In this document: in pieces, positions 1-64,000 of the stretch | How the letters are laid out: each line of letters opens with the position of its first letter | How positions within the stretch are numbered: the stretch's first letter is position 1 | Sequence record: NC_070980.1 | Length of the DNA stretch: 64,000 nt | Reading direction: 5' to 3' (one strand) | Source: Escherichia phage vB_EcoP_SU7 | Position numbers and translations under genes: made by a program | Notes under the pieces: generated by a model | What the model was told of the DNA's origin: nothing | Seen by the model: the letters and a program-made list of their open reading frames with translations, nothing else | Databases searched by the model: none

Positions 1-2024
1 AATATCTACAAAAGTCTGATGCTGAAGCAACATATCAAACGAAAGCAGAAGGGGCTACTAAGCAATATGTAACCGATGCTATTAACCCTATTATGACAAA
101 TGCTCTGTTTAAAGATGACCCTTTTGTCAATAATGATACACCTATCCGCTCTGGTGGTGGTAACGGTGTTGAATCGGTAGACATGATTAAAGTCACTCCT
201 GAGAATAATATCAAACTGGGGAGCTATGCTTCTTCTGTTCAGGGGGTTGAGATTCATTCTGCTGGTCGTCTTCAGGTTGTTGATCAGAACGATTCTGGAG
301 TCGAAACTAAATACCCGATATACTCCAAAAGGTATCGCCCGGAAGTTGAGGATTTACCTTTCGCTTCAATCGGTTCCTACGTCAAAGATTCCAAAGGACG
401 CACTATTGGTGTAACTCGTACTGGTATCAACTCTGATATCAAACAACTTACCCAGAAGGTAACTTTCACTCAACCCGTTACTGTTCCTGATGCAGTTGGT
501 GATTATGATGCGGTTACTTTGAGACAGCTTCGAAACAGCGGTGGTGGTTCTGGTGGTCCTACAATGAGTGGAATTTCTAACTTTGGGATTGGGGATTTTC
601 ATTTACGTGACAGCCGTGCTTTCATCCCAGCTTTTGAGGTAGTGTCTGATGGTCAGCTTTTGAATCGTGCTGATTATCCAGATTTGTGGGCTTATGCTCA
701 ACTGCTATCTCCAATCGAGGATTCTCTTTGGTTATCTAACATCTACCAGAGGGGTAAATACTCTACGGGTAACGGTACAACGACTTTCCGTGTTCCTGAC
801 CGAAATGGTATTCAAGAAGGGTCTCTGAAAGCTCTGTATGGTCGTGGTGATGGTGGAGATTCGGCTGCTAATGGTCAAATATTTGATTCTGCTGCTCCTA
901 ACATTTATGGAGATATTGGTGGTGTTGTTGCTTATGGCCAGACTGGAGCTATTCTACGAGGTCAAGAGGAACAACCTCTCGCCCCTCAACCTTCAACTGG
1001 AAATGGTGTCTTGAGAGTTAGTTTAGACGCCTCAAAAGCAAGTCCTGTATATGGTCGTTCCACCGATGAAATCCTAACCCGTAACTTTGTCGGTGTGTGG
1101 ACTATTCGTGCGCATGGTGGTTTTACTGCTGCTAATACTTCTTGGTCAGTTATTAACAGTGATGCAAACCGTCCTGCTGGTGGAACTAGGGTAACTAGCG
1201 GTTCAGTTGTTTCTGAATATAAAATAGGTTCAGAAGTAGAAGCCTCTACTACGCTCCAAACTGATGCTTATATCGACGGAGCTTATTATGGGATTATCAA
1301 TGTTTATAATAAAACCAAAGGAGTTACCAAGCAATTAGCTTTTGACGATTCTGGAACCCTGAACTCTGATAGATATGTTGCTCGGTCTAGAACATTGATG
1401 TCTTGGAGTGAAACAGGAAGTCGCAGAGGGACGTTTTCTATAGACAACCAAGGGGTTGGTGCTAACTACTCTTTTAACTCTATACTGAGTGCTTCCCAAG
1501 CATCCCAAGGTGGATACAAAACTACTACCCATGTAGGGATGATTCACAATGATGCTGGATCTTTTGCTGATTCCTGTTGGCATGTTTCGGGAGATGAAGA
1601 CAACAAATATGGTTGTCGTTTAACTCTCCGACCAAACAGGAACGAGATTTACTACTACACTTGGCAGCCAAGTTCAACCGGAACTTATACTCTTGCTATG
1701 AATCCTGTATCTGATGAAAAGTTGAAACATAACATCCAAGATATCTCTCCTGATGAAGCAATTCGTGCGATAAAAGGTTTGGATTTCAAATCGTTTGTGT
1801 ACAACAATGATAATCAAGGAAGAACTCGTCGTGGTATCATTGCACAGCAGGCAGAGAAAGTTGAACCTCTTTATGTTAAAACTCGTAAATTCCATGACAA
1901 CGATGGGGTAGAGCAGGAACAGAAAGAGTTGGATGCAACTCCAATGCTTTTAGATACCATGCAGGTTGTTCAAGATCTGCTGAAGCGTATTGAAGTTCTA
2001 GAAGCGAAGTTAGCAGAGAAGTGA
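1..2024 (+). CDS. tail fibre protein with collar-like domain and C-terminal intramolecular chaperone (peptidase S74-like) domain; 5' partial
   Basis: Frame stays open from nt 3 to the window edge (…DAINPIMTNALFK), so the true start lies upstream; FRVPDRNG collar-like motif; the last ~110 aa (…DFKSFVYNNDNQG…LEAKLAEK) look like an auto-cleaving chaperone; terminator follows. Confidence 0.75.
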   Translation, partial: YLQKSDAEATYQTKAEGATKQYVTDAINPIMTNALFKDDPFVNNDTPIRSGGGNGVESVDMIKVTPENNIKLGSYASSVQGVEIHSAGRLQVVDQNDSGVETKYPIYSKRYRPEVEDLPFASIGSYVKDSKGRTIGVTRTGINSDIKQLTQKVTFTQPVTVPDAVGDYDAVTLRQLRNSGGGSGGPTMSGISNFGIGDFHLRDSRAFIPAFEVVSDGQLLNRADYPDLWAYAQLLSPIEDSLWLSNIYQRGKYSTGNGTTTFRVPDRNGIQEGSLKALYGRGDGGDSAANGQIFDSAAPNIYGDIGGVVAYGQTGAILRGQEEQPLAPQPSTGNGVLRVSLDASKASPVYGRSTDEILTRNFVGVWTIRAHGGFTAANTSWSVINSDANRPAGGTRVTSGSVVSEYKIGSEVEASTTLQTDAYIDGAYYGIINVYNKTKGVTKQLAFDDSGTLNSDRYVARSRTLMSWSETGSRRGTFSIDNQGVGANYSFNSILSASQASQGGYKTTTHVGMIHNDAGSFADSCWHVSGDEDNKYGCRLTLRPNRNEIYYYTWQPSSTGTYTLAMNPVSDEKLKHNIQDISPDEAIRAIKGLDFKSFVYNNDNQGRTRRGIIAQQAEKVEPLYVKTRKFHDNDGVEQEQKELDATPMLLDTMQVVQDLLKRIEVLEAKLAEK

Positions 2025-2027
2025 GAT

Positions 2028-2049
2028 AAGCCCCTTCGGGGGCTTTTAG
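2028..2049 (+). terminator. rho-independent terminator
   Basis: AGCCCC-TTCG-GGGGCT hairpin followed by TTTT directly after the tail-fibre stop. Confidence 0.6.
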
Positions 2050-2113
2050 GAGTGAAACTTGTGAATAAGTAATGAAACTACTATATCCAAAAGGAAAATG
2101 AAAGGAGAAGAAA

Positions 2114-2332
2114 ATGAAAATGATGAAACAGGTAACTTATGGTCTAGCTTGCTTAGGGACAGGTTTTGTGATTTCCACAGCAGTACCTGTAAATGCAGTA
2201 GGCTCTCATTCTATTATAGAAGCTCCTGTAGAGAAGCTTAGTTCTCAATGTAAACAAAGGACCATTCAAAATAATTTGGTTGTTATTTGCCCAGACGCTC
2301 AATCTTCAGCTCTGAGAAAAATTCTTCCTTAA
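2114..2332 (+). CDS. small exported/membrane protein (possible lysis accessory protein)
   Basis: 72 aa with N-terminal hydrophobic segment; RBS AAAGGAG; sits immediately upstream of the lysozyme. Confidence 0.45.
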   Translation: MKMMKQVTYGLACLGTGFVISTAVPVNAVGSHSIIEAPVEKLSSQCKQRTIQNNLVVICPDAQSSALRKILP

Positions 2333-2365
2333 TTGACCTAAAATAACAACAAAAGGAGGTCAAAG

Positions 2366-2857
2366 ATGGACGCTATCGCATTGCCGCCTGTACAGATGAG
2401 CCTAAGTCCGGCTGGTATGGAGTTTATCATGAAGCATGAAGGCATGAGAACTAAAGCCTATAAAGACTCCGCTGGAATCTGGACTATATGTGTAGGGGCT
2501 ACGCGCGATATGAATGGGTATCCAGTAAGACAAGGATTAACGTATTCTATAGAGGATTGTCTAGCTCTGCTAGATAGAGACACACAAGACTCTGTTCGTG
2601 CTACTCAGAAAAACATAAGAGTTCCTATGCTAGCTCATGAATTTGATGCTGTCACTTCTTTCAACTTTAATGTTGGTGGTGGTGCTTTGTCAGCTTCAAA
2701 ACTTAGGAAAGTGATCAACGGAGATGTGAAGGGTGATGTTTACTCAGAGTTCTTACGTTGGGATAAGATAACTGTTAAAGGTGTAAAGCAGCGGAGTCCG
2801 GGACTTCACAATCGCAGGGTTGCAGAAGCAAATCTATACACTACAGGAAAATATTAA
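2366..2857 (+). CDS. GH24 lysozyme (T4/lambda R-type muramidase), probable endolysin
   Basis: HEG…AYKD…G.WTICVG catalytic region; RBS AAAGGAGG; 163 aa. Confidence 0.85.
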   Translation: MDAIALPPVQMSLSPAGMEFIMKHEGMRTKAYKDSAGIWTICVGATRDMNGYPVRQGLTYSIEDCLALLDRDTQDSVRATQKNIRVPMLAHEFDAVTSFNFNVGGGALSASKLRKVINGDVKGDVYSEFLRWDKITVKGVKQRSPGLHNRRVAEANLYTTGKY

Positions 2858-2869
2858 TGGAGGTGCCTT

Positions 2870-3673
2870 TTGGCTATCGAAACAACTGCGGTAGTTACTA
2901 CCGATTTAAACCCCCTATACCCACGGGACAGGGATTATCTTTATGAAGGGGCTGCCCAGATACGACTGGTCAAACAAGTATTAATTAACACCTTTCCTAA
3001 CATCACAGAGCCAGTTCAACTTGACTCAGATTCTTTCAACATCTTAGCAAACAAGGTTTCCTTTACTGGAGATTCTATGGATGTTGGAGGTTTGATGATC
3101 AAAAACTTAACTCCGGGAACTGGTGATAAAGATGCTGTAACCAAAGGTCAGATGGAAGCTTTCATGTTAAACTGGATGCAGAATAAACTCTATCGTATTG
3201 GGGCTTACTATATCACTGAAGAAGATATCAACCCCGGAGATTCTAGCTCTCTTGGTTTTGGTTCTTGGGCTAAAGTAACTGGTGTTGTTATGGGTACTGG
3301 TGTTGTTAACCCTGATGGCTCTGTTCCTAATGCTCAGCGTGTAGAGTTCCAAGCAGGTGGTACTGGTGGTCGTGTATTTAACACAATTCGTGCTGACAAC
3401 ATGCCTCTGACTACAATCAATGGTTCTAGTTTTCAAGTTAGTTCTTATTCTCACTCACATAATATCACAATGGGTCGTGGAGATGCTAGTGGTCACAACA
3501 GCAGTCCTAATTGGTATAGTCCGGGTGGTGGTTATACTCAGGTAACTGACACTAACACCCACTCTCACTCAATTACAGGTTCTGTTAGTTTTGGACGTGA
3601 TGATGTATCAAGACAACCTATTAACACTTTGCCGCCTTTCAGAGCAGCGCATATCTGGAGACGTATTAGCTAA
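2870..3673 (+). CDS. virion structural protein, tail-fibre-like
   Basis: TTG start 7 nt after GGAGG; Gly/Thr/Ser-rich with SHSHNIT and THSHSIT repeats. Confidence 0.5.
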   Translation: MAIETTAVVTTDLNPLYPRDRDYLYEGAAQIRLVKQVLINTFPNITEPVQLDSDSFNILANKVSFTGDSMDVGGLMIKNLTPGTGDKDAVTKGQMEAFMLNWMQNKLYRIGAYYITEEDINPGDSSSLGFGSWAKVTGVVMGTGVVNPDGSVPNAQRVEFQAGGTGGRVFNTIRADNMPLTTINGSSFQVSSYSHSHNITMGRGDASGHNSSPNWYSPGGGYTQVTDTNTHSHSITGSVSFGRDDVSRQPINTLPPFRAAHIWRRIS

Positions 3674-3682
3674 GGAGGAATT

Positions 3683-6600
3683 ATGGCGCTTTATCCAATA
3701 AAATCTTTAGGGGCTGTAGGGGTTATTGCTGACCAAGCTCCGACTGATTTAGCACCTAATGCTTTCACTAATGCTATCAATGCCCGCTTTGTAGAGCAAA
3801 GAGTTTTTAAGACGGGGGGCAATGCCCCTCTTTCTTATGTAGAAGAAGATAAAGAGATTACACCACTTTCTTTTATATCAATGCCTTTTGACTACTACAG
3901 TGCAGGTAATAGCTTTCTGATTGTTGGTACAGACAAAAAGCTATACAAGCTAACAGATGAAAGTTTGACAGATATTAGCCGAAAGGTTGCTACTGTCACA
4001 AAAAGAGCTTCCGCTTCTATTAAGATATATCCAGTTGTTTCTCAGATTGTTCCTAAAGAAACTTCTATTTCAATGAATTTCAATCAAACTAAAACCTTGG
4101 AAGTTTCTATTCTTCCTGAAGATGCTAACAACACAGCTTTAGTTTGGGAGGTTAGTAATTCTTCTTATGGTAAAGTAGAAGCTGACACCGAGAACCCTAA
4201 AACTGCAACCTTGACGTCTTATGAAAAAGAAGGGAATTTAGTAGTTACTGTATCAACAGCTGATAAATCTATTAGTGCTCAGATTGCAGTAAACATCATA
4301 GACGGTGATTCTGGTATCTTCTTAAGTCAGGATACAATAACTGTCCGCAAAGGTGGTAACACAACGCTAACTGCTGTTACTGGAAAAACTCCTGTAACTT
4401 GGGTCTCTAGTAATGCTTCTGTTGTGTCTGTAACACCTAATGCTAATACACTGACAGCTACTTTGTCTGCTAATGGTGAGGGTACTGTAACAATAACTGC
4501 TGATAACGGAACTAAGAGTGCTTCTTGTCAAATTACTGTTATATCTCAGATAGACAGTATCACTCTGAGTCAGACAAGCGTTCAAATGAGCAGGGGTACT
4601 CAGTATGTTTTAACTGCTACGGTTAATCCTTCAGATGCTCCCAATAAAAACATAACTTGGACTTCCTCTAATCCTGCCATTGCCACAGTTTCTGGAAATA
4701 GTACAGAAGCGGTAATAACAGGGTTACTAGCTGGGTTTACTGAAATCACAGCTGTTACTCAAGAGGGTGATAGATCAGCAACCTGTACAGTGAGAGTTGA
4801 TTTAGCTGGGAGAATGATGCGAACTTCTGCAATGTCTTTATCAGAACCTGTTGTAGATTCTATACAAGAAGAAGAAACCAATAATACTCCTATCGAATCA
4901 GAAGAGGTTTTATATTTTGTTAATGAGCCATCTGGAGTTGATACCTCAGGGATGTATGAAGGTAACAACTTCTATGATTACTCAAACGTCAATGATATGG
5001 AAGGTTTTGCACGAGCTGCACTTATGTCCAGCGATACTCCGTTGCAATCTTTATCACTAGATATCATCGATGCCTCTCTTGATGTTGGGGAAGATATTGT
5101 AATTACAGCCAATGCTTTGCCTGAGGGAGAGTATTTCTATCAGTGGACAGTGGACAAAGCAGGATATGTTTCAACCACATCTACTACCGGGAAATCTCTA
5201 AAACTGACAGCTATTCGTAAAGGTGAGATCAAAGTTACTTGTACTGCTAGTCAAATGACTCAGAAAGATTATGATGCTTTTGACGACTATCCTTGGTATC
5301 ACACCATAATCTCTAACTGTGCAGTGGCTACCACTCACTATGAAACACCACAGGTCAAAGAATTTGAATCTGAGTATTTCGTAGATCTTCCGGGATGGGG
5401 TGAGCAAACAGTCGTTGATAATGATGGCAACCCTTCTGTTAAGAAATTTAACTGGAAGTGTGAGCGTATTCGTGCATTCAACAACAGACTTTTTGCTCTG
5501 AATATGAGGGAATCTAATGCATCTGGTGTAACTACTCACTACCCTCTAAGACTTCGGTGGTCGAATTTCGCTAACGAAAACAAAGCTCCATCTCTTTGGG
5601 ATGATTATGCTTATGATCGTTTAACAACTTCAGACCTATCAGCAAACATTGTTGGTCAAACTGAGGCTTTGGAAAATGGGTACGCTGGGTATATAGATTT
5701 AGCAGATTCTAACGGAAGCTTGATTGATGTACTTCCTCTGAAAGATTACCTTTTTGTTTACACGGAGTTCGAAACCTACATTGGTTCTCCAACCAATAAC
5801 ACATATCAGCCTCTTATGTTTAAGAAGCTGTTTAATGACTCTGGCATACTTGCTCCTGAGTGTGCAGTTGAAGTCGAAGGTGGACACTTCGTAGTAACTC
5901 AAAATGATGTGATCTTACACAATGGTGCATCTAAAAAATCTATAGCATCTAACCGAGTCAAGAATCTTCTCATTAATGAGATCTGTCTAGTAAACCCTCT
6001 AGCTACTAGAGTTCACCTACACCAAGACAAGAAAGAGGTTTGGGTTTTATATGTAGGTCCGGGAGAGCCTAAAGAGAGTTTTGCTTGTAATAAAGCCGCT
6101 GTTTGGAATTATGAGTTTGACACTTGGTCTTTCCGTACAATACCATATGCTCAGTGTATTGGGTTAGTCGATCCACCAGTTCTTGAGAGAGGTCCAATCT
6201 GGGCAGATTTTCAAGAGATCACTTGGGATGATCCCTCTATTAACCAATTAGTCTGGAGAAAGGATGCTAATAATTTCCGTCAAAGGATTACAATAGTTGG
6301 CTCTTTCCTGAAGGGATTCTATCAAGTGGATGTTGGTGCTCTGGACTACATCTATGACAGAACCAATGATAGGATTATAGAAAAACCTTTAGAAATGAGG
6401 CTAGAAAGAACTGGTATTGATTTTGATAGTGTCACTAACGAGTGGAATCAAAAACATATTAATAGATTTAGACCTCAAGTCACTGGTACGGGTACTTATA
6501 CTTTTGAAGTCGGTGGAAGTCAATTCTCAAACGAGTATGGACACAATCACTCAACTAAAGAGTTTAGGGTAGGCTCAGATCGTCATGTATCCGTGAGACT

Positions 6601-6703
6601 GAACCATCCATACCTATTCTATAATGTTATAGATAATGATGTTAACAGTAATGCTTCTATGAATGGTTTAACCATAGAGTTTAGTGTTGGCGGTCGAAGA
6701 TAA
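3683..6703 (+). CDS. large virion structural protein with bacterial Ig-like (Big_2) domains
   Basis: 1,006 aa; repeated Big_2-type segments (e.g. ITVRKGGNTTLTAVTG…VTITADNGTKSASCQITV); strong RBS; terminator follows. Confidence 0.7.
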   Translation: MALYPIKSLGAVGVIADQAPTDLAPNAFTNAINARFVEQRVFKTGGNAPLSYVEEDKEITPLSFISMPFDYYSAGNSFLIVGTDKKLYKLTDESLTDISRKVATVTKRASASIKIYPVVSQIVPKETSISMNFNQTKTLEVSILPEDANNTALVWEVSNSSYGKVEADTENPKTATLTSYEKEGNLVVTVSTADKSISAQIAVNIIDGDSGIFLSQDTITVRKGGNTTLTAVTGKTPVTWVSSNASVVSVTPNANTLTATLSANGEGTVTITADNGTKSASCQITVISQIDSITLSQTSVQMSRGTQYVLTATVNPSDAPNKNITWTSSNPAIATVSGNSTEAVITGLLAGFTEITAVTQEGDRSATCTVRVDLAGRMMRTSAMSLSEPVVDSIQEEETNNTPIESEEVLYFVNEPSGVDTSGMYEGNNFYDYSNVNDMEGFARAALMSSDTPLQSLSLDIIDASLDVGEDIVITANALPEGEYFYQWTVDKAGYVSTTSTTGKSLKLTAIRKGEIKVTCTASQMTQKDYDAFDDYPWYHTIISNCAVATTHYETPQVKEFESEYFVDLPGWGEQTVVDNDGNPSVKKFNWKCERIRAFNNRLFALNMRESNASGVTTHYPLRLRWSNFANENKAPSLWDDYAYDRLTTSDLSANIVGQTEALENGYAGYIDLADSNGSLIDVLPLKDYLFVYTEFETYIGSPTNNTYQPLMFKKLFNDSGILAPECAVEVEGGHFVVTQNDVILHNGASKKSIASNRVKNLLINEICLVNPLATRVHLHQDKKEVWVLYVGPGEPKESFACNKAAVWNYEFDTWSFRTIPYAQCIGLVDPPVLERGPIWADFQEITWDDPSINQLVWRKDANNFRQRITIVGSFLKGFYQVDVGALDYIYDRTNDRIIEKPLEMRLERTGIDFDSVTNEWNQKHINRFRPQVTGTGTYTFEVGGSQFSNEYGHNHSTKEFRVGSDRHVSVRLNHPYLFYNVIDNDVNSNASMNGLTIEFSVGGRR

Positions 6704-6707
6704 CAAA

Positions 6708-6731
6708 TAGGGGCTTCGGCCCCTTTTATTG
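6708..6731 (+). terminator. rho-independent terminator
   Basis: GGGGC-TTCG-GCCCC hairpin followed by a T-run. Confidence 0.6.
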
Positions 6732-6750
6732 TTTTTAATTGGAGGTACTT

Positions 6751-7719
6751 ATGGGTGCTGGAGGTTTTCGAAAGAATACTGGTAGAAACAACACCACACT
6801 TCCGTACAATGTTGGTTTTCTAAACAATGTGCAGGATACAGAAACTTACAACGTTGCCGTCTATGATGAACTACAAAAAGTTAGTACAGCAACTAATCAG
6901 ATGTTTCAAGCCATTGATGAAATACATGAAGAAATTGATGTTAGGATTAAAGCTCTTAATGCAATGAATCTTCAATTTGATGAACTTGAAAACAGAATTA
7001 CTACAGAGATCGAAACAGCTATTGCTGATATTCAAACACAGATGGGCAATCTGTCCACTGAAGATATTTGGGATAATTCAGTACAACCGCCAGTTAAGCT
7101 AGAAAGTTCTATGGCAGGGTTTAAAACTTCTATAGAAGGTAATGAGGTTAAGATACAGTCTGTTGAGGGAATCGTAAACCAGCAGGGAGAGGAAATTGGC
7201 TTAGTTCAAACAGAGATCTCCAACATTAACAGCAGTCTATCTTCTTATATGAAGCTATCTGACTACGAAGCTACGTGGGGAATTAACTCAAACGTCAACG
7301 GCAGGTATGCTGGTGTCAAACTAACTAACAACGGCACGAATAGTCAGTTCCAAGTTACAGCTGATAAGTTTGTTGTAGGTGATGGTAACTCGGGTAATAC
7401 ACCTTTTGTGTTTGAAGGAGGTCGAGCTAAGATAGAGTTTGCTGATATTAAGAACGTCAATATCACAACTGCTCAAATTGCTAATGCTCGTATTCAGTTT
7501 GCTCAAATAGATAACGTGTGGATTACTGATGGTCAGATTGCCAATCTTACAGCTAACAAGATCACTGCTGGCTCTATGAGTGGTTCAAACTGGAGACTTA
7601 CTGTTGGTGGGGATTTTGTGATGGGTGGCACAGGTGGAGCACAGCTCTGGATGAATGGTAATAGAATTGATTTCTATGATGGGAGCGGTGCACTGAGAAT
7701 CAGAATAGGGAGTTGGTAA
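6751..7719 (+). CDS. tail fibre / tail spike-like protein
   Basis: ATG at 6751 preceded by GGAGG (the track start at 6739 is TTG); N-terminal coiled coil, C-terminal repetitive region (…QIANLTANKITAGS…). Confidence 0.6.
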   Translation: MGAGGFRKNTGRNNTTLPYNVGFLNNVQDTETYNVAVYDELQKVSTATNQMFQAIDEIHEEIDVRIKALNAMNLQFDELENRITTEIETAIADIQTQMGNLSTEDIWDNSVQPPVKLESSMAGFKTSIEGNEVKIQSVEGIVNQQGEEIGLVQTEISNINSSLSSYMKLSDYEATWGINSNVNGRYAGVKLTNNGTNSQFQVTADKFVVGDGNSGNTPFVFEGGRAKIEFADIKNVNITTAQIANARIQFAQIDNVWITDGQIANLTANKITAGSMSGSNWRLTVGGDFVMGGTGGAQLWMNGNRIDFYDGSGALRIRIGSW

Positions 7720-7720
7720 T

Positions 7721-8752
7721 ATGGCTTATGGAATATGGTGTCAACCTGTAGGACCGGGACCAGCTTCCCCAGCTCCTCTCTTTATTGATAGCGGAAGCAC
7801 TTTTCCTCAAATAAAAAATTCAATAAGTGGGAGTTTCAACTTTAACGGGGCTGGAAGATCTTTTCCTATTAGTGGGTGGGATGGGAGTGGTCAAATAGTG
7901 ATTGTACCAACAGGCTCTCTTTGTTGGCAATGGGAGGTTCCTCCTAATTTAGTTCCTGATGTATATTGTGTCAACAATATCTATGTAGAGAATAACACAT
8001 CATTCAGGGTTACATTAAACCAAAACCCGGGAAGCAACCCCTTGTTTGACTGTGGTTTCAATGTATATCAAATCTACCCAAGAGCTGATAGGAACTATGG
8101 AATAACCTTCTCTAATACAGCTGATTACTTCTCTATCTCAGATGCTGGGATTGTGGGTCAATGTATCTGGGCTTGGCAAGGAACTATAAACAACGCTCTA
8201 CAGATACCTGATATTGGTGGTTTCTATATGCCTAATGCTGTAGTTTTTGCTAACTGGTCTGATGGTGGTGTTGGTTTATCTTATACGTCAGGAGATAGGG
8301 TGATTCGAGTTTATCAAAACAGGTCTTATAACAATGGCAACACTAATGAAGGTGGTTCTGTGTTTGCTAGGGTTGCTGTATTTTGTAATGGTGCTGGGGT
8401 TCCTGAACACAACGGCGGTTTAAATATATACTCTCCCGGAACTACTCAGTGCGTATTCTCTACTTATAGGTCTCCTTTTACAGTAGACACTTTCGTAGGC
8501 TCAGCAGGTGGAAATACTGGCTTAGCTTATCCTATGATTCCTCTGTCTTCTGGAGTTGGAGCTATCAGAGGAAGTGGGAGTGGTTGGTATTATCAACAAA
8601 TGCGTTCTCATACCATGTCAGGGTCTTCAATAGGAACTGGATATGGTAGATATATGTTCCAATGGTCTAACAGTTATGACTTAGGTTCTAATGCTGCTGT
8701 TAATATCTCCATCCCTGTAATCAACGCTGCTAAGATTTTTGCAGGTTTATGA
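7721..8752 (+). CDS. virion structural protein (function unknown)
   Basis: 343-aa ORF tightly coupled to neighbours; Gly/Ser/Asn-rich. Confidence 0.55.
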   Translation: MAYGIWCQPVGPGPASPAPLFIDSGSTFPQIKNSISGSFNFNGAGRSFPISGWDGSGQIVIVPTGSLCWQWEVPPNLVPDVYCVNNIYVENNTSFRVTLNQNPGSNPLFDCGFNVYQIYPRADRNYGITFSNTADYFSISDAGIVGQCIWAWQGTINNALQIPDIGGFYMPNAVVFANWSDGGVGLSYTSGDRVIRVYQNRSYNNGNTNEGGSVFARVAVFCNGAGVPEHNGGLNIYSPGTTQCVFSTYRSPFTVDTFVGSAGGNTGLAYPMIPLSSGVGAIRGSGSGWYYQQMRSHTMSGSSIGTGYGRYMFQWSNSYDLGSNAAVNISIPVINAAKIFAGL

Positions 8753-8764
8753 TAAGGAGTTTTT

Positions 8765-9562
8765 ATGACAAAAATAATGGGAGTGTCAGAGCTTGACCCT
8801 TTGGTCCAACAAGCTTCTAAGAAATATGGCATTCCTGCTGCTCTTATACATGCAGTGATTCAGAGAGAGTCTAATGGAAGACCTTCTGTTGAATCTGGTA
8901 CAGGACCAGTAGGTTTAATGCAAATCAGTAAGGGGTTGGCTAAAGATTATGGATATAAACTTGAAGATAGGTTAGACCCTGCAAAGAATATTGACATGGG
9001 TGCTAGATATTTAAGAGATAACCTGAAAGCTTTTGATGGTGATGTGAGGAAGGCTTTGGTGGGGTATTCAGAAGGAACTGGTGGTGCTAAGCAAATGTTT
9101 GCTGGTAAGAGAGGGTTTACACCTCAAGCTTTAGATTCAATGAATAATAAGCTGTTCCTACCATTCTTTGATAAGAACACAGCAGCGGCACAAGTGGCTA
9201 ATCCTGTAGGTGCTTTGAAAGCAGTTCAGCCTGTGGACCAGTTTGATTCTAATACGCTGACTAGAGAAGGTGCTGCAAACGCTCCTACTCAAGCAGAGAT
9301 AGCTGCAAGCAAGGCTGGAGCTTTAGGTGGTCGTCCTGTAGAGTTTTACTCTGATGAACAACCTACTGGGGAAAATCAAAAACCTCAACAGAACTTTGGA
9401 AATGCTGTATTGGCAGCTGCTTCTATGCTTGCAGGAAAACAGCCTAACTCTCAAACCGTACAGAGAGCACATGCCCCTACTCAAGCAGGTTCTCGATACA
9501 GTCCACAAACACAAGCCGTGCTGAGACGTTTGTCTAGCATAGGTACTGATATTTACAGATAA
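8765..9562 (+). CDS. virion-associated lytic transglycosylase (SLT domain)
   Basis: IQRESNGRP…GLMQIS…VGYSEGTGG, the SLT catalytic Glu-Ser and GLMQ motifs. Confidence 0.75.
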   Translation: MTKIMGVSELDPLVQQASKKYGIPAALIHAVIQRESNGRPSVESGTGPVGLMQISKGLAKDYGYKLEDRLDPAKNIDMGARYLRDNLKAFDGDVRKALVGYSEGTGGAKQMFAGKRGFTPQALDSMNNKLFLPFFDKNTAAAQVANPVGALKAVQPVDQFDSNTLTREGAANAPTQAEIAASKAGALGGRPVEFYSDEQPTGENQKPQQNFGNAVLAAASMLAGKQPNSQTVQRAHAPTQAGSRYSPQTQAVLRRLSSIGTDIYR

Positions 9563-9571
9563 GGAGGACGT

Positions 9572-10624
9572 ATGTCTCTTTTCGGTTCTGCTCCTAAATC
9601 TAAGACTACGGTAGCTCCGTCTTCTCAGGTTGATGCTCTTCTGAAACAGATTGTAGCAAATGCTCAGGCTATGAATCAAAACGATCAAGGTTTTATTGGT
9701 CGTAACGTAGCGGGTTTTAATGAAAACCAAACAGCAGCTCTTTCTAATTTAGCAAATTCTAACACACTCAACCAACTCAGTCAGATGTACACCCCTAGAA
9801 CTCAACAAGGGTTGGACCAGATGAATGAGTTGGCTCAGAAATATCAAAACCTAGTTAATAAAGGTGGTATCACTGCTCAGGTTGTTAATAATTTTAGCTC
9901 TGGATTGAATAGCTCTGCTTTAGCTAAGTCTACAGGTAAAGCTGCTGCTAATGTATCTCTTGGTAATGGTTCTGATTCAGGTTCTCTTAGACGTGCTGCT
10001 GCTCAAGGTGCTGCTCTCTCTTCAGCGAATACAAACCTTTCTCGTTCTATTCAAGGTAAAAACATGGGTGTTAGCAATCTTATGAATAACAACTCCTATC
10101 AGCAAGGTTTGCTCAATGCTCAATCGGGTCTAGCAAATCAGAATTTGAATCTAGGAGCTGCTGGGGTACAAGCTGGTCAACAGGCAATACAGAATCAGCT
10201 CACTGCTGGGAATCTTCAACAACAGCAAGATCAACTCCAAGCTAACAACAATTGGGAGAATGCTATTGGCAATCAGCAGTATGGTTGGAATCGGCTTAAC
10301 AACCAGCTTAATGTATTAAACTCAGTAAGCCCAATGGCTGGGTACACCATTACTAACAAAGGTGCTGCCCCTAATGTTTCACAACAAATCCTTGGTGCTG
10401 GGGTTACTGGTCTTGGTATTGCTGGACGTCTAGGTGCTTTTACCCCTAATCAGCAAACTACTAATGCTTGGAACTCATACAATGCTTCTGGAGGTCAAGC
10501 TGGGATGGCTGGTCCTATGATTGGTGGCTCAAACCTGTCTCAACAGAATGGTCAGAGCAACTGGTTATCTACCGCAGGAAGTAATATCTTAGGTGGTGTT
10601 CTAGGAGCCTTTGGAGCAAATTAA
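9572..10624 (+). CDS. Gln/Asn/Gly-rich low-complexity virion protein (paralog A)
   Basis: Starts MSLFGS…KTT; GFNENQTAALSNL; paralogous to the next ORF. Confidence 0.6.
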   Translation: MSLFGSAPKSKTTVAPSSQVDALLKQIVANAQAMNQNDQGFIGRNVAGFNENQTAALSNLANSNTLNQLSQMYTPRTQQGLDQMNELAQKYQNLVNKGGITAQVVNNFSSGLNSSALAKSTGKAAANVSLGNGSDSGSLRRAAAQGAALSSANTNLSRSIQGKNMGVSNLMNNNSYQQGLLNAQSGLANQNLNLGAAGVQAGQQAIQNQLTAGNLQQQQDQLQANNNWENAIGNQQYGWNRLNNQLNVLNSVSPMAGYTITNKGAAPNVSQQILGAGVTGLGIAGRLGAFTPNQQTTNAWNSYNASGGQAGMAGPMIGGSNLSQQNGQSNWLSTAGSNILGGVLGAFGAN

Positions 10625-10633
10625 GGAGGAGCT

Positions 10634-11602
10634 ATGGCTTTATTCGGTGGTGGGAGTAGCAAGACTACTTCTAAAATGACAAGACCTGACTACATTCAGT
10701 CCTATATTGATCAGTTGGTCAATCAGGTTAATAGCACTAGTTCAGGCGATTATGTGTATCGAGAAAATGTTGGACTTAATCAAAACCAGCAAGAAGCTCT
10801 GAACAATCTATCACAATCTGGTGCATTAGGTGCACTTTCTTCTCAGTATATGGATGCTGCTCAATCTGGCTTAGGTTATCTAGATAATGCATACTCTGGA
10901 TATAACAACCTGTCTAACTCTGGTCAAATCACTGGGGAACAGATTGGTGCTCTTGCAGGCCAGCTCTATGACGATGAGGCTGTGCAAGCAGCTATTGCAG
11001 CGAATAATGAACAAACCCAACAGAGTTTGGCTAGGAATGCACTTCCTCAAATCTCTCAGCAGTTTGCTGGTCAGCAAGGTTCTGGTGCACGTATGGCTAA
11101 ATCTTTTGCTCAAGGTGATGCTCTGAACCAGATGCAGAACACAGCAACCAATATTACTAATAGTGCTTATGACTCCGCTCTAACTCAAGCACAGAACATT
11201 CTTTCTGGTAATAGACAAACACAAGCATCTGCTTTGGGTGGTTTATCTAACATTGGCTCCAATCTTGCTAATCTAGGAAACCAAGCTGGTCAGTTATCAC
11301 AACAGCAAATGATGAATCAGTGGAATGCAGGACTGCAACAGCAGCAACAACAGCAGTCTGATTTGAACAATGCTTATGAGAATGCTCAGAATGCCGCTAA
11401 TTGGGGTTGGCAGGATATTAACAATCAACTAGGTGCTGCCGGGGTTCTTAATGGAGCTTTAGGGACAACCACAACTACTAAAACATCTGGTGGTAGTGGA
11501 GGCTTCCTAGGTGGTGCTGCTAGCGGTGCTGCTGCTGGCTCAGCTTTTGGCCCTTGGGGTGCTTTAGCTGGCGGTGTTATCGGTGGCTTAGCTAGCTCTT
11601 AA
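10634..11602 (+). CDS. Gln/Asn/Gly-rich low-complexity virion protein (paralog B)
   Basis: Starts MALFGG…KTT; GLNQNQQEALNNL; poly-Q stretch; Gly/Ala-rich tail. Confidence 0.6.
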   Translation: MALFGGGSSKTTSKMTRPDYIQSYIDQLVNQVNSTSSGDYVYRENVGLNQNQQEALNNLSQSGALGALSSQYMDAAQSGLGYLDNAYSGYNNLSNSGQITGEQIGALAGQLYDDEAVQAAIAANNEQTQQSLARNALPQISQQFAGQQGSGARMAKSFAQGDALNQMQNTATNITNSAYDSALTQAQNILSGNRQTQASALGGLSNIGSNLANLGNQAGQLSQQQMMNQWNAGLQQQQQQQSDLNNAYENAQNAANWGWQDINNQLGAAGVLNGALGTTTTTKTSGGSGGFLGGAASGAAAGSAFGPWGALAGGVIGGLASS

Positions 11603-11616
11603 TTAGGAGAATAATT

Positions 11617-13284
11617 ATGCAACAAACTTCTTATGCGTATCTTCGCAGTCAAGACCCAAGAAATCAGATTTATGGTGTTAAACAAGGGGCCGCTTCGGCC
11701 TCTCCATACATGGCAAGACCTGCTTACCCAGCTGCTGATGTTTCAATGTATAGTCAGAGACCTCCTGCCTCTCCTGTAGGTTTATCCTCTCTTGTTGCTA
11801 CTGCTCAAGAAGACCAAGAAGCTATGTTAAATCCGGGATTTAGGCAGCGCCTTATGGAAGCAGAGAATCAAGGGACTCCTACAAGCCTTCAGGGTATTGA
11901 TATTGGCGAACCAGCTCCTGCTATGAATAACCCAGATCTATCCTCTGATGAGGGTCTACAAGCTGCTGGGTTGATGCCTAGTGACCCACTTCCTGTTACT
12001 CCTCCTCGTAAACCTCTGGAAGAAACAGATAAAGAGTTCTCTCCAGTTCAGGTGGAACAGGCTCAGAATGTTATTAACACTTTAGCTAATAGTAATCCAG
12101 CTCCTGAAGGTATGGCTGGTGCAACTCGTGCTAAAGACCAAGAACGTATTAATAATGATATTATGGAAGTAGCTAAAGCTAAAGATCCAGCACAAGCTTG
12201 GAATGAGCTTCAGAAGCAACCGTTCTACCAGAAGTCTAGTTTCTATACTGGCTTAATGGGTGTTGGTCTTTCTATCATGTCAGGTAAATCCCCTATTGAA
12301 GCTTTCCAGATTGGTTCTGGCTTAGCTGCTCAGGATGAAACTAAACAACAACTAGAAGCCAACCGTGATGCTCTGTTAGAACAAGGCTATTCTCAAGATT
12401 CAGTTGCTGCTGCAATTGCTTCGGGAGATCCCTCCCTTCTCAAAATGCGTCAGATTAGTCCTCAGGAGAAGATGGCTCTTGCTGCTCAGGATGAAGAACG
12501 TGCTAATCGTGAGTGGGATAGACGTCAACAGATTCAAGAGAATTCGATGCGGGAACGTGCTGCTGAAACTCGTCGTGCTGCTGAAGAACGTGCTAATGCT
12601 CAGTTCGAGAAACAGAAAGAACTTATTGGATATCGTGATCAAGTTAAAGCAGAGCGTGCAGAGAAGGCTGCTCAGAGCTTTACTTTCAACCCTAAAGAAG
12701 TTCGTCTGGCTCAGAACACAGCAGAAGGTACAGTTGCTAAGCAGTGGGCAGAGAAAGCAGGTCTGTTCAACCAGTCTCATAAGGACTTGGATTTAGCAGA
12801 CAAAGCTGTTAAGGATAAGGATTACCAAACTGCTCGTTCTGCTTACATGCAGGCTATTATGAACTCCGCAAGGGCAGAAATTGGTGCTAACCGTTCTCTC
12901 CAAGCTGATGACTTGGCTCACTTTGCAGAAGACCCGTCAATCTTCGTTAAGGTTGGTAATACTTGGTCCCTTAAAGCAGGCTATCGTCCTTCTGATGCTG
13001 CTCTGTCATATGCTCGTAAGCAGGCAACTGTTGGTGCTACTTCCGCTGAGAAAGGTGTGAAGGATGCTAAGAAAGCAACAATTGAGGCATATATCGGTTC
13101 TGGTATGGATAAGAAAAGAGCTACAGCTCTTGTCAACCGTGCTATCCCATCTGCTGGTTTCTATGACCCATTCGGTACGTTTGAGAGTGAAGCTGAAGCA
13201 GCTGTTGGTGGAGATACTACAAATCCTCGCTTAACAGGTGCTCTTTCTTCTTCAGCGGCAGATACGAGTTGGATGTTCCAGTAA
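11617..13284 (+). CDS. internal virion / ejection protein (unknown)
   Basis: 555-aa ORF with RBS; charged coiled-coil middle. Confidence 0.6.
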   Translation: MQQTSYAYLRSQDPRNQIYGVKQGAASASPYMARPAYPAADVSMYSQRPPASPVGLSSLVATAQEDQEAMLNPGFRQRLMEAENQGTPTSLQGIDIGEPAPAMNNPDLSSDEGLQAAGLMPSDPLPVTPPRKPLEETDKEFSPVQVEQAQNVINTLANSNPAPEGMAGATRAKDQERINNDIMEVAKAKDPAQAWNELQKQPFYQKSSFYTGLMGVGLSIMSGKSPIEAFQIGSGLAAQDETKQQLEANRDALLEQGYSQDSVAAAIASGDPSLLKMRQISPQEKMALAAQDEERANREWDRRQQIQENSMRERAAETRRAAEERANAQFEKQKELIGYRDQVKAERAEKAAQSFTFNPKEVRLAQNTAEGTVAKQWAEKAGLFNQSHKDLDLADKAVKDKDYQTARSAYMQAIMNSARAEIGANRSLQADDLAHFAEDPSIFVKVGNTWSLKAGYRPSDAALSYARKQATVGATSAEKGVKDAKKATIEAYIGSGMDKKRATALVNRAIPSAGFYDPFGTFESEAEAAVGGDTTNPRLTGALSSSAADTSWMFQ

Positions 13285-13304
13285 TCTAAGACCTAAGTCC
13301 TATC

Positions 13305-13322
13305 TCTTATAATGTATATAGG
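13305..13322 (+). promoter_or_regulatory. candidate promoter with TAATGTATATAGG motif
   Basis: TTATAATGTATATAGG about 35 nt upstream of the 13355 start; the same core recurs at 23084-23096 (-), 23157-23171 (+) and 35528-35543 (-). Confidence 0.35.
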
Positions 13323-13354
13323 AGGTAGGACATTTTTATTTATAAGGAGACGTT

Positions 13355-16300
13355 ATGGCTAATTTAAAATCGTGGGAAGAAGCTTCCAAAGCTCCTGCGT
13401 ATCTGAATGCCTCTCCAGAGCAACAGGCTCAAATGAGAGAACAATACAAGGCAGCAGGGGGCACTATTCCTGAGACTCAACCACAAGAGCAACCACAACA
13501 AGAAGAACGAGGTGTTATTGGGGAGTTTGCTCAAGGTGTGTCTAACGCTCTTCAATCAGGTGGTGCTAACATTGCAGCTAGTGCTGCTAAAGGTTTAGGT
13601 GGGCTGGTAGAGATTGGTGAAAACCTAACTGGTTCGGAAACAAGCTATGGTAAGCGCATTCAAGAGAACTCTAAGCAATTGCTGGAAGAACGCTTATCCA
13701 AGATAGGAGATGGTTTTGGTAAAACAGCTGGTCAGTATGCTGGTGTTGCTGCTGATATTGGTTTGACAGTTGCAAACCCTGCTGTTGCTGCTGCTGTTAT
13801 CACAGCTCGTGAAACAGGTCGTGCTTATGCTGATCAAACTCCTAAAGAAGATGAAGATAAGTCAATCTTAGATGCTGCTCTTGTTGGTGGTGCTAACTAC
13901 GCTGCTCAGAAGATACTTCCGGGCATGACTGGTACAGCTTCTACTACTCTAGGTCGTGTAGGACAAAGCGTAGCCTCTAACGCGGTTGCTGGTGCTAAGG
14001 GTGGTGCTATTGTTGGTGCTGCTGAAGCTCAGAACAAATATGGAGATGATACTACTCTAGCTAATGTCTTAGAAGGGGCTATTGAAGAAGGTGCACTCGG
14101 TGCCGCTTATGGTGGGGCGATTGGTGGGGTTCATGGGTTAATAAGTCGTCCTAGTCCTCAAGTGTTTGATCGTACTCCTGAGCATGTTAAGACTGACATT
14201 GCTGCTGAAGATGAGGCTATTCGTAAAGCTGCTAACGCTGATGAACTTCGTGAAGCCTATGCTAAAGCTGAGAATGCTAATGCTGCCTCTGCTTTAAACC
14301 TTCTGGATGAAAATGGTTTCCGAATCACAGATGCAGTTGCTATGGACTCTCCTGCTGTTCAACGTATATTAAATACAGATCAAAGTCGTGCAGAGAAGGC
14401 TGCTACGGTTCAGAAAGATAGTTCTAACGTTCCCGGTCTTAATCCTTTAGCTTCTCCTAAGAAGACTCAAGGTAAAGCTTTTGCTGACAATGAGTACAAC
14501 CAGAAACAAGCTGTGGCAATGAAAGATGCAATGGCTGACTACACTAAAGATAACACCAAAGCCCTTACTGATGTTCTAGACAATCTAGACCGAGAGTTAG
14601 TAGCTCTGAGAGCAAGTGGTGATTTTACTGGTAGTGCTATTGACATTAAAAACCGTACTCAAGCTGATCGTGATTTTATTGATGCTTATAAAACTTTTTA
14701 CAGTGAAGCTAATCGTTTCAAAGCTCGTGATGGTGAAGACCTAAACAACTTCATTGATAAAGCTACTCAGTTGCAGAAGCTCTCTGAAAATGTTTCTCCA
14801 GAAATGAAGAAGGCCATTGGTGGATTAAAGAAACTAAAAGGTATGCCTGAAGGTTTTAACCCTATCCAAGATGCTTTCACTCTGAATAATACAGCTAAGT
14901 TCATGAGTAACCAAGACCGTGGTTGGACCTCTCTGACTGATGACGGTTTTCGTGAAGCTCCGGCTCCTGTGTTAGTTAAGAACCCCCTCGGTGCAGCCAA
15001 GTATGTACTTAACCGCTTTACTTCCGATCGTGCTCGTGCTCAACGTGAGAAGCAACAGTCAGCTAATAGTGAAGCTATCCGCTCTTTGGCTAGGGCTGAT
15101 TTAGAAGTACAACGAGCTAGGACTCAGGCTGAAGAAGCAAGAGCAAAAATGGAAGAAGAACCAACCACAGAAGACATCAAATTCCGTACTCAAAATGATG
15201 CACCTTCCGAACCGGTTCGTGAGGAGCCTTCTGCTACTACTGTGACGGAAGAAATTCCTTCCTCTCCAGCTCCAACTGAAACACCTCTTACTGCGAGGGA
15301 TTTGGTTGCTCAAAGACGTGCTCTACAACAAGCAGAACTTAGACGTCAAGAAGCGGAAGCTGCTCAGGCTCAAGAAAGCACTACTCCAGAACCTGAACCA
15401 CAGCAAGAAGCATTGACAGCGAGAGAGCTAGTAGCTCAGCGCAGGGCTGTAGCAGAAGCGAAGAAACGTCAAGAAGCAGAGGAGGCAGAACGTGCCAAAG
15501 AAGCTCCTGAGAAGACCGTAGAGGAACCTCAAGAGAAACCTGAGCCATTACCTGCTCGTGCGCCTAAAGCTCCTGAGAAGGCTCCTGAGCCTGTTAAACC
15601 ATCACTCGGTGTAGAGCGTCTGGCTTCCATGTCAACTGCTGCCCGTCAGGCAACAAAAGATCGTGCTGACCGATTTGCTCGTTCTTTGTATTCGGCTGCT
15701 GCTAAAGCTAAAGCTACTGCGGAAAACTTCCTTTCTTATAAAGGAGACCCTAAAGAGCTTATGCGTCGTATCCGTCAGGAAGACCAAGCAAACAACACAC
15801 AGCGTCATGAAGAGATGGCTAGAAACCAGCTAGCTTCACAGCAAGGTATTGCTTCTGCTAAGTCTCAACATGTTCGTTCTTCTTTTGCTGATTGGGTAAA
15901 AGAGCGTGGATTGCCTTCTGATATTGCTACTAAGGCTTTACGTGCTGAAGAGAAGGGTTTGGGTGGAAACGTCACAAGTCTAGACTCACTGAAACGAAGA
16001 GCTGAGCGTTTATATCAGAAACAGAGAGATGATGAATTTGACCGTCTCTATCGAGAGGCTCTGGAAGAGAATAAAGCTTTTGACAAGAAAGATGCTCCTA
16101 AACTGGTAGATCAGAAGAAAGAGCTTCAGGATGAAATTGGTACACTGCTTGATGCAGAACCGTTACGTCCTGCTCAGAAAGATGCTATGCGTAGGATTAT
16201 GGAAGACTTCGTGGAGAGTAAGTTTAAATCTTCAGAGAGAGCTGGAAGGGTTGAGGCTTTGGAAGTTGGTCAGATGAAGGATGTGTGGGATGGGTTTATT

Positions 16301-17800
16301 AATACCTATAACCGAGAAGTTAACATGTTCAACAAGGCTAACAAGAATTCTCAATACGAAGCAGCAGCTAAACACTTGCAAGCACGTCAAGAACGTCTTG
16401 AGACGCTCCGTAACAGAGCTAAAGCTCGCAGTGATGCTAAGGCAGCCATGGAGGCTGAGAAGCAGTCCTTGGAGGCTATAGCGGCTCAGAAATCCGAGAT
16501 GGAGAAGATGTTCAAAGAGTTGCCTGAAAGTGTCAGAGAAGCTCAGGAAGGTCGTACTTTGAAGCAGCTTGCTGCTCACCACGATAAAAACTCTCCAGTA
16601 CCACCAGAGCGTTTCCGTAGTATTATTGAACGTATTCACAACGCTGAGAGTGATTACCTCGATCGCAAACGTCGTTTGACCGAAGCAGAGGAAGATGCTC
16701 GTGAGGCTAAGTGGAACAGGATGTATGAACAGGCTGAGGAAATGAACCGTAGGTTTGATATTGATTCTAGAGTGAAGAGAGATAAGGCTCTGAAAGAAGC
16801 TCAGGAACGGGAGAATGACCTAATGGCAGTTCAACGTCAACGTGACGACATTCATAAGCGTTTAGTCAACACTCTGGAAGAGAAGGGGGTTTCTAGGGAG
16901 GATGCTGAAGCGTATGCTGGTTCTTATATGGACAATCGGTATGCTTTGTTAGAGAAACCTATGACTCCAGTGGAACATCAGAATGCTCGTGCTCGTATCG
17001 AATCTGACGTAGAGAAGTTTGTTAAGAAGTATGAAACAGCTACTCCAATCGAAAGAGAGATTGCTAAGGCAACTGGTGATGCAGATGGGAAAGCTTCTGA
17101 CCTTGATGCAGAAACAGCAAAAGCTATCGAAGATGCTCGTAAAGTTGATTCTGATTTTAAGAAACTTTTAGATGAAGAGAAAGAAATGGAGAAGATTCGT
17201 TCGGCTCTACCTGAGGATGAAAGATCTCAGGCTAACTCTGATATTCTTGAAAGTATTAAGAAGCAGGAAGATGACTTTGCTAACAAAGCAGAGAAAGCTT
17301 TTATTGAAGGGAAAGACTTGCAGGAGTTGGCGAGTGTTGCAGAGGTTCTAGATAGGGTTCATGGTGCAGATAAGGCTGGTAACAACCGTCGATTTGTGCG
17401 TGCTCTACAGACTGCTGCTGAGAACAAGAAACGTTATGGAGATAATCCAGTGGCTTGGTTTAGTGCTGATGATTATTCTGCTATTGCGAAACTTGGTGCT
17501 GCTTCGGCAGGTGGTAACAAATCTCGAGCACTTGAGAAGATCTTTGGTTCTACAGCAGAACAAGCTAAAGGGAAACTTTTAGGGAGGGATGATGTAGCTA
17601 AGATTAGACGTGTGATTGAAGCGAATCCTAATGCTAAGATTCCTTCTTACAAGACAACTACTCGACAAGAGTATTTACAGTTCTTGGAGAAGTATAATGA
17701 CGAGGGAGAGTTGAAAGTCAAACGTGGTTCTCTGTCTGACAAGTTGGAGAGAAGTAAGCGTCAAGCTAAACTTCGTGTTAGAGTTCGAGCTAAGGAGTAA
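13355..17800 (+). CDS. very large charged coiled-coil protein (internal virion / ejection or tape-measure-like)
   Basis: 1,481 aa, Ala/Glu/Lys/Arg-rich with long helical repeats; last gene of the + module; terminator follows. Confidence 0.7.
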   Translation: MANLKSWEEASKAPAYLNASPEQQAQMREQYKAAGGTIPETQPQEQPQQEERGVIGEFAQGVSNALQSGGANIAASAAKGLGGLVEIGENLTGSETSYGKRIQENSKQLLEERLSKIGDGFGKTAGQYAGVAADIGLTVANPAVAAAVITARETGRAYADQTPKEDEDKSILDAALVGGANYAAQKILPGMTGTASTTLGRVGQSVASNAVAGAKGGAIVGAAEAQNKYGDDTTLANVLEGAIEEGALGAAYGGAIGGVHGLISRPSPQVFDRTPEHVKTDIAAEDEAIRKAANADELREAYAKAENANAASALNLLDENGFRITDAVAMDSPAVQRILNTDQSRAEKAATVQKDSSNVPGLNPLASPKKTQGKAFADNEYNQKQAVAMKDAMADYTKDNTKALTDVLDNLDRELVALRASGDFTGSAIDIKNRTQADRDFIDAYKTFYSEANRFKARDGEDLNNFIDKATQLQKLSENVSPEMKKAIGGLKKLKGMPEGFNPIQDAFTLNNTAKFMSNQDRGWTSLTDDGFREAPAPVLVKNPLGAAKYVLNRFTSDRARAQREKQQSANSEAIRSLARADLEVQRARTQAEEARAKMEEEPTTEDIKFRTQNDAPSEPVREEPSATTVTEEIPSSPAPTETPLTARDLVAQRRALQQAELRRQEAEAAQAQESTTPEPEPQQEALTARELVAQRRAVAEAKKRQEAEEAERAKEAPEKTVEEPQEKPEPLPARAPKAPEKAPEPVKPSLGVERLASMSTAARQATKDRADRFARSLYSAAAKAKATAENFLSYKGDPKELMRRIRQEDQANNTQRHEEMARNQLASQQGIASAKSQHVRSSFADWVKERGLPSDIATKALRAEEKGLGGNVTSLDSLKRRAERLYQKQRDDEFDRLYREALEENKAFDKKDAPKLVDQKKELQDEIGTLLDAEPLRPAQKDAMRRIMEDFVESKFKSSERAGRVEALEVGQMKDVWDGFINTYNREVNMFNKANKNSQYEAAAKHLQARQERLETLRNRAKARSDAKAAMEAEKQSLEAIAAQKSEMEKMFKELPESVREAQEGRTLKQLAAHHDKNSPVPPERFRSIIERIHNAESDYLDRKRRLTEAEEDAREAKWNRMYEQAEEMNRRFDIDSRVKRDKALKEAQERENDLMAVQRQRDDIHKRLVNTLEEKGVSREDAEAYAGSYMDNRYALLEKPMTPVEHQNARARIESDVEKFVKKYETATPIEREIAKATGDADGKASDLDAETAKAIEDARKVDSDFKKLLDEEKEMEKIRSALPEDERSQANSDILESIKKQEDDFANKAEKAFIEGKDLQELASVAEVLDRVHGADKAGNNRRFVRALQTAAENKKRYGDNPVAWFSADDYSAIAKLGAASAGGNKSRALEKIFGSTAEQAKGKLLGRDDVAKIRRVIEANPNAKIPSYKTTTRQEYLQFLEKYNDEGELKVKRGSLSDKLERSKRQAKLRVRVRAKE

Positions 17801-17807
17801 ACAAGAA

Positions 17808-17848
17808 AAGCCCCCAACCTGTAAAAAGGAAGGGGGCTTCTTTATTTC
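17808..17848 (+). terminator. rho-independent terminator
   Basis: AAGCCCCC…GGGGGCTT stem followed by CTTTATTT. Confidence 0.55.
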
Positions 17849-18028
17849 TAGATACAGGTTCGACGTTTTATATCAAACCTTTATCACTTCTCTTGCCATA
17901 TCTACTGTACAGTAGGGGTGTGTCCTTACTCTTAATAGGAACTATTAGAACAAAGAGAAAACCCAAGGCTACTAGAATCCATCAAATTCGTCATACATCC
18001 CAATTTTATTCTTCAATCATAAAATCTC

Positions 18029-18328
18029 CTAGATTAAATCATAATACTTAATAATATCAGAGAGTTTGAACTCTCGAATGTCGTTCTTGTCGTTGTCCCA
18101 AGCGGTCATTATCCAACAAGGTTTGCCCCCATTATGATAACGGGAAGAAGCAACTGAGGTTCGTAAAGGAATAACGGAGCGGTCTGCAATCTCGCCTCTC
18201 CAATTACGATAGCTAAAGCGAAGAACTTGTTTCGTAGATACTTGATCATGTGTGTTTTCCTTATTCATAGATTCAAAGACTTCCTTCTCTTCAGGAGTCT
18301 CTAGATTTTTTAAATTCGCGTCTTGCAT
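18029..18328 (-). CDS. hypothetical protein
   Basis: ORF on the replication strand; start placed at the internal ATG (MQDANL…); start uncertain. Confidence 0.4.
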   Translation of the reverse strand: MQDANLKNLETPEEKEVFESMNKENTHDQVSTKQVLRFSYRNWRGEIADRSVIPLRTSVASSRYHNGGKPCWIMTAWDNDKNDIREFKLSDIIKYYDLI

Positions 18329-18695
18329 CGTTTTCCTCTTTAGTCTTAATCTTATGGCAAGACTCTTTACATAAGACTTGAAAACCATCTTTCTCAACTA
18401 AAGCCCTCTCGATGATTTCATCCCAAGTAGCTTCATGGTCCACTGGAACAATAGGCTCGATGTGGTCGACAGCCACCTCTTTCAGAGGAGAGTCATTACC
18501 GCACATGGCACACTTGTAGTGCATTGCCAGCTTGCCAGTCTTAGGGTTGATTTTACGTTCTGTCTGAGCTTCTTTGAGAGCATCAAACATAGGCTTCCAC
18601 TTTCTAGTCAGAGAACGAATCCCTGACTTAATGAAGGAGTTATAACGTGCTTCAGTCCACTGACCAGAGCATCTTGTCTTCTCAGCTTTCGCCAT
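18291..18695 (-). CDS. HNH endonuclease
   Basis: CAMCGND…VDHIEPIV…CH, an HNH zinc-finger nuclease motif. Confidence 0.55.
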   Translation of the reverse strand: MAKAEKTRCSGQWTEARYNSFIKSGIRSLTRKWKPMFDALKEAQTERKINPKTGKLAMHYKCAMCGNDSPLKEVAVDHIEPIVPVDHEATWDEIIERALVEKDGFQVLCKESCHKIKTKEENDARREFKKSRDS

Positions 18696-18873
18696 AACCT
18701 ACATCCATATCAGCGTCTTCCCAAATGCGTTTATTGACTCGGTGTGATTCTTTATCAGCACGAGGGATACGACCTGTGCGACGATCAAATGCTTGGTGCT
18801 TAATCTTTTGATCTTTACGAGATTCACGAGTAGAGGAGTTTTCATCATACGAACGATAGTCAAATTTACCCAT
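18682..18873 (-). CDS. small basic hypothetical protein
   Basis: 63-aa Arg/Lys-rich ORF tightly packed between neighbours. Confidence 0.35.
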   Translation of the reverse strand: MGKFDYRSYDENSSTRESRKDQKIKHQAFDRRTGRIPRADKESHRVNKRIWEDADMDVGYGES

Positions 18874-18886
18874 TATAATATCCTTA

Positions 18887-19705
18887 TTACCAAGTTTTAT
18901 CTAACCATGACCAATCAAAGAGGTCACCTTCAGCTTGTCCAACGAAGAGCAATCGAGCATTTTCTAACATCTTAGCTTCTGCTTCTTCCTCGAACCTTTT
19001 ATAGTATTCCATTCGTATAATATGATAAAGAGTCCACTTATCGAATACCTTCTCAATAAGTTTGATTGCAGCCTTACTACCAATGCCTTTACGACGCATT
19101 ACTAGATTGCCACCCCACATCATTTCAACCTTCTCACCACATCCGGGAATGTTATCTGTGCTATCCCCGATCAGCATTTGGTAGAAGAAGTTCTGCCATG
19201 CTACTTCCTCTGATACATAATGAGGGGGTACTTCTTTCTGTCTCTCCCCGCAAGCCCAACGGTAATGCCATCCGGGGGTGATTAACAAATCTTTATCACG
19301 GGTGCAAATGATAGTGTTCTTATCACGTCTCTGTCTTTCAGCTAAGGCATCATCTGCCTCTCTCCCAAAAACTTCTACGTATTCGTAATTCTCTTTAATG
19401 TAGTCACTAACATTTTGCCAGTGGTGAGGTCTTTCTCCCGGTGGTCGATTAGCTTTATAGCCTTGCTGCTTAGCAATATCAAACCGAAAATTACCACCTT
19501 CGCTGAAGTAAAAGATTGTTTTCTCGCAACCAGACCTTGCAATGATTACATCTATTTTATGTTGAAGTCGTTCAATCAAGAATCCATAATCAACTGGAAC
19601 ACGACCTGTGTCTAGAAAAGGATGCTCTTGTGTAAGAGCACCGACTTCATATCGCAGAACATCTCCGTCCACAATTGCTACTTCAGGATAGATTACATCA
19701 GACAT
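18887..19705 (-). CDS. 5'-3' exonuclease / flap endonuclease (FEN, T5 D15 / T4 RNase H family)
   Basis: H3TH motif LIGDSTDNIPGCGEK…KGIGSKAA; ATG at 19705 lies 2 nt after the upstream gene stop. Confidence 0.8.
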   Translation of the reverse strand: MSDVIYPEVAIVDGDVLRYEVGALTQEHPFLDTGRVPVDYGFLIERLQHKIDVIIARSGCEKTIFYFSEGGNFRFDIAKQQGYKANRPPGERPHHWQNVSDYIKENYEYVEVFGREADDALAERQRRDKNTIICTRDKDLLITPGWHYRWACGERQKEVPPHYVSEEVAWQNFFYQMLIGDSTDNIPGCGEKVEMMWGGNLVMRRKGIGSKAAIKLIEKVFDKWTLYHIIRMEYYKRFEEEAEAKMLENARLLFVGQAEGDLFDWSWLDKTW

Positions 19706-20294
19706 AGAGACCTCTCCGTGTCTCTTCAATAATCCACTCTAAATCCTCAACTGCCTCTTCTACAGAACGGTCATTAAAGAGGAGGTAGGTTGGTAGGTTT
19801 GTTCCTTCAATATAAGAACGGGAGTCCCCTTCAAAGGAGCAGCCATCGCGGAGAACCTGAACCACTCGAACATGGAAGTGTTTCTCTAGTTCTTCAACTT
19901 CTGCTTTAAAACCACCATCAGAGAAGACGATAACATCATTCTGTGATGGGATATGTTGTTGGATACTGCTAACAGCAAGTTTACCCATGCAGGTCTCACC
20001 AAACATAGGCTTCAGGTAATTCTCGCTAGTTGCAATCATCAAGTCTCGAACTGACTTACCGCCCCATTCAGGACGGACAAGTTCTTTCCACTCACGGTCG
20101 TTGTACAGCTCCATGAACTCGTAAAGAGGTAGACCTAATGCAGCAGCAGCCACTCGATACATAGGCTCCTTAAAAGCCCTTACATGCGGCCTAAACTCAG
20201 TGTTACCAGTGGTCTTCTCTAACCAAGCACTGGCGATTGTATCTTTACCGCAACCCGGAGGTCCATTTAGAATTACTACTAATGGTTTACTCAT
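19698..20294 (-). CDS. P-loop kinase, deoxynucleoside monophosphate kinase-like
   Basis: Walker A NGPPGCGKDT; size and layout resemble phage dNMP kinases (recalled, not searched). Confidence 0.45.
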   Translation of the reverse strand: MSKPLVVILNGPPGCGKDTIASAWLEKTTGNTEFRPHVRAFKEPMYRVAAAALGLPLYEFMELYNDREWKELVRPEWGGKSVRDLMIATSENYLKPMFGETCMGKLAVSSIQQHIPSQNDVIVFSDGGFKAEVEELEKHFHVRVVQVLRDGCSFEGDSRSYIEGTNLPTYLLFNDRSVEEAVEDLEWIIEETRRGLYV

Positions 20295-20944
20295 TATTGA
20301 ATCATCCCTTGAAGATCTTCTTTATCAAAGTGCTTCTCTACTACCGCTTCATACAGATCACGATTCTCCGAATAACGGCGATAGAAGGTTCCGTGTGAAA
20401 TTCCCAGCTCTTGCTGGATGTGATCATGAGGTATACCGAGGAAGAGCATTGAGAACATACTTGCCATCTTGCGGTTTTCCATAATATCACTTAGGTCCTG
20501 GAAGAAGAAAAAGATTCTAGATTCCAAGAATGGGTCTCCAGTAGAATCATGCTTATCCATAGCAATCTCTAAAGGACTTTCCCATGAATTCATCTCGGGA
20601 GGTCTAAACATATCAGCCTCTGGAATAGAATAGATACGTCTGTCTCCAACTGTCTGACGATTAGAACGAATCGACCAGATGATATTCTTCACACGATAAG
20701 TCATGTGTTCAATATCTTTTTCATCGGTAAGCAATAGTTCTTCTTGCTTTGCAAATACAAAACGCCAAGAGTTCAGTAACACTTCCTGAGCAACATCCTC
20801 TGCTTCGTGATAATCTTTAATGTCGTACATAAAATACTTATGCACAACTTTCCAATTCTCTCGATAGAATTCATCGAAGGTTGGGTAGTACTTAATAGGT
20901 ATGCCATGAATACGATAGCGTGTGGGTGTTGTCTTTTTCTTCAT
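20294..20944 (-). CDS. phage-encoded sigma factor-like protein
   Basis: Region 2-like [13 protein letters not shown] and region 4-like [15 protein letters not shown]. Confidence 0.5.
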
Positions 20945-20968
20945 AAGTCATCCTTAACTTACTTTACA

Positions 20969-21193
20969 TTAAACTACACAGAATAAATACATTGCTGTTT
21001 CAGGGGAAGGTATGTGGTCACTAGGATATCTAACCCTAATCCACTCATCATCTTCTGCTACATAATAAGCCCAATAAGACCCATTTTCATTAATAAAGAA
21101 CTTGAAGGTACAACCAAAGATTTGGTTATTGTGTTCCCATACTGCATGAAACTGAGTAACACCTTCTGGTATTGTAAGTTCCGCTCTGATCAT
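20969..21193 (-). CDS. hypothetical protein
   Basis: 74-aa ORF in operon context. Confidence 0.4.
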   Translation of the reverse strand: MIRAELTIPEGVTQFHAVWEHNNQIFGCTFKFFINENGSYWAYYVAEDDEWIRVRYPSDHIPSPETAMYLFCVV

Positions 21194-21456
21194 TGTATTC
21201 CTCTCTCCTTTAGAGCTTTAAGCAAACCGTTGTGGTTAGCGGCACAGGTTGTATAAGTGTCCTGATACCACTCGAGTGTTGTTGCAAGTGCTACTCCCTG
21301 TCCACTCTGAAGTAAAGGGAGGTCTACATCACATTCAGCTTTTAGGTTTGTTGGTAAGGGCATTAGCTGCCTGCTGTTGTCGCTCGTTGAACAAGCCATC
21401 AAACTAGAAGCGAGAAAAATCACCAAACAACTCTTTTGCTTTTTCTTTGTAAGCAT
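21190..21456 (-). CDS. lipoprotein, candidate outer-membrane spanin
   Basis: Signal peptide with lipobox LMAC; short mature part with Pro and Cys; lies downstream of the candidate inner-membrane spanin. Confidence 0.4.
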   Translation of the reverse strand: MLTKKKQKSCLVIFLASSLMACSTSDNSRQLMPLPTNLKAECDVDLPLLQSGQGVALATTLEWYQDTYTTCAANHNGLLKALKERGIQ

Positions 21457-21790
21457 TTTCTGCACCCTCTTGAGTGCTGTGATAACCAAGCCAAATTACT
21501 TTGTTTTGATATCCGATGCGAGCACTCCATTTGTTAATATCCGACCTGTACCCTACACCTTTTATTCCAGTTAAAGAGTTCTTTTGAACTATTTTGTTGG
21601 CATTATTAAGGACAGGTGTTGCTCTTCTTAGATTGCTCCAAGAATTATTAGATTTGTCTAAATCTTTATGGTCTATTTGAAAATCAGGAATCTCTCCAGT
21701 TTTGATATACCAAGCAATTCTATGAGCTTTGTACTGTTTATATTGATAGGTAATCACTGTATAGCCATCTGTGGCTTTACAACCTGCCAC
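21404..21790 (-). CDS. HNH homing endonuclease with AP2-like DNA-binding domain
   Basis: IDHKDLDKSNNSWSNLR (HNH) and GIKGVGYRSDINKWSARIGY…GYHSTQEGAENAY (AP2-like). Confidence 0.6.
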   Translation of the reverse strand: MAGCKATDGYTVITYQYKQYKAHRIAWYIKTGEIPDFQIDHKDLDKSNNSWSNLRRATPVLNNANKIVQKNSLTGIKGVGYRSDINKWSARIGYQNKVIWLGYHSTQEGAENAYKEKAKELFGDFSRF

Positions 21791-21885
21791 CTTTCCAGCG
21801 AATCTTGAATTCCACTGAGCGCTCTTATCCTCAGAATGTTTCCAGTAGAGAAGACCAGAAACCTCATCGTAAGATAGATATTTAA

Positions 21886-22227
21886 CTAATTCTTTAATTT
21901 CAGTGCCTCCGCTGCTTGTTGCTGTCGTTCATTGAAAAGTCCTACATACTCATCACTAGCACACACATTGTAAAAAACTGGCTTAGTCTTTTCATAATGC
22001 ATCTCTTTGTAAATAGTTTCCGTGTTCTTCTTCCAGTTAGATAAACCAGTCAGAACTTTCTGAGCCACTTCATCAGCAGCCTTAGCTCTCTCAACCTCAA
22101 TCTCTTGCTGTTTCTTCTCATGGTCAAGAGCATTACTATTACTTCTGTATTGCTCAAACTTGACACCACCAAAGAAAATAATAGCTGTGAAAATAAGAAA
22201 GCCTATATTGTTTTGAAGCTTTTCCAT
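21886..22227 (-). CDS. type II membrane coiled-coil protein, candidate inner-membrane spanin
   Basis: N-terminal TM (IGFLIFTAIIFFGGV) then charged coiled coil; ATG at 22227. Confidence 0.4.
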   Translation of the reverse strand: MEKLQNNIGFLIFTAIIFFGGVKFEQYRSNSNALDHEKKQQEIEVERAKAADEVAQKVLTGLSNWKKNTETIYKEMHYEKTKPVFYNVCASDEYVGLFNERQQQAAEALKLKN

Positions 22228-22240
22228 TTTAACTCCAACG

Positions 22241-22264
22241 AAAAAAGCCACCCGAAGGTGGCTA
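22241..22264 (-). terminator. rho-independent terminator (minus strand)
   Basis: GCCACC-CGAA-GGTGGC stem with U-run on the minus-strand transcript, after the 22287 gene end. Confidence 0.5.
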
Positions 22265-22286
22265 AGCTATTACAAGGAGAGATTCA

Positions 22287-23027
22287 TTAGAAAGGGCTGT
22301 CATCTTCTTCAAAGGTAGACTGCGGCTCTTCGTTAATAGTAGGGATACTTGGAGTAGCATCTTTCTGTTCAATATCAGAAGCTTTAGTAACTTCACGACC
22401 AGCCAGAGGGATGTTCTTAGCATCATTAGCTTGGGTCAGAAGATTACGTTGGAATGGGAAGATTGCTTGATAAGCAGCCAAGTTAGCATCAGTCTCAGCA
22501 TATGGTTCGAAGAAGATCAACTCACTACGAGGGGCACCTACAGAATCACGATATTTGGTAGGGATTGGAGTGATACTCTTAATGGAGTTTTTCTTCTCAC
22601 CAGCTTTGTTTACATAGGAATTAACCAGAATGTTAACAGGCTGACCTAGCAGCATATCTTTAAACCAACCCAAATCACCTTTCAGTGCTTGAACACTTGG
22701 GTCGATCATTTTGATCAGATTCAGAATACCAGAGTTCTTAGCTCGTGGGTTTACGTCGAAAGTTTTAAACTGGCAAGCAGGACGAGGGTCCAGAGGTTTG
22801 CCTTCATTATCAGTCCCTGTTGCATCCACGCCAATCAGTTCAAAAGCCAAGTCCATACGGAAAGCTGGGTTCTTAGGAGTAACTGCTTTAGTCTTAGGGT
22901 CAATCCAAGGGTCACGATTGTGAACACCTAAACCTACAACACGAACAATACGTGCTTCGTACTCACCATCAGGGATTACATCGTAGTTGGATTTACGGGA
23001 TACAGACAGTTCAGGGATCATAGACAT
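22287..23027 (-). CDS. putative single-stranded DNA-binding protein
   Basis: 246 aa ending in an acidic tail …TFEEDDSPF, as in SSB and T7 gp2.5 C-termini; first gene after a 415-bp intergenic region. Confidence 0.35.
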   Translation of the reverse strand: MSMIPELSVSRKSNYDVIPDGEYEARIVRVVGLGVHNRDPWIDPKTKAVTPKNPAFRMDLAFELIGVDATGTDNEGKPLDPRPACQFKTFDVNPRAKNSGILNLIKMIDPSVQALKGDLGWFKDMLLGQPVNILVNSYVNKAGEKKNSIKSITPIPTKYRDSVGAPRSELIFFEPYAETDANLAAYQAIFPFQRNLLTQANDAKNIPLAGREVTKASDIEQKDATPSIPTINEEPQSTFEEDDSPF

Positions 23028-23083
23028 ATTAATATTTCCTTATATAAATTTAAGATTGTTGCTCTCTTTGAGCGGTTTGTATA

Positions 23084-23096
23084 CTATATACATTAC
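23084..23096 (-). promoter_or_regulatory. candidate promoter motif GTAATGTATATAG (minus strand)
   Basis: About 57 nt upstream of the 23027 start; same core as 13310. Confidence 0.35.
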
Positions 23097-23156
23097 ACTT
23101 ATACAGATAAGGTTCTATTATACTATAACCTTTTTGGTAGTAGATAATGACAAGTA

Positions 23157-23171
23157 GTAATGTATATATGG
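23157..23171 (+). promoter_or_regulatory. second copy of the TAATGTATATA motif, opposite orientation
   Basis: GTAATGTATATATGG on the plus strand inside the 23028-23442 intergenic region. Confidence 0.25.
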
Positions 23172-23442
23172 TATAGCTAGTAAAGCTATTGCAGGCTTGT
23201 ATATTGGGCAATCATTGTAACCCTTGCAAGTACCGAAGGGCAGGAGACACCTGCGAGATAAAAATAGAGAATTAAGGAAATCCTTGATTTAGGTTGTAGG
23301 GACTCCTAGGGACTTTGATTCTCTATTTAAAAGAATATTAATTACTTACTACCTAAATAATTAACTAACTTACTTAAACCAAACTCAAGAATAATAGATA
23401 AAAAGATTATTCCTAAGAAAGCTAAAAAGTAAAGGATATAAG

Positions 23443-23607
23443 TTACCATTCAAGTAAACCTTTAAAGTTAGTTTGTTCTACTATCCTCTGATAACGAAGA
23501 TTAGAATCAGCTTGTTTCTTTAACATCTCATTATATTTATCTCTGATAGGGTCTTTATAAACTACAGGTTCTTTAAATAACGAGATCTTGTTCTTTTCTT
23601 CTTTCAT
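23443..23607 (-). CDS. small hypothetical protein
   Basis: ORF 23443-23691 trimmed to an internal ATG to reduce overlap with the phosphatase gene; start uncertain. Confidence 0.35.
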   Translation of the reverse strand: MKEEKNKISLFKEPVVYKDPIRDKYNEMLKKQADSNLRYQRIVEQTNFKGLLEW

Positions 23608-24076
23608 CGAAAACCTTCCTAATCTCTTGCAGAGAAACAGCTTTATAATTAATTTGCTCCATTGATGTACAGAAATATCTCCAATCATCAATTACATGAT
23701 TATGGGTATGAGCATAAATATTAAACTTCCCTCTCATTTCATCAGTGTGAATAGGAATATGAGTTACCCAAAACTCTTTATATTTATAATCACCAGAGAT
23801 TCTACGGAAGACTTTCATCATATCAGGGAGAAGTTCTAACCTGTCATGGTTTCCTAAGACTAGATGCTTCTCTCCTTTTACTTCAGCGATGATATCAAGG
23901 GCATACTTTTCAAACACCCAATCACCGGTAAAGAAAGTTTTATCACGTTTAGTAACATGGTCAAACGCTGCTAAGATAGCTTTGTCGTGTTCTTCAATAC
24001 TACTAAACCTCTTCCTAAAGCTACAGATGTTACGATGGCCTAGGTGACCATCACCTGCAAAATAAACTTCAGCCAT
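23573..24076 (-). CDS. calcineurin-like metallophosphoesterase (Ser/Thr phosphatase-like)
   Basis: GDGHLGH…GDWV…GNHD…HTHNH metallophosphatase motifs. Confidence 0.7.
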   Translation of the reverse strand: MAEVYFAGDGHLGHRNICSFRKRFSSIEEHDKAILAAFDHVTKRDKTFFTGDWVFEKYALDIIAEVKGEKHLVLGNHDRLELLPDMMKVFRRISGDYKYKEFWVTHIPIHTDEMRGKFNIYAHTHNHVIDDWRYFCTSMEQINYKAVSLQEIRKVFDERRKEQDLVI

Positions 24077-24219
24077 TCTCGTATGTGTCCTCATAATATG
24101 AGTAGTTGAAGGATTCAGCTTTCGTTTCAGCCTCCTCCATATCGTCTGTTTCCAGAATCACTCTCCAGCCAGAACCGTTAGGATATTCAGCTCCCTCATC
24201 TAGCCAGACTTTGTATCGT

Positions 24220-24423
24220 TTAGATTGTGCAACCATCGCAGATGTAATCTCCGCTTAGAGACTCTTGCAAGAGCCGGGATTGTTCATCTGATACCAACTT
24301 GTCAACCTCTTCTTTCAGAGCCATAAGATCAACAAAGGTTAGTAGCTCGTGTCGGTCAGCAATCACTTGGTATTTGTAGTCATTAATATGTGGTGCGCTT
24401 TGTACGACGTAAATATTAGACAT
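24220..24423 (-). CDS. small hypothetical protein
   Basis: 67-aa ORF, stop-start coupled. Confidence 0.4.
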   Translation of the reverse strand: MSNIYVVQSAPHINDYKYQVIADRHELLTFVDLMALKEEVDKLVSDEQSRLLQESLSGDYICDGCTI

Positions 24424-24647
24424 TATAAGATCTCCCTTTGTTTAGCGTTAATGACTGACATTGCTGTGATTGGGTTGTTTGTTCCAAGATATTCCAGAAC
24501 AGGGACACCCTTAGTCGGTTTATCAGCCTCTGTGTAATTCTTAACCTTGCCACCAAGAACCGCTAGAGAAGCCTGAGCTTCCGCTTCATCATAGTGAATT
24601 CGGTCAACTGTTTTCTTTCCAATCCTATAAGTGTGAACGTAAATCAT
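24423..24647 (-). CDS. small hypothetical protein
   Basis: 74-aa ORF, coupled to neighbours. Confidence 0.4.
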   Translation of the reverse strand: MIYVHTYRIGKKTVDRIHYDEAEAQASLAVLGGKVKNYTEADKPTKGVPVLEYLGTNNPITAMSVINAKQREIL

Positions 24648-24850
24648 TTAACTTCCTCAATATCAACTAATTCAAAACTTCCTATTTCTTCAAGCTTAAT
24701 AATCTCTTTAACCTTCTCAACAGCTTTAATAGGGTTTTCTTCTTCTACAACTTTACACCCTGATACTTCAAGACTGCCTGTTCCACGAAGGTATAAATTC
24801 AACTTATAAACTACTTTGTAGTATTTCATCGTGCTCCCAATTTCTTTCAT
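24644..24850 (-). CDS. small hypothetical protein
   Basis: 68-aa ORF. Confidence 0.4.
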   Translation of the reverse strand: MKEIGSTMKYYKVVYKLNLYLRGTGSLEVSGCKVVEEENPIKAVEKVKEIIKLEEIGSFELVDIEEVK

Positions 24851-25019
24851 AATATCCAGAGTTGTAGTTTAGGGCGCATTTCTCGGCCTCTTCTATGTCG
24901 TCTGTGTTTAGGATATTAACCCAACCACCAACTTCATCAAAACCCTCTTCTACCTCATTGAACCACACGCTGTATTTCTTCATCTTGATAAGACCCTTCC
25001 CCAATCCTTGATGTAACAT
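24804..25019 (-). CDS. small acidic hypothetical protein
   Basis: 71-aa ORF. Confidence 0.35.
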   Translation of the reverse strand: MLHQGLGKGLIKMKKYSVWFNEVEEGFDEVGGWVNILNTDDIEEAEKCALNYNSGYYERNWEHDEILQSSL

Positions 25020-25155
25020 CGACCATCAACCCACTTGGTCTCTGATTTAAACTCTTGAGAGATTCTTGTTTCACAGTCTTCTTTACTGTAATCACCAAGA
25101 GCATCCATCACCCAAAGAAACAGAGCAATTACAATAGACCAGATTAGAAACTTCT

Positions 25156-25548
25156 TCATCGTATCACCAGAGGCTCTTCAGAGTACACAGGAGAGGTTAT
25201 TTCTACCGGAGGTGCTGCTCTAAGGTCATTAAGCCTTACGCCCTTCAGCATACCATCTAGGTGGTCCATTTTAGGGATACCTACAGGGAAGTCATCAATC
25301 CAAACATCCACAAAGAAACCCAAGCTCTGAGTGACGGAATCCTTCTGAACACCATTGCAAAAGATAACAGGAATATCTAGACTTGCTGCATCTGCTAGAA
25401 GCTCCTCATTTGAATACCCATTAGGTTGAGCAAAACGATAGGTGACAATACGTACATCATGTCCACGAGATTTCATAAGACCTACAATGTGGGTCCACAT
25501 CTCTTTGTCCACTGTAAAAGTGTCATCATAATCTAAACCAATATTCAT
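25156..25548 (-). CDS. HAD-superfamily phosphatase-like protein
   Basis: N-terminal IGLDYDDTFT resembles HAD motif I (DxDxT). Confidence 0.4.
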   Translation of the reverse strand: MNIGLDYDDTFTVDKEMWTHIVGLMKSRGHDVRIVTYRFAQPNGYSNEELLADAASLDIPVIFCNGVQKDSVTQSLGFFVDVWIDDFPVGIPKMDHLDGMLKGVRLNDLRAAPPVEITSPVYSEEPLVIR

Positions 25549-25565
25549 ATTAGCCTCTTAGACAA

Positions 25566-25590
25566 GAAAAGCCACCCGAAGGTAGCTTAT
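25566..25590 (-). terminator. rho-independent terminator (minus strand)
   Basis: Hairpin plus U-run on the minus transcript right after the 25587 gene end. Confidence 0.45.
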
Positions 25591-25832
25591 TTATTCTGTG
25601 TTTCCAGTTCGCTGATACGAACTTTCAAACCGTTAATCTCAGCCTGAGCAGCTTCTAGTTTAATTAGAGCTTCTTCAGCGTCAGCTTCTGTTTGAAGAAC
25701 CGCAGTGGTTAGTTCGTATAAAGCTTGGCGGAGAGAATCTTTTCCCATAGCATGAATCTGTGCAACAAAGAATTGCTTACCTTCCGTGGTTTCCAAAGTC
25801 TCTTTTAATTCTTTAGATGTTAAAGTCATCAT
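25587..25832 (-). CDS. small coiled-coil protein
   Basis: 81 aa, heptad-like (…LEAAQAEINGLKVRISELETQNK). Confidence 0.45.
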   Translation of the reverse strand: MMTLTSKELKETLETTEGKQFFVAQIHAMGKDSLRQALYELTTAVLQTEADAEEALIKLEAAQAEINGLKVRISELETQNK

Positions 25833-26212
25833 TACTCCCTTTCATAAATTTTAAGAACTGTACCGCCATCTGCTTCAATCTGAGCAACTACTTCATCGCG
25901 CTCTTCATCAGAATAAACCAGTTGGTTGTGAAATTTGCCTGTACTATCTTGGAAATACACATTCCATTTTGGAGCAGGTTTACGAATCAAATCCATCATT
26001 GATCTCTCTCCTCTCGTTCAACCCATGTATGGAAAAGCTCCCCATACACTTTGGCATCATCAAAACGTCCTTCTTCCTGTGCGAGTTTTTGTTGCTTCAA
26101 GCACCATTCAGAACTTTTTACTTCTTCCACTTCCTTGTCTCCTTAAAAAAGAACTAATCAATAAGACTAGTTCATTTCATAATACGATTCAGCTCTTCCA
26201 CTGAACTAATCA

Positions 26213-26524
26213 CTACTTCTCCACCACAAAGAGGTTAACTTCAATGAAAGTTTCGTATTGTGTTGACTCCTGCTTACGGGTGTAGTAGAAATGACGACCT
26301 TCTAATGCACCTCCGTACTGAGTGGCACATCTTTTAACCATCTCTTTTATCACATCTACAACTGATTCGCCTTTCCACGGACGTAACCCCTGAGTTGGGA
26401 CTTTTGCTGTACAGGTTACTTGTGTGTAACCTACATCTTGTAGAGATATCTCAAGAATCAGCTTTGCCCAAGCATCAAAATTAAGCTTGGGGTTATATTT
26501 AACTTCAGTTTTGATATCAATCAT
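26213..26524 (-). CDS. hypothetical protein
   Basis: ATG overlaps the polymerase stop (TAATGA). Confidence 0.5.
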   Translation of the reverse strand: MIDIKTEVKYNPKLNFDAWAKLILEISLQDVGYTQVTCTAKVPTQGLRPWKGESVVDVIKEMVKRCATQYGGALEGRHFYYTRKQESTQYETFIEVNLFVVEK

Positions 26525-26676
26525 TAGTGAGTATGATTCCAGTTTAATCCAATCTTACAATCTGATGCAAGAGGACATTCCATCTTGAGGTATTCCCCTG
26601 CTTTACGAACACATTCTTCAGTGAGGGTACGAAGTTTGTTAACATCATCACGATGTACAGTGAACTGACCTTCATC
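26524..26676 (-). CDS. DNA polymerase (family A), exon 2 (C-terminal 50 codons)
   Basis: Encodes DEGQFTVHRDD…KIGLNWNHTH, matching the extreme C-terminus of T7-type Pol A (HDE…G.NW..H). Confidence 0.7.
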   Translation of the reverse strand, partial: DEGQFTVHRDDVNKLRTLTEECVRKAGEYLKMECPLASDCKIGLNWNHTH

Positions 26677-27283
26677 CATTCAGTTATTCCCAAATTACTT
26701 CGGGTGTCGGACTATATCATAACAGCATAGCTAATTTGCTGTTGTTGGCGCTTCGAGGGTTTCCCTGTTAACCCCCTACTCCCTTAGGATAGTCTCTACA
26801 CTTTCCACTTCCGAATCCATCTACAACCGATTCCGAAGCTCACACCAAACTTCTCTGCAAGATGTACACCAGAGCATTCTGTTTCTAGCCAATAAAGCCT
26901 TGCAGCTTCTTGTCTATCTCCATTTCTTCCAGTGTTTGATTCTATTGCATGTTCTGAACCTTCAAGCATTTCTAAGTGCTCAAGATTGGAACAAGCCCTA
27001 TTCTTGCATTTGTGATTTATTTCATAACCATCAGGAATAGAACCAAAAGATTCTTCCCAAACATATCTATGATACATGACCCATTTGCCATCTATTACTT
27101 TTCTGAAATAACCATCTTTGTTAAGTTTGTGTGAGATAGGGATGATACACCCTGTTTCGGTTGTTTCCAAAACAAGAGTTTTCTTAGCCATATCATCTCC
27201 TAATAGCTTAGCTCGGTATTGCCCCCAACTTAATGGTAGGGTTTCACCGAGTTCACCAACTTTTACATGCACAATGAAAGTTT
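26677..27283 (-). mobile_element. group I self-splicing intron with HNH homing endonuclease ORF, inserted in DNA polymerase motif C
   Basis: P1: exon end CAUGCAU pairs with intron GUGCAUG (U.G at splice site); R-like AGAGACUA (26790-26797) and S-like GAUAUAGUCC (26709-26718) form P7; P9 hairpin with GUAA loop; terminal G at 26677; splicing restores …VIDMH|DEGQ…. Confidence 0.7.
26796..27191 (-). CDS. intron-encoded HNH endonuclease
   Basis: YEINHKCKNRACSNLEHLE HNH motif; ATG at 27191 preceded by AGGAG (track start 27272 is GTG inside P1). Confidence 0.65.
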   Translation of the reverse strand: MAKKTLVLETTETGCIIPISHKLNKDGYFRKVIDGKWVMYHRYVWEESFGSIPDGYEINHKCKNRACSNLEHLEMLEGSEHAIESNTGRNGDRQEAARLYWLETECSGVHLAEKFGVSFGIGCRWIRKWKV

Positions 27284-28978
27284 ATGCATGTCAATAACCT
27301 TCGCACAACGAACACCATCCCGCTCAATCCATTTATTGAGGAATAGCATTGCATACTTCATAACAATCGCCCCAGCGCTCTGTAAGAGTGTATTTAAGGC
27401 TTTATGGACCATAACCTTTCCAGTTGCATCTCTTCTCATTGTAATACGACGTCCATCCACACCGTAGATATATCCACTTTGCGCTTTCTCTGTCATACGT
27501 TCAATAAGGATTGCAATACAAGGGTTCTCTGCTAAGAATCTTGCTCTCATGATAGCCCCTTCGTCAGAGCCACCACCTACAATACTTCCTAACTTAGCGT
27601 CACCTGCCCCATAGTTAAAGGCATAGATAAACGTTTTAGCATTATCACGAGTAGGAAGGCCAGCAAGTTTTTGGTTATGTGAGTGAATATCTCCTTCTAA
27701 AAGAATATCTCTATACATAACAGCAGAAGCTAGACCACGTTCAGCTTCTCGTTTCTTAGCCGGGTTGTTTTCTCGCTCTGCTTCAGCGAGCATCTCACGA
27801 CATTCTTTAATAAGGTAGTGAGCTAGCATCCTCAGCTCAAGACCAGAGCCATCGTAACCTAAGAAGATTTCACGACCAGCAGGAACATAGAACTTATAGG
27901 CACCTACAGGTTTGTCTTTCTTGCCCGGTTTTCCCACTTCGTAGATAATGTTAGTACCCTTTCGTACGTAACACCCATCAGGGATATGGTTGGTAATGAT
28001 GAAAGGATGGTTATGACTATCGTCTGAGGAATAGTCAGATTGAAAAAGACTGCGGCACTCGTGACCAAACAAACCGCGAGAAGGAATATTAACAACAATG
28101 CGATGTTTAAAACGAAATGTCGGAGTAGCGCAGCTATTAGCTTCGGCGGACAACTTACCATCTTTACGTTCCTTGTCGATAAGCCCGCTAATCAAACCTA
28201 GCCTGTGAGCCGCTACAACGCGTCTCTTAAGCAAACTTCCTACACCCCCTAGCTCACCCCCAAGCCCCTCTTCAAGAGTCTCCTCAAGGTTTGTAGGGGC
28301 TGTGGGCCACTTGTTTGATGTAGCCAAAGCTTTTTTGATTTCATCAAAGGTTACAGGTTTCTTCCTATTCGGATTAAGACCTAAACCACTGACGTAGGCT
28401 TTCATGTAGTTGACAGTGTGATAACGGAAATGTTTATCCAAAAATCTTCGGATATCAGCATCTATCATCTCCGCTGTCTGTTTCTCTTTAGCATTACCTC
28501 GAATCCAAGCAGAATACCATGCAGAGTATGTACCATACTTCTTCATAGCTCTACGGATTTCAAATGTATTCCAAGGTTTCTTAGAATAATTCCACTCTGG
28601 AGGTATGAAGCCTTCGTCCATCAAGGCTTCTTTGATACGTGCATCTTTCGATGGGTCGAAGTCTACATACTCAACGCAAGTAAACGCCCCACCGATATCT
28701 TCTCTTTTAAGACCAACTCTGTCACAATAGAGCTGAGGCCACTTCTGTAAAGCACCTGACTTCTTAAAAGGTTTCGAATAAGTTGAACCATCCACCCGCA
28801 TTTTGGGGAGGAGAGGAATCAGTTCTTTATCAATATTGACAATAATCTCTTTGAGAAGGTGAACAAACCACCGAGCGTTTCTTCTGTTGAAGTTGACTCC
28901 ATGCTTCGCTTGTTTTGAGATTATATCAGCGACTGTCATCTCCGTTATGAAAGGTAACTTATCAGGGTTATCCATCAC
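27284..28978 (-). CDS. DNA polymerase (family A, T7-like), exon 1, polymerase domain
   Basis: Motif A GYDGSGLELRMLAH; motif B RDNAKTFIYAFNYGAGDAKLG; …LNTLLQSAGA…; ORF stops six codons past the splice point. Confidence 0.85.
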
Positions 28979-28991
28979 CCACTCCTTATAG

Positions 28992-29345
28992 TTATTGGTA
29001 TATTAAGTCTGTGAATGCTTGGTTGTCTTCAACAATATCTAAAGCTTCATATGAATCAGCCAATTCATCCACATAAAAGACTGCTGGAATATCTTCTGCT
29101 CGCTGTCTACGAGATTCCCTTTGTTCATTGATATTTCTTTGAACCTGTGCAAGTTTCATACCCCACACCTGCTCATACAACTCTGGATATTTGTCACTAA
29201 CCACTACATAATTTCGAGCTGGTTGGTTTCTATTAATCTTCGCTGTCAACTCAATAAACTGGCGAAACTCTTGAATAGAGAGGTTGTCATGAATATTATC
29301 CCATTTGAGAACGCAGTGACGTTCTAGGCGTTGAGGTACTGGCAT
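28992..29345 (-). CDS. hypothetical protein
   Basis: 117-aa ORF immediately upstream of the polymerase. Confidence 0.5.
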   Translation of the reverse strand: MPVPQRLERHCVLKWDNIHDNLSIQEFRQFIELTAKINRNQPARNYVVVSDKYPELYEQVWGMKLAQVQRNINEQRESRRQRAEDIPAVFYVDELADSYEALDIVEDNQAFTDLIYQ

Positions 29346-29348
29346 AAC

Positions 29349-29618
29349 TTACTCCACTGTCGGGAATGGTTTTAGGTTGTTCATGGCTGTACGAACATCA
29401 GCACAGATTTCAGGATCACGATAAGAGAGGAATTTACCATCCTTACCACGAATCATTACATTAGTCCGTGCTGTTTTATTAGGCAATAAAGAAATCCCTC
29501 CAATAAGATGGTTGGTAGGGTGTTGTCCTTGATTAACCTTGTAGTCATGAGTCTGAGCGTCACCATTAAAGAGATGATCACGAATTTGGATTAAGCTAAT
29601 CTTCATATTATGCACCAA
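29349..29618 (-). CDS. small hypothetical protein (tandem paralog 1)
   Basis: Shares TARTNVMIRGKDGKFLSYRD…NLKPFP with the next ORF. Confidence 0.5.
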   Translation of the reverse strand: MVHNMKISLIQIRDHLFNGDAQTHDYKVNQGQHPTNHLIGGISLLPNKTARTNVMIRGKDGKFLSYRDPEICADVRTAMNNLKPFPTVE

Positions 29619-29895
29619 AATTAGGGAAAGGTTTCAGATTTTCAATAGACTTAGCAATACGCTTAGGAACAGCCTTATCACGGAAGGAGATGAACTTTCC
29701 ATCAGGACCACGAAGGGCTACATTAGTACGAGCTGTTGTTTTGTTAAACTGAATCATCTCAACAGAGCTTGTAACATTTTCTACAGGAAAAGTATAGCTC
29801 TCAGTTGTGTTCAGAGAAGGGAGGAAATCAGTTACAGTGATGTAAGTTACTTTAGACATATTTATTACCTTAGGTTCTATAAAAGAAAAGGCCAC
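29608..29895 (-). CDS. small hypothetical protein (tandem paralog 2)
   Basis: TARTNVALRGPDGKFISFRD…NLKPFP. Confidence 0.5.
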   Translation of the reverse strand: MAFSFIEPKVINMSKVTYITVTDFLPSLNTTESYTFPVENVTSSVEMIQFNKTTARTNVALRGPDGKFISFRDKAVPKRIAKSIENLKPFPNFGA

Positions 29896-29909
29896 CCGAA
29901 ATGGGTAGC
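29881..29909 (-). terminator. rho-independent terminator (minus strand)
   Basis: GGCCACCC…GGGTAGCC hairpin followed by U-run on the minus transcript. Confidence 0.45.
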
Positions 29910-29915
29910 CTTATA

Positions 29916-30233
29916 TCAACTTGAGCTTAAAGCTCCTTTGCGACCGCCTGCTGATTTTCCAGCACGATCTCCACTTTTGCCGCCGTTCGAGCGATTTCGA
30001 GAGACTGATTCAACACGTAAGTTACTTGACGCATTAGAACCTCCCGACTTGATTGATCGTTTGTGTCCAACATCTTTACCTCGGACAGCAGCTTTTCCAT
30101 CGCGCTTTTCAACGATGCGACGTGCACGGTGGCGCTGAGCATCTCCGCTCTTGCTCCCAATTCCCGTTTCACCGCGCTTGATCGCAGTCCTTCTTTCTTG
30201 AGCATAGTCTCTTTTTCCTACATGATCTGCCAT
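29916..30233 (-). CDS. highly basic low-complexity protein
   Basis: 105 aa, Arg/Lys/Gly/Ser-rich; codon choice fits this frame better than two overlapping alternatives. Confidence 0.4.
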   Translation of the reverse strand: MADHVGKRDYAQERRTAIKRGETGIGSKSGDAQRHRARRIVEKRDGKAAVRGKDVGHKRSIKSGGSNASSNLRVESVSRNRSNGGKSGDRAGKSAGGRKGALSSS

Positions 30234-30562
30234 TAGATTTCTCCTGATTCTCTTTGGTTAAAGGTGTGGATGGCGTGGCAATTAGCACACAATATCCTGC
30301 ACTTCCTCATCTCTTCTTTTATTTGAGATAAAGATCTGGTGTGCCCTTTGGAGAGTTCGAATGACTTAGTTAATGGATTTAAATGATCAAACTGAAGAGC
30401 AGATGCGTGGCCTTTAAAACCACATTCAGAGCACCCGTAGAATGTTTTAACTCTACGAATAAAAGCTAGTTGCCTAAACCTTCTTCTCTCATTGTCTGCT
30501 TTTCTCTTATCTCTATTTCCTGGGTCGGCCCATCTACACGAGTCATTGCAAAACCTCTGCAT
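30233..30562 (-). CDS. HNH endonuclease
   Basis: CSECGFKGHASALQFDHLNP…CANCHAIH. Confidence 0.55.
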   Translation of the reverse strand: MQRFCNDSCRWADPGNRDKRKADNERRRFRQLAFIRRVKTFYGCSECGFKGHASALQFDHLNPLTKSFELSKGHTRSLSQIKEEMRKCRILCANCHAIHTFNQRESGEI

Positions 30563-30795
30563 TATATACTTCGTTACAAATGGTACCTTACAGGTTTCAC
30601 ATTCCTTGTGGTATGTTGCTATTTTGACCCCCTACTCAGTGTAAACAAAACCTTCTTTATCGGCTGACTCTTTTGCAAAAGTTTTTGCATCTTCAAGAGT
30701 GTCAAAAGTCTCAGTGATATAAACTTCTCGAGGCCCGTTTTTGTATACTACAGAAAACTTACCACCCTTAAGTTCTATTGGTTTCACAACAGTAC

Positions 30796-31536
30796 TCATT
30801 GAGACCCCTTCTCCATTGCTTTAACAATCGCCTTACAGAAACCAGAACGAACAATGTCATCTGATTCACCATCTACAATCTCAGCGAACTCATACAGATC
30901 ATGTTCATCAATAAAGTTAGTAGCCCAAGTAAGACCACTCTCACGACCACGCATATCATGCTGGTTAGTATCACCCATGCAGAACAGCTGAGAGGTTTCT
31001 CCCAATCGGGTCATGATTGAGAAGGCTTCATCCTTAGTTGTGTTCTGGAACTCATCTACGATAACAATAGCATCATTGAAAGAACGACCACGGAGATATT
31101 CCAGAGGTACGAACTCAATGTTACTGTTACCGAGCTGGCATTCATAGAACCCCTTACCATATCGCTGAGTAATAACATCAATGATGGGCATCAGGTAAGG
31201 TTCAAACTTCTCACGCATTCCTCCCGGAAGTAACCCAAGAGAGTTGCCCATGCCAACTGAAGGTCGACTCAGAATGATCTTCTGAATCTTACCGCTCTTC
31301 AGTGCATCAATAACTGTGGAAGTGATTACAAAGGTCTTACCACAGCCCGCAGGAGCGTCTGTGAACACAACTTGTTTAGTCTTAATAGCATTGAGTAGCT
31401 CAGACTGAAACTGGTTCTGAGGGACTACAGGCTTTGCTAAAACCACCTCTTCATACTCTCGCTTACCCTTATGAGTAACAAGTGCTTCCCGACGAAGGTC
31501 TTTCCGTGATTCTTTCCGTGATTGACGACGACTCAT
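30796..31536 (-). CDS. phoH: PhoH-like ATPase
   Basis: Walker A APAGCGKT; LGLLPGGMREKFEPYLMPIIDV; DEFQNTT. Confidence 0.75.
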   Translation of the reverse strand: MSRRQSRKESRKDLRREALVTHKGKREYEEVVLAKPVVPQNQFQSELLNAIKTKQVVFTDAPAGCGKTFVITSTVIDALKSGKIQKIILSRPSVGMGNSLGLLPGGMREKFEPYLMPIIDVITQRYGKGFYECQLGNSNIEFVPLEYLRGRSFNDAIVIVDEFQNTTKDEAFSIMTRLGETSQLFCMGDTNQHDMRGRESGLTWATNFIDEHDLYEFAEIVDGESDDIVRSGFCKAIVKAMEKGSQ

Positions 31537-31718
31537 TTACGCTCTCCAATTTCTTCGTAATGACACTCAGTAGTTAAGCAATCTTTACAGATTGCTGTAT
31601 AAACCCTGACGTTAGTAAATCGTTTGTTCTTCCCTTTGGTTGGAGAGCCTTTAGCAAGCTCTCTGATAACCTTGTTACTTAAATGAAGGTTTGTTCCTTC
31701 ACATCTAGAGCACTTCAT
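31533..31718 (-). CDS. small zinc-ribbon protein
   Basis: CSRCEG…CKDCLTTEC cysteine pairs. Confidence 0.4.
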   Translation of the reverse strand: MKCSRCEGTNLHLSNKVIRELAKGSPTKGKNKRFTNVRVYTAICKDCLTTECHYEEIGERK

Positions 31719-32034
31719 GGTTCATGTCTTTATGAATCCTGTAAACAGCTGTCGCCATACAAGCAACAGCCTCGTTGTGTGGGAGATGCATTCCTGTAGA
31801 ACCATCCCAATCTTTGAACTCAGCGTCAAAGACTCCGGTAGGCTCTGGATACAGAGCTTGCAGCTCCACTAGATCATTAGCAACTTGTTGCCATTTATCA
31901 TCAGACCAGATAGGGTCATCCAACCAGTAATACAAATAGGAATGGATGATCAATTGCCTTCTGTGCCGATTTATTACTTCAGCGGGACTTATCTCACTTC
32001 CATTTGAAGTCCTAAATGTATTACTGTCAATCAT
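31705..32034 (-). CDS. stand-alone protein resembling the N-terminal Ia domain of NAD-dependent DNA ligase
   Basis: RQLIIHSYLYYWLDDPIWSDDKWQQVANDLVELQALYPE resembles LigA domain Ia (YY..D.P.ISD..YD.L…L..L..P). Confidence 0.4.
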   Translation of the reverse strand: MIDSNTFRTSNGSEISPAEVINRHRRQLIIHSYLYYWLDDPIWSDDKWQQVANDLVELQALYPEPTGVFDAEFKDWDGSTGMHLPHNEAVACMATAVYRIHKDMNHEVL

Positions 32035-32216
32035 TTCACAACCTTAAATTTGAATGTTGTTGGGTGATAATAGTGCAACCTGTTAATGGTGTGCTTTGTT
32101 TCAAGGTATAACCTGCAAGAGTGACACATGACATGAGTCAAACCGGTTACAGGATTAGGTTTAAAGTTGGCGACAGTCTTCTCTTTCTTACAGAAGCTAC
32201 AGACTTTCTTTTCCAT
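32031..32216 (-). CDS. small zinc-binding protein
   Basis: CSFCKK…MCHSC; internal ATG chosen; overlaps the next ORF. Confidence 0.35.
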   Translation of the reverse strand: MEKKVCSFCKKEKTVANFKPNPVTGLTHVMCHSCRLYLETKHTINRLHYYHPTTFKFKVVK

Positions 32217-32430
32217 CTTTTCTCCAGTGGTCAACGAATTGCTGAAACACTTTATGGTCGAAGGTGAAACCGCGAGCAATCCCACACTCTACGAAAGTAG
32301 AAGGCATATAATCTACATCACCTTCAGATGTATGACCATAGATTTGAATAAGCTTCTTAATCTTATCCTTCTCTCTTCGAGGAAGCATTCTAAATGCCTC
32401 CTGAATATCTGTAATATGTTTTATCTTCAT
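32197..32430 (-). CDS. small hypothetical protein
   Basis: 77-aa ORF. Confidence 0.35.
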   Translation of the reverse strand: MKIKHITDIQEAFRMLPRREKDKIKKLIQIYGHTSEGDVDYMPSTFVECGIARGFTFDHKVFQQFVDHWRKDGKESL

Positions 32431-32576
32431 AAGAAATTCCTGCTAATCCTCTGAGTTGTGGGAACAGCAATATTCACATACTCCACAACAAGGGCAGATT
32501 TCTACACTTGGGTCATATGCATCATCAACTGTCATCCCACACTTGGTGCAGAACACGTCATCATCTTCTTCCAATA

Positions 32577-33224
32577 TTAACTCTCCAAAGTTTTCTTCAG
32601 GGCTGCCCACGAGATTGGGTAGAGTTTAGCCATCTCTTCGTCTAGAGATTGGGCAAACACTCGAACTTCATATTGAGCGTGAGATGAGAGTCGCTGACGA
32701 CACAACTCAAACCAGCCATACAAAGAACCAGTCCAGTACCAAGTAGTTATCATACCTTGAGGCAAAACAAATCTAGCCTGTTCCGGAGCAATAAATTTAA
32801 TCAATTCATCATAACTAGCAAGAGATGCTTCATACGCAGAGTTAAACAAAGCCAAAGCTTTTGCCTCCTCTTCCCCTTCAAGAAGCGCTCCAGAACCAGA
32901 GTGTAAATCATCTGGACGAGAGAAAATTTCTTTAGGTATGAAAATATCCACTGCTCCGTCTTTGTATCTACGACTCATCTCATTCCAAGAGAATCCAACT
33001 TGATGTTTTTGTAGCTGTCGTGCGATTGCTATCGGGGCTTCACACCGGAAGCTTGCTTGTGGGTGACGAAAAGGGCTTACATGGCGTTCTCGAGCTAAGA
33101 AGTTAATAAGCCGAGTATCATTTTCTTTCAGCTCCTCCCTTTCTACTCCCATAGTTACACGAGCGGCATTTACCACAGTAAGGTCTGATCCGAAGTTATC
33201 AATTAGTGAAGCTTTGATTGTCAT
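32577..33224 (-). CDS. thyX: flavin-dependent thymidylate synthase (ThyX family), divergent motif
   Basis: Aligns by eye to ThyX across AARV, SPF.H, F..APIA.ARQ, SWNEMSRRY, SHAQ.E, but the canonical RHR is KHQ here. Confidence 0.65.
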   Translation of the reverse strand: MTIKASLIDNFGSDLTVVNAARVTMGVEREELKENDTRLINFLARERHVSPFRHPQASFRCEAPIAIARQLQKHQVGFSWNEMSRRYKDGAVDIFIPKEIFSRPDDLHSGSGALLEGEEEAKALALFNSAYEASLASYDELIKFIAPEQARFVLPQGMITTWYWTGSLYGWFELCRQRLSSHAQYEVRVFAQSLDEEMAKLYPISWAALKKTLES

Positions 33225-33690
33225 TTATATAAATCTCCTTGACTTTATTATATTCCCTAGAGGCCTCTTCTACGGTTGAGAAGAGTCCTATATGCTTAGA
33301 TTTAAATACAGCCCGATAAGCAATAGAACCACTTTTCCTTTTATGAACAGTTACTCCAATTACTCCAGTGGATAAGTTATTACTCTGTGCTACCCTATTA
33401 AGACTGTTTCCTGCTTTAGTAGTCCCTCTAAGATTCTCTCTTTTGTTGTTCAACCTGTTGCGGTCCAAGTGGTCTACCTCTTCAGGAAGCGAACCAGTGT
33501 CCCACCAGTAAGCAAGACGGTGAGCGTAATACTTAACACCTTTATAGATGATTCTCAAATACCCATTGGTATTTACAGAACCAGCTATAGATCCTTTGTG
33601 TCCTTTTCCATAAGTTTTAACCCATCGGAAATCTCCAGTCAAAGGGTCGTAATCAAGAGCTTCTTTTATTGATAGGTCAATGTCATTCAT
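33199..33690 (-). CDS. HNH homing endonuclease with AP2-like domain
   Basis: VDHLDRNRLNNKRENLR (HNH) and GVIGVTVHKRKSGSIAYRAVF (AP2-like); directly upstream of thyX. Confidence 0.65.
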   Translation of the reverse strand: MNDIDLSIKEALDYDPLTGDFRWVKTYGKGHKGSIAGSVNTNGYLRIIYKGVKYYAHRLAYWWDTGSLPEEVDHLDRNRLNNKRENLRGTTKAGNSLNRVAQSNNLSTGVIGVTVHKRKSGSIAYRAVFKSKHIGLFSTVEEASREYNKVKEIYINDNQSFTN

Positions 33691-33705
33691 CCGTGAACTT
33701 CCTTA

Positions 33706-33981
33706 TTACTTTTTGTTCAGAGCTGTATCCAAAAAGGCTTTCAGGTTTGCTTCAGTTTGCATACCGGACAAGCTGTAATGAGCACCACTGTTCTTATCAG
33801 GGATGACAAAGGCTGGGATACTGCGAACACCATATTCAATGGCTCGCTCTCGACCATCACCTTCGGTGATATTTACTTCTTCAACTTCTACGTTGTAATC
33901 ATCTACAACCTTCTTAAACACAGGAGCCATAGCTGCACAAGGTGCACATGAATTACTATAAAACTTAATCACTTTACTCAT
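33706..33981 (-). CDS. thioredoxin
   Basis: …KFYSNSCAPCAAMAPVF… CxxC active site; ATG at 33981. Confidence 0.6.
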   Translation of the reverse strand: MSKVIKFYSNSCAPCAAMAPVFKKVVDDYNVEVEEVNITEGDGRERAIEYGVRSIPAFVIPDKNSGAHYSLSGMQTEANLKAFLDTALNKK

Positions 33982-34171
33982 TCTATTCCTTGTTAATAAA
34001 CAGGTTGATATGACGCTGGGTAGCAGGAACAACAATAAAAGATTTATACTGACCTTTTGCTAAGTCATGAGCAATCTTCTTTGTCTGACCAAGACCCATC
34101 ACACAGCCACTAACGATAATGGCATGTGCTTGTAATTCTTCAGGTAGGTTTAGTTTCACTCTTTGGGTTCC

Positions 34172-34357
34172 TTATAGCATACAAAGAATAATAACAAGAG
34201 GTAGTGTTATAGCAAAATGTACCAGAACAACACTACCTAGCTTGATAGCTTTAACATCCTCTTCTGCTGGGTTTTCTTTAATTGCTAAATTTCGAGCTTT
34301 ATATATAACAGTACCAACTATTAACGACCACACGGCCCACACAATCAGTGAAATCAT
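34172..34357 (-). CDS. small two-TM membrane protein (tandem paralog)
   Basis: Two hydrophobic helices flanking …KENPAEEDVKAIKLGS…. Confidence 0.45.
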   Translation of the reverse strand: MISLIVWAVWSLIVGTVIYKARNLAIKENPAEEDVKAIKLGSVVLVHFAITLPLVIILCML

Positions 34358-34366
34358 ATCAAACCC

Positions 34367-34588
34367 TTATGCAGTCAACAGGTGGAGAAGGAAAGGAATC
34401 ACAATAGTACAAACTACCAGAGCGATGCTGCCATGTTTAATAGCTTTAGCTTCACTTGGATTTTCTTTAAGCATCTGCTTCTGGGCCAGATAGACGATAC
34501 CACCAATAATGATTGCCCAAAAAGACCATACGATTGCTGAAAACATATTCACATCCTTATAAAGAAGTTCGCCCCACCTCTTAAACAA
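34367..34588 (-). CDS. small two-TM membrane protein (tandem paralog)
   Basis: Same layout as the previous ORF (…KENPSEAKAIKHGS…). Confidence 0.45.
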   Translation of the reverse strand: MFKRWGELLYKDVNMFSAIVWSFWAIIIGGIVYLAQKQMLKENPSEAKAIKHGSIALVVCTIVIPFLLHLLTA

Positions 34589-34609
34589 AGAGACAGGGCG
34601 GAGGTTTGA

Positions 34610-35185
34610 TTAGTAAGACACATCACCACTAGAGTGGGACATGTTGCTCTTGACGAAGTAACAGAACTTGCCAAGACCTTCATTAATTTCTTGAAGCATA
34701 CTCTGGTCCACTGGATAGGTGCACAAGTCTGAATCAAACTCATCCATCTTCTCAATGATACACATAAGAGTCATGCACATGTCGGAAAGCATACCGTCCA
34801 TGTCAAGATCAGCGTTACCTTCTCGGAACCAAGCATGACCTAAATAATTACTAGCAGTAGCATCCACCTTAACACAATGAAAGCGCATACGCTCTGCTAT
34901 TCGGTCGCCTGCCTCACGAGCATAATCTTCTAGTTCATCGAACATACCATGAACACCTTGGAAACCAGCTCCAGAGACGTTCCAGTGGTAGTTCTTTGCT
35001 TTGATGTGTAGAAGTTCAAGGTTAGCTTGCACACCACACAAGATGTGTTCTAAGCTGTTACCGCTAATCAGTTTATTCATTCCCTCAAGACGAGAGATAG
35101 AAGAGTCAGTAGTAGAGAATGGGTTGCTAGAACCCACTCGTGTTAGTTCTGGTAAGTCGAAGACATTATTATGCATTAGGTGCAT
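34610..35185 (-). CDS. Dps / ferritin-like protein
   Basis: …ANLELLHIKAKNYHWNVSGAGFQGVHGMFDELEDYAREAGDRIAERM matches the Dps di-iron helix pattern. Confidence 0.5.
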   Translation of the reverse strand: MHLMHNNVFDLPELTRVGSSNPFSTTDSSISRLEGMNKLISGNSLEHILCGVQANLELLHIKAKNYHWNVSGAGFQGVHGMFDELEDYAREAGDRIAERMRFHCVKVDATASNYLGHAWFREGNADLDMDGMLSDMCMTLMCIIEKMDEFDSDLCTYPVDQSMLQEINEGLGKFCYFVKSNMSHSSGDVSY

Positions 35186-35516
35186 CCCCTTCTAAGTTAG
35201 TTGAATTAGCTACATTACGAGCAATGTTATCCATGACCTGCTGTGTAATAACAATGCAATTCTGAGGGTCTACTGATTTAGAACGCCCCATCTCAGGGTC
35301 ATAGACTTTGACTCGCTTGGCTGTTGAGCCAGTAACTTGCAACACTTTGAGAAGATAGCCTTGGTTTCCAATAGACCATGCAACAACATCACGATTCTTG
35401 ATATAACGACCAAGCATGTCACGATGATAGAACTGCTGCATAACTTTAGCTTTGCTAATCTCTTCAGATGGCGGGGCCACTTTACTCAAATCTAACATAA
35501 CTCTCTCCTGTTTCAT
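35169..35516 (-). CDS. hypothetical protein
   Basis: 115-aa ORF preceded by an intergenic promoter-like motif. Confidence 0.45.
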   Translation of the reverse strand: MKQERVMLDLSKVAPPSEEISKAKVMQQFYHRDMLGRYIKNRDVVAWSIGNQGYLLKVLQVTGSTAKRVKVYDPEMGRSKSVDPQNCIVITQQVMDNIARNVANSTNLEGDAPNA

Positions 35517-35527
35517 ACAATATTCTT

Positions 35528-35543
35528 ATACTGTATATACATT
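35528..35543 (-). promoter_or_regulatory. candidate promoter motif AATGTATATACAG (minus strand)
   Basis: In the 35517-35568 intergenic gap; same TGTATATA core as 13310 and 23084. Confidence 0.3.
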
Positions 35544-35568
35544 TGAGAGTTATCATATCTACTACCAA

Positions 35569-35775
35569 CTAGTAATAAACCTTGCTGGATATGAATCCAG
35601 CACTGTTATGGATATTTTCAATCCAACGATGAATCTCCACCTTTTCAGCGAGACCTAAAGCTTTTGTAGCTTTCTTAGCAAGACGAGCTTCTTGTCGAGT
35701 GTCGAATAATTTAAGACAATCACCACCAAGGTCTTTGTTAGCCCATTTAACGCGAACTGCCCATAATTTAGCCAT
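35569..35775 (-). CDS. small hypothetical protein (tandem paralog)
   Basis: W.VR.KW…TRQEAR..KK shared with the next ORF. Confidence 0.45.
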   Translation of the reverse strand: MAKLWAVRVKWANKDLGGDCLKLFDTRQEARLAKKATKALGLAEKVEIHRWIENIHNSAGFISSKVYY

Positions 35776-35987
35776 TAGTAATGTACCTTTCCGCTGATAT
35801 AGAAACGACCTGATTTAAAGTCTTGAGCTTTGTGGATAGTGATCTTATTAATTGTGCTTTCACAACTTAACAAGAACTTCTTATGAGCGCGAGCTTCTTG
35901 ACGGGTGTTTCTAATACCCATCGACTCTGCACCACTACTCCAGCGAATACGAACTACCCAACGTCTTTTCATTGTTCCAAACTCCAT
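35775..35987 (-). CDS. small hypothetical protein (tandem paralog)
   Basis: W.VRIRW…TRQEARAHKK. Confidence 0.45.
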   Translation of the reverse strand: MEFGTMKRRWVVRIRWSSGAESMGIRNTRQEARAHKKFLLSCESTINKITIHKAQDFKSGRFYISGKVHY

Positions 35988-35990
35988 CAG

Positions 35991-36524
35991 TTATACGCCT
36001 TTAGAAGCAACTACACCATTACTACCGTTATAACGACCCTTCACTGCATAGGAATCATCACCAGCGTGAGAGTGTTCAAACATAACCATTTGACCAACAC
36101 GCATCCCAGCACGAACTCGTAAGCTGTGATTGTGGGTAACGTTATGGAACTCAAAGGTTAGCTTACTGCTATTAAACCCTGCATCAGCCCAACCAGCATG
36201 TAAGTGGTTCAAACCACAACGAGCCATAGAGGAGCGAAGTACAAACAGACTTGAGATGTTATCTGGAAGGTTAAACTCTTCCATTGAGTGAGCTAAGAAG
36301 AACTGTCCCGGAGTGATGACAATGCCATCTTCAGGGATTTTCACTTCTTTCCACTTGAGGTTTTCTTTAGCATCAATGTCAACAATACCATCAGCCTGTT
36401 CTTCAACAAGGATAGTATCACCAATACGGATATCCACGCTAGCAGCGTTAACATATTTATGCTCCGCATCTAAAAAGCCATTATCAATAACGCTGTGTAA
36501 TTCTTGAGAACCTAAAAGACTCAT
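35991..36524 (-). CDS. dCTP deaminase / dUTPase-superfamily enzyme
   Basis: NAASVDIRIGD… and C-terminal …GMRVGQMVMFE fit the dCTP deaminase family. Confidence 0.6.
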   Translation of the reverse strand: MSLLGSQELHSVIDNGFLDAEHKYVNAASVDIRIGDTILVEEQADGIVDIDAKENLKWKEVKIPEDGIVITPGQFFLAHSMEEFNLPDNISSLFVLRSSMARCGLNHLHAGWADAGFNSSKLTFEFHNVTHNHSLRVRAGMRVGQMVMFEHSHAGDDSYAVKGRYNGSNGVVASKGV

Positions 36525-38008
36525 GAGTTTCTGTTTCCTTGTACAGATGATGCCAAATTATTAATCATATTACGAGCTGTTTCACGAGATAGTGTAACAC
36601 CTGCTAGGTTGTTGTGAAGCTCACCAGATAGCTCACGAGCTGCTGCTCGTAGTTCTGCACCAAGTGCAGTGTCAGAGTGAGCTAGACCATTACGACGACC
36701 AACAGGTCGAGGAGCTTCGTTAGCGTCATTAGCTAATGATGCAAAACCAATATGAGCAGCTTCACGAGCCGCTATAGCTGATACTCGATCTTCTGTAGGG
36801 GTTGGCAAATCACCAACTTCTACACGTTCAATATCACTAGCACGTAGACCCTGAACAACAGAGCTTACTGTTTCCCATGAACGACGAGAACGCTGCAAAT
36901 CATCCATTGACGGAGATGGAATAGGACGAGCAGTTCCTCCTTGGACATGCCATGTACGAGTATCCATTCCAGAAGAGTGTGCACTACCAAAACTACCAGT
37001 GAAAGTATCACGAGGTCTTTCATGAGGTTGTACGTTATACCCTACAACACCCCCTCGAACAGTTCGAGAAGTTTCTTCATTAAAAGCTTGAAGATCTCGT
37101 CTGTTAGTTCCCGGAGTCCAAGGTCGTGTAATTGCTTCAGCACCTATAGTGGTTAATCCACTAGACCATTCTGTCTGTAGGTTAACTTCCTCGTCCAGAT
37201 AACTACGACCCCTTTCCTGAGGAATGTTTAATGTAGTTTCCATCATCTTCAGGGTATAATGACGACGCTGATTCTGATATAAATTTACACCAGCCATAGG
37301 CCCAACTAAATCACTGATCAGATGAACTTCTGGTTCACCAAAAGCTCCCATTGCAAGGTGCATGTACTCAGTAGAACTGCTGTAAACTGCAACTGTTGCT
37401 TCAGGCCACTTTTTGTGGACATACTTCATGTCACGACTTGTCACCACAGGGATATCATTAGTATATGCCATTGCAAACATACCTTCGTTCGACACATACA
37501 TATCATCGAGAGTCATAAACCCTTGACAAATCATAGGGAAGCGACCGCTCAGAGTATCCATATCCAGAGGGAGGTTAATCATCATCTGAATCTTCACTTC
37601 GTCAATCTCCACTTCCAAAATCTCTTGGAAAGTGAAAAGTGCTTCAGCGTAGGTTGTTCCACTGATAGGCTGAACTAGTCGAGATGTAACTTGAAGCCCC
37701 TTACTCTCTGTCCAAGACAAGAAGTTGTCAAGGAACAGTGCAGCATTACTTACGTTAGCAGGGCTGTTTTCCTGACGAGTGTTCCAACGGAATCCTCCTT
37801 GAACTAGGAAGATATCAACATCATTCGGAGTTCGATTTTGGAAGAACGTATCACGGATAGCACCACCTGCAATGACAGGATAGATACCATCAGGGACTAC
37901 GTTATCTCTGATCAGATTGCGAATCAGATCAAGCCCTACGCTGAGGGCTTCTCCTTCTTGAAGGTTTAATTCAGACAATGGAATCTTAATCATTTCTACA
38001 TTTTCCAA
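36521..38008 (-). CDS. nucleotidyltransferase-domain protein (tRNA-NT / poly(A) polymerase-like head) with long C-terminal extension
   Basis: [24 protein letters not shown] matches the GG.[VI]RD…D.D head motif; C-terminal ~250 aa Ala/Arg/Ser-rich. Confidence 0.4.
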
Positions 38009-38544
38009 TTTAGAGATGGGGGATTCTTATAATCAAATCCAGCCATTTGACAAAGACACATGTAAACTTTAACTGTCAAGTTAACGTCTTGCTCACAATA
38101 GGTGAACATGTCTTCAGTGAATGCGTCCCATGCCTCCTCCTGTTCTCCATAATCTCCTTTCAGCTCCCCAAGAAACTCGCCCCATTGTTTGAGGCCGTGA
38201 CCACGAGGGCCATGTCTAGGGTCGCCTTTGGGGTATTCTGGACTATCACCAATACGGTCAGGCTTGAGATATCTACTCAGGCACAAAGTATCGAAGACGT
38301 TAAAGCGAAAAGGTATCACATGAGAATAAAACTTAAACAAAGCAGGAAGGTCAAAATCAATAATATTGTGACCTATTACTACATCAGCTTCTTTCAGTTT
38401 GTGTAGTGCTTCTTCAATTTGGTGAGGGCGATACCCCCACCGCTCTCCAGATAATACATCAAATATCCAGATACACCAGACATTCTGAATACCATCATAG
38501 AGATTATCCCCCTCGATATCAAACGCATACAGTTTCTTTACCAC
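37996..38544 (-). CDS. stand-alone 3'-5' proofreading exonuclease (T7 DNA polymerase exo-domain-like)
   Basis: Exo [12 protein letters not shown], Exo [16 protein letters not shown], Exo [12 protein letters not shown]; 182 aa; encoded ~9 kb from the polymerase domain. Confidence 0.75.
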
Positions 38545-40328
38545 GGACGTGCCTCCCCTTCTTGTGCAAGTAAGGAAGCTGCATCCTCTCCATTGGTAAC
38601 GGTAAAAGGATGCTCTTCATCAACTTCATGATCTTCTCGTTCTACAAGACGACCTGTTTCATTGATGTATTTGGTATAGCAAACCCCTGTCTGTCCATAG
38701 TTACGCTCTTTGAGCAGTCGTATGATTGACAAGTTTTTACCTAACCCATCCGCTTGTTTGTTACGTTCAAAACCAATAATACACTGACACCAGCGCATCA
38801 ATGAACGTGAACCAGTAAACTGTACTTCTTTAACCTGACCACCTTCTTCGTGGGGTGCACCACCTGCCGGAGCGTTCAAGTGAGATAATACAAAAGCAGT
38901 GAAGTCTAATTCCTTACACATACCAGCAAGCTCTGAAGCAATCTTGCTGATTTCTGTGTTTACCTCAGATGGGGTTAAGTGAGATACCAATGCAGTGATG
39001 TTATCAAGAATGATAAATTTACACTGATTCTCAACTACCCAAAAGCGAATACACTGCTTAATGTCTTCCCACTCGTTCTGCCCAAAGTTGTCATACAAGA
39101 AAAACTTATCAGCGTATCGAAGTGCTTCATCTCGTAGCTGGCTTTCTTCGTACTCAACATCTGGTCGGTGGAATGGAATAGATGCAGATTTACCTGCAAT
39201 GTTCTTAACAGACATGCCTACCTTCTCTTCCAAGAAGAAGCCACCACCATTAAAACCATGCTCAAGGCAAAGCCATGCTACTAGTTCGTGTGCGATTAAG
39301 GTTTTACCTGAACCAACACCACCGCCGATTGCAACCATCTCTCCCCAACGAATACCAAAGGTCATGTCGTTAAGAGTTTTCCACGGATAAGGAATACCCC
39401 ATTCCGCTTTCTTCAGAGCATCTTCGAGGCAATCAAAAACTGTAACAGCTCCAGCAGGAGATTCCCGCTTAGCTGAATATTTCAGATTGTTGAAAAGCTC
39501 TTGACCTCTCCCTGCAAGTAACATGTCGTTTGCATCTTTGATTTCCTTTTCTTGTCCGTTATAAGTGAACGTACCTTTTGGAATCCTTGCAAACTTAACA
39601 TGCGGGTACAGAGAACGACCCTTAGTTAAAGCAATCTCACCTGCATCATCATTGTCCATGCAGAGTACAATCTCCTCGAAACCATTAATAAAATCACGGT
39701 TTCTTGATAATACAGAAGAGATTGAACCTGCACCGAACGGAAGAGAGACGCAAGCAGGTTTGATGTTAGTTGCGTTTGTAAACGCGGTAAGTACGTGGAA
39801 CCCAGACATACAAGAGAGAGGGTCTTCAAAGATGAAGAGTTTCTTGTTGTATACGTCACCACGTTGTGCTTGAGCCATACCAAACAAGTCGGCTTCTTTC
39901 ACATTACCTACATAATAGAACTTCTTGCTGTCTAGAAGTTTTACTTCATATCCAACAATGTTCCCATCACGTTCACGAGGGAAGAAGTAGCTGTCAGGAG
40001 TTTGACCATCTGTTTGGCTTAAACCGATACGGCATCCATAACGTTCAGATACAGCTTTAGGAATTAAGCGACGAGTCAACTCTCCCTGAGGAAGCTCTAA
40101 GCAATCGTCTAAGACTTCTCGGAGTTCTTCAGGGGACAGCTCTTTCTTTTCATTAGGAGTGGGCGTCGTTCCTTTCTCGAAGATTTCATACGCACCACAT
40201 CTGTTACATGAACCCCACTCCTCACCGGACTCTTCATTTCGGAAGAGAATCATGTGATTGCGGGTCTTATCACGACCATGAGAGATACACTCTTTACAGC
40301 CCGTGTCTCCCAAAATGATCTTTGACAT
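38538..40328 (-). CDS. DNA primase-helicase (T7 gp4-like)
   Basis: N-terminal zinc ribbon; [15 protein letters not shown]; Walker [10 protein letters not shown]; Walker B FIILDNI. Confidence 0.85.
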
Positions 40329-40363
40329 GCTCTATCCTCCTTGGAATTCCTTGAGCAATCTTC

Positions 40364-40570
40364 TTAGTAAAACGATCGTATTTCTTCCCACACATCATCT
40401 TGCAAGTTTCTAAAACCCTGCAAGGTTTGCTTTGTTCTGTGAATAAATTCTTCAGAGTGCTTATCAGGTGTGAGCATACTGACAAACTTTTCATAGCGAT
40501 TAATCTTCCACCGCATCTTTAAGTAGTCAGATTCAAGCTTTCTTAACTTCTGCCTGTCAGTTACTGTCAT
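40364..40570 (-). CDS. small hypothetical protein
   Basis: ORF 40364-40666 trimmed to an internal ATG; start uncertain. Confidence 0.3.
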   Translation of the reverse strand: MTVTDRQKLRKLESDYLKMRWKINRYEKFVSMLTPDKHSEEFIHRTKQTLQGFRNLQDDVWEEIRSFY

Positions 40571-40988
40571 CCTTCTCACCTGCCAGATATGCTGTCCAGT
40601 CACCCGATTCAACCAGAACATCTTGTTCTTCGTCGATGTGATAAATCCACGCTTCCACAGTTTCACCGCTGTCCAATAATACTGGAATCAGCGTACGCTT
40701 GTAAAAGGTGTATGGGTTATCATTACCACGATGACCTTCCAGACCGTCATACGGACCTTCCAGACCAGCTTGGGTTGTTTCAAAGACTTCTACACGAACA
40801 GGCTTACCATTGCTGTCATGCTCCAAAGATACACTTGGGAAGTATGCTGTGCAATATTGATACAGGTTACAGTTGTTTACTGTCCACCCTTCACCAATAG
40901 ACACACCACCGGCACGAGCATTGATAGCGTGGTTGTGTTGACCTTTTCTCAAGCTTCCGTAAGTTGCAACTAGTACTTTATCAGACAT
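40557..40988 (-). CDS. gamma-glutamyl cyclotransferase-fold protein (AIG2 / GGACT-like)
   Basis: N-terminal VATYGSLRKGQHNH matches the YG[ST]L[KR]KG..NH motif of AIG2/GGACT enzymes. Confidence 0.6.
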   Translation of the reverse strand: MSDKVLVATYGSLRKGQHNHAINARAGGVSIGEGWTVNNCNLYQYCTAYFPSVSLEHDSNGKPVRVEVFETTQAGLEGPYDGLEGHRGNDNPYTFYKRTLIPVLLDSGETVEAWIYHIDEEQDVLVESGDWTAYLAGEKDDSN

Positions 40989-41054
40989 TATATTACCTTT
41001 TAGTGTTTCAGTTAAATTCGAACTAGCCTCCTCTTTCGAAGAGGCTAAAGCAAA

Positions 41055-41240
41055 TTATTCTACTTCGAAGTGTTTGATCACACCAGTCAGTACATCAGAT
41101 TGGAATGTACCCACTAGCTCTGTACCTCGGAAGAAGTTGACATTTGTTCCAAGTGATTCAAAGCGATCTGCTTGAATGTCCAGAGATTGAATATTTCCTT
41201 CTGCTGACATTGTACGAAACATGATTGTGTATTTATTCAC
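41055..41240 (-). CDS. small hypothetical protein
   Basis: 61-aa ORF. Confidence 0.35.
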   Translation of the reverse strand: MNKYTIMFRTMSAEGNIQSLDIQADRFESLGTNVNFFRGTELVGTFQSDVLTGVIKHFEVE

Positions 41241-41479
41241 AGACTTGTTACTCCCTTATCTGCTTGTGCAATTGCGATGATACGCTCAGCACATTCCATT
41301 GAATATTTATCACCTCGTTTGAGGAAGGTGATGATTGCAGAGAACTGATTACCAATCATTCTCTTATTTGTGATACCGAACTCTTCACAGAGTTGGTTGA
41401 TAGCTTTACGAGAGCCTACAATAAGAGGCTCTTTTTCTTCGGTCATTCCACGGCTGATCAAATCTTCGATAGACAACAT
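41237..41479 (-). CDS. small hypothetical protein
   Basis: 80-aa ORF coupled to neighbours. Confidence 0.4.
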   Translation of the reverse strand: MLSIEDLISRGMTEEKEPLIVGSRKAINQLCEEFGITNKRMIGNQFSAIITFLKRGDKYSMECAERIIAIAQADKGVTSL

Positions 41480-41505
41480 TACAAATTCCTTTTTGTTTAA
41501 TTTAA

Positions 41506-42741
41506 TTACAGAGTTACTGCTACTTCGCTACCTTCAACATTGACAGACTCTAACTTGCGAGGGTTATGAATCTGGACTGGATTGACCGGAACGTTCCAAC
41601 CACTGCGGTAGAAGTTACGACCATCACAGAACAGGATGACATTGGCAGACATTGCATTCGGTTGCAGGTTGTTGTGGACATGACGGATATTTGCAATCCA
41701 GTAGCCACGAGACAAAGTGTAGCCAGTAGGTGCATTACGAATAGTTTGAGTATTCATCTGACCTTCCAGTTGCATTTCTTCAGGAACCACATCAACTGAA
41801 TCAATCGGCTGTGCTACTTGTCCTTCCAGTGCAAAGTTTTCATCATCAGCACTTTCACTGTCAGCAACCAATTCACCGTCCCCGTCTTCAATCGGAGTCT
41901 GGTAAACCACTTTATACTGAGGGGTATAGAGAGGGTTCTGAGCTTTAACAAACTCAAGAATGTTGTGACGATAAGTATCCAGAGTCGTACCAGTCAGTCC
42001 CGGTGCTGTGTTAACTTCCAGTACCCATGCTTCTTGACCTTTGGTGATAATATCAACTGCACCGAAATCCAGACCCATTGATTCAACAGCTTTCACCGCA
42101 TTGATCAGAGAGGCATCATTCGGAGCATCTGTGAAGGAGCTTGAGTAAACCCAGCCAGTGTGGTGATTACGAATATCTTCACGATAGTTAGGGTCTTCGC
42201 GATAACCATTGCGACGAATCTTCTTCTGAACATAGGTGATTACACCTTTGAACACATGGACACGCCATTCACGACGTGGGCCTTGAATACCTTTAGTGTA
42301 CAGCTCAGCCTGATCAACTGTAGTGTTAGGCTCTACAACAACAATACCTGAACCAGAGTGACCAGTCAGCTCGTGACGCTCATACACAATGTTGCCAGCG
42401 TTTGACCACTCCTGAGCAGTCTCTTGAACATCTGTGTATTCCACAGTTTTAACACCTGCTTGGTCCATCACACTGAAAGCACGACGTTTGTTCGCTGCCA
42501 TATGTAAGGCTGCGGTACGGTTAAGGACGGTTGCAGAACCAAAGAATGATTCAGGATAGCGACGGTTCCCGTAGTTAACAACCACATCATCTTCACGAGA
42601 ACGCCAGCGGCTATTCTCTGAAAGAAGCCCCATCACGTTAGCATTGATGCGTTCATCACGGATAGTATCACTGATAGCAGATACCAGAGCGTTAACAGAA
42701 TCAGACGGGCCATACGGAAGAACACGGATACGAGTAGTCAT
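41506..42741 (-). CDS. ATP-grasp ligase
   Basis: AWVLEVNTAPGLTG is the ATP-grasp Mg-ATP E-x-N motif; 411 aa. Confidence 0.65.
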   Translation of the reverse strand: MTTRIRVLPYGPSDSVNALVSAISDTIRDERINANVMGLLSENSRWRSREDDVVVNYGNRRYPESFFGSATVLNRTAALHMAANKRRAFSVMDQAGVKTVEYTDVQETAQEWSNAGNIVYERHELTGHSGSGIVVVEPNTTVDQAELYTKGIQGPRREWRVHVFKGVITYVQKKIRRNGYREDPNYREDIRNHHTGWVYSSSFTDAPNDASLINAVKAVESMGLDFGAVDIITKGQEAWVLEVNTAPGLTGTTLDTYRHNILEFVKAQNPLYTPQYKVVYQTPIEDGDGELVADSESADDENFALEGQVAQPIDSVDVVPEEMQLEGQMNTQTIRNAPTGYTLSRGYWIANIRHVHNNLQPNAMSANVILFCDGRNFYRSGWNVPVNPVQIHNPRKLESVNVEGSEVAVTL

Positions 42742-42743
42742 TT

Positions 42744-42974
42744 TTAGATACCTTTTAGTTTAAGAATTTCGTTACGACAGGATTGAATTTTAGCTTCGAT
42801 TGCCCAATACTCAGCGAACATTTCGTCTTCTTGGGCATCGCTTGGAGAGTCGATTAAGTTAAAAGCAAACGGATACAGCTTTCGCTGCTCCGTTACCAGT
42901 TGTTGAAGTCGGAGTTGTTGATACTCCAGCATTGTCAGGTGAGGCTTAGCTCCCTTGCTTGACATGAGGCTCAA
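42744..42974 (-). CDS. small hypothetical protein
   Basis: 76-aa ORF directly downstream of the ATP-grasp gene. Confidence 0.4.
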   Translation of the reverse strand: MSLMSSKGAKPHLTMLEYQQLRLQQLVTEQRKLYPFAFNLIDSPSDAQEDEMFAEYWAIEAKIQSCRNEILKLKGI

Positions 42975-43179
42975 CTTTAATCCCCTTCATTTTAACATAG
43001 TCAGCCAACACGTTGTTGATAACGGTTGGAAAAGGGATTTCTACTGGAGAATCAACCAGCTTCCCAATACCTTCTTGCATCCACTTCTGAATTGCTCGGA
43101 GGTTATCACATCCTGTGCTTGTCATCGGAATACGGCGGGTAGTTACCACGTTATCCAACATCAGTTTACGAACTTCCAT
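42946..43179 (-). CDS. small hypothetical protein
   Basis: 77-aa ORF. Confidence 0.4.
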   Translation of the reverse strand: MEVRKLMLDNVVTTRRIPMTSTGCDNLRAIQKWMQEGIGKLVDSPVEIPFPTVINNVLADYVKMKGIKVEPHVKQGS

Positions 43180-43190
43180 AACTATACCTC

Positions 43191-45224
43191 TTAGTGTTTA
43201 CCTTTACAGTAATCTGAATTACAGATCACCCTGTTTTCTTTGTTCAGTGAGCAAGTTTCTGCATCACGCCACGGAATTTGTTTATAACAGACTGCACAAA
43301 ACCCAATTGAAGTCCAGAGGGCTTTTGTGAACTCGGCTGTTCGTTGTCCATCATAGCTGACAACTGTTTTTCGGAGAGAGGTTGACTTTTTTGGAAATGT
43401 CTCCGCTTTCTCAGCGGGTACCTCCTTTGGGGAATTCTTTGGACCATAAACAGAGATGGCATAAGTATCACCACCACGTTTTTCCAAATACGAATTAGGA
43501 ACATCTGCAAGTGTAATATCCCCTGAACGTTTTGCTGAGCTAACCATTACGATCATACGGCTAAGCATACGTTCATCAACACGAACAGCTACTTCAGGAC
43601 GACGTGGGTTGGTTGTGTCTACTGCTTTAGTCCAAATATAACCCTCAGATAGAGTAACATTCTTTACTTTATCTTTGATTTCTTTGGAGCAGATATAACA
43701 AACATCTTCACCACGAAGTTTACTCATTTCGTTGTCAAACTCGAAATCAGTCTTGACTTCACCACAGACAGCACATACGCCCAAAGGCACATCTTCTTCA
43801 TCTTCAGAGATTTTAGATAACGCTTCGAAGCATTCTGGATGCCAGTATGCTTGATAAGCAAACACAGCCTTACGAGCATCTTTCCAGTCAATGTGCTTAT
43901 CACAACCACCACAATCACCATGAGAGTGAGATTCCCAGAACTTACGAGTGACTTCTACACCATTTTTAGTGATGAAGGAGTCCTCTGCATCAAAAGGGAT
44001 GTCATCATCAAAATCAGCAGTAGTGCTTTGAGGCTCCTTATCTGTAGCATCAACAAACAGCCCTGAAGTTAGTACGAGGCGAATCATACTGTCCACTTCG
44101 GAGATACAAGCAATCGTCCCGCGATATACTACCTTTGGGTTTTCAAGAGCCTTAAGATATTCATCTTTGGCTACGTTGTGAACATCCCCTTCGACATACT
44201 CTTGGGCTTTATCGTCGTAGATGTAACCAATCATCTTACCACGATCTGTGTTGTTATAAGCATGGAACTCGTGAGGAATAATATCCACACGACCATCACG
44301 ACGATAAGGAAGACCACGATCGGCAGCCAGTTTGTTCTGGTCTTCAATCGCTTTACGACGACGAATGTCTCCGCTTGTCACGCCGGGCTTGTCGTCTTTG
44401 TTTCCGTAAATGTCGCTTGTGCTGCTGCTTGATTTGTTTGTCTGTTGGTTCTGATATAGAGAGGAGTTCGAGTAATAGCCGCCCCAGCGACTCGTTATCG
44501 TAAAAACCGGAAGCTTGTGCTCCACCTCTTGAACCAGAGTCATACGACTGTTAGACACATCAAAGATATACTCAGTTCCCACTTTACATTCGAAGTGGTC
44601 ATTGATACGGTTCTTGTGGGATTTAGAACGCTCTAAAATCCACATAAGCATAGCTTCTTCAGAAGCCCCAAACCAATCTAAACCACAACGGGCTAGGTGG
44701 AAAGGACGCTCATCATTACGGATAATGTGAAGCGTGTTGTCTTTAGCATCATGCCAAATCAAAGTGAATGCACCATCCAGTTTTTGGATAGTCTCTGCTG
44801 CTCCAATGGTATTAATTGAGTGGCAGATGTTTTCACTATCAACTTCGAAACGCTTACTGTCAGGAAGGAGATCTTGATCTAACAGGGTTCCATTATGAAC
44901 CAGAGTAATATCCCCGTGAGTAAATGGGTGAGCATTTCGAGCATTGACAGCCCCACGAGTGGCATGTCGGCTGTGACCAACAATCCACGAAGGAGGAACT
45001 ACGTAGTTCGTAAGCCCTTTGGTAATATTTGTATATTCTGTCTGGAGCATAAAAGCATAAGAAGGAAGAGCTTCTTTATAAGAGAAGACTTGCTTTTCAC
45101 CTTTACGCTGACCAAACACACCAGTTGAGTGCTGTCCACGGAAAACACCAGCATACAGAAGTTGGTTGAAAATATCCAAATCTGTTGAGGTCATGTTGCC
45201 GCCAGCTAATACGATACCACAAAT
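43191..45224 (-). CDS. class II glutamine amidotransferase-like (Ntn hydrolase) protein with C-terminal Cys-rich zinc-binding region
   Basis: In-frame CGIVLAGG sits just 5' of the track ATG and is preceded by AGGTGG plus an ATT codon 8 nt downstream; GVFRGQHSTG; C-terminal CxxC clusters. Confidence 0.5.
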   Translation of the reverse strand: MCGIVLAGGNMTSTDLDIFNQLLYAGVFRGQHSTGVFGQRKGEKQVFSYKEALPSYAFMLQTEYTNITKGLTNYVVPPSWIVGHSRHATRGAVNARNAHPFTHGDITLVHNGTLLDQDLLPDSKRFEVDSENICHSINTIGAAETIQKLDGAFTLIWHDAKDNTLHIIRNDERPFHLARCGLDWFGASEEAMLMWILERSKSHKNRINDHFECKVGTEYIFDVSNSRMTLVQEVEHKLPVFTITSRWGGYYSNSSLYQNQQTNKSSSSTSDIYGNKDDKPGVTSGDIRRRKAIEDQNKLAADRGLPYRRDGRVDIIPHEFHAYNNTDRGKMIGYIYDDKAQEYVEGDVHNVAKDEYLKALENPKVVYRGTIACISEVDSMIRLVLTSGLFVDATDKEPQSTTADFDDDIPFDAEDSFITKNGVEVTRKFWESHSHGDCGGCDKHIDWKDARKAVFAYQAYWHPECFEALSKISEDEEDVPLGVCAVCGEVKTDFEFDNEMSKLRGEDVCYICSKEIKDKVKNVTLSEGYIWTKAVDTTNPRRPEVAVRVDERMLSRMIVMVSSAKRSGDITLADVPNSYLEKRGGDTYAISVYGPKNSPKEVPAEKAETFPKKSTSLRKTVVSYDGQRTAEFTKALWTSIGFCAVCYKQIPWRDAETCSLNKENRVICNSDYCKGKH

Positions 45225-45301
45225 TTTCTAATCCACCTGAAGGGTAAACCCTTTCATCTAATTAACCTTTAAATGCGCCCTTTATCAGAGCGCCCATTGT
45301 G

Positions 45302-46402
45302 TTACAGCAGTCGTTCTAATTGCATTTCCAGATGGTCTGGAATGTAATCAGTGATGTTATTATCACTGCTACCTGATTCACGCATCAGAGCAAACATGTG
45401 ACGAATTTCACGAACCGTTGCGATTCGAGTGCTTTCAATCTGAGGGGTGTAGTAGGTCATGATCTCTTCATAGACAGTGTTGGCATTACCGCGCACATAT
45501 CCCAAGAAACCATAGAAGTCATTCATATCACGTAAGTTGATAAGGACTTCACCATCAGGGCCAGTCTGTTGCACACGAACACGACCAACCAAAGTTACAG
45601 ATTGCTCACGACAGAACAGAATATCACGAGCAAGACGATACCCTTCAGTGAGATCACTGTCTCTTGGAGTATAGTCTAGGGGTAGATGTTGAATCATAGG
45701 AGCGAAGCGCAGCTCATTCAACTTCTCAACATAAGCTTCATTGTCTAAATCTGCATATTCAACAGCCAGTTTCTTGAGAACCAAGAAGCGGTTGACCAGA
45801 TTCAGAAGTTGGCTCTTTTTCCACTTCGGCTCTGAGATACGGAACTCAACAGAACCAAATTGAGATAGAGGCAAAAGATTAAGGGAGGTATATTTATCCC
45901 AGCTATTAACAAGAGAGTGGAAGAAAGCTTCCCCGTCTCGGTTGAACGCTGACGAAGCATTCATAACTTGTGCTTGAACGACAGCAAAAGCTGGACAGAA
46001 GTTGCTACGATAGCGATGGTATCCAGAACATTTGAACATCATCTTTTCATAGAACGTCCATCCAAGAATAACTTTCTTAAGGATATTACTATCAGCGTCA
46101 CGCATATCCATATGAACGTGAGTGGAACAGCGCCAAGTTCCCTCGGCTCCAGAATCCTGTACTGCTTCACTCAGATTGTTAATAGCACGAAGTAATTCTT
46201 CACCGTTGTAAGGTCGTGCACATACTAATTCACAACCATCACGAAGAGAGCCATCTTCAGTACAAACCCACATATCAGCGTCAATGTTAGTTGTACCTTC
46301 GACTTCTAACTCAATACCAACACCACACTGAAAAGCAATACTTGGATGCGGTTCAGATAAGCGAGGGTTACGGTATCCAAAAACTTGTGCTACGGTTGTC
46401 AT
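45302..46402 (-). CDS. glutamine-synthetase-like amidoligase (putative carboxylate-amine ligase)
   Basis: GIELEVEG and STHVHMD metal-binding-type motifs; sits next to GATase II-like and AIG2-like genes. Confidence 0.4.
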   Translation of the reverse strand: MTTVAQVFGYRNPRLSEPHPSIAFQCGVGIELEVEGTTNIDADMWVCTEDGSLRDGCELVCARPYNGEELLRAINNLSEAVQDSGAEGTWRCSTHVHMDMRDADSNILKKVILGWTFYEKMMFKCSGYHRYRSNFCPAFAVVQAQVMNASSAFNRDGEAFFHSLVNSWDKYTSLNLLPLSQFGSVEFRISEPKWKKSQLLNLVNRFLVLKKLAVEYADLDNEAYVEKLNELRFAPMIQHLPLDYTPRDSDLTEGYRLARDILFCREQSVTLVGRVRVQQTGPDGEVLINLRDMNDFYGFLGYVRGNANTVYEEIMTYYTPQIESTRIATVREIRHMFALMRESGSSDNNITDYIPDHLEMQLERLL

Positions 46403-47025
46403 AATGATTCCACCAACTCTACATTATATGATGACAGGTCTGAAGAAATATGCTTGAACTTCTCCAGAAGGTTTAAAGATTGACGACCATTGTCGCCATA
46501 ACCAGCTTCAAGAAGCACGTTTCCAACGTAAGCTCCTTTGTAATAAACTTTTCCATCGACAGGATTGATATAGATGAAACGAGTAACCAACCCTTCAAAC
46601 TCTGGATTAAACAGGTTGTACACCAAATCACCCGGAATCGAACGTCCGAGAGAAGGTGGAGTACCACGAAGTTTATTCCCCATCAATCCTTTAGCTCGCT
46701 GACGAACAGGGTTGATATGGGTCCAGCTCACCATGTTATTACCATGCTGAAGGTATCCTACATCTGGAGACTCCAGAATGAGGCTGTGATCAAACACTGG
46801 GATATTACTAACAATCTGACGCTCAAACTGACCTTCGGAGTTTTTAGTCCAGCGTTCCGCCTCAAACACTAAAGACATTTCAGCGTCGTGTGAGTAGTCG
46901 TCGATATCAAAGTTACCTTGCTGACGAACATCAAGCACATATAGAGGGAGGTTTTTACCATCAGGTGATCGCTGAGCAATCCATGTTCCACAATAATAGT
47001 GTTGAAAATCTCTTAACAAGCTCAC
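46399..47025 (-). CDS. hypothetical protein (cluster member)
   Basis: 208-aa ORF, stop-start overlap with the amidoligase. Confidence 0.5.
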   Translation of the reverse strand: MSLLRDFQHYYCGTWIAQRSPDGKNLPLYVLDVRQQGNFDIDDYSHDAEMSLVFEAERWTKNSEGQFERQIVSNIPVFDHSLILESPDVGYLQHGNNMVSWTHINPVRQRAKGLMGNKLRGTPPSLGRSIPGDLVYNLFNPEFEGLVTRFIYINPVDGKVYYKGAYVGNVLLEAGYGDNGRQSLNLLEKFKHISSDLSSYNVELVESL

Positions 47026-47034
47026 AATATCACC

Positions 47035-47844
47035 TTATACAATCTGGAGTTTAGAGGAGAATTTATCCGCTTCTTTAACATCGTTACTGTTGATGATGTT
47101 GTGAAGCTTTTCAATTGGAAGGCGAGAGTGAAGTGACATCAATACTTCCATATCACAGCCTTGAACAACCTTATCAACTTGCTCATAAACAAACTTGCGG
47201 GTTGACTTCTCGCCAATCCAGAAGTTAGAAAGAGAACGATATTCAATACCGTAATCTTTGTAGCGAATGGCAGAAGCCTTTCCGTATAACTCTTTACGAC
47301 GAGTATCTTTATCCATGATCACAGCTGGCAAGGACAGGAAGTAATCACACAACACACCTAACATCATTTGAGTCTGACGACTAATTTCCAGCGTACCAGT
47401 GACGCCAAGGTGAACATGACCACCAGCAGTACGCAGACCTTTGTCTGTCGCTACTGGAGATGGGTTTTTCTGACCAGTGAAGGCGTTGAAATCAGGAGTA
47501 CAACCAAATACAAAGGCTGACGGATGGAAAGATTCCATCTCTTCTGAAGTGAACACATGAGAGCTAATCCCAAGTGCTGCCTCCATGCCACGTTCATTGA
47601 GAACTTTGTTAGTCAGATCAATACCACGCTGAATGTTATCATTAAACGCTTCAAACCCTTTCTGTGGGTTAATATCGAACTCGGCCAGAACGTTGTCTTC
47701 TTGAAGACGAACATCAGGGGCCAGATCAATTTTGTTGTCTTTAGAGCAGCCCAGCTTACCAGCCACAGAGGTGATAATACCAGAAGCAGTACGAACAAAC
47801 ATTTCCGGATCCGACCCTATTAAGAATTTACGTTTAGTAGTCAT
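47035..47844 (-). CDS. hypothetical protein, possibly a second carboxylate-amine ligase-like enzyme
   Basis: IGSDPEMFV and GGHVHLG motifs; assignment weak. Confidence 0.3.
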   Translation of the reverse strand: MTTKRKFLIGSDPEMFVRTASGIITSVAGKLGCSKDNKIDLAPDVRLQEDNVLAEFDINPQKGFEAFNDNIQRGIDLTNKVLNERGMEAALGISSHVFTSEEMESFHPSAFVFGCTPDFNAFTGQKNPSPVATDKGLRTAGGHVHLGVTGTLEISRQTQMMLGVLCDYFLSLPAVIMDKDTRRKELYGKASAIRYKDYGIEYRSLSNFWIGEKSTRKFVYEQVDKVVQGCDMEVLMSLHSRLPIEKLHNIINSNDVKEADKFSSKLQIV

Positions 47845-48311
47845 GCTTTAGTCCAACCTTTATGAGATAGATAGTTTTTAAATCTGCCACTGTGCACAGC
47901 GCCCATGTGGCCTTGATGTAAGTCGTTGCTTCTACAGAAGTCTTTAAGATTGTATATTGTTACAACCTCGCCATCTGGAGATCTAAACTTCCAAAATCTA
48001 GCATTCCCTTTCACAGCGTTTTCTTCACTGGTCAGAAGTTGGAAATTACTTGGGTGGTTATTAAGTTTATCGCCATCGATGTGATCAACAGTCATACCAT
48101 CCGGAATAGGCCCAATAAACAATTCATACATAAGTCTATGTAATAAAAAGTTCCTTGTTATCTTTTCAGGAGCCTGAACTGTTGTAAACTTAAGATAACC
48201 ATCTTTATCAGGAAACAGTTTCCTCTGTTTCCCTGTTCTTGCATGGAATATACTACCGTCTTCGAACACCAAGAAGGTAGCAACTCCGACTACTAACTCC
48301 CTAAATTCCAT
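47841..48311 (-). CDS. HNH homing endonuclease
   Basis: VDHIDGDKLNNHPSNFQLLTSEENAVKG. Confidence 0.6.
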   Translation of the reverse strand: MEFRELVVGVATFLVFEDGSIFHARTGKQRKLFPDKDGYLKFTTVQAPEKITRNFLLHRLMYELFIGPIPDGMTVDHIDGDKLNNHPSNFQLLTSEENAVKGNARFWKFRSPDGEVVTIYNLKDFCRSNDLHQGHMGAVHSGRFKNYLSHKGWTKA

Positions 48312-48335
48312 AGAGAACCAATAAGGAAAGCACGC

Positions 48336-49286
48336 TTAGTCATTGTAATACTCCACGAGTTCATCAAAAAGGGAAACAACACGAGCACCAGCTTCTTCTG
48401 GTGTCATTGAGGAAGGTACTGCTTGCATCAGACGTTCGATAAAACTTCGAACAGTAATTCTGTCCATACGCTGATCTAATACTTCTCGCTTGTGACCTGC
48501 ACAAGTTGACCAGAGACGTAACCACTCACTCATACTCTCATAATGGTCAGGGTCTTGGTCACGACGACGTGCCATACGACGGAGAACTCCATCATTATGG
48601 TTTCGTACATAACCATCTCGGTTGTCATCAACACCGAATACATTCTGAACCCATACGTTTTCAGAAAATTCATCAGTGGTGCAAATTAATGGCAGAAATG
48701 CAATTGCACTCATGTCGCCATCAAAATAAGTCGCTGCTGACTCATCGGTTGAGTCTACGTCATTACTATAACACCAGCGACCAAAGAAGTTACGACTTAA
48801 ACCAGCTAAGCGTAGAGCTAAACCGATTCGTTGTCGCTTAAGCAACTCTTCCTTGTCTTGTACGCCTTCCTGAAGGAACTCCATTCCATTAAAATCACCA
48901 TCCAAATAGCTACGGATGGTCATTAGTCCAGTAAACACCTTGTCTGCTGGATGGTTTCGAAGGTTCACGGCAATGGAGTTCACCGAAGTGACAGAGAACA
49001 TATCTTTATAGCAAGACATTGAGTTAAAAATATCTGTTGCTTCAACTAAAGCTCTTTCGATATCTTTAGCTGGCACGCCATAAAAATTGTGAGGCCAGAA
49101 GTTAATAACTTCAATTTCTGAAGTTCTATCACGAAGGCTTGTTCGGTTACGACTTTCACCGTTAATGTCTGTAACAGAATACATGTGCATACAGTTAAAA
49201 GTACCAAAGCAAGCTCTTCCTTTGAACACTGACTCACCGAAATCCTCTGCCGGTGTTACCGGAGCAATCGATGCGGAGATTGACAT
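48336..49286 (-). CDS. hypothetical protein (cluster member)
   Basis: 316-aa ORF, no motif recognised. Confidence 0.5.
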   Translation of the reverse strand: MSISASIAPVTPAEDFGESVFKGRACFGTFNCMHMYSVTDINGESRNRTSLRDRTSEIEVINFWPHNFYGVPAKDIERALVEATDIFNSMSCYKDMFSVTSVNSIAVNLRNHPADKVFTGLMTIRSYLDGDFNGMEFLQEGVQDKEELLKRQRIGLALRLAGLSRNFFGRWCYSNDVDSTDESAATYFDGDMSAIAFLPLICTTDEFSENVWVQNVFGVDDNRDGYVRNHNDGVLRRMARRRDQDPDHYESMSEWLRLWSTCAGHKREVLDQRMDRITVRSFIERLMQAVPSSMTPEEAGARVVSLFDELVEYYND

Positions 49287-49294
49287 ATTCGCCT

Positions 49295-50512
49295 CTATTT
49301 ATTAAAGAATAGTTTTTCCATAATGGTTTCCCACTCTTCTGAGGGGAGGGTTGAGAACCCGTTTCCGTGAAGCCTGTTTGTCATGCAACTAATAATATTG
49401 TACATGTTGTAGCTTCGGGTGGATTCTGTTCCATTGTTCCAGTTGTAACCGAAAACAATTTTATCGAAGGAGGTTTTATCCGTAGTTACTTCTCGGATAA
49501 ACTCAACCAAGAGCGATTTCTCTGTGATGACCGCACGTTCACCATCTGGCAGATTGCAATACTGAGGAAGAAGGATTGGTAAGAACATCGAATTGTTCAC
49601 TCGACAATCACGAACACCTTCACTGCGATAGATTAGGCTTGAGAAGTCTTCATCACGCAGGTGTCCTTCACCTTCAGTGTATTCACACTGTCGCCACTTG
49701 GTCTGGCGAGGCTCAATCATTGTACTACCAACGCCTACTGTATACAGAGACGCTTGGAAAATACATGAATCGTAATCATTCCCTGTTAAAGCAACACGTT
49801 CGTTACCGAACACATCCACTGAAGAGTTGATCAGTCGGCTGAATGCAAGAGAGGCTAGTGGAGACCAACCTTTCTTATACATCTTGTTCAGCATTTCATA
49901 CACAGCAGATTTTTCATCATCTGTATAGAATGTACGATTCAGCATCAGATAGAACAGAGCGCGATCAGCAGGACAACCATCAGTACAAACACCCATGAAT
50001 CCTACTTCATGCCATACCAGACATGAGTCAGAATCTTTATCCATGAATGCTTCAAAGGCTTCCATTACAGCCCTGTCAGTAACATCAGGACGGTTGTTTT
50101 CTTCTGCCCATGTTTCTACATGAGAAGGGGGACGAGGGTCTCCATTCTCCACCCCTTCGCGGAAATATTGAGTGGTAATAGGCTTTTTATCACCATAACG
50201 TTTTACACCATAAGCGGGAAGGTGTGTACCAGAGTTCCAGATGTACTTGATTTCGGACATAGGCATCATGTTTTCGAGAACATTCTCTTCAGCAGTGCCT
50301 TGACGAACCATCATACCCTCACTCCACACCTTAATACGGATATTCCAGCCAAAATTGCTGTCATATGCGTTGTAGTAGTCAGGATAACCATCTTCATCTT
50401 CATCATAATCACCACCCTGATAGTAACCTGCTTTCAGGAAACCATAACAAGGAGGCCAGACGGTTACAACATCATCTGATTCTTTCCAGCTTTGAAGTGT
50501 TACAGGGAACAT
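49295..50512 (-). CDS. hypothetical protein (cluster member)
   Basis: 405-aa ORF, acidic Tyr-rich N-terminus, no motif recognised. Confidence 0.5.
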   Translation of the reverse strand: MFPVTLQSWKESDDVVTVWPPCYGFLKAGYYQGGDYDEDEDGYPDYYNAYDSNFGWNIRIKVWSEGMMVRQGTAEENVLENMMPMSEIKYIWNSGTHLPAYGVKRYGDKKPITTQYFREGVENGDPRPPSHVETWAEENNRPDVTDRAVMEAFEAFMDKDSDSCLVWHEVGFMGVCTDGCPADRALFYLMLNRTFYTDDEKSAVYEMLNKMYKKGWSPLASLAFSRLINSSVDVFGNERVALTGNDYDSCIFQASLYTVGVGSTMIEPRQTKWRQCEYTEGEGHLRDEDFSSLIYRSEGVRDCRVNNSMFLPILLPQYCNLPDGERAVITEKSLLVEFIREVTTDKTSFDKIVFGYNWNNGTESTRSYNMYNIISCMTNRLHGNGFSTLPSEEWETIMEKLFFNK

Positions 50513-50523
50513 CTTTTACCTCT

Positions 50524-50886
50524 TTACTCTGCTACCAAAAGGCTCAGAGATTTGCGAATGTAGTCAATACTACGGAAGTTTCGATAGTTCTCTTGGAAGC
50601 GCATTTTTTCAAACTCTGCTTCCTGAAGCTCTACCTCTGCTGCTTTATATCCTGATAAAGCTAAACTTACCACATCCTGAGGTAAGGTATTACGACGGCG
50701 AATAAGATATTTATTCGCTTTTAGTTTACCTTGTGCACGAGCCATTTTGGCCTTTGCCGCCTTGATACCATGAGAAATCCAAAGCAGTTGCTGTTTCAGA
50801 TCTTCCTCATCCATACCACCTAAATCATTTGCTACTTTATGAAGCGTAGACAGGTTCACATGGCCTTTAATGGGGCGTAGGTTCAT
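50524..50886 (-). CDS. hypothetical protein
   Basis: 120-aa ORF, helical. Confidence 0.45.
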   Translation of the reverse strand: MNLRPIKGHVNLSTLHKVANDLGGMDEEDLKQQLLWISHGIKAAKAKMARAQGKLKANKYLIRRRNTLPQDVVSLALSGYKAAEVELQEAEFEKMRFQENYRNFRSIDYIRKSLSLLVAE

Positions 50887-51253
50887 AACTTCTCCTGTTT
50901 ATCACATTGATTGGTCAGCCAGTTGTAAGCCCCTCTGTTGTTCTTGCTTAACTCACAAGATGCAAAAGAATAGGTTCTGACAAACCCTACGGTGGCTAAG
51001 CAAATAAAGATTGCTGCCAATAAGAACTTAACTTTCAACTTATTATCCATACAACCTCTTCTTTGAACTTAAAAAAGGACTCTCCTAAGAGAGCCAAGCT
51101 TTAAGGCCAATTAAATAGATATCACCCAATATCTGTGGATAACCTGCTCTTAAAATATTCTATCCGACGGATGTTCGAGGATTACTCCTCTCCCTAGCAT
51201 CGGCCCCATACGGGTAAGATTAAATTAAGATTAGGTTAGTTGAGCCAGAATAG

Positions 51254-51287
51254 CTCACATAGCCCTCTGATACTCACAAGGGCTATA
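51254..51287 (-). repeat. conserved hairpin element (copy 1) just 3' of a paralog gene
   Basis: CTCAC-ATAGCCCT-12 nt-AGGGCTAT; 8-bp stem 51259-51266 / 51279-51286; no U-run. Confidence 0.5.
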
Positions 51288-51291
51288 GATG

Positions 51292-51540
51292 TTACTCTGT
51301 GGCTCCGTCGAAGCGGAGGATTGCTGCTGGGGCAGGGTATACTTCCAGATCTTCATCCAGTCGGTACAGGTGCCCTGTGCTTAAATTTACAGCTGTTACT
51401 GGCTTAGAGTGACCTCCAGCCTGTATGGAAGGGACTCTGATAAAGAACTCTTCCGGATATTCAACAGCGTGGAACACACTCCCTGAATAGAGATTCTTTA
51501 TTTTGGAAGTTTGTTTAGGAGTTTTATCGGCAATTTGCAT
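51292..51540 (-). CDS. small protein, multi-copy early paralog family
   Basis: Shares …LS.G.VF……H..V.L..G.L..L.ED.EV.P.P with 52661-52924, 52928-53182, 55147-55398, 56112-56342. Confidence 0.5.
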   Translation of the reverse strand: MQIADKTPKQTSKIKNLYSGSVFHAVEYPEEFFIRVPSIQAGGHSKPVTAVNLSTGHLYRLDEDLEVYPAPAAILRFDGATE

Positions 51541-51773
51541 TACAGACCTTTCTTAGCACGATCTTTGGCAGTTTTGCCAGTGCGAATACGGTGGGAAACA
51601 TTAACCAGTTCGCCGCCTTCGACGATGGTTACGCTTTTGTTTTTCGCAATATCAAACACAGTCTTCTCTGTACCGCCCAGACGGATCTGTTTAGGTTCGC
51701 TGTGGGTCTGAGTTGATTTAGACTGGAACTGGAACGGCTGACGGATGGCATCAATTGCGCTAACTTTAGACAT
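51540..51773 (-). CDS. small hypothetical protein
   Basis: 77-aa ORF coupled to neighbours. Confidence 0.45.
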   Translation of the reverse strand: MSKVSAIDAIRQPFQFQSKSTQTHSEPKQIRLGGTEKTVFDIAKNKSVTIVEGGELVNVSHRIRTGKTAKDRAKKGL

Positions 51774-51800
51774 GTTTTATTACCTTATTTTAAAGAGAGA

Positions 51801-52229
51801 TTAAACAACAAATTGGAACGCTTCGTATCCAAACTTGTAAGAGAAGTCATGCTTGAATTTCACTACACGACCACAATCACGGAAAGATTTCAAACGGCTA
51901 CTGAACCCAGCCATCGGCTCAGGGTCGATAGGGCTACGAATCTTCATAGCTACAGAGTGCAGCTTGAAGCGTTTACCAGTGCTACAGGCCATCATCACAT
52001 ACTCCATACGAGTAGTCCAGATGTTGAGCACCATGCTTGTTTTCTCCGCTGACCAACCAGTCTTGCGGGCGATTTCCTTGTGGACATTAAGCTCCAAAGG
52101 AAGAGGGAATTGCTTGTTGAATGAAGCCGGATATAGCTTGACCAGAAGATCAATGTTTTCTTTATACGTGAGGTAAGCCAATTTCTTGCTTACGTTGGGG
52201 AATTTCCCAGCCATTTTTTGAAGCTCCAA
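51801..52229 (-). CDS. ProQ/FinO-domain-like RNA-binding protein
   Basis: …LYPASFNKQFPLPLELNVHKEIARKTGWSAEKTSMVLNIWTTR… resembles the ProQ N-terminal domain. Confidence 0.4.
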   Translation of the reverse strand: MELQKMAGKFPNVSKKLAYLTYKENIDLLVKLYPASFNKQFPLPLELNVHKEIARKTGWSAEKTSMVLNIWTTRMEYVMMACSTGKRFKLHSVAMKIRSPIDPEPMAGFSSRLKSFRDCGRVVKFKHDFSYKFGYEAFQFVV

Positions 52230-52413
52230 AACAGCGCCGAAAAGAGAGGCGTCATAGTAGTTAAAAGGAGGAGAGAAGAGAGCTTATTTACTTGCCTTTT
52301 TCTGTCCGTTAATGTACCAGATAACTGAGCCGTCAGGCTGTCGTTGACCGAAACCTTTCAGGTTAACCATTTCTTCTTCAGAGTAGGCACGTTTTCTCAC
52401 TGATTTTCTCCTG

Positions 52414-52671
52414 TCAATAGAAGGTGTGTGTAGAGTCGTCGTTCATAGATAACCAAACGAAGAAGACAATCACACAGAAAGCAATAACACCGAGAATTGC
52501 AAGGATTATAGTGTTAGCTAATGTGATATCTAACACGCTTTGCAGATACATAAAGAACTGTACGACACCACATATCATTAGCACAACCCCAATAATAATA
52601 AGGAGCCAGTACGTGCAGAGAAGGGCTGCATCCAATAGCGATACATACTTTGGATGGTCTTTATGTTTCAC
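52414..52671 (-). CDS. small polytopic membrane protein
   Basis: 85 aa with 2-3 hydrophobic helices. Confidence 0.45.
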   Translation of the reverse strand: MKHKDHPKYVSLLDAALLCTYWLLIIIGVVLMICGVVQFFMYLQSVLDITLANTIILAILGVIAFCVIVFFVWLSMNDDSTHTFY

Positions 52672-52924
52672 TGATCTTCTCCACTAAATCCAGAGTTGCT
52701 GATTCAAACACAATACCAACTGGCATATTGGATGCCATATTACGAACGTATCCACTCTGCATAGACACAGCTCGGTGGTATTCACAACCATTAGAGCTTT
52801 TGTTCACTTTCATGTAAATGGTTTGTTCTTTATCTTCTTTCAAAGTAAAGAAAGAACCGATAGAAACACCTGCCACCATTAGAGGAATATCCGCAATACG
52901 AGTTTTGTTAATGGTCAGAGCCAT
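52661..52924 (-). CDS. small protein, early paralog family
   Basis: Family pattern as for 51292-51540. Confidence 0.45.
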   Translation of the reverse strand: MALTINKTRIADIPLMVAGVSIGSFFTLKEDKEQTIYMKVNKSSNGCEYHRAVSMQSGYVRNMASNMPVGIVFESATLDLVEKISET

Positions 52925-52927
52925 TGC

Positions 52928-53182
52928 TTACTCCTTAATAGTTGCTTCAGCTTTAATAGGAATAACAGCAACATCTTTACGAGGAGCTGTCGCTCGGCCT
53001 GTGTTAAGACAGGCTACAAGTCTATGCTCATCCGCACCCTTAATGCAGAGTCGAGTTGAGAACTCTGTAGATAGTAAGATGTACAAATCACCATCTTCAC
53101 TGTTAGGGTACATGAAGCAATCCCCAAGACGCAGAGCGCTGAGTGGTATTGCGTTCTTACTGGCTGGTTTGTTGACTTTCAT
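52928..53182 (-). CDS. small protein, early paralog family
   Basis: LSALRLGDCF…HRLVACLNTG…DVAVIPI. Confidence 0.45.
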   Translation of the reverse strand: MKVNKPASKNAIPLSALRLGDCFMYPNSEDGDLYILLSTEFSTRLCIKGADEHRLVACLNTGRATAPRKDVAVIPIKAEATIKE

Positions 53183-53458
53183 TTTACCACCTTTAGTTAT
53201 GGACCAATTTATGAGAGAACTCTCGGAAGAATGCTTTCATAAATAGGGGGAGGGGACGAATCCTCCCATATCCTATTAATTAATGTTGCATGTAAGACCT
53301 AACAATCCGATGCTGTAGTGGATAGCGTAAAACGCTTACCGGCATTAAACCCAGCCCATGAGGGGCTTATGTGAATAAAATGCTCAACATTGAGCGGTTA
53401 GTTGATAGGAGATCTGAAGTCCTATCTCAAAGGACTCTCGTAAGAATCCTTCACGATA

Positions 53459-53725
53459 TTACTTAGTAACAAAGATTGTCACCTTATCCATTACCCAACC
53501 TATCAACATAAGTAAAGGTAAGAAGAGGATAAAGATCAGCATAAAAGGCCAGAAGAATATCACCGTCCAAATAGAGTATTCATCAGGCTTACCACTCCAT
53601 GAGGAATGGAAGAAGTTGTAGAGTGTATTGGTTTTGAAGCACCATTTAACTACAATGGCTGCCAACCACCAACCAATAACATAAATCAGGAGGACATACG
53701 CTGCTGTAACCATTGACCGTTCCAT
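53459..53725 (-). CDS. small polytopic membrane protein
   Basis: 88 aa with 3 hydrophobic helices. Confidence 0.45.
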   Translation of the reverse strand: MERSMVTAAYVLLIYVIGWWLAAIVVKWCFKTNTLYNFFHSSWSGKPDEYSIWTVIFFWPFMLIFILFLPLLMLIGWVMDKVTIFVTK

Positions 53726-53940
53726 TGATAGTTGCGAGTGACCACGTTTCCGTGGATAAGAAAGTGCTGTCGGCGAAGTATATCTTTAACGTTGTAATAA
53801 GCAGCGTTTCCAAGATGACCTTCTTTGACAAGCCAACGCAGGTTTTGAATATCAACCAACAACATTTTTACTTGCTGTTGGCATGAAGTCTTAGCCGCTG
53901 TTTCAAGTAAAGCTTTTGTATCAGAATAATGACCAGACAT
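53686..53940 (-). CDS. hypothetical protein
   Basis: 84-aa ORF. Confidence 0.4.
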   Translation of the reverse strand: MSGHYSDTKALLETAAKTSCQQQVKMLLVDIQNLRWLVKEGHLGNAAYYNVKDILRRQHFLIHGNVVTRNYQWNGQWLQQRMSS

Positions 53941-53941
53941 A

Positions 53942-54268
53942 TCACCACTCCTTACCCTTTGTTGTCACAGAGCCACTACATTGCACACCACGGGAGATAA
54001 AGTCGTATCGTGACCAATCACCTTGTGTTTCCATGTCACGTTTTGCATAAGCTTTCTCGTCAACAGCACCGCCATTAGAACAAGAAGCGCCAGCATAACG
54101 CATATCAATTTCACCGCTAGGAACCTTCTCCCCACTATGCCAACGGGAAACACAGACACCTTCTACAGATAATGCACACCACCCATCAGGACGATGCTGT
54201 ACACAGCCTGTAAGAGCTACACAGGCGATAAAGATACAGGTTAAGGTAATTACACCACCCCAGCTCAT
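53942..54268 (-). CDS. lipoprotein (candidate superinfection-exclusion / receptor-blocking)
   Basis: Signal peptide with lipobox LTGC; 108 aa. Confidence 0.45.
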   Translation of the reverse strand: MSWGGVITLTCIFIACVALTGCVQHRPDGWCALSVEGVCVSRWHSGEKVPSGEIDMRYAGASCSNGGAVDEKAYAKRDMETQGDWSRYDFISRGVQCSGSVTTKGKEW

Positions 54269-54422
54269 GATCCCTCCTGAAGCGCCTTACGGCGGCTATC
54301 TCGCCAAGCCATCCATAGGTAGGTTTTAAGTTCTTCTCTTTCTTCTTCGCTGAACAAAGGAGAAGTAAAGATATCATCGAACCACTCATTAAACTCAGGG
54401 GTCATAAACCCTCCTACGTTGA

Positions 54423-54498
54423 TTGGTGCACCCTACAGGATTCGAACCTGTAACCAACGACTTAGAAGGTCGCTGCTCTGTCCATTGAGCTAAGGGTG
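54423..54498 (-). tRNA. tRNA-Arg (anticodon UCU)
   Basis: Minus-strand read GCACCCT-TA-GCTC…GAGC-A-GCGAC-CUUCUAA-GUCGU…ACAGG-UUCGAAU-CCUGU-AGGGUGC-A-CCA folds as a canonical cloverleaf with encoded CCA. Confidence 0.85.
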
Positions 54499-54508
54499 CT
54501 GGATTTGT

Positions 54509-54760
54509 TTAACTGAAAATACGCAAGGCCACATCATGACCGATATGACCGGGAACTTTATGCTGTTCTATTTTCAAACAGTGTTTACAGATACGAGATA
54601 CCCGAGATTCTTTTCTCTCTACTGGAGTATCTTTAGCGTGAGTGATGTGTAGGTTTTCAGTGATCACCCACTCGTGTTTACATCCAGAATCTTCGGGCTT
54701 TTTCTTACGAAAGAACATAACACCCCTTAGATCAGATCTGTTTTCTTGTGCAGACCACAC
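54509..54760 (-). CDS. small zinc-finger protein
   Basis: CKHEW…CKHCLK. Confidence 0.4.
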   Translation of the reverse strand: MWSAQENRSDLRGVMFFRKKKPEDSGCKHEWVITENLHITHAKDTPVERKESRVSRICKHCLKIEQHKVPGHIGHDVALRIFS

Positions 54761-54915
54761 ACTTTACAGCGAGAGTAGATACGCAACCCTTGTCGCTCTC
54801 TGTCAGTAAGTTTATTTGTGATCGTCAGTTCATAAGTAGAAAGATCTTCCCACTCATGGAAATGAAAGAGACGCTTGAACCATTTAATCATACTAAGCAC
54901 ACGCCGGTAGTTCAA
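54727..54915 (-). CDS. small zinc-ribbon protein
   Basis: 62 aa; …CKVCGLH…. Confidence 0.35.
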   Translation of the reverse strand: MNYRRVLSMIKWFKRLFHFHEWEDLSTYELTITNKLTDRERQGLRIYSRCKVCGLHKKTDLI

Positions 54916-55150
54916 TTAACTGAGGAGTACGACAAGGACCGTCTTCATACACACCAACCAACGTTGGCATGTAAGGCCCAGCGCACTGGTATTCGTCGAA
55001 CAGTTCATTGTAAGTAGGCTTCCACTTCCAAGCCCACACACAACCCATTCGGTCAATGGCAATGTAACGAGTGTTCAGAGGAACTTGCATCATTACATCA
55101 CCAACTGCTATTACTTTAGTAATAACTGCTGCTCGGAAGTTTGTCTTCAT
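54893..55150 (-). CDS. small hypothetical protein
   Basis: 85-aa ORF. Confidence 0.4.
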   Translation of the reverse strand: MKTNFRAAVITKVIAVGDVMMQVPLNTRYIAIDRMGCVWAWKWKPTYNELFDEYQCAGPYMPTLVGVYEDGPCRTPQLIELPACA

Positions 55151-55398
55151 GGTGATTTAATCTCAATCTGAACACTGACAACAAATACAGTATGGTTTGC
55201 ACTGTACACCGAAGTGCCGATGATTGGCTTATCATCACTGAGGATTTCAACAGCGTGATCGAGGTTGATCTTCAGATGAAGACGACCTGATTCCATGAAG
55301 AAATCACCAGCACGTATCTCACCGAACTTAGCTGGCACACCGATAGAAGGTATCAGTATGTCAGTGCGACCTTTACGGTCAAATAAACGATTGAACAT
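55147..55398 (-). CDS. small protein, early paralog family
   Basis: FGEIRAGDFF…LHLKINLDHAV; start set at internal ATG 55398. Confidence 0.45.
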   Translation of the reverse strand: MFNRLFDRKGRTDILIPSIGVPAKFGEIRAGDFFMESGRLHLKINLDHAVEILSDDKPIIGTSVYSANHTVFVVSVQIEIKSP

Positions 55399-55448
55399 AT
55401 CAACCTCTCTTGTTAGTTTAAGTAAGAGTTGTCCCTTAATTAAAACAA

Positions 55449-55478
55449 CAAAGGCCACCCCGAAGGGCAGCCTCTTAT
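55449..55478 (-). terminator. rho-independent terminator (minus strand)
   Basis: GC-rich imperfect hairpin plus U-rich tract on the minus transcript after the 55478 stop. Confidence 0.4.
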
Positions 55479-55687
55479 TAAGCACTACGCAACTTGTTGT
55501 TCAAGAAGCGATCCTCTGCATTATATAGGAATGCATAGAACAATTCTTTTGCTACATCCCGATCGCAATTGAGACATTTAGAAACCTGTAACAACAGGCC
55601 ATCGCGACTGTTAGGGTGGTCAATTATCGCAAGACGAATAATCTCAAGAATACCAACATCATGCTCAGCCGCCATAGAACCAATCAC
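55478..55687 (-). CDS. small hypothetical protein
   Basis: 69-aa ORF. Confidence 0.4.
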   Translation of the reverse strand: MIGSMAAEHDVGILEIIRLAIIDHPNSRDGLLLQVSKCLNCDRDVAKELFYAFLYNAEDRFLNNKLRSA

Positions 55688-56065
55688 CTTGACGCTTACG
55701 GATGTTAGTTGTCAGACGAAGCATGGCAGACTCAATCTTCAGAGCACCATTTGCTACTGCATCCATACGTTCAGGACGGTTCATACGCTTGGTTGACTTC
55801 TTCATAACGTTCTCTCTTTGTTAATGGAGGCAGGATTGCCAGTTAATATAAAGGGAAGCCCTACACGTTAAGGCTTCCGCTTGTACAAACTGTCGAGAAC
55901 TCTCTACCCCTAGATTGTTCTCTATCCCAAACCGATACATACCCCTACATATCGGAAAGCTGTTCGAAAATTAACAGGTTTTAGTCTATCACCGGATGTT
56001 TGAGACAAGTCTCGCCCTAGCGGTGAGCCATATGGCGTTGAGATTATAGTTAATTGAGGAACACC

Positions 56066-56099
56066 CTCACATAGCCCTCTGATAAACACAAGGGCTATA
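56066..56099 (-). repeat. conserved hairpin element (copy 2) just 3' of a paralog gene
   Basis: CTCAC-ATAGCCCT-12 nt-AGGGCTAT, near-identical to 51254-51287. Confidence 0.5.
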
Positions 56100-56111
56100 A
56101 GTCGATGTTAC

Positions 56112-56342
56112 TTAACCATTGATATGAGTTACTTGAACATCAGGTACAGGGATAACTTCATGGTCTTCCTGTAATTGGAACAGTGTCCCCTGACTAAGAC
56201 CAACCACACGATGCATATCGTTAAGGCTAGTGTCTGTCTTTAGGTAGACATTTTCAGAGTTAGTTGGTAAACGGAACACATCGCCCGGACGTAACTCACT
56301 GAGCTTTTTAGTAACAACTACAGAGAAGAGATTAATTTTCAT
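56112..56342 (-). CDS. small protein, early paralog family
   Basis: LSELRPGDVF…HRVVGLSQGTLFQLQEDHEVIPVP. Confidence 0.5.
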   Translation of the reverse strand: MKINLFSVVVTKKLSELRPGDVFRLPTNSENVYLKTDTSLNDMHRVVGLSQGTLFQLQEDHEVIPVPDVQVTHING

Positions 56343-56515
56343 TTGATTAACACCAAATCAGTACGACGTTCGAAGGAAGGAGAAGATTCACCATTCCACT
56401 GAACAAGATAACAGAGAACACCATCAATCGTTGTTCTCCGACGAATAACACCTGTTTGAGTACCGCCAACAAGGCGAACAGTGTTACCAGTGGTAAACTT
56501 AACCTTTGAGCGCAT
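56339..56515 (-). CDS. small hypothetical protein
   Basis: Start set at ATG 56515 with upstream AGGAAACAGAGG. Confidence 0.4.
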   Translation of the reverse strand: MRSKVKFTTGNTVRLVGGTQTGVIRRRTTIDGVLCYLVQWNGESSPSFERRTDLVLIK

Positions 56516-56804
56516 CCTCTGTTTCCTCATTCTGGCGTTTAATTTCTTCAGTGAGTTGCTTGTTGAGATCTTGAATACGTTTAATCTCCCAACCCAAAGA
56601 AGCCAAACGATCATTACGTGCTTCAATTTGCTCCTGCATCTTGAGCAGTTTGGAACGAACATCAGCATTAAAGACTTCCTCTTGCTTAAGAAGGAACTCA
56701 TAACGACGCTTCCAGCTTGCTGACTTATTACTTAACGCAATAAATCCTAGAACAGAAATCGTTACAGTGAGTACGAGAAGGAATCTATAAACCTCTAAAG
56801 TCAT
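56499..56804 (-). CDS. membrane-anchored coiled-coil protein
   Basis: N-terminal TM (FLLVLTVTISVLGFIAL) then charged coiled coil. Confidence 0.45.
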   Translation of the reverse strand: MTLEVYRFLLVLTVTISVLGFIALSNKSASWKRRYEFLLKQEEVFNADVRSKLLKMQEQIEARNDRLASLGWEIKRIQDLNKQLTEEIKRQNEETEDALKG

Positions 56805-57005
56805 ATCTTTATCCTCTTAAAGTAAGATATTATAAGAAATGTTATTTAGAATTTATTATTTCTAAACTTAATTTCTATCAATAATTTTCAGAGGTCTATA
56901 TACAGTCATTACCTCTGGTCCCAAATCACTTCCACTTTTTGCAGAGAAAATCATAAGTGTGTGATTTATAAGGAAATTTAGTTTGTCAATCTTGGCACCT
57001 ATGAA

Positions 57006-57392
57006 TCAATCACGGGCACTATTATTGAACACTAAATCACCACAATACATTGGATTGGTATACCACTTTGGCACCCCTTCGCTCTTACTCTGAAAGTATG
57101 TACCGCTGTATAAAGGCACATAACCTCTCTTCAGTGCACGTCTCGCAAGCTCCTCGCTCTCTCTGATTGCTTTCTTTATCAGAGGATTATCATCACGAAT
57201 TAGCTTTACATAACGCTTAAAAGGTTTCTCCTTCTTTAGTAGGACGGGTATCCACTCGAACTGGTTTCGTTGGTTTATAACCTGCTCGGCAGTCAGTTTT
57301 CGTTGTGACATTCTGTTTATTACGGTATCCGCTACTAATGCTTTGCAAGCGGTTGGCTGATTCCCTGCCTCATAATAAATAGTCAATGTCAA
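57006..57392 (-). CDS. cell-wall hydrolase, SleB-like
   Basis: …IYYEAGNQPTACKALVADTVINRM…NQFEW… matches the SleB-type pattern. Confidence 0.55.
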   Translation of the reverse strand: MTLTIYYEAGNQPTACKALVADTVINRMSQRKLTAEQVINQRNQFEWIPVLLKKEKPFKRYVKLIRDDNPLIKKAIRESEELARRALKRGYVPLYSGTYFQSKSEGVPKWYTNPMYCGDLVFNNSARD

Positions 57393-57443
57393 AAGTAGCT
57401 GTGCTGTCGTTATCAGAACTTACTACCCCCTGTTTTACGGGCA

Positions 57444-57471
57444 TAAAAAAGCCCCATCCGAAGACGGGGCG
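57444..57471 (-). terminator. rho-independent terminator (minus strand)
   Basis: GCCCC-ATCCGAAGAC-GGGGC hairpin with U-run on the minus transcript. Confidence 0.5.
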
Positions 57472-57706
57472 ACCTGAAAAGTGAACATGACCTCACTCAT
57501 TTAAAAATCCTCGCAAAGACTCTTAAAAAGCGGCCTCGTTAAAGGCCCGGTCAAATGACCATCCAATAGGGATTGAACCATGCCAATGATTCACAAAGGG
57601 AGTTCCCTTTAGGCATCACTAGCTACGCAAAAAGCCGCACAGAGGCGGCAGACAAAAGACGCTCAAGAAGAGCGTCATAGTAGTTGACCACTGGTACAGA
57701 AGGGGC

Positions 57707-58150
57707 TTACTTAACTCTTGCTGTTTTGATTGGGTCAATATATTTTTCAACTCCCCACTTATGTTTACTGTCAGCGTAGAAAACATCAGGTGCACATTGA
57801 CTAGTAGTAGGAAATGCTTTCGGTGGCTTAGTGCTACCTTTATTCTTCTGCTTACCTTTAGTGCGACCGTTACAAAAGATTTCTAAACGTTTTTCTTGTT
57901 CTGTTTTCGCCGCCCCGTTGGTTAACAAGGAACGCTTGTGATCAGCAAGAAGAAGCGCATCAGCACGATGAACACGACGACCTAGCACCTTTGGTACAGG
58001 TGATTCTTTATGTGCTTGAGCGGCCTGTTTCATAGCTCTTCGTTTAAGGCTACGTTTGCTAATATGACTAACAGCGGCTGGCTTTTCTTTTTCCAGCTCA
58101 CTCATAGAGAACACTCGTCCGCCTTTCATGCTGATTTTAGATTTAGCCAT
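57707..58150 (-). CDS. basic hypothetical protein
   Basis: 147 aa, Lys/Arg-rich. Confidence 0.45.
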   Translation of the reverse strand: MAKSKISMKGGRVFSMSELEKEKPAAVSHISKRSLKRRAMKQAAQAHKESPVPKVLGRRVHRADALLLADHKRSLLTNGAAKTEQEKRLEIFCNGRTKGKQKNKGSTKPPKAFPTTSQCAPDVFYADSKHKWGVEKYIDPIKTARVK

Positions 58151-58220
58151 TGCTTTATTCCTTTCGCTGATAAATTATATCGTGCAAGCCTTACCACACA
58201 GCAAGGCTTAACCAAATAAC

Positions 58221-58430
58221 TTAATCAATTAAACTAAATGATTTCCAACTACGTGTAATTGCTACACGTTCGCCATCAAAGAGAACACTTACGGAGATTA
58301 GCTTACCGCAGCGACTTGATACCGTGGTAATACGTCCAGTTAATGCCTTACCTTTATTCAGGTAGTGGTAGCGAACACGACGCCCTAACAGTCGAGTCGC
58401 TTTCTTCTCTAACGTGCTTAAACTAGTCAT
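58221..58430 (-). CDS. small hypothetical protein
   Basis: 69-aa ORF. Confidence 0.4.
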   Translation of the reverse strand: MTSLSTLEKKATRLLGRRVRYHYLNKGKALTGRITTVSSRCGKLISVSVLFDGERVAITRSWKSFSLID

Positions 58431-58652
58431 TTAAACAACCTCTTTATATTGGAGTGCTCTTACACGACGATACATTACAGAAGATGCACTAATCGCCGCT
58501 TGTTTTCTTTCGTGCTCATGCTGATTCTTTCGAATCTTATCCATTTCGGCATCATTACGACGACGCTGTAGTATTCTGCTACATTTGCGATGGTTGTTAT
58601 TAGCACGTGCTTTCTTACAGATAGGGCACAAATGGGATTGAGTTAAGATCAT
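58431..58652 (-). CDS. small basic zinc-binding protein
   Basis: CPICKK…; stop-start coupled. Confidence 0.4.
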   Translation of the reverse strand: MILTQSHLCPICKKARANNNHRKCSRILQRRRNDAEMDKIRKNQHEHERKQAAISASSVMYRRVRALQYKEVV

Positions 58653-58873
58653 TTGCGTAACCCCAGCTTACGAAGGAATCGGCCTAGCTTAGTTTCCTGC
58701 GTGATAGTGTAAGTAACAGAGTTTTCAATCAATGCTTGTTCTTGAATCGGCGACGGATACCACTCGCCAGTAAGAATGCATTTGCATTCGATTCCGTATT
58801 TATCGGTTTTACGATAGGTCATGTTGTTGAGAATGTTACGATACATCTTAACTTCTGTTTTCAGTTTTGGCAT
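58649..58873 (-). CDS. small hypothetical protein
   Basis: 74-aa ORF. Confidence 0.4.
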   Translation of the reverse strand: MPKLKTEVKMYRNILNNMTYRKTDKYGIECKCILTGEWYPSPIQEQALIENSVTYTITQETKLGRFLRKLGLRK

Positions 58874-58981
58874 GGTGTTTATCTCTTTTTAGTTTCTTTG
58901 ATTAGTACACTGAATCAATGCACTAGTAAAAGAAAAGGCGCTACCCTTTCGAATAGCGCCTTATGTGTTCTTTATTGTTGG

Positions 58982-59893
58982 TTATGCTGCCTGTTGGCGT
59001 GCTGCCATGATTTCGGCAGCTTTGCGCAACACTTCTTCTTCTTCCTGCGCAGCTTTCTCGTTCGCTTTGATAGTTGAAGCATTTGAGATGCGACCACGAA
59101 GGTTAGACAATTTTTCAGTCATTTCGTTGATCGCTTTTTCCATTTCATCAGCGTATGAGTCCAGAGATTCAAGCTCTTTAGTCGAGGCATTAATCAGGTA
59201 GTCATCGCTGATAGATACAGTTGATGCGGTCACTTTCTTAAGGAGTGAATCGAAAGTTTTCTTAACTTTGCCTACTTCTTCACTCAGTGCGATAGTGTTA
59301 TCAGAAGATGCGCCGTTGCGTTCATCTGCCAGTAGTGCCGCTTCAATACGGATTGCAGCCAGACGGTCAACCAGTGCATAAATATCCTGATTAAAGTTTT
59401 CGTTAACCTTCTGGTTGATCTGGTTTGCTACCGGAACATTGTCGTTGCAACCTTTGTAGAATGCTGGGTTATCAACCTGCACGTCTTCACCTTTAGCAAA
59501 GCGTTCAAAGGAGTTCGACCAGCGGGCGCGGTTTTGTTCCATTTTAGATTTAACTTGTTCCGGTTTAGCATCTTCTTTAGCTTTCGCTTCACCTTCCAGA
59601 TTAATCCATTTCTTCTTACCGTTCGCCCCGTCAGTGTTATATTTGATAGGAGTCAGGAAAGAGATTGCAACCGAAATCACATCTAAATCACGATAACGTT
59701 CAATTAACAGGAAATCAACCGCCGCCTGTAATACATCAAGTTTCTTACCGTTAGTGCGGAAGTGCTGCAAATGGCCTAACAGGAAGTTAGAAACATCTTG
59801 TTTGATCGCCGCGTTGTTGCTACGAATGTTGTTAGCCAGTGCATTAAAACCAGATTCGTTAACCAGATTAAAGATTTTAGCCATGATATTCAC
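58982..59893 (-). CDS. hypothetical protein (first gene downstream of the large non-coding region)
   Basis: 303-aa helical ORF. Confidence 0.5.
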   Translation of the reverse strand: MNIMAKIFNLVNESGFNALANNIRSNNAAIKQDVSNFLLGHLQHFRTNGKKLDVLQAAVDFLLIERYRDLDVISVAISFLTPIKYNTDGANGKKKWINLEGEAKAKEDAKPEQVKSKMEQNRARWSNSFERFAKGEDVQVDNPAFYKGCNDNVPVANQINQKVNENFNQDIYALVDRLAAIRIEAALLADERNGASSDNTIALSEEVGKVKKTFDSLLKKVTASTVSISDDYLINASTKELESLDSYADEMEKAINEMTEKLSNLRGRISNASTIKANEKAAQEEEEVLRKAAEIMAARQQAA

Positions 59894-60703
59894 CTTTCAA
59901 TTGTAAGGGCGCTATTGCCCCGCTCTCTATGAGCTTTTTAAGTCACTATTAACTTAACTATAAACGCTCACTACTAAACGCTTATAGGTAAGTGGGGCGG
60001 TCTTATCAGGAGTTAACCTTGCCGCCCCCTTATCCGTGATGTTTCATCTGGTATCTTTAATTAGTCGCTATAAACGAAGCCGACCTGATAGCGATGATCA
60101 ATCATCACAATAAGGCAGTGCGTCCGACACTATTTAATTACTTTATCGTAACCGTCGGCAATATCGTCTACTTTGCTTTCGCTCCCGCCTATCCTTTTGT
60201 ACTAACTCTCAATCGCTAACCATCGCCCACTACGGGAGGTTATTGCGAAAGAGTCATTAGCCGTCTAATACATTGACGTTTTATATCTTTCAGCAGGTTT
60301 ACTACATAAACTGATTATGTACGCCATCAATAGTGGCCTCAAATCATTCACATCGTAAACGTTCACACTAAACCTTATTGTTAAATAGCAATTTGCCACT
60401 TTTTAACCACTCCCCGCCGCTCGCAATTGAGCGTTAATTCTTCGGACTTGTCTACCCTGATTAACTTCTTTCACTGTAGCGCCTTGTTAGCGATGACCGC
60501 CGCTACCCTTAACCGTGGGCGATTAGCTTAAGTCTTTGCGTGCACTCAATGAATCCGTCTATCAGTGGTGACGTTTCCAGTAAGGGATTGTAAGATTGTT
60601 TTCTCTGATAGTTTAGAGAATCTCACACCGTTTTATCTGGTATGCTTTCCGATGGTTATTATCATCAAGCATATTCAACCGATATAGGAGAATGTTTAAA
60701 TTA

Positions 60704-61489
60704 TTAAAGAGCGGTAAATCTATCAGTGTGCTTTCTCACACTATGCAACTGTTAGCCGTTGTTACGCTTTTCTTAAGCGGTGATTTGCTTAAGTGATGTG
60801 CTCATTATGAATCATGCTGTTTTAGCTGTCAACCACTTTTTTAAATCTTTTCTCATCTATTCTTTCGAATGACTAGTTAATCACGCATTGGATTAACAAG
60901 ATTGTAAGCGGTTGCGCTTAACTTTCTGATTCATATTTTTAAAGAGCGGTGTTTCTTACTGCTTAGTGAACATTCTAACAGAACGTTTCACCTTGTCAAC
61001 TCTTTTTATCGTCTTCTTTTTATTCTCTTCCCTTATCTCGCGTGAATCTTTGCGAAAGGGCAAGACGATAAATTGTTAAAGAGCGGGGCACTAAGTGCCG
61101 GATGTTTTATGTCATCACTGACCGTGTGAACATCTTATCATAATGATTCGATGTGTCAACAACTATTTTTCGATTAATGCATCTTGATAAACTAGCGACC
61201 GTTAAGGCCGCTAACCTTACCTTAGTTCATACGTTTAAAGGTTAAATCTTTATCCGTACTTACCAGCGATAACACCGCAATAGCTTTGCCTTTATCGGCA
61301 TCGGCTACCATCTCTTTTGCCTGCTGTAATGTACTACCGACTATTCTCATAATCATGTTAGTAACGTTAATGCTAGTGCAAGTGATTTGCGTGTCTTTGC
61401 TTGAGAAGGTATACACGTTCATTGATAAATCCTCATTATGGCATGGTTGGGAGTTTATCAAGATACACTAATCGAATTATTAAAGAGCA
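60704..61489. repeat. array of four TTAAAGAGC(G/A)(G/A) motifs, each followed by a short hairpin
   Basis: TTAAAGAGCGG at 60704, 60949 and 61076; TTAAAGAGCAA at 61479; each preceded by AT-rich sequence; lies within and just past an ORF-free region. Confidence 0.5.
61222..61461 (-). CDS. small hypothetical protein
   Basis: 79-aa ORF. Confidence 0.35.
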   Translation of the reverse strand: MINSQPCHNEDLSMNVYTFSSKDTQITCTSINVTNMIMRIVGSTLQQAKEMVADADKGKAIAVLSLVSTDKDLTFKRMN

Positions 61490-61782
61490 AGGCTAAACAT
61501 CTAGCCTATCAGGAGGTAACTTACTGCATCACGTCCTGACAAGATTCAATATACACTATCCTAAAACCGTTGCAAGCCTTTTTCTAAAAATAATTTCACT
61601 TTCTTTTGTGTACAGAGGAACGCGCACACGAATAACATCAAGGGAGGAAGAAAACAAGCCTTATAATCGAAAATAAGGCATACAGGAGGTGTTCTAACGA
61701 GCTAAACAAGGGCAAGATGTGCAATCACCTTAGAAATGAAAAAAGCGCCTCAAAAGGGCGCTTAGAAAGTCTTACGGATTGG

Positions 61783-62109
61783 TTACGGATTGGTGCAAGT
61801 GCCGTTGCCTGATGCTATTTCGTTCATCGACTCATCGAACAACGTCATGCTAGATCGCATCATGTGATCTATGGTGACTTGTTTGCCTGTTGTCTGATTG
61901 ACCAGCATTGCAGACTTACTATCAACTATCTTGCTGTCGTAGTCGTTAAGGTCAACCAATATTGCCTTGCTGGACTTCTTGCCAGTGTCGTAGTTTTCCA
62001 TAAGATAGGTGCATTGCAGACCATCTAAACTGGCCTCGTTGAATACGGCAGCATGTGACACGGAAGAAATAGCGAACAAAGCAGAACATACAGCTAATTT
62101 AATTTTCAT
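61783..62109 (-). CDS. secreted/periplasmic protein
   Basis: ATG at 62109; signal peptide MKIKLAVCSALFAISSVSHA. Confidence 0.45.
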   Translation of the reverse strand: MKIKLAVCSALFAISSVSHAAVFNEASLDGLQCTYLMENYDTGKKSSKAILVDLNDYDSKIVDSKSAMLVNQTTGKQVTIDHMMRSSMTLFDESMNEIASGNGTCTNP

Positions 62110-62201
62110 GATCCAACCCTTAAGCGGAACGTGCAACAAAGAAAAACATGTCATAGATAAATAACATGATACAGAAAGCAATAAGGCAATGCAAAAAGTA
62201 T

Positions 62202-62474
62202 TTATGAATCACCACTTACAACCTTATCTAGATGATCATCGAACGTTTCACAAATGGATTGCACTTCGTCAATGTCCAGTAGTATCCCATTACGGGCAAA
62301 GAACTGGGCTAGCTCAAGATAATCCACACCAATGAGCATGACACCATTGAAAGGAGCAATTTTAGCATCACTAGGGGTGACTAATAACAAATTACCAATA
62401 TCAGCCATAGCGTCATAATTCAGTGTAATGCCTACACCGTAATTATGTGTTTCAATAATGGCAATAGTTTCCAT
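62202..62474 (-). CDS. small hypothetical protein
   Basis: 90-aa ORF. Confidence 0.4.
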   Translation of the reverse strand: METIAIIETHNYGVGITLNYDAMADIGNLLLVTPSDAKIAPFNGVMLIGVDYLELAQFFARNGILLDIDEVQSICETFDDHLDKVVSGDS

Positions 62475-62476
62475 CG

Positions 62477-62725
62477 TTAATTATCCTCGACGGTTAGTAG
62501 TTCTTCCAGTGACAAACCGGATTTAACCAGCAAGTCACGATACTCGTTAGCATCCATCGGATCAAGGCCGGACAATTGAGCGATGGTCATGCGTGCACGT
62601 AATGAAGACAAGGAAGCCAACGCACGGATAGGGATCAGTACAAGGCCATACTTGCCACTGATAACTAAATCACCGTGCTGGATGCACATATAGGCATTTA
62701 TTACAGTTGCGTATGACTCATTCAT
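62477..62725 (-). CDS. small hypothetical protein
   Basis: 82-aa ORF. Confidence 0.4.
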   Translation of the reverse strand: MNESYATVINAYMCIQHGDLVISGKYGLVLIPIRALASLSSLRARMTIAQLSGLDPMDANEYRDLLVKSGLSLEELLTVEDN

Positions 62726-63222
62726 TGGATAGCCTCACAATTAGCAAAGTTAATAAAGGTTGTATAAACTGCTACACCGTCATGATATGCAGTAGTAGCG
62801 AGTACGGTTTCACTCACATCACCATAACTAACGAGATTAGTTACAAACTGTAATTTCTCTTTCTCAACCTTCTGATACAGAGAATAAGTAACCATGTCAT
62901 GATCACTATCAGCACGTTTCAATTTAATGACTGACTGAGTGCCAGATTTCTCGTCCAACGGGGTAAGAGTGACACGCACATCTTTTACGGTTACAGAGTT
63001 AAAATGCACCTTCCAGAAGTCATCATTACCATCACTACCAACGTCACGGCAGACCATATCAGGAGCATTCTTAAACGTGCTAACAAAGGATTGCAGACCA
63101 GTAAGAGCGGATAACGCTTTATCATCTTTAGCCTGAACATTGGTAGCGATAGCACTAACACCGATAGCTGCAACCAGTGCATAAGACGCTAGATTGATAG
63201 CCTGCATTGCTTTGATAGCCAT
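62722..63222 (-). CDS. secreted/periplasmic protein
   Basis: ATG at 63222; signal-peptide-like N-terminus ending …NVQA|KDD. Confidence 0.45.
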   Translation of the reverse strand: MAIKAMQAINLASYALVAAIGVSAIATNVQAKDDKALSALTGLQSFVSTFKNAPDMVCRDVGSDGNDDFWKVHFNSVTVKDVRVTLTPLDEKSGTQSVIKLKRADSDHDMVTYSLYQKVEKEKLQFVTNLVSYGDVSETVLATTAYHDGVAVYTTFINFANCEAIQ

Positions 63223-63499
63223 TATTACTACTCCTGATAAATGAAAGATTGTTTGTCGTGTGTGGTTACTTAGGCTGATCAACCTTCACTACTCACTATC
63301 ACCGCTAACTACTTTACATCACTGCTTCATTAACGATAATTCAAACTACGATTGCAACTATATATTAAAGGAAAAACTTGTCAACCACTTATTTTCAAAC
63401 TGTTTAGATTTCTAATCACAACTCATTGAATCTAAAAGAAATTTAATTTACTAAACTTTCTTGTTCAGAGATATAGCTTACTACTTAATAACACTTATA

Positions 63500-63610
63500 G
63501 AACGGGTAGCAGACCAACGGGATAGATGCATGGGTAAGACGTGCCGCATAGGTTAGCCAATGGGTAAGAAGCCTAACGGGGAAGGGGAAACGGGTAGGGT
63601 ATAATGTAAG
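63500..63610. repeat. cluster of about six degenerate A(C/T)GGGTA(A)G repeats ending in a TATAAT-containing motif
   Basis: ACGGGTAG, ACGGGATAG, ATGGGTAAG (x2), ACGGGGAAGG, ACGGGTAGGGTATAATGTAAG at 11-28 bp spacing in an ORF-free region. Confidence 0.4.
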
Positions 63611-64000
63611 TTAGTTACAGGTAACAGGTCAGACCATGCGGTAATAAATTACCAGTCAAAAATCTACTCATCAAAAGAAAAAAGAAACGCTGAAAAAGAA
63701 AAGAATAAAAGAAAGAATAAAAATAATAACTAAAGTAAACAACTACCAATTCTCATTGCTACGCAATGGACTAAAACCAGTCTAATGATACATACATCAA
63801 TAATCCACTCATGAAACATTAACATAAGTTATTACATTCAAACGTGGGGAAGTGTTAGCAACAGTATAGTTTACATAGGTTATCATTAATGTTCTTACTA
63901 TTAATACCGGTTAGTTATAGTCACTATCAGTATGCCTGTACAGTGCTAGCCTTTCATCCCTTCTCAACATGAGTAAGAGAAATACGGGTAGGAAATCACT

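What the first reader, a model, noticed from the sequence alone, without database searches (positions are those of the whole stretch)
45180..45224. Amidotransferase-like gene probably starts at a non-canonical ATT so that Cys becomes residue 1
The first ATG (45194) gives MTSTDL…, but the in-frame codons just upstream read K-I-C-G-I-V-L-A-G-G-N directly after a stop. Class II amidotransferase / Ntn hydrolases need an N-terminal Cys nucleophile. An AGGTGG Shine-Dalgarno sits 8 nt upstream of ATT-TGT, suggesting initiation at ATT (or processing) to yield Cys-Gly-Ile-Val….
Basis: seen in the sequence. Interest (0 to 1): 0.5.

Follow-up and report, generated by a model that had tools for sequence, protein, structure and literature searches.

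The report
Phage amidotransferase gene starting at ATT
A phage glutamine-amidotransferase gene almost certainly starts at the rare codon ATT, directly before its essential first cysteine; the type phage's record already shows this, most related records miss it, and many phage relatives share the arrangement with a small RNA hairpin next to the ribosome-binding site.

Summary
On the minus strand the sequence reads AGGTGG, 8 nt, ATT (45224-45222), TGT (Cys), with an in-frame TAG two codons upstream and the first ATG ten codons downstream.

The window is a phiEco32-like E. coli podophage. The gene encodes a class II (Ntn) glutamine amidotransferase whose Cys aligns with Cys1 of GlmS and PurF.

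The ATT start is strongly supported by comparison, not by experiment:
- the downstream ATG is absent in most of the clade;
- the codons between ATT and ATG vary synonymously;
- close ATG-using relatives have ATG exactly where ATT sits;
- in 80 related viral loci the codon before Cys is only ATG (68), ATT (8), ATC (3) or TTG (1);
- a control codon gave no genuine hits.

The call is not new. The phiEco32, SU10 and Bas87 records already start at this ATT, although most related records truncate the gene and lose the Cys.

New here:
- ATT/ATC starts recur across this phage family, usually with GGAGG 8 nt upstream and a 5-7 bp hairpin abutting it (14/20 ATT/ATC loci against 3/64 ATG loci).
- In the phiEco32 clade the leader is a 55-nt invariant block, the most conserved stretch of the locus. 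This is only partly explained.

The parts
43191..45224 (-). Proposed full CDS of the class II glutamine amidotransferase (677 codons including the ATT; mature protein begins at Cys). N-terminal ~240 aa form the Ntn glutaminase domain; the C-terminal ~430 aa are Cys-rich and have no Pfam match.
   Evidence: ORF and translation; Pfam GATase_6 E 2.7e-14; same extent annotated in Bas87, SU10 and phiEco32.
45222..45224 (-). ATT, proposed initiation codon.
   Evidence: Only non-stop codon besides AAA between the in-frame TAG and the Cys codon. Invariant in 9 clade members and in Aeromonas phage BUCT695. Aligned with ATG in L013 and L022-L026.
45219..45221 (-). TGT, catalytic N-terminal Cys (Cys1 of the mature enzyme).
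   Evidence: Invariant column C1 in the 33-sequence family alignment. Aligns to residue 1 of mature GlmS (1xff) and PurF (1ecb). In the AF2 model it leads straight into strand 1.
45233..45238 (-). AGGTGG Shine-Dalgarno, 8 nt before the ATT.
   Evidence: Sequence. Predicted anti-SD pairing -5.9 kcal/mol. The only base that differs in BUCT695 (AGGCGG) is the already mismatched 4th position. L227 has AGGAGG with the identical spacer ATTAGAAA.
45228..45230 (-). In-frame TAG stop, two codons before the ATT. It closes the frame upstream and ends the mini-ORF.
   Evidence: conserved in all clade members and in BUCT695.
45240..45253 (-). Leader hairpin AAGGG-UUUA-CCCUU. RNAfold extends it to UGAA(A)GGG...CCCUUCA, 45256-45238. 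It ends 1 nt before the SD.
   Evidence: RNAfold -5.6 kcal/mol in both the window and BUCT695; the BUCT695 change falls in the loop. A hairpin at the same position with different stem sequences occurs in 14/20 ATT/ATC loci against 3/64 ATG loci.
45228..45257 (-). 9-codon in-frame mini-ORF (MKGFTLQVD*), probably incidental to the hairpin and SD it overlaps.
   Evidence: The two differences in BUCT695 are both non-synonymous, and its upstream AAAGG is not conserved there. Most other ATT/ATC lineages lack such an ORF.
45217..45271 (-). 55-nt block invariant across the phiEco32 clade (67 nt, 45205-45271, with a single variable column). It covers the leader, hairpin, SD, stop, ATT and the first codons.
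   Evidence: Longest invariant run in a ~7.5 kb four-phage alignment; the next longest is 24 nt. Also seen in alignment A2 and present in 97 phage records.
45275..45293 (-). Stem-loop just after the amidoligase stop codon, with no U-tract.
   Evidence: Fold. Compensatory differences between subclades: GCGCTCT/AGGGCGC against GTGCCTC/GGGGCAC. Not scored as an intrinsic terminator.
45192..45194 (-). First in-frame ATG (codon 11), the start used in many deposited annotations. It is an internal Met codon.
   Evidence: Present only in the window/Bas87/ECBP2 subclade; CTC or CTG elsewhere.
45302..46402 (-). Upstream gene for an Amidoligase_2 protein, the likely partner enzyme in the same operon.
   Evidence: Pfam PF12224 E 2.2e-08; annotated as amidoligase in relatives.

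Best explanation
Translation of this early-operon gene starts at AUU (45224-45222). The AGGUGG Shine-Dalgarno 8 nt upstream directs the start. Initiator fMet-tRNA reads the AUU, and host deformylase and methionine aminopeptidase remove the Met. The mature enzyme therefore begins with Cys1, the nucleophile of a class II (Ntn) glutamine amidotransferase. This enzyme probably supplies ammonia to the neighbouring amidoligase-type enzymes. The weak start codon keeps synthesis low, or makes it conditional on host state. A short hairpin abutting the SD is part of the same conserved initiation module, and probably holds the SD exposed or stabilises 30S binding. Shown here: the sequence layout, the homology, the fold, the conservation, and the recurrence of the module. 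Inferred: AUU use in vivo, Met removal, the role of the hairpin, and the reason for a weak start.
For: (1) Family and Cys1: Pfam. The profile aligns Cys to residue 1 of GlmS (E 5e-21) and PurF. AF2 pLDDT 94.2 with top Foldseek hits GlmS, PurF, GFAT, ASNS and EgtC. C1, G2, R28-G29, R85, T88, N110-G111 and D128 are invariant.
(2) No other start is possible: TAG two codons upstream. The downstream ATG is replaced by CTC or CTG in EP335, KBNP1711, SU10 and phiEco32. Codons 2-9 vary almost only synonymously.
(3) Position homology: the 72%-identical L013 and L022-L026 have ATG-TGT-GG at the aligned site. 46 of 51 protein homologues begin MCG, and the 3 with longer called N-termini all have Ile before Cys.
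(4) Recurrence: in 80 viral loci the codon before Cys is ATG 68, ATT 8, ATC 3, TTG 1 and nothing else. Several have no canonical start between the previous stop and the ATT/ATC. They are scattered over the tree and form 8 clusters at 50% identity.
(5) Controlled scan GGAGG-N8-XXX-TGTGGNNTNGT: 10 genuine GATases with ATT, 10 with ATG, 0 with the ACT control. A 19-base pattern gave 2 hits in 596 Gb of genomes, both GATases at ATT.
(6) Stronger SDs accompany ATT/ATC starts (median -9.3 against -6.1 kcal/mol, p 0.01).
(7) Hairpin abutting the SD: 14/20 ATT/ATC loci, 3/64 ATG loci (Fisher 6e-9), 1.5/20 in shuffles, 9/113 in matched-context chance hits.
(8) The orthologous protein is made in SU10 infection (9 peptides; PMC4281155).
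(9) AUU and AUC initiate in E. coli at 1-2% of AUG and still give N-terminal Met (bioRxiv 10.1101/063800).
Against: No N-terminal peptide, toeprint or ribosome-profiling data exist for this or any orthologue. The SU10 proteomics gave an expected mass of 63.8 kDa, below what the 676-codon CDS implies, so it cannot inform the N-terminus. AUU is a poor start (1-2% of AUG), yet the protein was readily detected. The window's own SD is only average (-5.9 kcal/mol). The mini-ORF ending 3 nt before the AUU leaves termination-reinitiation possible. The invariance of 55 nt is more than hairpin, SD and start codon require. The ATT leaders share GGAGGAT(A/T), so they may be homologous rather than independent; this weakens the 'many origins' reading and could confound the hairpin-ATT association with ancestry.
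Confidence: 0.87

Rival explanations
1. AUU is the start, but it is reached mainly by termination-reinitiation. Ribosomes translate the 9-codon mini-ORF (45257-45228), stop at UAG and restart 3 nt downstream at AUU, held in place by the SD inside the mini-ORF.
For: The mini-ORF and its stop are conserved in the phiEco32 clade and in the distant Aeromonas phage BUCT695. In about 9 of 20 ATT/ATC loci a stop codon 1-4 nt before the start ends an upstream ORF that has a canonical start: long ORFs in L014, L066, L257 and L237, and short ones in L245, L236 and L227.
Against: The U and G of the mini-ORF's AUG lie within the predicted hairpin stem. Its upstream AAAGG is lost in BUCT695. Both BUCT695 differences are non-synonymous and fall in the hairpin loop and at the SD mismatch position, which suggests RNA-level rather than peptide-level constraint. 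Six ATT lineages have no such upstream ORF yet keep the hairpin-SD-N8-ATT layout.
Confidence: 0.15
2. Translation starts at the mini-ORF ATG and reads through the UAG. A 12-residue propeptide is then removed autocatalytically to expose Cys, as in B. subtilis PurF or GltB.
For: The mini-ORF is in frame with the gene. Propeptide removal is known in this enzyme family (my own knowledge: B. subtilis PurF has an 11-residue propeptide).
Against: The window encodes no suppressor tRNA, only tRNA-Arg. Readthrough of UAG is inefficient in wild-type E. coli (my own knowledge). In five other lineages no canonical start lies between the previous stop and the ATT/ATC. If propeptides were the explanation, the residue before Cys need not always be Ile, yet only ATT, ATC or TTG ever replace ATG. 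Where upstream ATGs were called by gene finders, they lack an SD while the ATT has a consensus one.
Confidence: 0.02
3. The gene starts at the ATG at 45194, as annotated in ECBP2 and HC-25922, and makes a Cys-less, catalytically dead amidotransferase-like protein.
For: It is the first canonical start and is used in several GenBank records.
Against: That ATG is absent in most of the clade. The ten codons upstream are conserved with synonymous variation, and their CGIV matches the family's CG[IL]V N-terminus. All catalytic residues are intact. No SD precedes the ATG.
Confidence: 0.02
4. The hairpin and the invariant leader are unrelated to initiation at AUU. They could be an RNA-stability or processing element, a protein-binding operator, or a recombination boundary that happens to adjoin the start.
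For: The 55-nt invariance exceeds what a hairpin, SD and start codon need. BUCT695 keeps the leader although its protein is only 55-61% identical, which is compatible with cassette transfer. HNH endonuclease genes or remnants lie nearby in some phages. No Rfam family matches and the fold z-score is only -0.96.
Against: The hairpin's 3' end sits 13-15 nt from the start codon in most hairpin-bearing lineages, with unrelated stem sequences, and it is rare in ATG-start homologues and in matched-context background. It is absent in all 10 genuine ATG-start sequences found with the same GGAGG-N8 pattern.
Confidence: 0.25

Closest known systems
E. coli infC and pcnB (AUU-initiated genes)
   Same: AUU start codon read by initiator tRNA; the weak start gives low or regulated output. 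These are the only two confirmed non-canonical starts in E. coli.
   Different: This is a phage gene. The AUU (sometimes AUC) is maintained across many divergent homologues, at a fixed 8-nt distance from GGAGG, with an adjacent hairpin. No IF3 feedback logic is apparent. Nothing has been shown experimentally.
Class II (Ntn, PurF-type) glutamine amidotransferases: GlmS, PurF, AsnB
   Same: Same fold and same catalytic residues. The mature N-terminal Cys is exposed by Met removal.
   Different: A stand-alone glutaminase domain is fused to a Cys-rich C-terminal region with no Pfam match. The protein is encoded in a phage amidoligase operon, and the start codon is ATT instead of ATG. One bacterial GlmS-like gene with an ATT start was also found (L403).
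B. subtilis PurF and glutamate synthase GltB propeptides
   Same: An alternative known way for Ntn amidotransferases to end up with Cys1 (my own knowledge).
   Different: That route needs an open frame from a canonical start. Here a TAG lies two codons upstream of the ATT, so the defining feature is not met.
phiEco32-type amidoligase / COOH-NH2 ligase / GATase gene cluster (Iyer et al. 2009, as cited in PMC10580990)
   Same: Same gene neighbourhood: Amidoligase_2, COOH-NH2_lig, GATase, with a RimK-like ligase annotated in relatives. The window belongs to this phage group.
   Different: That work concerned predicted enzyme function. The start codon and leader architecture were not mentioned in anything I could read, and the paper itself was not available.
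Enterococcus faecalis ebpA ATT start (PMC4447247)
   Same: A rare ATT start. The paper's title says it attenuates EbpA pilus expression, and its abstract says the annotated start was an ATG 120 bp downstream.
   Different: It is a single bacterial gene rather than a family-wide pattern, and no catalytic reason fixes the position of its start.

Membership tests
Class II (Ntn/PurF-type) glutamine amidotransferase | Catalytic Cys as the first residue of the mature protein (directly after the initiator Met, or after a cleaved propeptide) | tested here: met
   Met only if translation starts at ATT 45224. The Cys codon 45221-45219 follows it directly. Cys aligns to residue 1 of 1xff and 1ecb.
Class II (Ntn/PurF-type) glutamine amidotransferase | Four-layer alpha-beta-beta-alpha Ntn hydrolase fold | tested here: met
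   AF2 model pLDDT 94.2, pTM 0.92. Foldseek top hits are the GlmS glutaminase domain (E 4e-15, TM 0.70), PurF, GFAT, ASNS and EgtC.
Class II (Ntn/PurF-type) glutamine amidotransferase | Glutamine-binding and oxyanion residues (GlmS Arg73, Thr76, Asn98-Gly99, Asp123) | tested here: met
   Window R85, T88, N110-G111 and D128 are invariant in the family alignment and align with HTRWAT, VHNG and TDTE of GlmS.
Class II (Ntn/PurF-type) glutamine amidotransferase | Glutaminase activity coupled to an acceptor (synthase) domain or partner | not testable with these tools
   Only context is available: the adjacent Amidoligase_2 and COOH-NH2_lig genes.
Genes initiated at a non-canonical AUU/AUC codon (infC/pcnB type) | AUU/AUC at the position where the protein must begin, with no in-frame canonical start that gives a functional product | tested here: met
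   TAG-AAA-ATT-TGT. The downstream ATG is not conserved. ATG occupies this position in relatives.
Genes initiated at a non-canonical AUU/AUC codon (infC/pcnB type) | Shine-Dalgarno at functional spacing | tested here: met
   AGGTGG lies 8 nt upstream. GGAGG-N8 is seen in most other ATT lineages.
Genes initiated at a non-canonical AUU/AUC codon (infC/pcnB type) | Experimentally mapped initiation (N-terminal Met or processed N-terminus, toeprint, start-site profiling) | not testable with these tools
   No such data were found.
Genes initiated at a non-canonical AUU/AUC codon (infC/pcnB type) | IF3-dependent discrimination or regulation | not testable with these tools
   Inference only. AUU mRNAs compete poorly with AUG mRNAs, and nutrient limitation and ppGpp depress non-AUG starts (PMC5499595).
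Ntn amidotransferases matured by propeptide cleavage (B. subtilis PurF, GltB) | Open reading frame from a canonical start codon through a propeptide to the Cys | tested here: not met
   In-frame TAG two codons before the ATT. No suppressor tRNA in the window.
Known structured RNA families (riboswitches, leaders) in Rfam 15 | Match to a curated covariance model | tested here: not met
   The best match has E 0.26 and 18 bits, far below its gathering score of 44.

The most novel reading that the evidence does not exclude
The hairpin + GGAGG + 8-nt spacer + AUU (sometimes AUC) layout is a selected, dedicated translation-control module that many lineages of phage Ntn-amidotransferase genes have kept. 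It permits a near-cognate start and ties synthesis of a glutamine-consuming enzyme to the host's translational or nutritional state (IF3, ppGpp). In phiEco32-like phages and one Aeromonas phage it has been elaborated into an invariant 55-nt leader with a 9-codon mini-ORF, which acts as an operator or sensor.
Probability: 0.3. Interest if true: 0.65.

Novelty: new member of a known kind. Interest (0 to 1): 0.45.

Why it matters
**Annotation.** Of 38 annotated records among the 40 listed, taken at even steps down the ranking of the 97 that carry the leader, only 5 have a CDS over the ATT. The others begin the CDS downstream and delete the catalytic Cys, so the enzyme looks dead. Gene callers limited to ATG/GTG/TTG will repeat this error for an appreciable share of phage Ntn amidotransferases (11 of 80 loci here).

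**Biology.** Confirmed AUU starts in E. coli number two. A family in which AUU/AUC starts persist across deep divergence, at a fixed SD distance and next to a hairpin whose stem sequence differs between lineages while pairing is kept, would be a natural system for studying how near-cognate initiation is made workable and why it is selected. The position of the start is independently fixed by enzyme chemistry, which makes this family an unusually clean test case.

Tried and rejected
- **Repeated promoter box:** the leader 16-mer is unique in the window. The phage sigma motif tAATGTATAtA (PMC4281155) is not in it, and no sigma-70-like promoter or terminator scored.
- **Known RNA family or riboswitch:** nothing in Rfam. 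The fold is not better than shuffles, z -0.96.
- **Suppressor tRNA or recoded TAG:** the window has only tRNA-Arg(TCT).
- **Broad scan AGGAGG-N7-11-TGTGG:** Only 7 genuine GATases were recovered: 5 ATG, 1 ATC, 1 ATT.
- **Metagenome scan with a 14-base pattern:** all 113 distinct hits were chance. It failed as an independent test set and was reused only as a matched-context background.
- **Formal covariation count:** MAFFT only right-aligns the 14 modules. Loop length and hairpin-to-SD gap vary, so no single bracket string fits, and counting hand-picked stems would be circular. It was not run.
- **Literature:** the phiEco32 genome paper and Iyer et al. 2009 are not held. No paper on ATT starts in amidotransferases or phiEco32 was found. 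The SU10 supplements hold nothing on the N-terminus. PMC4648390 deals with reinitiation studied in Xenopus oocytes, a eukaryotic system, so it was not used.
- **Group I intron at the split spanin:** no Rfam hit.
Full report
**Observation.** The gene lies on the minus strand. Read 5' to 3' on that strand, the sequence is ...TTAG ATG AAA GGG TTT ACC CTT CAG GTG GAT TAG AAA ATT TGT GGT ATC GTA TTA GCT GGC GGC AAC ATG ACC TCA....
- AGGTGG occupies 45238-45233.
- The in-frame TAG occupies 45230-45228.
- ATT occupies 45224-45222, and the Cys codon TGT 45221-45219.
- The first ATG occupies 45194-45192.

**What the locus is.** The window is a phiEco32-like E. coli podophage (Gordonclarkvirinae). It is 98.5-98.6% identical over this region to HC-25922, Bas87, IME267 and others. 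The gene sits in the early operon described for SU10 and phiEco32 (PMC4281155). It lies downstream of genes with Pfam Amidoligase_2 and COOH-NH2_lig domains. The N-terminal ~240 residues match GATase_6/7/4.

**The Cys is the N-terminal nucleophile.**
- A profile of 33 family members aligns end to end with the glutaminase domain of GlmS (1xff, E 5e-21; 4amv, E 2e-22) and with PurF (1ecb). The family's Cys falls on residue 1 of the mature crystallised enzymes.
- Residues C1, G2, R28-G29, R85, T88, N110-G111 and D128 are invariant. They correspond to GlmS Arg73, Thr76, Asn98-Gly99 and Asp123.
- An AlphaFold2 model (pLDDT 94.2, pTM 0.92) starts its first strand at residue 2. Its best PDB matches are GlmS, PurF, GFAT, ASNS and EgtC.

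This is a bona fide class II (Ntn) amidotransferase, so its mature form must begin with Cys.

**Evidence that ATT is the start, within the clade.** Only AAA and ATT lie between the TAG and the Cys codon.
- The ATG at 45194 exists only in the window/Bas87/ECBP2 subclade. EP335 and KBNP1711 have CTC there, and SU10, phiEco32 and two IMG/VR phages have CTG.
- Codons 2-9 differ between subclades almost only at synonymous sites: GGT/GGC, GCT/GCA, GGC/GGG/GGT, GGC/GGA/GGT. The region upstream of the window's ATG is therefore coding.

**Evidence that ATT is the start, outside the clade.**
- The closest ATG-using relative (L013, 72% identical) reads ...aaaagata ATG TGT GGA ATC GTA TTA GC... ATG sits exactly where ATT sits here. 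L022-L026 (56-65% identical) show the same.
- Of 51 protein homologues, 46 begin MCG. The three with longer called N-termini all have Ile immediately before Cys.
- Their DNA shows cAGGAGGAtaaaccc ATT TGT (L014) and cAGGAGGAtagtacc ATT TGC (L016). The ATGs chosen upstream by gene callers have no SD.

**Survey and controls.**
- In 80 related viral loci the codon before the Cys is ATG in 68, ATT in 8, ATC in 3 and TTG in 1. It is never GTG or any non-start codon.
- In L044, L061, L066, L065 and L087 no canonical start lies between the previous in-frame stop and the ATT/ATC.
- ATT/ATC loci are scattered over a neighbour-joining tree, and ATT and ATC interchange inside one clade. Twenty distinct ATT/ATC sequences fall into 8 clusters at 50% identity.
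- A fixed-spacing scan of viral contigs (GGAGG-N8-XXX-TGTGGNNTNGT) found 10 genuine GATase N-termini with ATT, 10 with ATG and none with the control codon ACT.
- A 19-base pattern gave only two hits in 596 Gb of prokaryotic genomes. Both are GATases starting at ATT, and one is a bacterial GlmS-like gene.
- A near-identical pair from another GATase subfamily uses ATC (L108) and ATG (L213).
- ATT/ATC loci have stronger SD pairing than ATG loci: median -9.3 against -6.1 kcal/mol, p 0.010.

For scale, ATG, GTG and TTG make up about 99.95% of annotated bacterial starts, and only infC and pcnB are confirmed AUU starts in E. coli.

**Annotation status.**
- The ATT start is already in public records: phiEco32 phi32_83 (2031 nt, verified base by base), SU10_085, and Bas87, Bas88 and Bas92.
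- ECBP2 and HC-25922 start at the ATG. EP335 starts about 57 codons in. BUCT695 starts at a downstream ATG.
- Of 38 annotated records in a spread sample, only 5 have a CDS over the ATT.
- I found no paper that discusses it.

**Rival routes to Cys1.**
- Readthrough of the UAG from the mini-ORF, followed by propeptide cleavage, is unlikely. There is no suppressor tRNA. Other lineages have no upstream canonical start. The residue before Cys would not need to be Ile in every case.
- Termination-reinitiation from the mini-ORF cannot be excluded, but several points argue against it. The U and G of the mini-ORF's AUG lie in the predicted stem. Its upstream AAAGG is lost in Aeromonas phage BUCT695. 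The two BUCT695 differences are non-synonymous and fall in the hairpin loop and at the mismatched SD position. Six ATT lineages lack any such ORF.

**A conserved initiation module.**
- Lining up the leaders of ATT/ATC loci shows a 5-7 bp hairpin (loop 3-5 nt) that in most cases ends 13-15 nt before the start codon, which is 0-2 nt before the SD.
- The stems are unrelated in sequence: AAGGG/CCCTT in the window, GACGG/CCGTC in L016, GCTGC/GCAGC in L014, AAGCT/AGCTT in L227, GTCGG/CCGAC in L245, CCGGC/GCCGG in L236, GACTC/GAGTC in L256 and GCCCT/AGGGC in L061, among others.
- A stem of at least 5 bp at this position occurs in 14 of 20 ATT/ATC loci and in 3 of 64 ATG loci (Fisher 6e-9). It occurs in 1.5 of 20 on average in shuffles and in 9 of 113 chance sequences with the same SD-ATT-TGYGG context.
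- None of the 10 genuine ATG-start sequences found with the same GGAGG-N8 pattern has it.
- A new ATT locus from the genome scan (L402) also has a stem abutting AGGAGG.
- The ATT leaders share GGAGGAT(A/T). They may therefore descend from one ancestral leader, and the number of independent origins is uncertain. Even so, the stems have changed while pairing was kept.

**The invariant leader.**
- In a 7.5-kb alignment of four divergent clade members (46.6% of columns invariant), the longest invariant run is 55 nt, at 45271-45217. The next longest is 24 nt.
- BUCT695 belongs to another phage family, and its GATase domain is only 55-61% identical. That is less similar than several ATG-using relatives. 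Yet it differs at just two bases between the mini-ORF ATG and the ATT.
- A hairpin, an SD and a start codon do not explain invariance of this extent. That part remains open.

**How it most likely works.** The following is inference from established E. coli biology.
- The 30S subunit binds the AGGUGG SD, and fMet-tRNA pairs with AUU. Mass spectrometry shows N-terminal Met from an AUC start.
- Deformylase and methionine aminopeptidase remove Met before the small residue Cys, as for GlmS, PurF and AsnB (my own knowledge).
- AUU gives roughly 1-2% of AUG output. It competes poorly with AUG mRNAs, and nutrient limitation and ppGpp depress non-AUG starts (PMC5499595). Output is therefore kept low or tied to host state.
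- The hairpin next to the SD may keep it single-stranded or may stack on the SD helix. This is untested.

**Novelty and interest.** For this gene the start-codon call is already in databases. AUU initiation is a known kind of feature. What appears new is the family-wide persistence of ATT/ATC with a structured leader at fixed spacing, and the scale of mis-annotation. Interest is moderate.

Noticed in passing
window 21404-21898 (-), flanked by ORFs 21886-22251 and 21190-21489 (-): This ORF encodes an HNH_3 + AP2 endonuclease. Its called start is GTG at 21790. The open frame continues upstream as IKELVKYLSYDEVSGLLYWKH, which looks to me like part of the protein (resemblance judged from memory). 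The only plausible start there is ATT 21898-21896, with GGAGG 7 nt upstream, so this may be a second ATT-start candidate. In Bas86 the surrounding Rz-like spanin is annotated as a CDS joined from two pieces with this HNH gene in the gap, which implies an intron-like insertion. Only 3 phage records carry it, and Rfam finds no group I intron.
   Followed up: partly
window 47841-48311 (-): An HNH_3 endonuclease gene lies between the COOH-NH2 ligase gene and the 316-aa gene. It is present in only 5 related records (Bas86 at 99.6%, SDYTW1-F1-2-2_3, PE006 twice, Bas89). It is absent from Bas87, ECBP2, HC-25922 and most others, so it is a sporadic mobile insertion.
   Followed up: partly
L403 (JAPLOW010000103.1, Hyphomicrobiales MAG), about 2090-2119 (-): A bacterial GlmS-like gene ([32 protein letters not shown]...) is preceded by AGGAGGATataact ATT TGC. 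ATT-Cys starts are therefore not confined to the phage family.
   Followed up: no
L108 and L213 (IMG/VR contigs): Near-identical proteins of a different GATase subfamily (CGIVCYWAKE...) start at ATC in one contig and at ATG in the other.
   Followed up: no
L100 (Aeromonas phage BUCT695, NC_070977) 2308-2500: Between the amidoligase-like gene and the conserved leader lies about 190 nt. It includes a short ORF beginning MDKVLKKITHQGDCWLWTGCINSDGYP, which looks like the remnant of an HNH endonuclease N-terminus.
   Followed up: no
window 45275-45293 (-): A stem-loop lies directly after the amidoligase stop codon. It shows compensatory differences between subclades and has no U-tract, so it may be a processing or stability element rather than an intrinsic terminator.
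   Followed up: partly
window 43191-44500 (-), the C-terminal ~430 aa of the amidotransferase: This is a long Cys-rich region with several CxxC...CxxC modules and no Pfam match. Most homologues are about 400 aa with one such module, while the phiEco32-clade protein is 676 aa.
   Followed up: no
window 54424-54499 (-): tRNA-Arg (anticodon TCT), the only tRNA gene found in the window.
   Followed up: no
ATT-start leaders in L014, L016, L061, L066, L234, L236, L237, L245, L256, L260, L227: The SD is nearly always extended as GGAGGAT(A/T)(A/G). This places a TAG or TAA between the SD and the ATT, but that stop ends an upstream ORF with a canonical start in only about half the cases. The reason for this conserved extension is unexplained.
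   Followed up: partly

Follow-up and report, generated by a model that had tools for sequence, protein, structure and literature searches.

Paralogous structured RNA modules in the early operon of a phiEco32-like coliphage

The put RNA of phage HK022 is about 70 nt long, forms two stem-loops near promoters, and makes RNA polymerase terminator-resistant in cis. The RNase III signals of the T7 early region consist of about 20 bp of double-stranded RNA, with two stems around an internal loop, and RNase III substrates typically span about two turns of helix. In phiEco32-like phages, the transcription of an early operon of approximately 20 kb and 50 genes across several terminators is an acknowledged question, and the published early promoters are located upstream of genes 120/121 and 125 (PMC4281155). 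A multi-copy, covariation-supported RNA positioned exactly at early-operon terminators, as described here, gives a testable handle on that question, and experiments should be straightforward since phages of this group (BASEL Bas86-94, phiEco32, SU10) are in culture collections.

Hairpins, modules and neighbouring genes

The window analysed was a stretch of 64,000 nucleotides from Escherichia phage vB_EcoP_SU7 (NC_070980.1), a Kuravirus (phiEco32-like) coliphage. A preliminary description, made from the sequence of this window, had reported two identical hairpins without a U-run at paired sites, and had taken each hairpin together with the small gene before it as a duplicated unit. The pattern ATAGCCCT-N12-AGGGCTAT was indeed found at 51259-51286 and 56071-56098 only in 64 kb, with 0 matches expected and 0 found in 100 shuffles. 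Since the early-region genes around both hairpins are all on the minus strand, the hairpin comes 5 nt (A) or 13 nt (B) after the stop codon in the transcript and is itself followed by GUGAG, and no U-run follows the stem. The earlier statement that the hairpin is not an intrinsic terminator also holds, as the true terminators (51095-51071 and 55878-55845) are 160-230 nt further downstream within the same intergenic region. Sites A and B share a 34-nt repeat, CTCAC included, at 94% identity, and the similarity runs approximately 100 nt past the hairpin into the intergenic region. Both hairpins are helix P1 of two paralogous structured RNA modules of about 135 nt on the gene-sense (minus) strand; each module has five or more helices with strongly conserved unpaired nucleotides, so that the reading as a lone hairpin accompanying a duplicated gene is not supported.

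51157 to 51296, minus strand: module A (covariance model, 128.9 bits, E=2.6e-28), with AGUAAC, P0/P1/P2, junction J, P3, P4, internal loop CUAGGGA/GAACAUC, P5 and AUAGA
55982 to 56112, minus strand: module B (covariance model, 106.9 bits, E=3.5e-23), architecture as in A, internal loop CUAGGGC/AAACAUC
51258 to 51287, minus strand: P1 of module A, the first hairpin of the preliminary description
56070 to 56100, minus strand: P1 of module B, the second hairpin
51225 to 51238, minus strand: junction J of A, UAACCU-AA-UCUUAA, pairing with 51140-51153
51164 to 51214, minus strand: core of module A, with P3 (51205-51214), P4 (51198-51203 with 51164-51169) and P5 (51177-51190)
51191 to 51197 and 51170 to 51176, minus strand: conserved internal loop of module A
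51071 to 51095, minus strand: intrinsic terminator closing unit A, GGCUCUC-UUAG-GAGAGUC + U6, with some 20 nt between it and the next start codon (ATG 51050)
55845 to 55878, minus strand: hairpin closing unit B, with weak U-tract (CUUUAUAUU); next gene start at 55805
53396 to 53463, minus strand: partial third copy in intergenic region C (weak covariance-model match), with AGUAAU, a P1-like hairpin, a second hairpin and AACUAACC
51292 to 51540, minus strand: small paralog of 82 aa; this phage alone has it before module A
56112 to 56342, minus strand: small paralog of 76 aa, a predicted SH3-like beta-barrel, upstream of module B

P0 (4-6 bp) is formed by AGUAAC with GUUAU and is separated from P1 (9-10 bp) by a 3/4-nt internal loop. 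The stem base of P1 in module A, UAUAGCC/GGCUAU(G), is conserved and its top is variable. The pairing of J with its partner at 51140-51153 (UUAAGA-GC-AGGUUA) closes the P3-P4-P5 domain. The modules are followed by an arm that differs between copies; a terminator-like hairpin comes next and ends each unit directly ahead of the ribosome-binding site of the following gene. The closing hairpins of B and C have weak U-tracts; in the unit A terminator the stem top has changed in compensatory fashion in the 7-11 group, and the U6 run is invariant.

Over the window, the covariance model found two full copies and one 5' half. The latter, copy C, has a 9-bp P1-like hairpin with a UACG loop (53430-53451) and a second hairpin (53404-53426), lacks the P4/P5 core, and scored 15.2 bits (E=0.11) over its 5' half only. 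This copy comes after an unrelated membrane-protein ORF and is kept in all kuraviruses examined.

Alignment of the products of 51292-51540 and 56112-56342 (BLASTP E=5e-8) showed that they are paralogs, though only 33% identical, and structure prediction for the latter gave the SH3-like beta-barrel. Of the five paralogs originally proposed, four stand: 51292-51540, 56112-56342, 52661-52924 and 52928-53182 cross-match the same PHROGs, the family (PHROGs 6570/7431/7832/8365/12612/16423) being defined by mutual profile matches. The fifth, 55147-55398, is marginal, as it matched its own PHROG only and aligned to the family profile with hhalign over its N-terminal half only, with a probability of 53%. 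Among relatives, the gene upstream of the A hairpin varies (phi32_91, _92 or _93 homologues), which suggests that the unit is independent of the upstream gene; together with the extent of the similarity beyond the hairpin and the position of copy C, this argues against a duplicated gene-plus-hairpin unit.

Covariation and conservation among relatives

The comparison covered thirty distinct copies, taken from metagenomes and from phages of three genera. In these, 99% of pair cells were paired, versus 34-47% in slid controls, nine pairs had changed on both sides, and the covariation score was 0.297 versus at most 0.069 in controls. A-type copies alone showed double changes at 10 pairs. RNAalifold agreed with the module fold, and single-sequence folds of A and B gave z = -2.6 and -3.3. 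The J pairing (helix 6) has three pairs with changes on both sides and is also predicted by the single-sequence MFE; its duplex (-9.5 to -15.2 kcal/mol) is retained in every lineage, with lineage-specific compensation. P0 and P2 overlap, with only one covarying pair each. In relatives, the P1 stem is preserved via G.U wobbles and compensatory pairs that are valid only on the gene-sense strand, and its loop has been swapped for UUCG/UACG-type tetraloops (cUUCGg-type), so that by copy the loop is 12 nt, UUCG, UCCG, UACG or CCCG. As G.U wobbles and UNCG tetraloops are compatible with the minus strand alone, the hairpin is, judged by its substitutions, an RNA-level feature.

The phiEco32-like coliphages carry two to three copies between early genes. 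Intergenic regions A and B were matched in 102 and 97 phage records, respectively, at 80-99% identity. Between this phage and Salmonella phage 7-11 there are only three nucleotide-level matches, two in enzyme genes and the third in region A. The element is missing from GAP52, a relative whose operon is laid out in the same way. By its conservation the element is clearly under selection. Only the lineage of ECBP2, EK010 and the window has the identical 12-nt loop in both A and B, and A copies of other kuraviruses carry cUUCGg-type tops; near-identical tops in this lineage only suggest a recent B-to-A conversion of a short segment. That the whole element is a functionless leftover of a recent local duplication, for which those tops might speak, is scarcely credible given compensatory conservation across three genera that exceeds the conservation of many neighbouring genes, and a recent duplication without conservation in relatives, the outcome that would have undone the preliminary description, is contradicted by the retention of the element in about 100 related phages.

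No Rfam 15 family matched the element at or above its gathering threshold, and an E-value-mode search of both intergenic regions returned only sub-threshold chance matches driven by the terminators. The sole Rfam 15 match passing in the whole window was a tRNA-Arg gene (54424-54499). The element is absent from the searchable literature, in which no RNA element is described for phiEco32-like phages.

Candidate functions

No sigma-70-like promoter was found within or just upstream of intergenic regions A and B, and no gp36-type promoter (tAATGTAtA) in region A, B or C; the nearest gp36-like site, with one mismatch, is at 53485-53493, inside the ORF upstream of region C. Tentatively, we prefer the reading that the modules are paralogous non-coding RNAs, released from the early transcript by cleavage or ended by termination inside the operon, which seems a reasonable possibility on the sequence evidence. 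Module, variable 3' arm and closing hairpin with U-tract would then form one discrete non-coding RNA unit (A, approximately 51296 to 51071; B, approximately 56112 to 55845; and a degenerate C), co-transcribed with the early genes from far-upstream sigma-70 promoters. Such a unit would start right after the upstream stop codon and have its 3' end fixed by its own terminator, and the downstream genes, lacking a promoter of their own, would be fed by partial terminator read-through. The need of these genes for read-through fits a cis-regulatory leader equally well. P1 and P0 would provide a stable 5'-proximal stem that delimits and protects the RNA as a processing or stability determinant, and the invariant unpaired nucleotides (CUAGGGN / N'AACAUC, GUGAG, AUAGA and the GGGG loops of B) form a putative surface that binds a protein or RNA polymerase. 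The variable arms may carry copy-specific functions.

51125 to 51158, minus strand: A-arm segment of 34 nt antisense to the E. coli nrdD 5' leader, 32/34 complementary
55895 to 55955, minus strand: 3' arm of unit B, hairpins at 55932-55955 and 55895-55922, each with an invariant UA-GGGG-UA loop

Across 19 distinct B copies, the stems of the B arm show compensatory variants, and RNAalifold also gives the two hairpins. The A-arm segment matches the leader of nrdD, the host anaerobic ribonucleotide reductase gene, at a single site in each of 5325 of 5426 complete E. coli genomes (98%), directly upstream of the nrdD start and on the opposite strand. Complementarity stops 1 nt before the GGAG Shine-Dalgarno sequence, and the A arm thus shows the extended complementarity near a ribosome-binding site that is asked of a trans-acting antisense sRNA. 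A search of 50,697 phage records found the 34-nt match in Kuravirus-group phages alone; the 7-11 group keeps about 19 bp of complementarity to the Salmonella nrdD leader. The kuravirus match takes in the flank of the leader that is specific to E. coli, complementarity in the Salmonella phages is confined to positions at which the leaders of the two hosts agree, and GAP52 encodes its own nrdD and nrdG; these patterns, with the absence of the element from GAP52, are consistent with target-driven selection. The same segment also pairs internally with junction J, and in unit A it would be partly masked by that pairing. It is unlikely, though conceivable from these matches, that the module is a scaffold for a phage non-coding RNA family with exchangeable 3' arms of which unit A pairs with the host nrdD leader. 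If so, unit A RNA could control the host dNTP supply; in the reverse option, J would be displaced by pairing with abundant nrdD mRNA, and the refolding of the RNA would alter downstream read-through, making it an anaerobiosis-sensing riboregulator. In either case, RNA pairing would let a virulent phage target or sense one particular host mRNA, of which examples are rare.

The main rival to the non-coding RNA reading is a cis-acting control leader, in which the fold in the nascent transcript makes polymerase terminator-resistant, as with HK022 put, or an attenuator- or riboswitch-like sensor sets terminator read-through. We consider this rather unlikely. In its favour, the copies lie in sense orientation within a single long operon, kilobases downstream of the published promoters (PMC4281155), every copy is directly before a terminator-like hairpin with a promoterless gene next to it, and there are two or three paralogous copies, as for putL/putR. 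The authors of the 7-11 study hold that an antitermination strategy, still undefined, must exist (PMC8948821), and the gp79 products obtained in vitro fit termination at rrnB T1, with antitermination not reported (PMC12276001). Covarying helices on either side of invariant internal-loop nucleotides typically mark RNAs that bind a ligand or protein, and the competition of P0 and P2 for the same nucleotides, with covariation in both, hints at a switch. Against such a leader, the element resembles neither put nor nut nor a leader family of Rfam in sequence or architecture, the A terminator stem has no obvious competing segment, GAP52 manages the same operon layout without the element, and the variable 3' arms are left unexplained. 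Four terminator-like hairpins are also clustered earlier in the operon, and copy B is downstream of this cluster.

Less probable still is a site for processing or stability only, as the preliminary description proposed. P0 and P1 would then be an RNase III or RNase E signal at which the polycistronic early RNA is severed between genes, as at the T7 sites, with a protective 3' hairpin staying on the upstream message. Its location immediately after stop codons, the conserved sequence of the stem base and flanking GUGAG, and the order P0 (4-6 bp), asymmetric internal loop, P1 (9-10 bp), which resembles the T7 two-stem layout, fit this reading. For a classical RNase III site, however, P1 by itself is not long enough, and together with P0 it reaches only about 15 bp plus the internal loop, short of the usual two turns; about 100 further conserved, covarying nucleotides (P3, P4, P5 and J with its partner segment) as well as the invariant internal loop would be unaccounted for.

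A DNA-level element, either the inverted repeat as an operator for a dimeric regulator or intergenic region A as a DnaA-controlled or replication site, is very improbable; the second option would centre on one further feature.

51134 to 51142, minus strand: perfect DnaA-box sequence TTATCCACA inside the A-arm segment, the only zero-mismatch match in 64 kb

In favour of such an element, GGTTATCCACAG is invariant from kuraviruses through 7-11, and the homologous host nrdD leader has two DnaA-box sequences in three enterobacteria. DnaA-box-like 9-mers (at most one mismatch) are not enriched in the window, however (23 found versus 17.9 expected), and copies B and C have no box. The helices are kept by wobbles and compensatory changes while the distal half and loop of P1 are freely replaced, which disfavours a double-stranded DNA operator.

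Comparison with known systems

A lambda-type nut site, defined by a boxA (CGCUCUUA-like) and a boxB hairpin with a conserved loop, was considered and rejected, as the P1 loop varies between copies; the junction sequences GCUCAACUAAC and CCUCAUUAAC bear only a loose resemblance to boxA. Like HK022 putL/putR, the modules are paralogous structured sense-strand RNAs of phage early operons, placed before terminators and without a dedicated promoter, but each full copy has five or more helices in about 135 nt, with a variable arm in addition, and the copies are kilobases from promoters and share no sequence similarity with put. Like the T7 RNase III signals, the P0/P1 stems are repeated related hairpins between early genes, after stops and without a U-tract, with lower stem, internal loop and upper stem; the helices are shorter, and the conserved fold extends well beyond the hairpin with which it begins. 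Riboswitch and attenuator leaders likewise have covarying helices around invariant loops, followed by an intrinsic terminator before a gene, whereas here no Rfam class matches, no terminator/antiterminator competition was identified, and the copies precede unrelated genes. The T4 stable RNAs C and D are also non-coding RNAs among small early genes near tRNA genes, as the modules are near the tRNA-Arg gene, but there is no sequence relationship and the T4 RNAs are matured with tRNAs. With Hfq-type 3'-UTR or intergenic sRNAs and DicF, unit A shares a structured body, a segment antisense to a host leader by the Shine-Dalgarno sequence, and a terminator with a U-tail; it differs in that the phage is virulent and in that the 32/34 complementarity, partly sequestered internally, far exceeds typical seeds.

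A paralogous RNA module in the early region

All plausible ORFs between 50 and 58 kb of the window lie on the minus strand, so the elements are described on that, the gene-sense, strand. Over the 5.7 kb studied, identity to Kuravirus (phiEco32-like) coliphages, among them Bas87, EK010 and ECBP2, is 93-97%. The two matching hairpins without a U-run noted in the preliminary description were borne out: ATAGCCCT-N12-AGGGCTAT occurs at exactly two sites in the window, 51259-51286 (A) and 56071-56098 (B), and at none in 100 shuffles, and the hairpin with its flanking CTCAC is the window's top direct repeat (34 nt, 94% identity). In the transcript, the stop codon is followed by 5 nt (A) or 13 nt (B), the hairpin, and then GUGAG. 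This GUGAG in place of a U-run, together with stem-keeping changes in relatives, upholds the view of the hairpin as an RNA element rather than an intrinsic terminator. Hairpin A of phiEco32 keeps the stem base AUAGCC/GGCUAU, with cUUCGg replacing the 12-nt loop and an extra U.G pair; that of Bas93 has a UCCG-type top and a U-A pair where the window phage has C-G, and that of Salmonella phage 7-11 is a 10-bp stem with a CCCG loop. The 5' end of IGR C carries a different 9-bp hairpin with a UACG closing loop. Because the long A loop matching B is found only in the ECBP2/EK010/window lineage, the near-identity of A and B suggests, from sequence comparison, a local, recent B-to-A conversion and not an ancestral state.

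Intergenic gaps (IGR) and landmarks of the region
51051-51291, IGR A, long non-coding gap opened by hairpin A
55806-56111, IGR B, long non-coding gap opened by hairpin B
53183-53458, IGR C, third non-coding gap
51095-51071, minus strand, strong predicted terminator of IGR A
55878-55845, minus strand, terminator-like hairpin of IGR B, weaker than that of A
53267-53248, minus strand, terminator-like hairpin of IGR C, weaker than that of A
54424-54499, minus strand, tRNA-Arg(UCU), between IGR B and IGR C among small early genes
57676-57658, 57649-57634, 57547-57532 and 57470-57451, minus strand, four-site array, each a hairpin plus U-run

A and B align well past the hairpin. An alignment of 30 distinct copies of both, from Kuravirus, Nieuwekanaalvirus, the 7-11 group and metagenomic contigs (A3), establishes a paralogous, covariation-supported RNA module on the sense strand, of which the two hairpins are helix P1.

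Elements of the module, 5' to 3'
AGUAAC, 5' end
P1, hairpin with conserved stem base
GUGAG and P2, conserved sequence followed by a short hairpin
J, A/U-rich junction
P3, 3 bp, RUAU loop
P4, 6 bp
Internal loop, CUAGGGN on one side and N'AACAUC on the other
P5, hairpin
AUAGA, 3' end

RNAalifold recovered P1, P3, P4 and P5. Across the 30 copies, 99.0% of cells in 24 pairs were paired, against 34-47% with partners slid by 1-3 columns; nine pairs had changed on both sides, and the covariation score was 0.297, compared with at most 0.069 in slid controls and 0.118 in shuffles. The internal-loop positions N and N' change together, as either A..G or C..A, which is not Watson-Crick covariation. When A-type copies were aligned alone (A5), four further pairs around P1 (P0, AGUA with UAUU) showed 100% pairing and a single double change, from A-U to G-C, and P2 had one double change, U-A to C-G. 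Full P0 and P2 compete for two nucleotides, and the 5' domain may for this reason be a pseudoknot or switch. J (UAACCU-AA-UCUUAA, 51238-51225) pairs with UUAAGA-GC-AGGUUA (51153-51140), closing the P3-P4-P5 domain. The J helix is present in the single-sequence minimum free energy (MFE) fold and is retained in all lineages, at -9.5 to -15.2 kcal/mol; three pairs of its second half have changed on both sides in A5; the MFE fold of module B has an analogous closing helix. Downstream in unit B, two covariation-supported hairpins (55895-55955, minus strand) each present an invariant UA-GGGG-UA loop, which the CUAGGG of the module core loop echoes; the shared motif may serve as a repeated recognition site for a partner. 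Just 5' of the A terminator, UUUAAAG(C/U)UUG (51096-51112, minus strand; A5 columns ~195-212) is invariant, forms the palindrome GCUUUAAAG(C) in the 7-11 group, and could be a dimerisation or protein site.

The ORFs upstream of the two hairpins are real, distant paralogs (33% identity, E=5e-8). The proposed family of small paralogs held for four ORFs (51292-51540, 56112-56342, 52661-52924 and 52928-53182), which share mutual hits to the same function-unassigned PHROGs, while 55147-55398 is only marginally related. The family profile gathered 198 clusters at 50% identity among 1.8 billion representatives, and its AlphaFold model is an SH3-like beta-barrel (pLDDT 82). A search of the PDB with this model returned a generic SH3-like barrel and no significant match; the nearest, non-significant folds were RNA- or ribosome-associated (uL2, eIF5A N-domain). 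The preliminary description was a real observation with the unit drawn wrongly: a gene-plus-hairpin duplication misses the larger module, as the A/B similarity runs beyond the hairpin and different phages have different genes upstream of module A. The gene in that position is a homologue of phi32_91 in phiEco32, of phi32_92 in Bas91, and of phi32_93 in Bas93 and LAMP, and is gp112 in 7-11. Module A is the fixed landmark, and the neighbouring small genes are gained or lost. In Bas91, a homing-endonuclease gene abuts the tRNA-Arg(UCU).

Transcriptional setting and possible roles

IGR A, B and C each end in a minus-strand hairpin and U-tract just before the next ribosome-binding site, so that predicted terminators close each unit (module plus variable 3' arm). 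No promoter-like sites of sigma-70 or gp36 type were found in IGR A or IGR B. Promoter positions in the early region of phiEco32-like phages were taken from the SU10 and 7-11 papers. In SU10/phiEco32, the sigma-70 promoters for early genes 69-125 lie in front of gene 125 and in the interval from gene 120 to gene 121, and no internal early promoters were reported (PMC4281155); gp36-dependent promoters are located elsewhere (PMC8948821). Upstream of module B, the intergenic gap 57393-57706 (minus strand) holds four successive terminator-like sites, which could be tandem terminators or small RNAs.

We tentatively favour a joint reading in which the units would be co-transcribed with the early genes as discrete non-coding RNAs, P0/P1 would serve as a stability or processing determinant on the 5' side, and the invariant loops would form a binding surface. 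It is somewhat unlikely that the module is instead a put-like or attenuator-type leader acting in cis to set read-through of the neighbouring terminators. The 7-11 study concluded that an antitermination strategy, still undefined, must exist (PMC8948821); with gp79 present in vitro, transcripts matched rrnB T1 termination, and antitermination was not reported (PMC12276001). A purely RNase III or stability site, as the hairpin by itself might suggest, is a good deal less probable for a module of this extent.

The nrdD leader match and the DnaA box

Unit A carries a long antisense match to a host leader, which doubles as an internal helix strand. Of 5426 complete E. coli genomes, 5325 have one site that agrees with minus-strand RNA 51158-51125 (AUAUUUUAAGAGCAGGUUAUCCACAGAUAUUGGG) at 32 of 34 nt (BLAST score 54 bits; by our own calculation, E ~1e-7 for one genome). 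The site directly precedes the start codon of nrdD, on the other strand, and therefore the phage RNA is antisense to the nrdD leader ...CCCAAUUUCUGUGGAUAACCUGUUCUUAAAAUAU, with pairing that stops one base short of the GGAG Shine-Dalgarno. Salmonella enterica and another enterobacterium conserve the leader core CUGUGGAUAACCUGUUCU but differ in the flanking sequence; kuraviruses match the E. coli-specific flank, and 7-11-type phages keep ~19 bp, including G.U pairs, with the shared core only. Among 50,697 phage records, leader matches were confined to E. coli/Shigella phages of the Kuravirus group, barring one bacterial (Salmonella) record and one short chance match in Microviridae. Neither IGR B nor IGR C matched E. 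coli genomes, and a long host antisense in every copy was rejected on this ground at the search sensitivity used. Duplex energies of whole RNAs against host leaders were uninformative, shuffled controls being equal. In the nrdD leader record (L163, 1492-1520), a weak predicted hairpin UGUUCU/GGAGCG, with a non-significant fold z-score, could mask the Shine-Dalgarno, and the phage RNA is complementary to sequence that includes the UGUUCU strand.

Segment 51158-51125 also supplies the J helix with its 3' strand. In 7-11 the segment has diverged from the host sequence yet preserves pairing with J, and its intramolecular structure is thus certainly under selection. It also contains TTATCCACA at 51134-51142 on the minus strand; no other 9-mer in the 64 kb matches the DnaA box perfectly. 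The surrounding sequence GGTTATCCACAG shows no variation between kuraviruses and 7-11, and two DnaA-box sequences are present in each of the homologous host nrdD leaders. That the element acts as DNA, as a DnaA site or an operator, nevertheless seems very improbable beside this conserved RNA pairing.

Distribution and comparison with known elements

All three gaps are conserved in phiEco32-like phages (102 records for IGR A, 97 for IGR B, at 80-99% identity), which contradicts a recent duplication lacking conservation elsewhere and leaves next to no room for a neutral one. IGR A is ~70% identical in 7-11, a phage of a different family; when the window phage (40-64 kb) was compared with 18 kb of 7-11, the only three DNA-level alignments were two enzyme genes and IGR A. 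With a covariance model based on A3, the window yielded two full copies and no more, at 51296-51157 (128.9 bits) and 56112-55982 (106.9 bits), besides a weak 5'-half match in IGR C (15 bits, E=0.11); each 7-11-type phage searched had a single copy within its 18-kb stretch. In 7-11, AGUAAU and a P1-like hairpin (UUAAGCC...GGCUUA) with a U-rich tail directly follow the gp126 stop codon (429-470), which suggests that the 5' sub-module also occurs alone.

The model found no module in Cronobacter phage GAP52, which has its own nrdD and nrdG and lacks module A in the interval separating the endolysin gene from its upstream neighbour. Conversely, the kuraviruses examined and 7-11 have the module and no nrdD in the stretches read. 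The pattern GCTAGGG-N8-30-AACATCCG was too loose in IMG/VR (120 loci, mostly chance). With a 21-base pattern, the contigs recovered from collections of viral, metagenome and genome sequences were all of Kuravirus or 7-11 type, the loci L144, L159, L161 and L162 being chance matches. A related-locus search with the 120-aa protein downstream returned ECBP2 alone.

Rfam gave nothing relevant, in gathering mode over the whole window or in E-value mode for IGR A and IGR B, and a literature search found no paper tying phiEco32-like phages to sRNAs or structured RNAs. A resemblance to boxA/nut was rejected because the loop varies. Set against these known elements, the module appears to be a new RNA family confined to Kuravirus-like and 7-11-like phages, with an unexpected link to a host mRNA, nrdD, that is open to experiment.

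Follow-up and report, generated by a model that had tools for sequence, protein, structure and literature searches.

A divergent, single-domain ProQ/FinO-family protein encoded by Escherichia phage vB_EcoP_SU7

Introduction

Among the small-RNA chaperones of Gram-negative bacteria the ProQ/FinO proteins make up the third major class and, to our knowledge, studies of them have been confined to chromosomal and plasmid systems. How such a domain grips its RNA is illustrated by the RocC-RNA structure, in which Tyr87 and Arg97 form a pocket for the 3′-terminal nucleotide and a Ser-capped helix contacts three consecutive phosphates of the hairpin, and the substitution R75D in RocC costs more than 100-fold in affinity (PMC9674577). 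For ProQ, the substitutions K35E/N/I, G37V, K54A, R58A, D82Y and G85D each abolish RNA interaction (PMC7192607), and ProQ binding is reported to protect RNA 3′ ends (PMC12086684).

What of phages? Their FinO-like proteins receive mention in the review of the family (PMC9977716), as does one such gene in the KASIA genome paper (PMC8541194). GenBank annotations of phage members include ‘RNA chaperone ProQ’, ‘sRNA-binding protein’ and ‘ProQ/FINO family protein’, the proteins of phiEa21-4-like Erwinia phages being named ‘ProQ RNA chaperone’ and that of Aeromonas LAh ‘putative RNA chaperone ProQ’. In the literature we found no functional study of any FinO-domain protein from a lytic phage. The phage dealt with here, vB_EcoP_SU7, is a C3-morphotype podophage of the Gordonclarkvirinae, and its genome paper makes no mention of a ProQ/FinO gene. 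[quoted passage not shown] The window referred to below is the whole stretch of 64,000 nucleotides of the SU7 sequence record (NC_070980.1) that was analysed, and all positions are positions in it.

The gene and its start codon

The open reading frame at issue lies on the minus strand at 51801..52229 and, if read from its TTG, gives 142 amino acids. That is how a first-pass annotation delimited it; the frame is real, though its 5′ end was set some 15 nt too far out. An in-frame ATG at 52212–52214 (minus) has a Shine-Dalgarno GGAG (52224..52227, minus) 9 nt upstream, and all relatives are annotated with the resulting 137-residue product (Bas87_0089, ECBP2_0092, MLP3 and IME267 gp089). For these two reasons translation likely starts at the ATG (52214) and not at the TTG at 52229; the latter (52229–52227) overlaps the GGAG and lacks a separate ribosome-binding site. 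The coding sequence is then 51801..52214 (minus), with its TAA stop at 51801–51803, and the protein of 15.9 kDa has a pI of 9.86, with 23 Lys and Arg residues against 11 Asp and Glu. It is identical to vB_EcoP_SU7 gp092 (QWY14189.1, YP_010672885.1, UniRef100_A0A8F3C9D8), which NCBI names ‘hypothetical protein’ and UniProt, under the UniRef entry A0A8F3C9D8, ‘ProQ/FinO domain-containing protein’. The domain call treated below is thus both correct and already public at the level of annotation, and as a sequence finding it is ordinary.

Seven genomes were compared for selection. With dS of 0.14–0.33 and dN of 0.009–0.030, dN/dS is 0.04–0.15, and residues 6–101 are invariant save for V/I44, the remaining amino-acid variation being confined to residues 2, 5 and 102–125. 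The gene is real and, on account of these values and of the near-invariance of that stretch, its minus-strand frame is under strong purifying selection; the plus-strand frames that overlap it are mechanical. The sole substitution unique to vB_EcoP_SU7 among the seven is Cys114 (51873–51875, minus), where the other six have Arg or Lys.

Membership of the ProQ/FinO family

Taken as a single sequence, the protein matches the Pfam ProQ family (PF04352) over residues 18–87 with E of 1.1e-5 and 25.8 bits, which is 1.2 bits short of the curated cutoff of 27 bits; a PF04352.19 match is also precomputed for a cluster representative 97% identical to it. One further Pfam match, to DUF7343, is short, lies inside the FinO region and is well under threshold (17.4 bits against a cutoff of 27.6). 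Word-indexed homolog searches recovered only 1 and 10 proteins, and an exhaustive phmmer search of representative proteins recovered 43 relatives. An alignment of 38 members was made into a family profile, and when this was run against the PDB its best match was the N-terminal domain of ProQ (5nb9, E = 2.8e-14), followed by RocC (7rgu, 7rgt and 7rgs, E about 3–5e-12), FinO (1dvo, 6e-10), the Legionella ProQ homolog (6s10, 7.5e-9) and NMB1681 (3mw6, 2.6e-6). Every solved FinO-domain structure is matched within that range, from 2.8e-14 to 2.6e-6, and no non-FinO PDB chain was matched up to E = 1. In the other direction all 38 alignment members match Pfam ProQ, and the relatives tested pass the curated PF04352 cutoff with 33–66 bits.

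The modelled structure tells the same story. AF2 gives a confident fold (pLDDT 91.5, pTM 0.86) whose top 26 Foldseek matches in the PDB are all FinO-domain structures, with the next match at E > 1. A search of the viral structure library BFVD brings up, at the top, phage proteins that bear the name ProQ/FinO; they come from SU7 itself, from Salmonella 7-11 and an Aeromonas phage, and from phages of Sinorhizobium and Rhizobium. Since profile, fold and conserved-residue evidence agree, the SU7 protein is almost certainly, on alignment and model together, a ProQ/FinO family member, the resemblance going far beyond chance.

The first-pass annotation, which relied on alignment by eye with ProQ sequence, had tentatively called the protein ‘ProQ/FinO-domain-like’ and had suggested a profile search and structure prediction as ways of checking. 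Both bear it out, the first by way of the PF04352 match just under the cutoff and the far stronger match of the clade profile, the second by way of the FinO fold of the AF2 model and the FinO-only Foldseek matches, and the diagnostic Tyr, Arg and Ser residues considered below are kept. Where the call fell short was in extent. It had placed the resemblance in the N-terminal half, and the fold match spans residues ~10–110 of the 137 (51885..52187, minus). The elements of this domain are helices at residues 10–27, 44–52, 56–66 and 70–79, a beta-hairpin (81–83/93–95) and a helix at 98–110. Beyond the canonical domain the high-confidence model has an extra C-terminal helix, residues 114–128 (51831..51875, minus), which is part of an FxxxFxxxFG..F tail of the phage clade and is common to many phage homologs. 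The 137-residue protein has no Pfam match to the ProQ C-terminal domain and is modelled as one compact domain; in architecture it is, on that model, a minimal, single-domain ProQ with neither linker nor Tudor-like C-terminal domain.

An intact pocket in an altered surface

Which of the residues that matter in ProQ and RocC are present? The segment corresponding to the pocket for the 3′-terminal nucleotide, as placed by the alignment of 38 homologs, is at 51969..52001 (minus). Within it Tyr72 (51999–52001, minus), the counterpart of ProQ Y70 and RocC Y87, and Arg82 (51969–51971, minus), the counterpart of ProQ R80 and RocC R97, are both kept and are invariant in all 38 aligned homologs. The helix N-cap is also kept as Ser55 (52050..52052, minus; ProQ S53, RocC S70), a column with Ser or Thr in 27 of 36 phage-clade members. 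R107 stands where ProQ has Q102 and RocC K119, a position at which Gln or Arg is usual. Across the 38 sequences L24, P29, F32, L40, W66, R69, Y72 and R82 are invariant, and the phage clade has an invariant W-x-x-R-x-E-Y motif of its own which resembles the F-T-R-R-L-D-Y of RocC.

Around this kept core much is different. Six positions critical in ProQ are substituted non-conservatively: K35 (RocC K50) by E41, G37 (RocC G52) by N43, K54 (RocC K71) by A56, R58 (RocC R75) by S60, D82 by K84 and G85 by S87, and all six substitutions are fixed in the seven genomes compared. The first two fall in a divergent beta-turn, E41-L42-N43 (52086..52094, minus), where the family has K-I-G (ProQ K35-I36-G37). 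The Gly of that turn is near-universal in the family and present in 33 of 36 other phage-clade members. Asn is able to take up Gly-like turn geometry, and N43 may be tolerated there. At S60 the basic residue that follows the N-cap, Arg in ~80% of the family, is missing. That position varies across the phage clade (Ser in 11, Arg in 5, Gly in 4, Asn in 4), and what the clade usually keeps is the Gly (33/36), the Asp (23/36) and the hairpin Gly (30/36). The closest relatives, at 43–48% identity, keep all three and are without a 3-residue insertion that the SU7 protein has in its beta-hairpin. By this alignment the SU7-type protein is a divergent member of its phage clade, which accounts for its sub-threshold Pfam score.

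With the six ProQ-critical positions changed, and among them the equivalent of RocC R75, the canonical mode of binding may be altered or weakened. How far might such a change go? It is conceivable that the FinO fold has been repurposed, such that terminator 3′ ends are not recognised in the manner of ProQ and RocC, and that some other RNA shape, DNA or a host protein is bound instead. We regard this as unlikely, and equally so the more particular version of it in which the protein would inhibit a host factor for RNA decay or RNA chaperoning. What speaks for such repurposing is that E41, N43, A56, S60, K84 and S87 occupy ProQ-critical positions, two of them reproducing the loss-of-function changes K35E and K54A, that the 3-residue beta-hairpin insertion, N43 and the KLHS changes are unique to the SU7 lineage while the closest relatives retain the Gly and a D/N-G turn, and that the extra C-terminal helix packs, in the model, on the domain. 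It is countered by the invariance of the N-cap Ser and of the pocket Tyr and Arg, which are the most diagnostic residues, and by the strongly basic character of the protein, in which the new basic residues R69, K81, K84, K91 and R93 cluster in sequence near the pocket residues and the beta-hairpin. Moreover, the R58-equivalent is variable clade-wide and yet other members clearly pass the ProQ thresholds.

Genomic context and time of expression

The gene is within a tightly packed leftward run of small genes, between homologs of phiEco32 genes 93 and 94, and strong sigma-70-like promoters lie upstream at about 60.8, 61.0, 61.2 and 63.4 kb. Upstream of it in the early cluster there is no exact match to TAATGTATA, the middle/late (gp36-type) motif of phiEco32. 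The nearest one-mismatch site on the strand of the gene is at 53485–53493, and counts of TAATGTATA sites are at chance overall, 22 against 18 expected. A middle or late promoter belonging to the gene was therefore rejected. The sigma-70-like promoters, together with the lack of an exact gp36-type motif upstream in the early cluster, make early expression likely, to judge from position. The earlier placement of the gene ‘among early genes’ stands as to the leftward cluster and its promoters; as to timing it is plausible from position only.

The neighbours do not help to assign a function, as they belong to PHROG families of unknown function or have no PHROG match. Three of the proteins that flank the gene, of 82, 87 and 84 residues (51292–51540, 52661–52924 and 52928–53182, all minus), match the overlapping PHROGs 7431, 7832 and 12612 and form a paralogous family of the early cluster. 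Downstream, at 45302–50512 (minus), is a conserved block encoding an amidoligase, a COOH-NH2 ligase and associated proteins, homologs of phiEco32 genes 84–88, which resembles a peptide-modification module. Among the 629 six-frame open reading frames of the 64,000-nt window there is no second FinO-like gene.

An accessory cassette

Of roughly 100 related records only ~20, all of the Suseptimavirus clade, carry the gene, and these are the same ones that reach 90% or better in their match to the window; the closest records compared are E20-1 and EK010, at 97%, and the carriers ECBP2 and IME267 are classified in Suseptimavirus. About 80 related phages, phiEco32 included, do without it, and the gene is accessory for that reason. 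In those phages (phiEco32, Paul and the rest) the genes on either side, homologs of phi32_93 and phi32_94, are conserved at 82–85% DNA identity, and a spacer of 59–106 bp takes the place of the 460 bp that hold the gene. In these genome alignments the gene is an accessory cassette with clean boundaries.

Directly upstream of the gene is the intergenic 14-mer AACTACTATGACGC (52249..52262, minus), with a second exact copy at 57672–57685 (minus) where 0.0005 copies would be expected by chance. Each copy is ~22–25 nt past a stop codon and is followed by a weak GACGC hairpin and then a U-run. The 14-mer occurs at the same two intergenic sites in phiEco32 (23061–23071 and 30583–30593 of our locus L003), one copy having a single mismatch, and the element is also at the matching spot in phage Paul. 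The motif is, on this comparison, a marker of the insertion point of the cassette and has no specificity for the gene; it is likely to be a conserved element of the early operon with a putative role in termination or processing.

Candidate RNA partners

Are there RNAs of the kind that a FinO domain could bind? Terminator-like hairpins number 28 in the early region against a shuffled expectation of 10.4 +/- 3.2, a 2.7-fold excess, and 26 against 13.8 (1.9-fold) and 23 against 13.3 (1.7-fold) in the late/middle regions. As FinO domains bind hairpins of this type, there are candidate ligands.

A more specific connection, to the large non-coding region and hairpin elements of the window, had been drawn in the first-pass annotation, and nothing specific was found in it. 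phiEco32, which does not carry the gene, has about 1.2 kb of that region (59.9–61.07 kb, to 61071) at 80% identity and several of the repeated hairpin modules as well; with most of the region present in a phage without the gene, the link is not specific and was dropped. The region as a whole (59900–61780, ~1.9 kb) has no open reading frame of 100 or more residues, the longest being 79, and contains strong sigma-70-like promoters on the minus strand at 60832, 60999, 61159 and 61575. It also contains the repeats TTAAAGAGCGG and TGTCAACNAC, each in three copies with the third copy of TGTCAACNAC outside it at 63379, and has terminator-like hairpins nearby. Elsewhere two intergenic copies of a 34-nt hairpin repeat (minus strand TATAGCCCTTGTG...AGGGCTATG) lie at 51254–51287 and 56066–56099 and are 94% identical; the repeat also occurs in phiEco32 (67988–68021 of its record), and there are further short repeated terminator modules at 51074–51090 and 53429–53445.

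Another ORF-free stretch, 314 nt at 57393–57706 (minus), has four tandem terminator-like hairpins (57676, 57649, 57547 and 57470), that at 57470 being a textbook GC stem with T6, and is a possible locus for a small RNA or 3′UTR-derived RNA. Its portion 57493–57707 is without a match in phiEco32, and the only genomes to have it in full are the 20 of the Suseptimavirus clade that also carry the gene. As a pointer to a partner RNA this co-occurrence was set aside, being confounded by common descent.

Nearer the gene, a simple scan detected no cis-encoded antisense promoter-terminator unit around it. A plus-strand hairpin with a T-run at 52194–52211 was considered as an antisense partner and rejected, there being no plus-strand promoter upstream of it; it has the appearance of a remnant of an intergenic hairpin seen in phage Paul. 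Nor is a structured leader or a terminator of its own apparent, the 111 nt upstream folding no better than shuffles (z = 0.88).

What might the protein do?

We infer RNA binding by the SU7 protein from the family to which it belongs and the pocket that it keeps. In the account that we favour with moderate confidence, an early-made FinO-fold protein would bind RNAs that end in a hairpin and 3′ tail, with a specificity unlike that of host ProQ. Made early in infection, as its position suggests, it would take hold of the base of a stem-loop together with the 3′ single-stranded tail, that is of the ends left by intrinsic terminators, on phage early RNAs, host RNAs or both. Binding there could shield 3′ ends against exonucleases or polyadenylation, or could assist RNA pairing. 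That specificity would differ from that of host ProQ is suggested by the replacement of basic residues flanking the N-cap and by a beta-hairpin which is remodelled and more basic.

Might there be a wider significance? A bolder proposal, which we put forward only tentatively and think improbable as matters stand, is that lytic phages have a FinO clade with a rewired RNA face that acts as a host-takeover or counter-defence factor. The rewiring on which it depends would be that the 3′-end pocket is kept and the basic flank of the N-cap lost, here with a remodelled, basic beta-hairpin in addition. Such a factor could protect the terminator 3′ ends of phage early transcripts after host transcription has been shut off, or it could capture host RNAs that depend on ProQ, antitoxin RNAs included. 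If this proposal were true, a virus would for the first time be seen to use the ProQ/FinO RNA-chaperone system.

Quite unlikely, in our view, is the narrower idea that the protein serves as a host-directed RNA decoy, competing with host ProQ for host small RNAs and 3′UTRs. It might in that way disrupt host post-transcriptional control, or stabilise labile antisense or antitoxin RNAs after shut-off and so avoid RNA-based abortive infection, each of these modes being as improbable as the idea itself. A ProQ fold and 3′-end pocket shared with the host protein would suit a decoy, as would the inhibition of host sigma-70 transcription by gp79 in phages of the subfamily (PMC12276001), the failure of the antisense scan and of upstream-leader folding to find a phage-encoded partner RNA, and the accessory, clade-specific character of the gene, in which it is like many host-takeover and counter-defence genes. 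The idea is, however, purely inferential, and a protein that simply mimicked host ProQ would not be expected to have so divergent a binding surface. As for a decaying or functionless passenger frame, or a chance resemblance, a Pfam score slightly under the gathering threshold and the absence of the gene from most related phages might hint at one, but the likelihood is minimal, as the reading is effectively refuted by the selection data (dN/dS 0.04–0.15 at dS up to 0.33, with an invariant core), a proper ribosome-binding site standing alongside, and by the fold data, with a confident model, specific fold matches and a profile E of 2.8e-14.

Its compactness, its high conservation and its natural mutations at positions of the ProQ RNA surface make the SU7 copy a possible entry to phage RNA biology, in the sense of which 3′ ends a phage protects, and a possible natural experiment on the specificity of FinO domains.

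Comparison with known ProQ/FinO systems

Full-length enterobacterial ProQ has a FinO N-terminal domain, a linker and a Tudor-like C-terminal domain, in contrast to the single domain of the SU7 protein. Its N-terminal domain, in the E. coli structure (5nb9), is the best profile match, with S53, Y70 and R80 corresponding to S55, Y72 and R82 of the SU7 protein. Legionella RocC, known in complex with the RocR terminator (7rgu), has one dedicated small-RNA partner and a long C-terminal region, and its R75, K71 and G52 are not conserved in the SU7 protein. Plasmid FinO (1dvo) and FopA work with cis-encoded antisense pairs, FinP/traJ and Inc/repZ (PMC9977716), none of which kind is detectable beside the SU7 gene. 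The chromosomal NMB1681 of Neisseria meningitidis (3mw6), a global RNA binder, has a structure-based identity to the SU7 protein of ~19%; neither the turn Gly nor the Arg that follows the N-cap is found in the SU7 protein, which has a C-terminal helix in addition.

Was the gene then picked up from a host? With structure-based identity of 13–19%, and with its nearest relatives in other lytic phages, it is, by these comparisons, not a recent copy of host proQ. The nearest relatives include 7-11-like phages, Felix-O1-like Erwinia phages and two metagenomic contigs. The FinO-like proteins of other lytic phages (Salmonella 7-11 G0X555, phiEa21-4-like Erwinia phages, Aeromonas LAh and Shewanella KASIA p031) are of the same phage clade, at 26–48% identity, and share the W-x-x-R-x-E-Y motif, many of the homologs in other phages sharing also the C-terminal FxxxF..G tail. 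They differ from the SU7 protein in scoring above the Pfam cutoff and in retaining the turn Gly and a D/N-L-x-G hairpin.

Some phage FinO-like proteins are longer, 227–250 residues, having an extra ~100-residue C-terminal domain (that at 2983–3687 of locus L004, and our proteins P0012, P0014, P0018, P0027 and P0030) with the motif GN-HP..G...T..V....F.ET.NSVY..G, which has no Pfam match and is not the ProQ C-terminal domain. In four phage lineages, those of Salmonella 7-11 (L004), Erwinia Pistou (L005) and two metagenomic contigs (L006 and L007), the FinO-like gene adjoins genes for PRPP synthetase and nicotinamide/nicotinate phosphoribosyltransferase (NAMPT, NAD salvage), in two gene orders. 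This neighbourhood is absent at the SU7 gene, in Aeromonas LAh_8 and in Shewanella KASIA, and it was for that reason ruled out as a guide to the function of the SU7 copy. Where, overall, does the closest likeness lie? It depends on what is compared: in architecture it is to the minimal ProQ NMB1681, in sequence profile to the N-terminal domain of ProQ, and in structure to RocC.

Follow-up and report, generated by a model that had tools for sequence, protein, structure and literature searches.

Several groups of virulent phages encode a classical endolysin near their structural or holin genes and a SleB-like hydrolase in the replication/regulatory module, as described for BME3 and PVP-SE1 (PMC12210895) and for Salmonella phages in which the endolysin gene next to the holin encodes an M15 peptidase (PMC11180984). 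The kuravirus literature names a holin–GH24 pair as the lysis genes (PMC9965538, PMC4281155), and the leftward arm, which carries a SleB-like gene, is classed as early in publications on phiEco32 and SU10 (PMC4281155; PMC8948821). Mass spectrometry of SU10 particle preparations detected 34 proteins, the SLT homologue gp20 included; 17 late proteins were detected, and both gp15 (GH24) and gp116 (SleB-like) were absent from the 34 (PMC4281155). The SU10 proteins gp20–24 are ejection proteins that leave the capsid upon genome release; among them, gp20 has been proposed to be the transglycosylase that degrades the wall at entry (PMC9509320). Our literature searches found no experiment on the SleB-like gene of any Gordonclarkvirinae member, no experimental test of the SleB-like proteins of BME3, PVP-SE1, the Salmonella phages, GAP31 or Goslar, and no publication in which a phage lysin of the SleB type was shown to be active.

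We analyzed a 64,000-nt stretch of phage DNA (the window), the gene order of which matches that of the well-annotated phage Paul. A rightward late operon encodes the packaging, head, tail, holin, endolysin and ejection proteins, and a long leftward arm comprises the middle and early genes. The SleB-like ORF was flagged in a mechanical ORF list at 57006..57392 on the minus strand, with a TTG start, a TGA stop and a 128-aa product. It had been placed among early minus-strand genes, which agrees with the published classification of the leftward arm (PMC4281155, PMC8948821). The counterparts of this gene are locus phi32_117 in phiEco32, gp116 in SU10 and gp123 in Paul.

The product of the ORF matches Pfam PF07486 Hydrolase_2 (E=4.3e-7) with a score of 30.9 bits, above the gathering score of 27, and the orthologue from phage 7-11 reaches 61.7 bits against the same family. 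The 55 homologues collected were combined into a profile, which aligned along the entire domain with the two SleB catalytic domains of known structure, 4F55 (E=5.4e-16) and 4FET (E=2e-15). The best PHROG of the product is 12974 (2.4e-82), to which no function is assigned, and an endolysin PHROG is its weaker second match. An AlphaFold2 model was obtained with a pLDDT of 91 and a pTM of 0.87, and a Foldseek search of the PDB with this model returned 4FET and 4F55 as the sole matches with a meaningful probability (1.00; TM 0.58-0.65, rmsd 4.1-4.7 Å), the runner-up having an E-value of 3.7 and a probability of 0.04. We interpret the moderate TM scores as a result of an extra helical insert at about residues 55-75, which is a difference from Bacillus SleB and forms the block of the model with the lowest pLDDT (76). 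Dozens of phage models named SleB cell wall hydrolase also matched in a Foldseek viral library. In summary, the Pfam, profile and structural searches bore out the original prediction of a SleB-like cell-wall hydrolase at this position.

The catalytic domain begins at residue 1 (in the 136-aa numbering introduced below) and makes up a single-domain protein, in which the Pfam search detected no second domain. We ruled out SleB proper, the two-domain cortex-lytic enzyme, as the N-terminal peptidoglycan-binding domain and the signal peptide are absent and the protein has only 136 aa. The family is very large, with 17,900 cluster representatives matching the profile at E<=1e-10, and most of its members carry an N-terminal extension of 20-90 residues; in the aligned bacterial homologues this extension corresponds to a membrane anchor or signal, and the phage form has no counterpart to it. 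A PADLOC search with the SleB-like gene and its two neighbors returned no defense or anti-defense match. Taken together, the sequence profiles and the structural model identify the locus as encoding a genuine single-domain SleB/CwlJ (Hydrolase_2) enzyme, a predicted lytic transglycosylase.

Alignment places the predicted catalytic residue at Glu16 (Glu8 in the 128-aa numbering), encoded by a GAG codon at 57369..57371 on the minus strand. This residue belongs to the motif IYYEAG, is the sole invariant acidic residue across the 55 homologues, sits at the end of helix 1 in the AlphaFold2 model and is aligned by profile with the first Glu of YGESRGE in SleB 4F55 and 4FET. Chain arithmetic makes the latter Glu157 of the B. 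cereus enzyme and Glu151 of the B. anthracis enzyme, reportedly the catalytic residues of SleB (Li 2012; Jing 2012). Later papers describe one catalytic glutamate as essential in SleB-type enzymes (including PMC11148199). The remaining family invariants, A17, R35, V46 and Q52, are also present in the phage protein. Alignment of the catalytic residues had been set beforehand as one test of the claim of a hydrolase; run here, it recovered the glutamate and the other invariants, and the claim survives.

We found no signal peptide, membrane anchor or SAR domain in the SleB-like protein, which has neither a charged n-region nor a hydrophobic core. The highest 19-residue Kyte-Doolittle hydropathy is 0.81, at the N-terminus and well under the level of a membrane helix; the corresponding value for the 7-11 orthologue is 1.21. 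A SAR endolysin was considered and rejected: such enzymes have a weakly hydrophobic N-terminal transmembrane segment of ~18-22 residues, usually following a positively charged N-terminus, whereas only ~15 uncharged residues precede the catalytic Glu here, the hydropathy reaches only 0.81 and an N-terminal positive charge is lacking. The N-terminal stretch also folds as helix 1 of the catalytic domain in the model, which argues against a SAR domain. With no signal, anchor or SAR domain, the protein is expected to stay in the cytoplasm until the membrane is breached. Hydropathy thus describes a soluble enzyme without secretion signal, as expected of an endolysin, whereas the late expression and the linkage to holin and spanin that also characterize endolysins are not seen, the holin gene being ~55 kb away on the other strand and the SleB-like gene lying in the early arm behind four predicted terminators.

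Each of the 97 kuravirus-like records with a match to the region contains the gene, at 81-98% amino-acid identity. The window comes from a phiEco32-like kuravirus: the 3 kb around the gene share 92-98% identity with the complete genomes of E. coli podophages of the phiEco32 type (PAS59, Bas87, EK010, E20-1 and others), which belong to the genus Kuravirus and close relatives within the Gordonclarkvirinae. Pairwise dN/dS within kuraviruses is 0.04-0.14 at dS up to ~1, no frameshift or stop interrupts the gene in the 17 genomes read, and each of the 14 full-length orthologues extracted from a CTG start measures exactly 408 nt. These sequence comparisons indicate a real, strongly conserved gene under purifying selection and not a chance ORF. 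7-11, GAP52 and Proteus, Cronobacter and Aeromonas C3-type podophages carry distant copies with 31-36% identity in their leftward arms; the label 'endolysin' on the copies in 7-11, GAP52 and related phages is an annotation by similarity alone. In the genomes compared, the SleB-like gene is a core gene of the phiEco32-like podophages (Gordonclarkvirinae), common to the relatives 7-11 and GAP52.

The flagged ORF is probably 24 nt short at its 5′ end, and our alignments point to the CTG at 57416 as the start. The proposed full coding region, 57006..57416 on the minus strand, has 136 codons, from the CUG at 57416-57414 to the TGA stop at 57008-57006. This CTG, present in all 17 kuravirus and Nieuwekanaalvirus genomes, aligns with the TTG start of four syntenic relatives found in public assemblies (63-71% identity), which is located eight codons upstream of the flagged TTG and 4-5 nt after the sequence AGGAGGT. 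A Shine-Dalgarno-like GGGGGT occupies 57425..57430 on the minus strand, at a distance of 8 nt from the downstream CTG and of 32 nt from the TTG; it is kept at the same place in all kuraviruses read, as GGAGGT in phiEco32, Paul and SU10. An in-frame stop lies two codons upstream of the CTG in the 17 genomes. No ribosome-binding site was found for the TTG at 57392 or for the phiEco32-type ATG one codon upstream of it, and the Paul annotation leaves the SleB-like gene alone in its neighborhood without an annotated ribosome-binding site.

The eight extra codons encode (L)ITTAQL(L/M) in kuraviruses and MLTTAALL in the four relatives. Differences among kuraviruses are limited to synonymous third positions in codons 2-7 and to a conservative Met/Leu exchange (ATG/CTT) in codon 8. 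Residues 1-10 of the 136-aa form contribute the first turns of helix 1 in the AlphaFold2 model, with a block pLDDT of 93. Because initiation at CUG is rare in E. coli, at ~1% or less of the efficiency of AUG, we infer rather than assign initiation at CUG 57416 or, less likely, at the adjacent AUA; a TTG or ATG start at 57392, devoid of a Shine-Dalgarno sequence, is a possible alternative. Initiation at CUG would imply weak translation. Comparison of the start regions suggests that a weak start signal is common to all lineages read: kuraviruses have CUG and the Logan relatives UUG, and the AUG of 7-11 and GAP52 follows a long spacer. We also considered a leader ORF or programmed frameshift from an ATG in a terminator T-run (57441), which we rejected since the ORF is not conserved: a 1-nt insertion breaks it in Bas87, ECBP2 and Bas88, and the ATG is lost in 4E8 and EP335.

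GenBank records assign the gene lengths of 306 nt (EP335), 333 nt (O18-011), 387 nt (PAS59 and 4E8), 390 nt (phiEco32, Paul, SU10, XT18, Bas91, Bas93 and FS2B) and 411 nt (Bas87 and Bas88, annotated with a start of the CTG 57416 type). With five lengths in use, most public records of the gene probably begin at the wrong codon. The disagreement in start calls, from 306 to 411 nt, and the CTG start of all kuraviruses, where relatives have TTG, could also be read as marks of a relic decaying after acquisition of the holin–GH24 cassette, the loss of a start codon being the first step of pseudogenization. The low dN/dS at dS up to ~1 within kuraviruses, the lack of any frameshift or stop in the 17 genomes, the purely synonymous N-terminal codon changes and the conserved Shine-Dalgarno sequence all speak against such decay, and we regard it as very improbable.

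The DNA upstream of the gene is structured. The region 57380-57710, which spans the 314 nt separating the flagged TTG from the upstream early gene (57707-58150, 147 aa), folds with a z-score of −4.06 relative to shuffled sequences, and a 2-kb scan identified 6 terminator-like sites where 1.3 were expected, four of them upstream of the SleB-like gene and on its strand. The original prediction had described a structured intergenic region following the gene; the structure is real, but it is positioned upstream in the direction of transcription and follows the gene only in plus-strand coordinates. Three terminator-like hairpins on the minus strand, at 57658..57676 (directly past the stop of the 147-aa gene), 57634..57649 and 57532..57547, were identified by the terminator scan and folding. 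The fourth site, listed at 57451-57470 among the hairpins and at 57443..57470 as a full element on the minus strand, 27 nt upstream of the CTG, has the features of an intrinsic terminator, GCCCCGTC-TTCG-GATGGGGC followed by TTTTTT, and its counterpart is annotated as a terminator in Paul and 4E8. Kuraviruses, the Logan relatives and 7-11 all have a hairpin and T-run at this position. Changes on both sides preserve six of the seven pairs of the stem, and the stem shows a T-A to G-C change between kuravirus subgroups. We conclude that four clustered, predicted intrinsic terminators make up the structured intergenic region.

Searches for known RNA families yielded none in the intergenic regions, the only hit at gathering score being a tRNA-Arg elsewhere, and at a relaxed threshold a single chance-level match to anti-hemB (E=0.52). 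A simple scan of 56300-58300 detected no sigma-70 consensus promoter. Likewise, no gp36-type promoter motif TAATGTATA was found near the SleB-like gene; the motif occurs 22 times in the window compared with 18 expected, that is, at chance level. Downstream of the gene, an AT-rich spacer of ~200 nt (56805..57005, minus strand) contains TATAAT at 56829-56834 and is a probable site for the promoter that serves the next early operon; a predicted promoter is annotated at the homologous place in 4E8. Given the terminators upstream and the AT-rich spacer with its likely promoter downstream, the SleB-like gene presumably stands alone between two early transcription units and is reached only via terminator read-through. 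Beyond the spacer, 56499-56804 encodes a membrane-anchored coiled-coil protein with a transmembrane segment, and such a gene follows the SleB-like gene in kuraviruses and Logan relatives alike. This neighbor is mislabeled 'DNA helicase' in several records and might be relevant to the SleB-like enzyme.

The late operon of the window accounts for the other peptidoglycan-cleaving enzymes. A 72-aa holin with one transmembrane segment (2114-2332, plus strand; annotated holin in Paul) is followed 33 nt downstream by a GH24 endolysin (2366-2857, plus strand; PF00959, E=1e-30; annotated endolysin in Paul). An SLT-domain ejection protein, that is, an internal virion protein, is encoded at 8765-9562 on the plus strand (PF01464, E=1.6e-24) and an Rz-like spanin at 21886-22251. 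Both the GH24 and the SLT domain are present by Pfam, in agreement with the description of the SleB-like domain as a third one in this phage. The GH24 gene adjoins the holin gene in the late operon, and its product is therefore the canonical endolysin; the SLT protein corresponds to a published ejection protein and therefore serves entry. Entry is thus served by the SLT protein and exit by GH24, and the SleB-like enzyme is an extra and not the entry enzyme. The suggestion that the phage uses separate hydrolases for entry and exit holds in that it has both, but the pair is SLT and GH24, and the SleB-like protein is left unexplained by it.

These data bear on two rival explanations. The first, raised by the original prediction, holds that the SleB-like protein is the main, true endolysin and that GH24 has another role, for example a virion-associated one. 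It draws on the endolysin labels carried by the homologues in 7-11, GAP52 and Proteus and Cronobacter phages, labels which were assigned by similarity alone. We consider it highly unlikely, as GH24 directly follows the holin in the late operon, the SU10 GH24 protein was not detected in particles in which 17 late proteins were (PMC4281155), 7-11 has a second candidate endolysin, the M15 peptidase, and the SleB-like gene combines a weak start with terminators ahead of it. The second explanation, that the SleB-like protein is a virion-associated entry enzyme, would fit the frequent occurrence of wall-degrading enzymes in phage particles. It is scarcely credible in the light of the published SU10 data, in which gp116 is not among the 34 particle proteins (PMC4281155) and the ejection set consists of gp20-24 (PMC9509320); moreover, the gene lies outside the late structural operon and the entry role is already filled by the SLT protein.

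Our leading explanation, to which we give an even chance, is that the SleB-like protein is an auxiliary endolysin that is expressed weakly, stays in the cytoplasm and is set free by the holin. Translation from the conserved CUG at 57416, with its well-spaced Shine-Dalgarno sequence, would yield the 136-aa protein, and small amounts of the enzyme would be made by read-through of early transcripts, its output being kept low by the terminators and the weak start codon. The enzyme would accumulate harmlessly in the cytoplasm until the late holin (2114-2332) permeabilizes the inner membrane, whereupon it could reach the murein and act beside the GH24 lysozyme as an auxiliary endolysin. There it would probably also cut the MurNAc-GlcNAc bond targeted by GH24, non-hydrolytically, and leave a 1,6-anhydroMurNAc end.

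Against an auxiliary endolysin, a lysis enzyme is expected under late control, whereas the SleB-like gene lies in the early arm, ~55 kb off, and has features that suppress expression, namely the terminators and the weak start. SleB proper prefers a muramic-δ-lactam cortex, and this preferred substrate is absent from E. coli, which has no such cortex. The gene is also kept behind a terminator while the canonical endolysin varies among relatives; retention of the SleB-like gene with a variable partner fits a non-redundant role better than a mere back-up. In favor of the auxiliary endolysin, the SleB-fold protein T6EC3 kills E. coli from the periplasm in a Glu-dependent manner (PMC11148199), the orthologues of 7-11, GAP52 and related phages carry an endolysin annotation, and a two-lysin layout exists in BME3 and PVP-SE1 (PMC12210895) and in Salmonella phages (PMC11180984).

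A non-lytic or non-redundant role, in which trace levels of the enzyme act before lysis, is unlikely in our judgment. The protein might attach to or cut peptidoglycan precursors or recycling muropeptides in the cytoplasm, disturb the wall synthesis or division of the host during takeover, or be a partner of the 56499-56804 protein. Such a role would accommodate the position of the gene in the early arm, behind terminators in kuraviruses, Logan relatives and 7-11, and the weak start signal of every lineage read (CUG, UUG, or AUG with a long spacer). It would also suit retention of the gene across two phage families that differ in the second endolysin (GH24 in kuraviruses, an M15 peptidase in 7-11) and the recurrence of the coiled-coil gene with its transmembrane segment as the next gene in kuraviruses and Logan relatives. 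However, lytic transglycosylases need polymerized glycan strands, which are absent in the cytoplasm, the protein has no export signal, and we found no precedent in the literature searched. The 56499-56804 gene is, in addition, not obviously co-expressed with the SleB-like gene, as the ~200-nt spacer with its likely promoter intervenes.

A sharper proposal, which we rate as quite unlikely, is that the SleB-like protein is an early factor that has a conserved function of its own and whose dosage the four terminators and the CUG start keep low. If true, it would explain why the SleB-like gene holds a matching place in the non-structural arm across two phage families in which the holin-linked endolysin differs, and it could extend to many virulent phages with a SleB-type hydrolase among their replication genes.

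The domain assignment is already public, since GenBank lists Paul gp123 and the XT18 protein as 'cell wall hydrolase' and the SU10 entry in UniProt bears the name 'Cell wall hydrolase SleB domain-containing protein'. The SleB-like finding is therefore known as annotation and ordinary in kind; as annotation it carries little weight, and earlier work on several phage groups has noted the combination of a classical endolysin with a SleB-like hydrolase encoded far away. What our comparisons add is the probable CUG start with its 136-aa product, the predicted terminator cluster with covariation, the homology with the 7-11-group 'endolysins' and the difference in partner endolysin between lineages. 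In many virulent enterobacterial phages, a SleB-type enzyme that has no signal is retained outside the lysis cassette. The kuravirus gene, which has a weak start and follows tandem terminators, offers a clean and genetically tractable case for asking if such an enzyme backs up the main lysin or serves another purpose. With its small size (15 kDa) and positive charge, the predicted lytic transglycosylase may also interest enzybiotic screens.

Compared with the Bacillus SleB/CwlJ enzymes (4F55, 4FET), the phage protein shares the catalytic domain by profile and fold, with the Glu ending helix 1, and it is single-domain like CwlJ. Unlike Bacillus SleB, to which it is 18-19% identical, it has neither an N-terminal peptidoglycan-binding domain nor a signal peptide, and the phage host is Gram-negative, with no cortex muramic-lactam. 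As in BME3, PVP-SE1, Salmonella M15C phages, GAP31 and Goslar, the SleB-type hydrolase is encoded far off among non-structural genes, although these phages belong to other lineages and their proteins are usually longer (150-210 aa).

The closest counterparts outside the kuravirus group are 7-11 gp111, GAP52 gp23 and related Grimontviridae 'endolysins', homologues of 141 aa with 31-36% identity that share the hydrophobic N-terminal helix. The 7-11 and GAP52 copies occupy a matching place in the leftward non-structural arm, with an annotated terminator just upstream in 7-11; unlike the kuravirus gene they start with AUG, and the partner endolysin of 7-11 is the M15 peptidase and not GH24. We looked for a lysis cassette around the 7-11 and GAP52 orthologues and rejected it, as there is no holin-like neighbor: the small downstream ORFs have no transmembrane segments except for an N-terminal signal-like stretch in GAP52 gp25.

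The type VI secretion effector T6EC3 resembles the phage protein in its SleB-fold domain and homologous Glu. It is toxic to E. coli in the periplasm and depends on this Glu, as seen with the mutant E108Q (PMC11148199), and the SleB fold can therefore attack Gram-negative murein. Unlike the phage protein, T6EC3 is delivered by a secretion system and is paired with an immunity protein. A precedent for early transcription of a lysis enzyme is the lysozyme gene e of phage T4, which is reportedly unlinked to the holin and transcribed early, its output being held down post-transcription until late (McPheeters et al. 1986). The mechanism is said to be a hairpin that hides the ribosome-binding site in early transcripts, whereas the throttles suggested by sequence for the SleB-like gene would be the upstream terminators and the CUG start.

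The public records of the SleB-like gene, which encodes a SleB/CwlJ-family cell-wall hydrolase (57006-57392, minus strand), use five different start codons, across 57392-57416 (minus strand) of the window and the homologous loci of related genomes (L001-L053), and give annotated CDS lengths of 306, 333, 387, 390 and 411 nt. The CTG start favoured by the comparative evidence is used only by Bas87 and Bas88 among these records.

The terminator-rich spacer located 5' of the SleB-like gene is, as judged from sequence comparison, an insertion/deletion hot spot. At the corresponding position, phiEco32 carries an additional 798-nt gene annotated as a 'tail protein' (phi32_119; L005, 590-1387) and FS2B a 330-nt gene annotated as an 'agglutinating adhesin' (L052, 58-387). 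Only the last terminator-like hairpin (T4, 57443-57470) and the ribosome-binding site are retained in this spacer.

Elsewhere in the window, approximately 1.9 kb without any ORF of at least 90 aa (59894-61782) separates two leftward gene blocks, and three tandem sigma-70 early promoters have been reported in the homologous spacer of SU10. The leftward arm opens, directly past the convergent terminators, with a small ORF (18029-18397, minus strand) that matches the WYL domain (PF13280, E=1e-5). An HNH-AP2 homing-endonuclease-like ORF (21404-21790, minus strand; PF13392, E=6e-14) adjoins the Rz-like spanin gene and is probably a mobile insertion that varies among kuraviruses. Pharokka-style records (L001, L049, L050 and others) list several tiny early ORFs under implausible names, with products of 30-100 aa termed 'tail protein', 'terminase', 'polymerase' or 'DNA helicase', which look like annotation artefacts.

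The second 'endolysin' of Salmonella phage 7-11, gp50 (L046, 39019-39411, minus strand), is a Peptidase_M15_4 protein, and the canonical endolysin, a GH24 lysozyme in the window (2366-2857), is therefore not the same in the two phage groups; unlike it, the SleB-like gene is common to both.

The gene following the SleB-like gene (56499-56804, minus strand) encodes a 101-aa product, named 'DNA helicase' in several automated records, for which Pfam and PADLOC returned no match. The protein has a single TM helix at its N-terminus and ends in a charged coiled-coil tail, and in divergent relatives the SleB-like gene is likewise followed by a protein of the same architecture (for example, L039, 6620-6904). 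Since the positive residues come after the TM helix, the predicted topology is probably N-out/C-in, which would distinguish this protein from a spanin.
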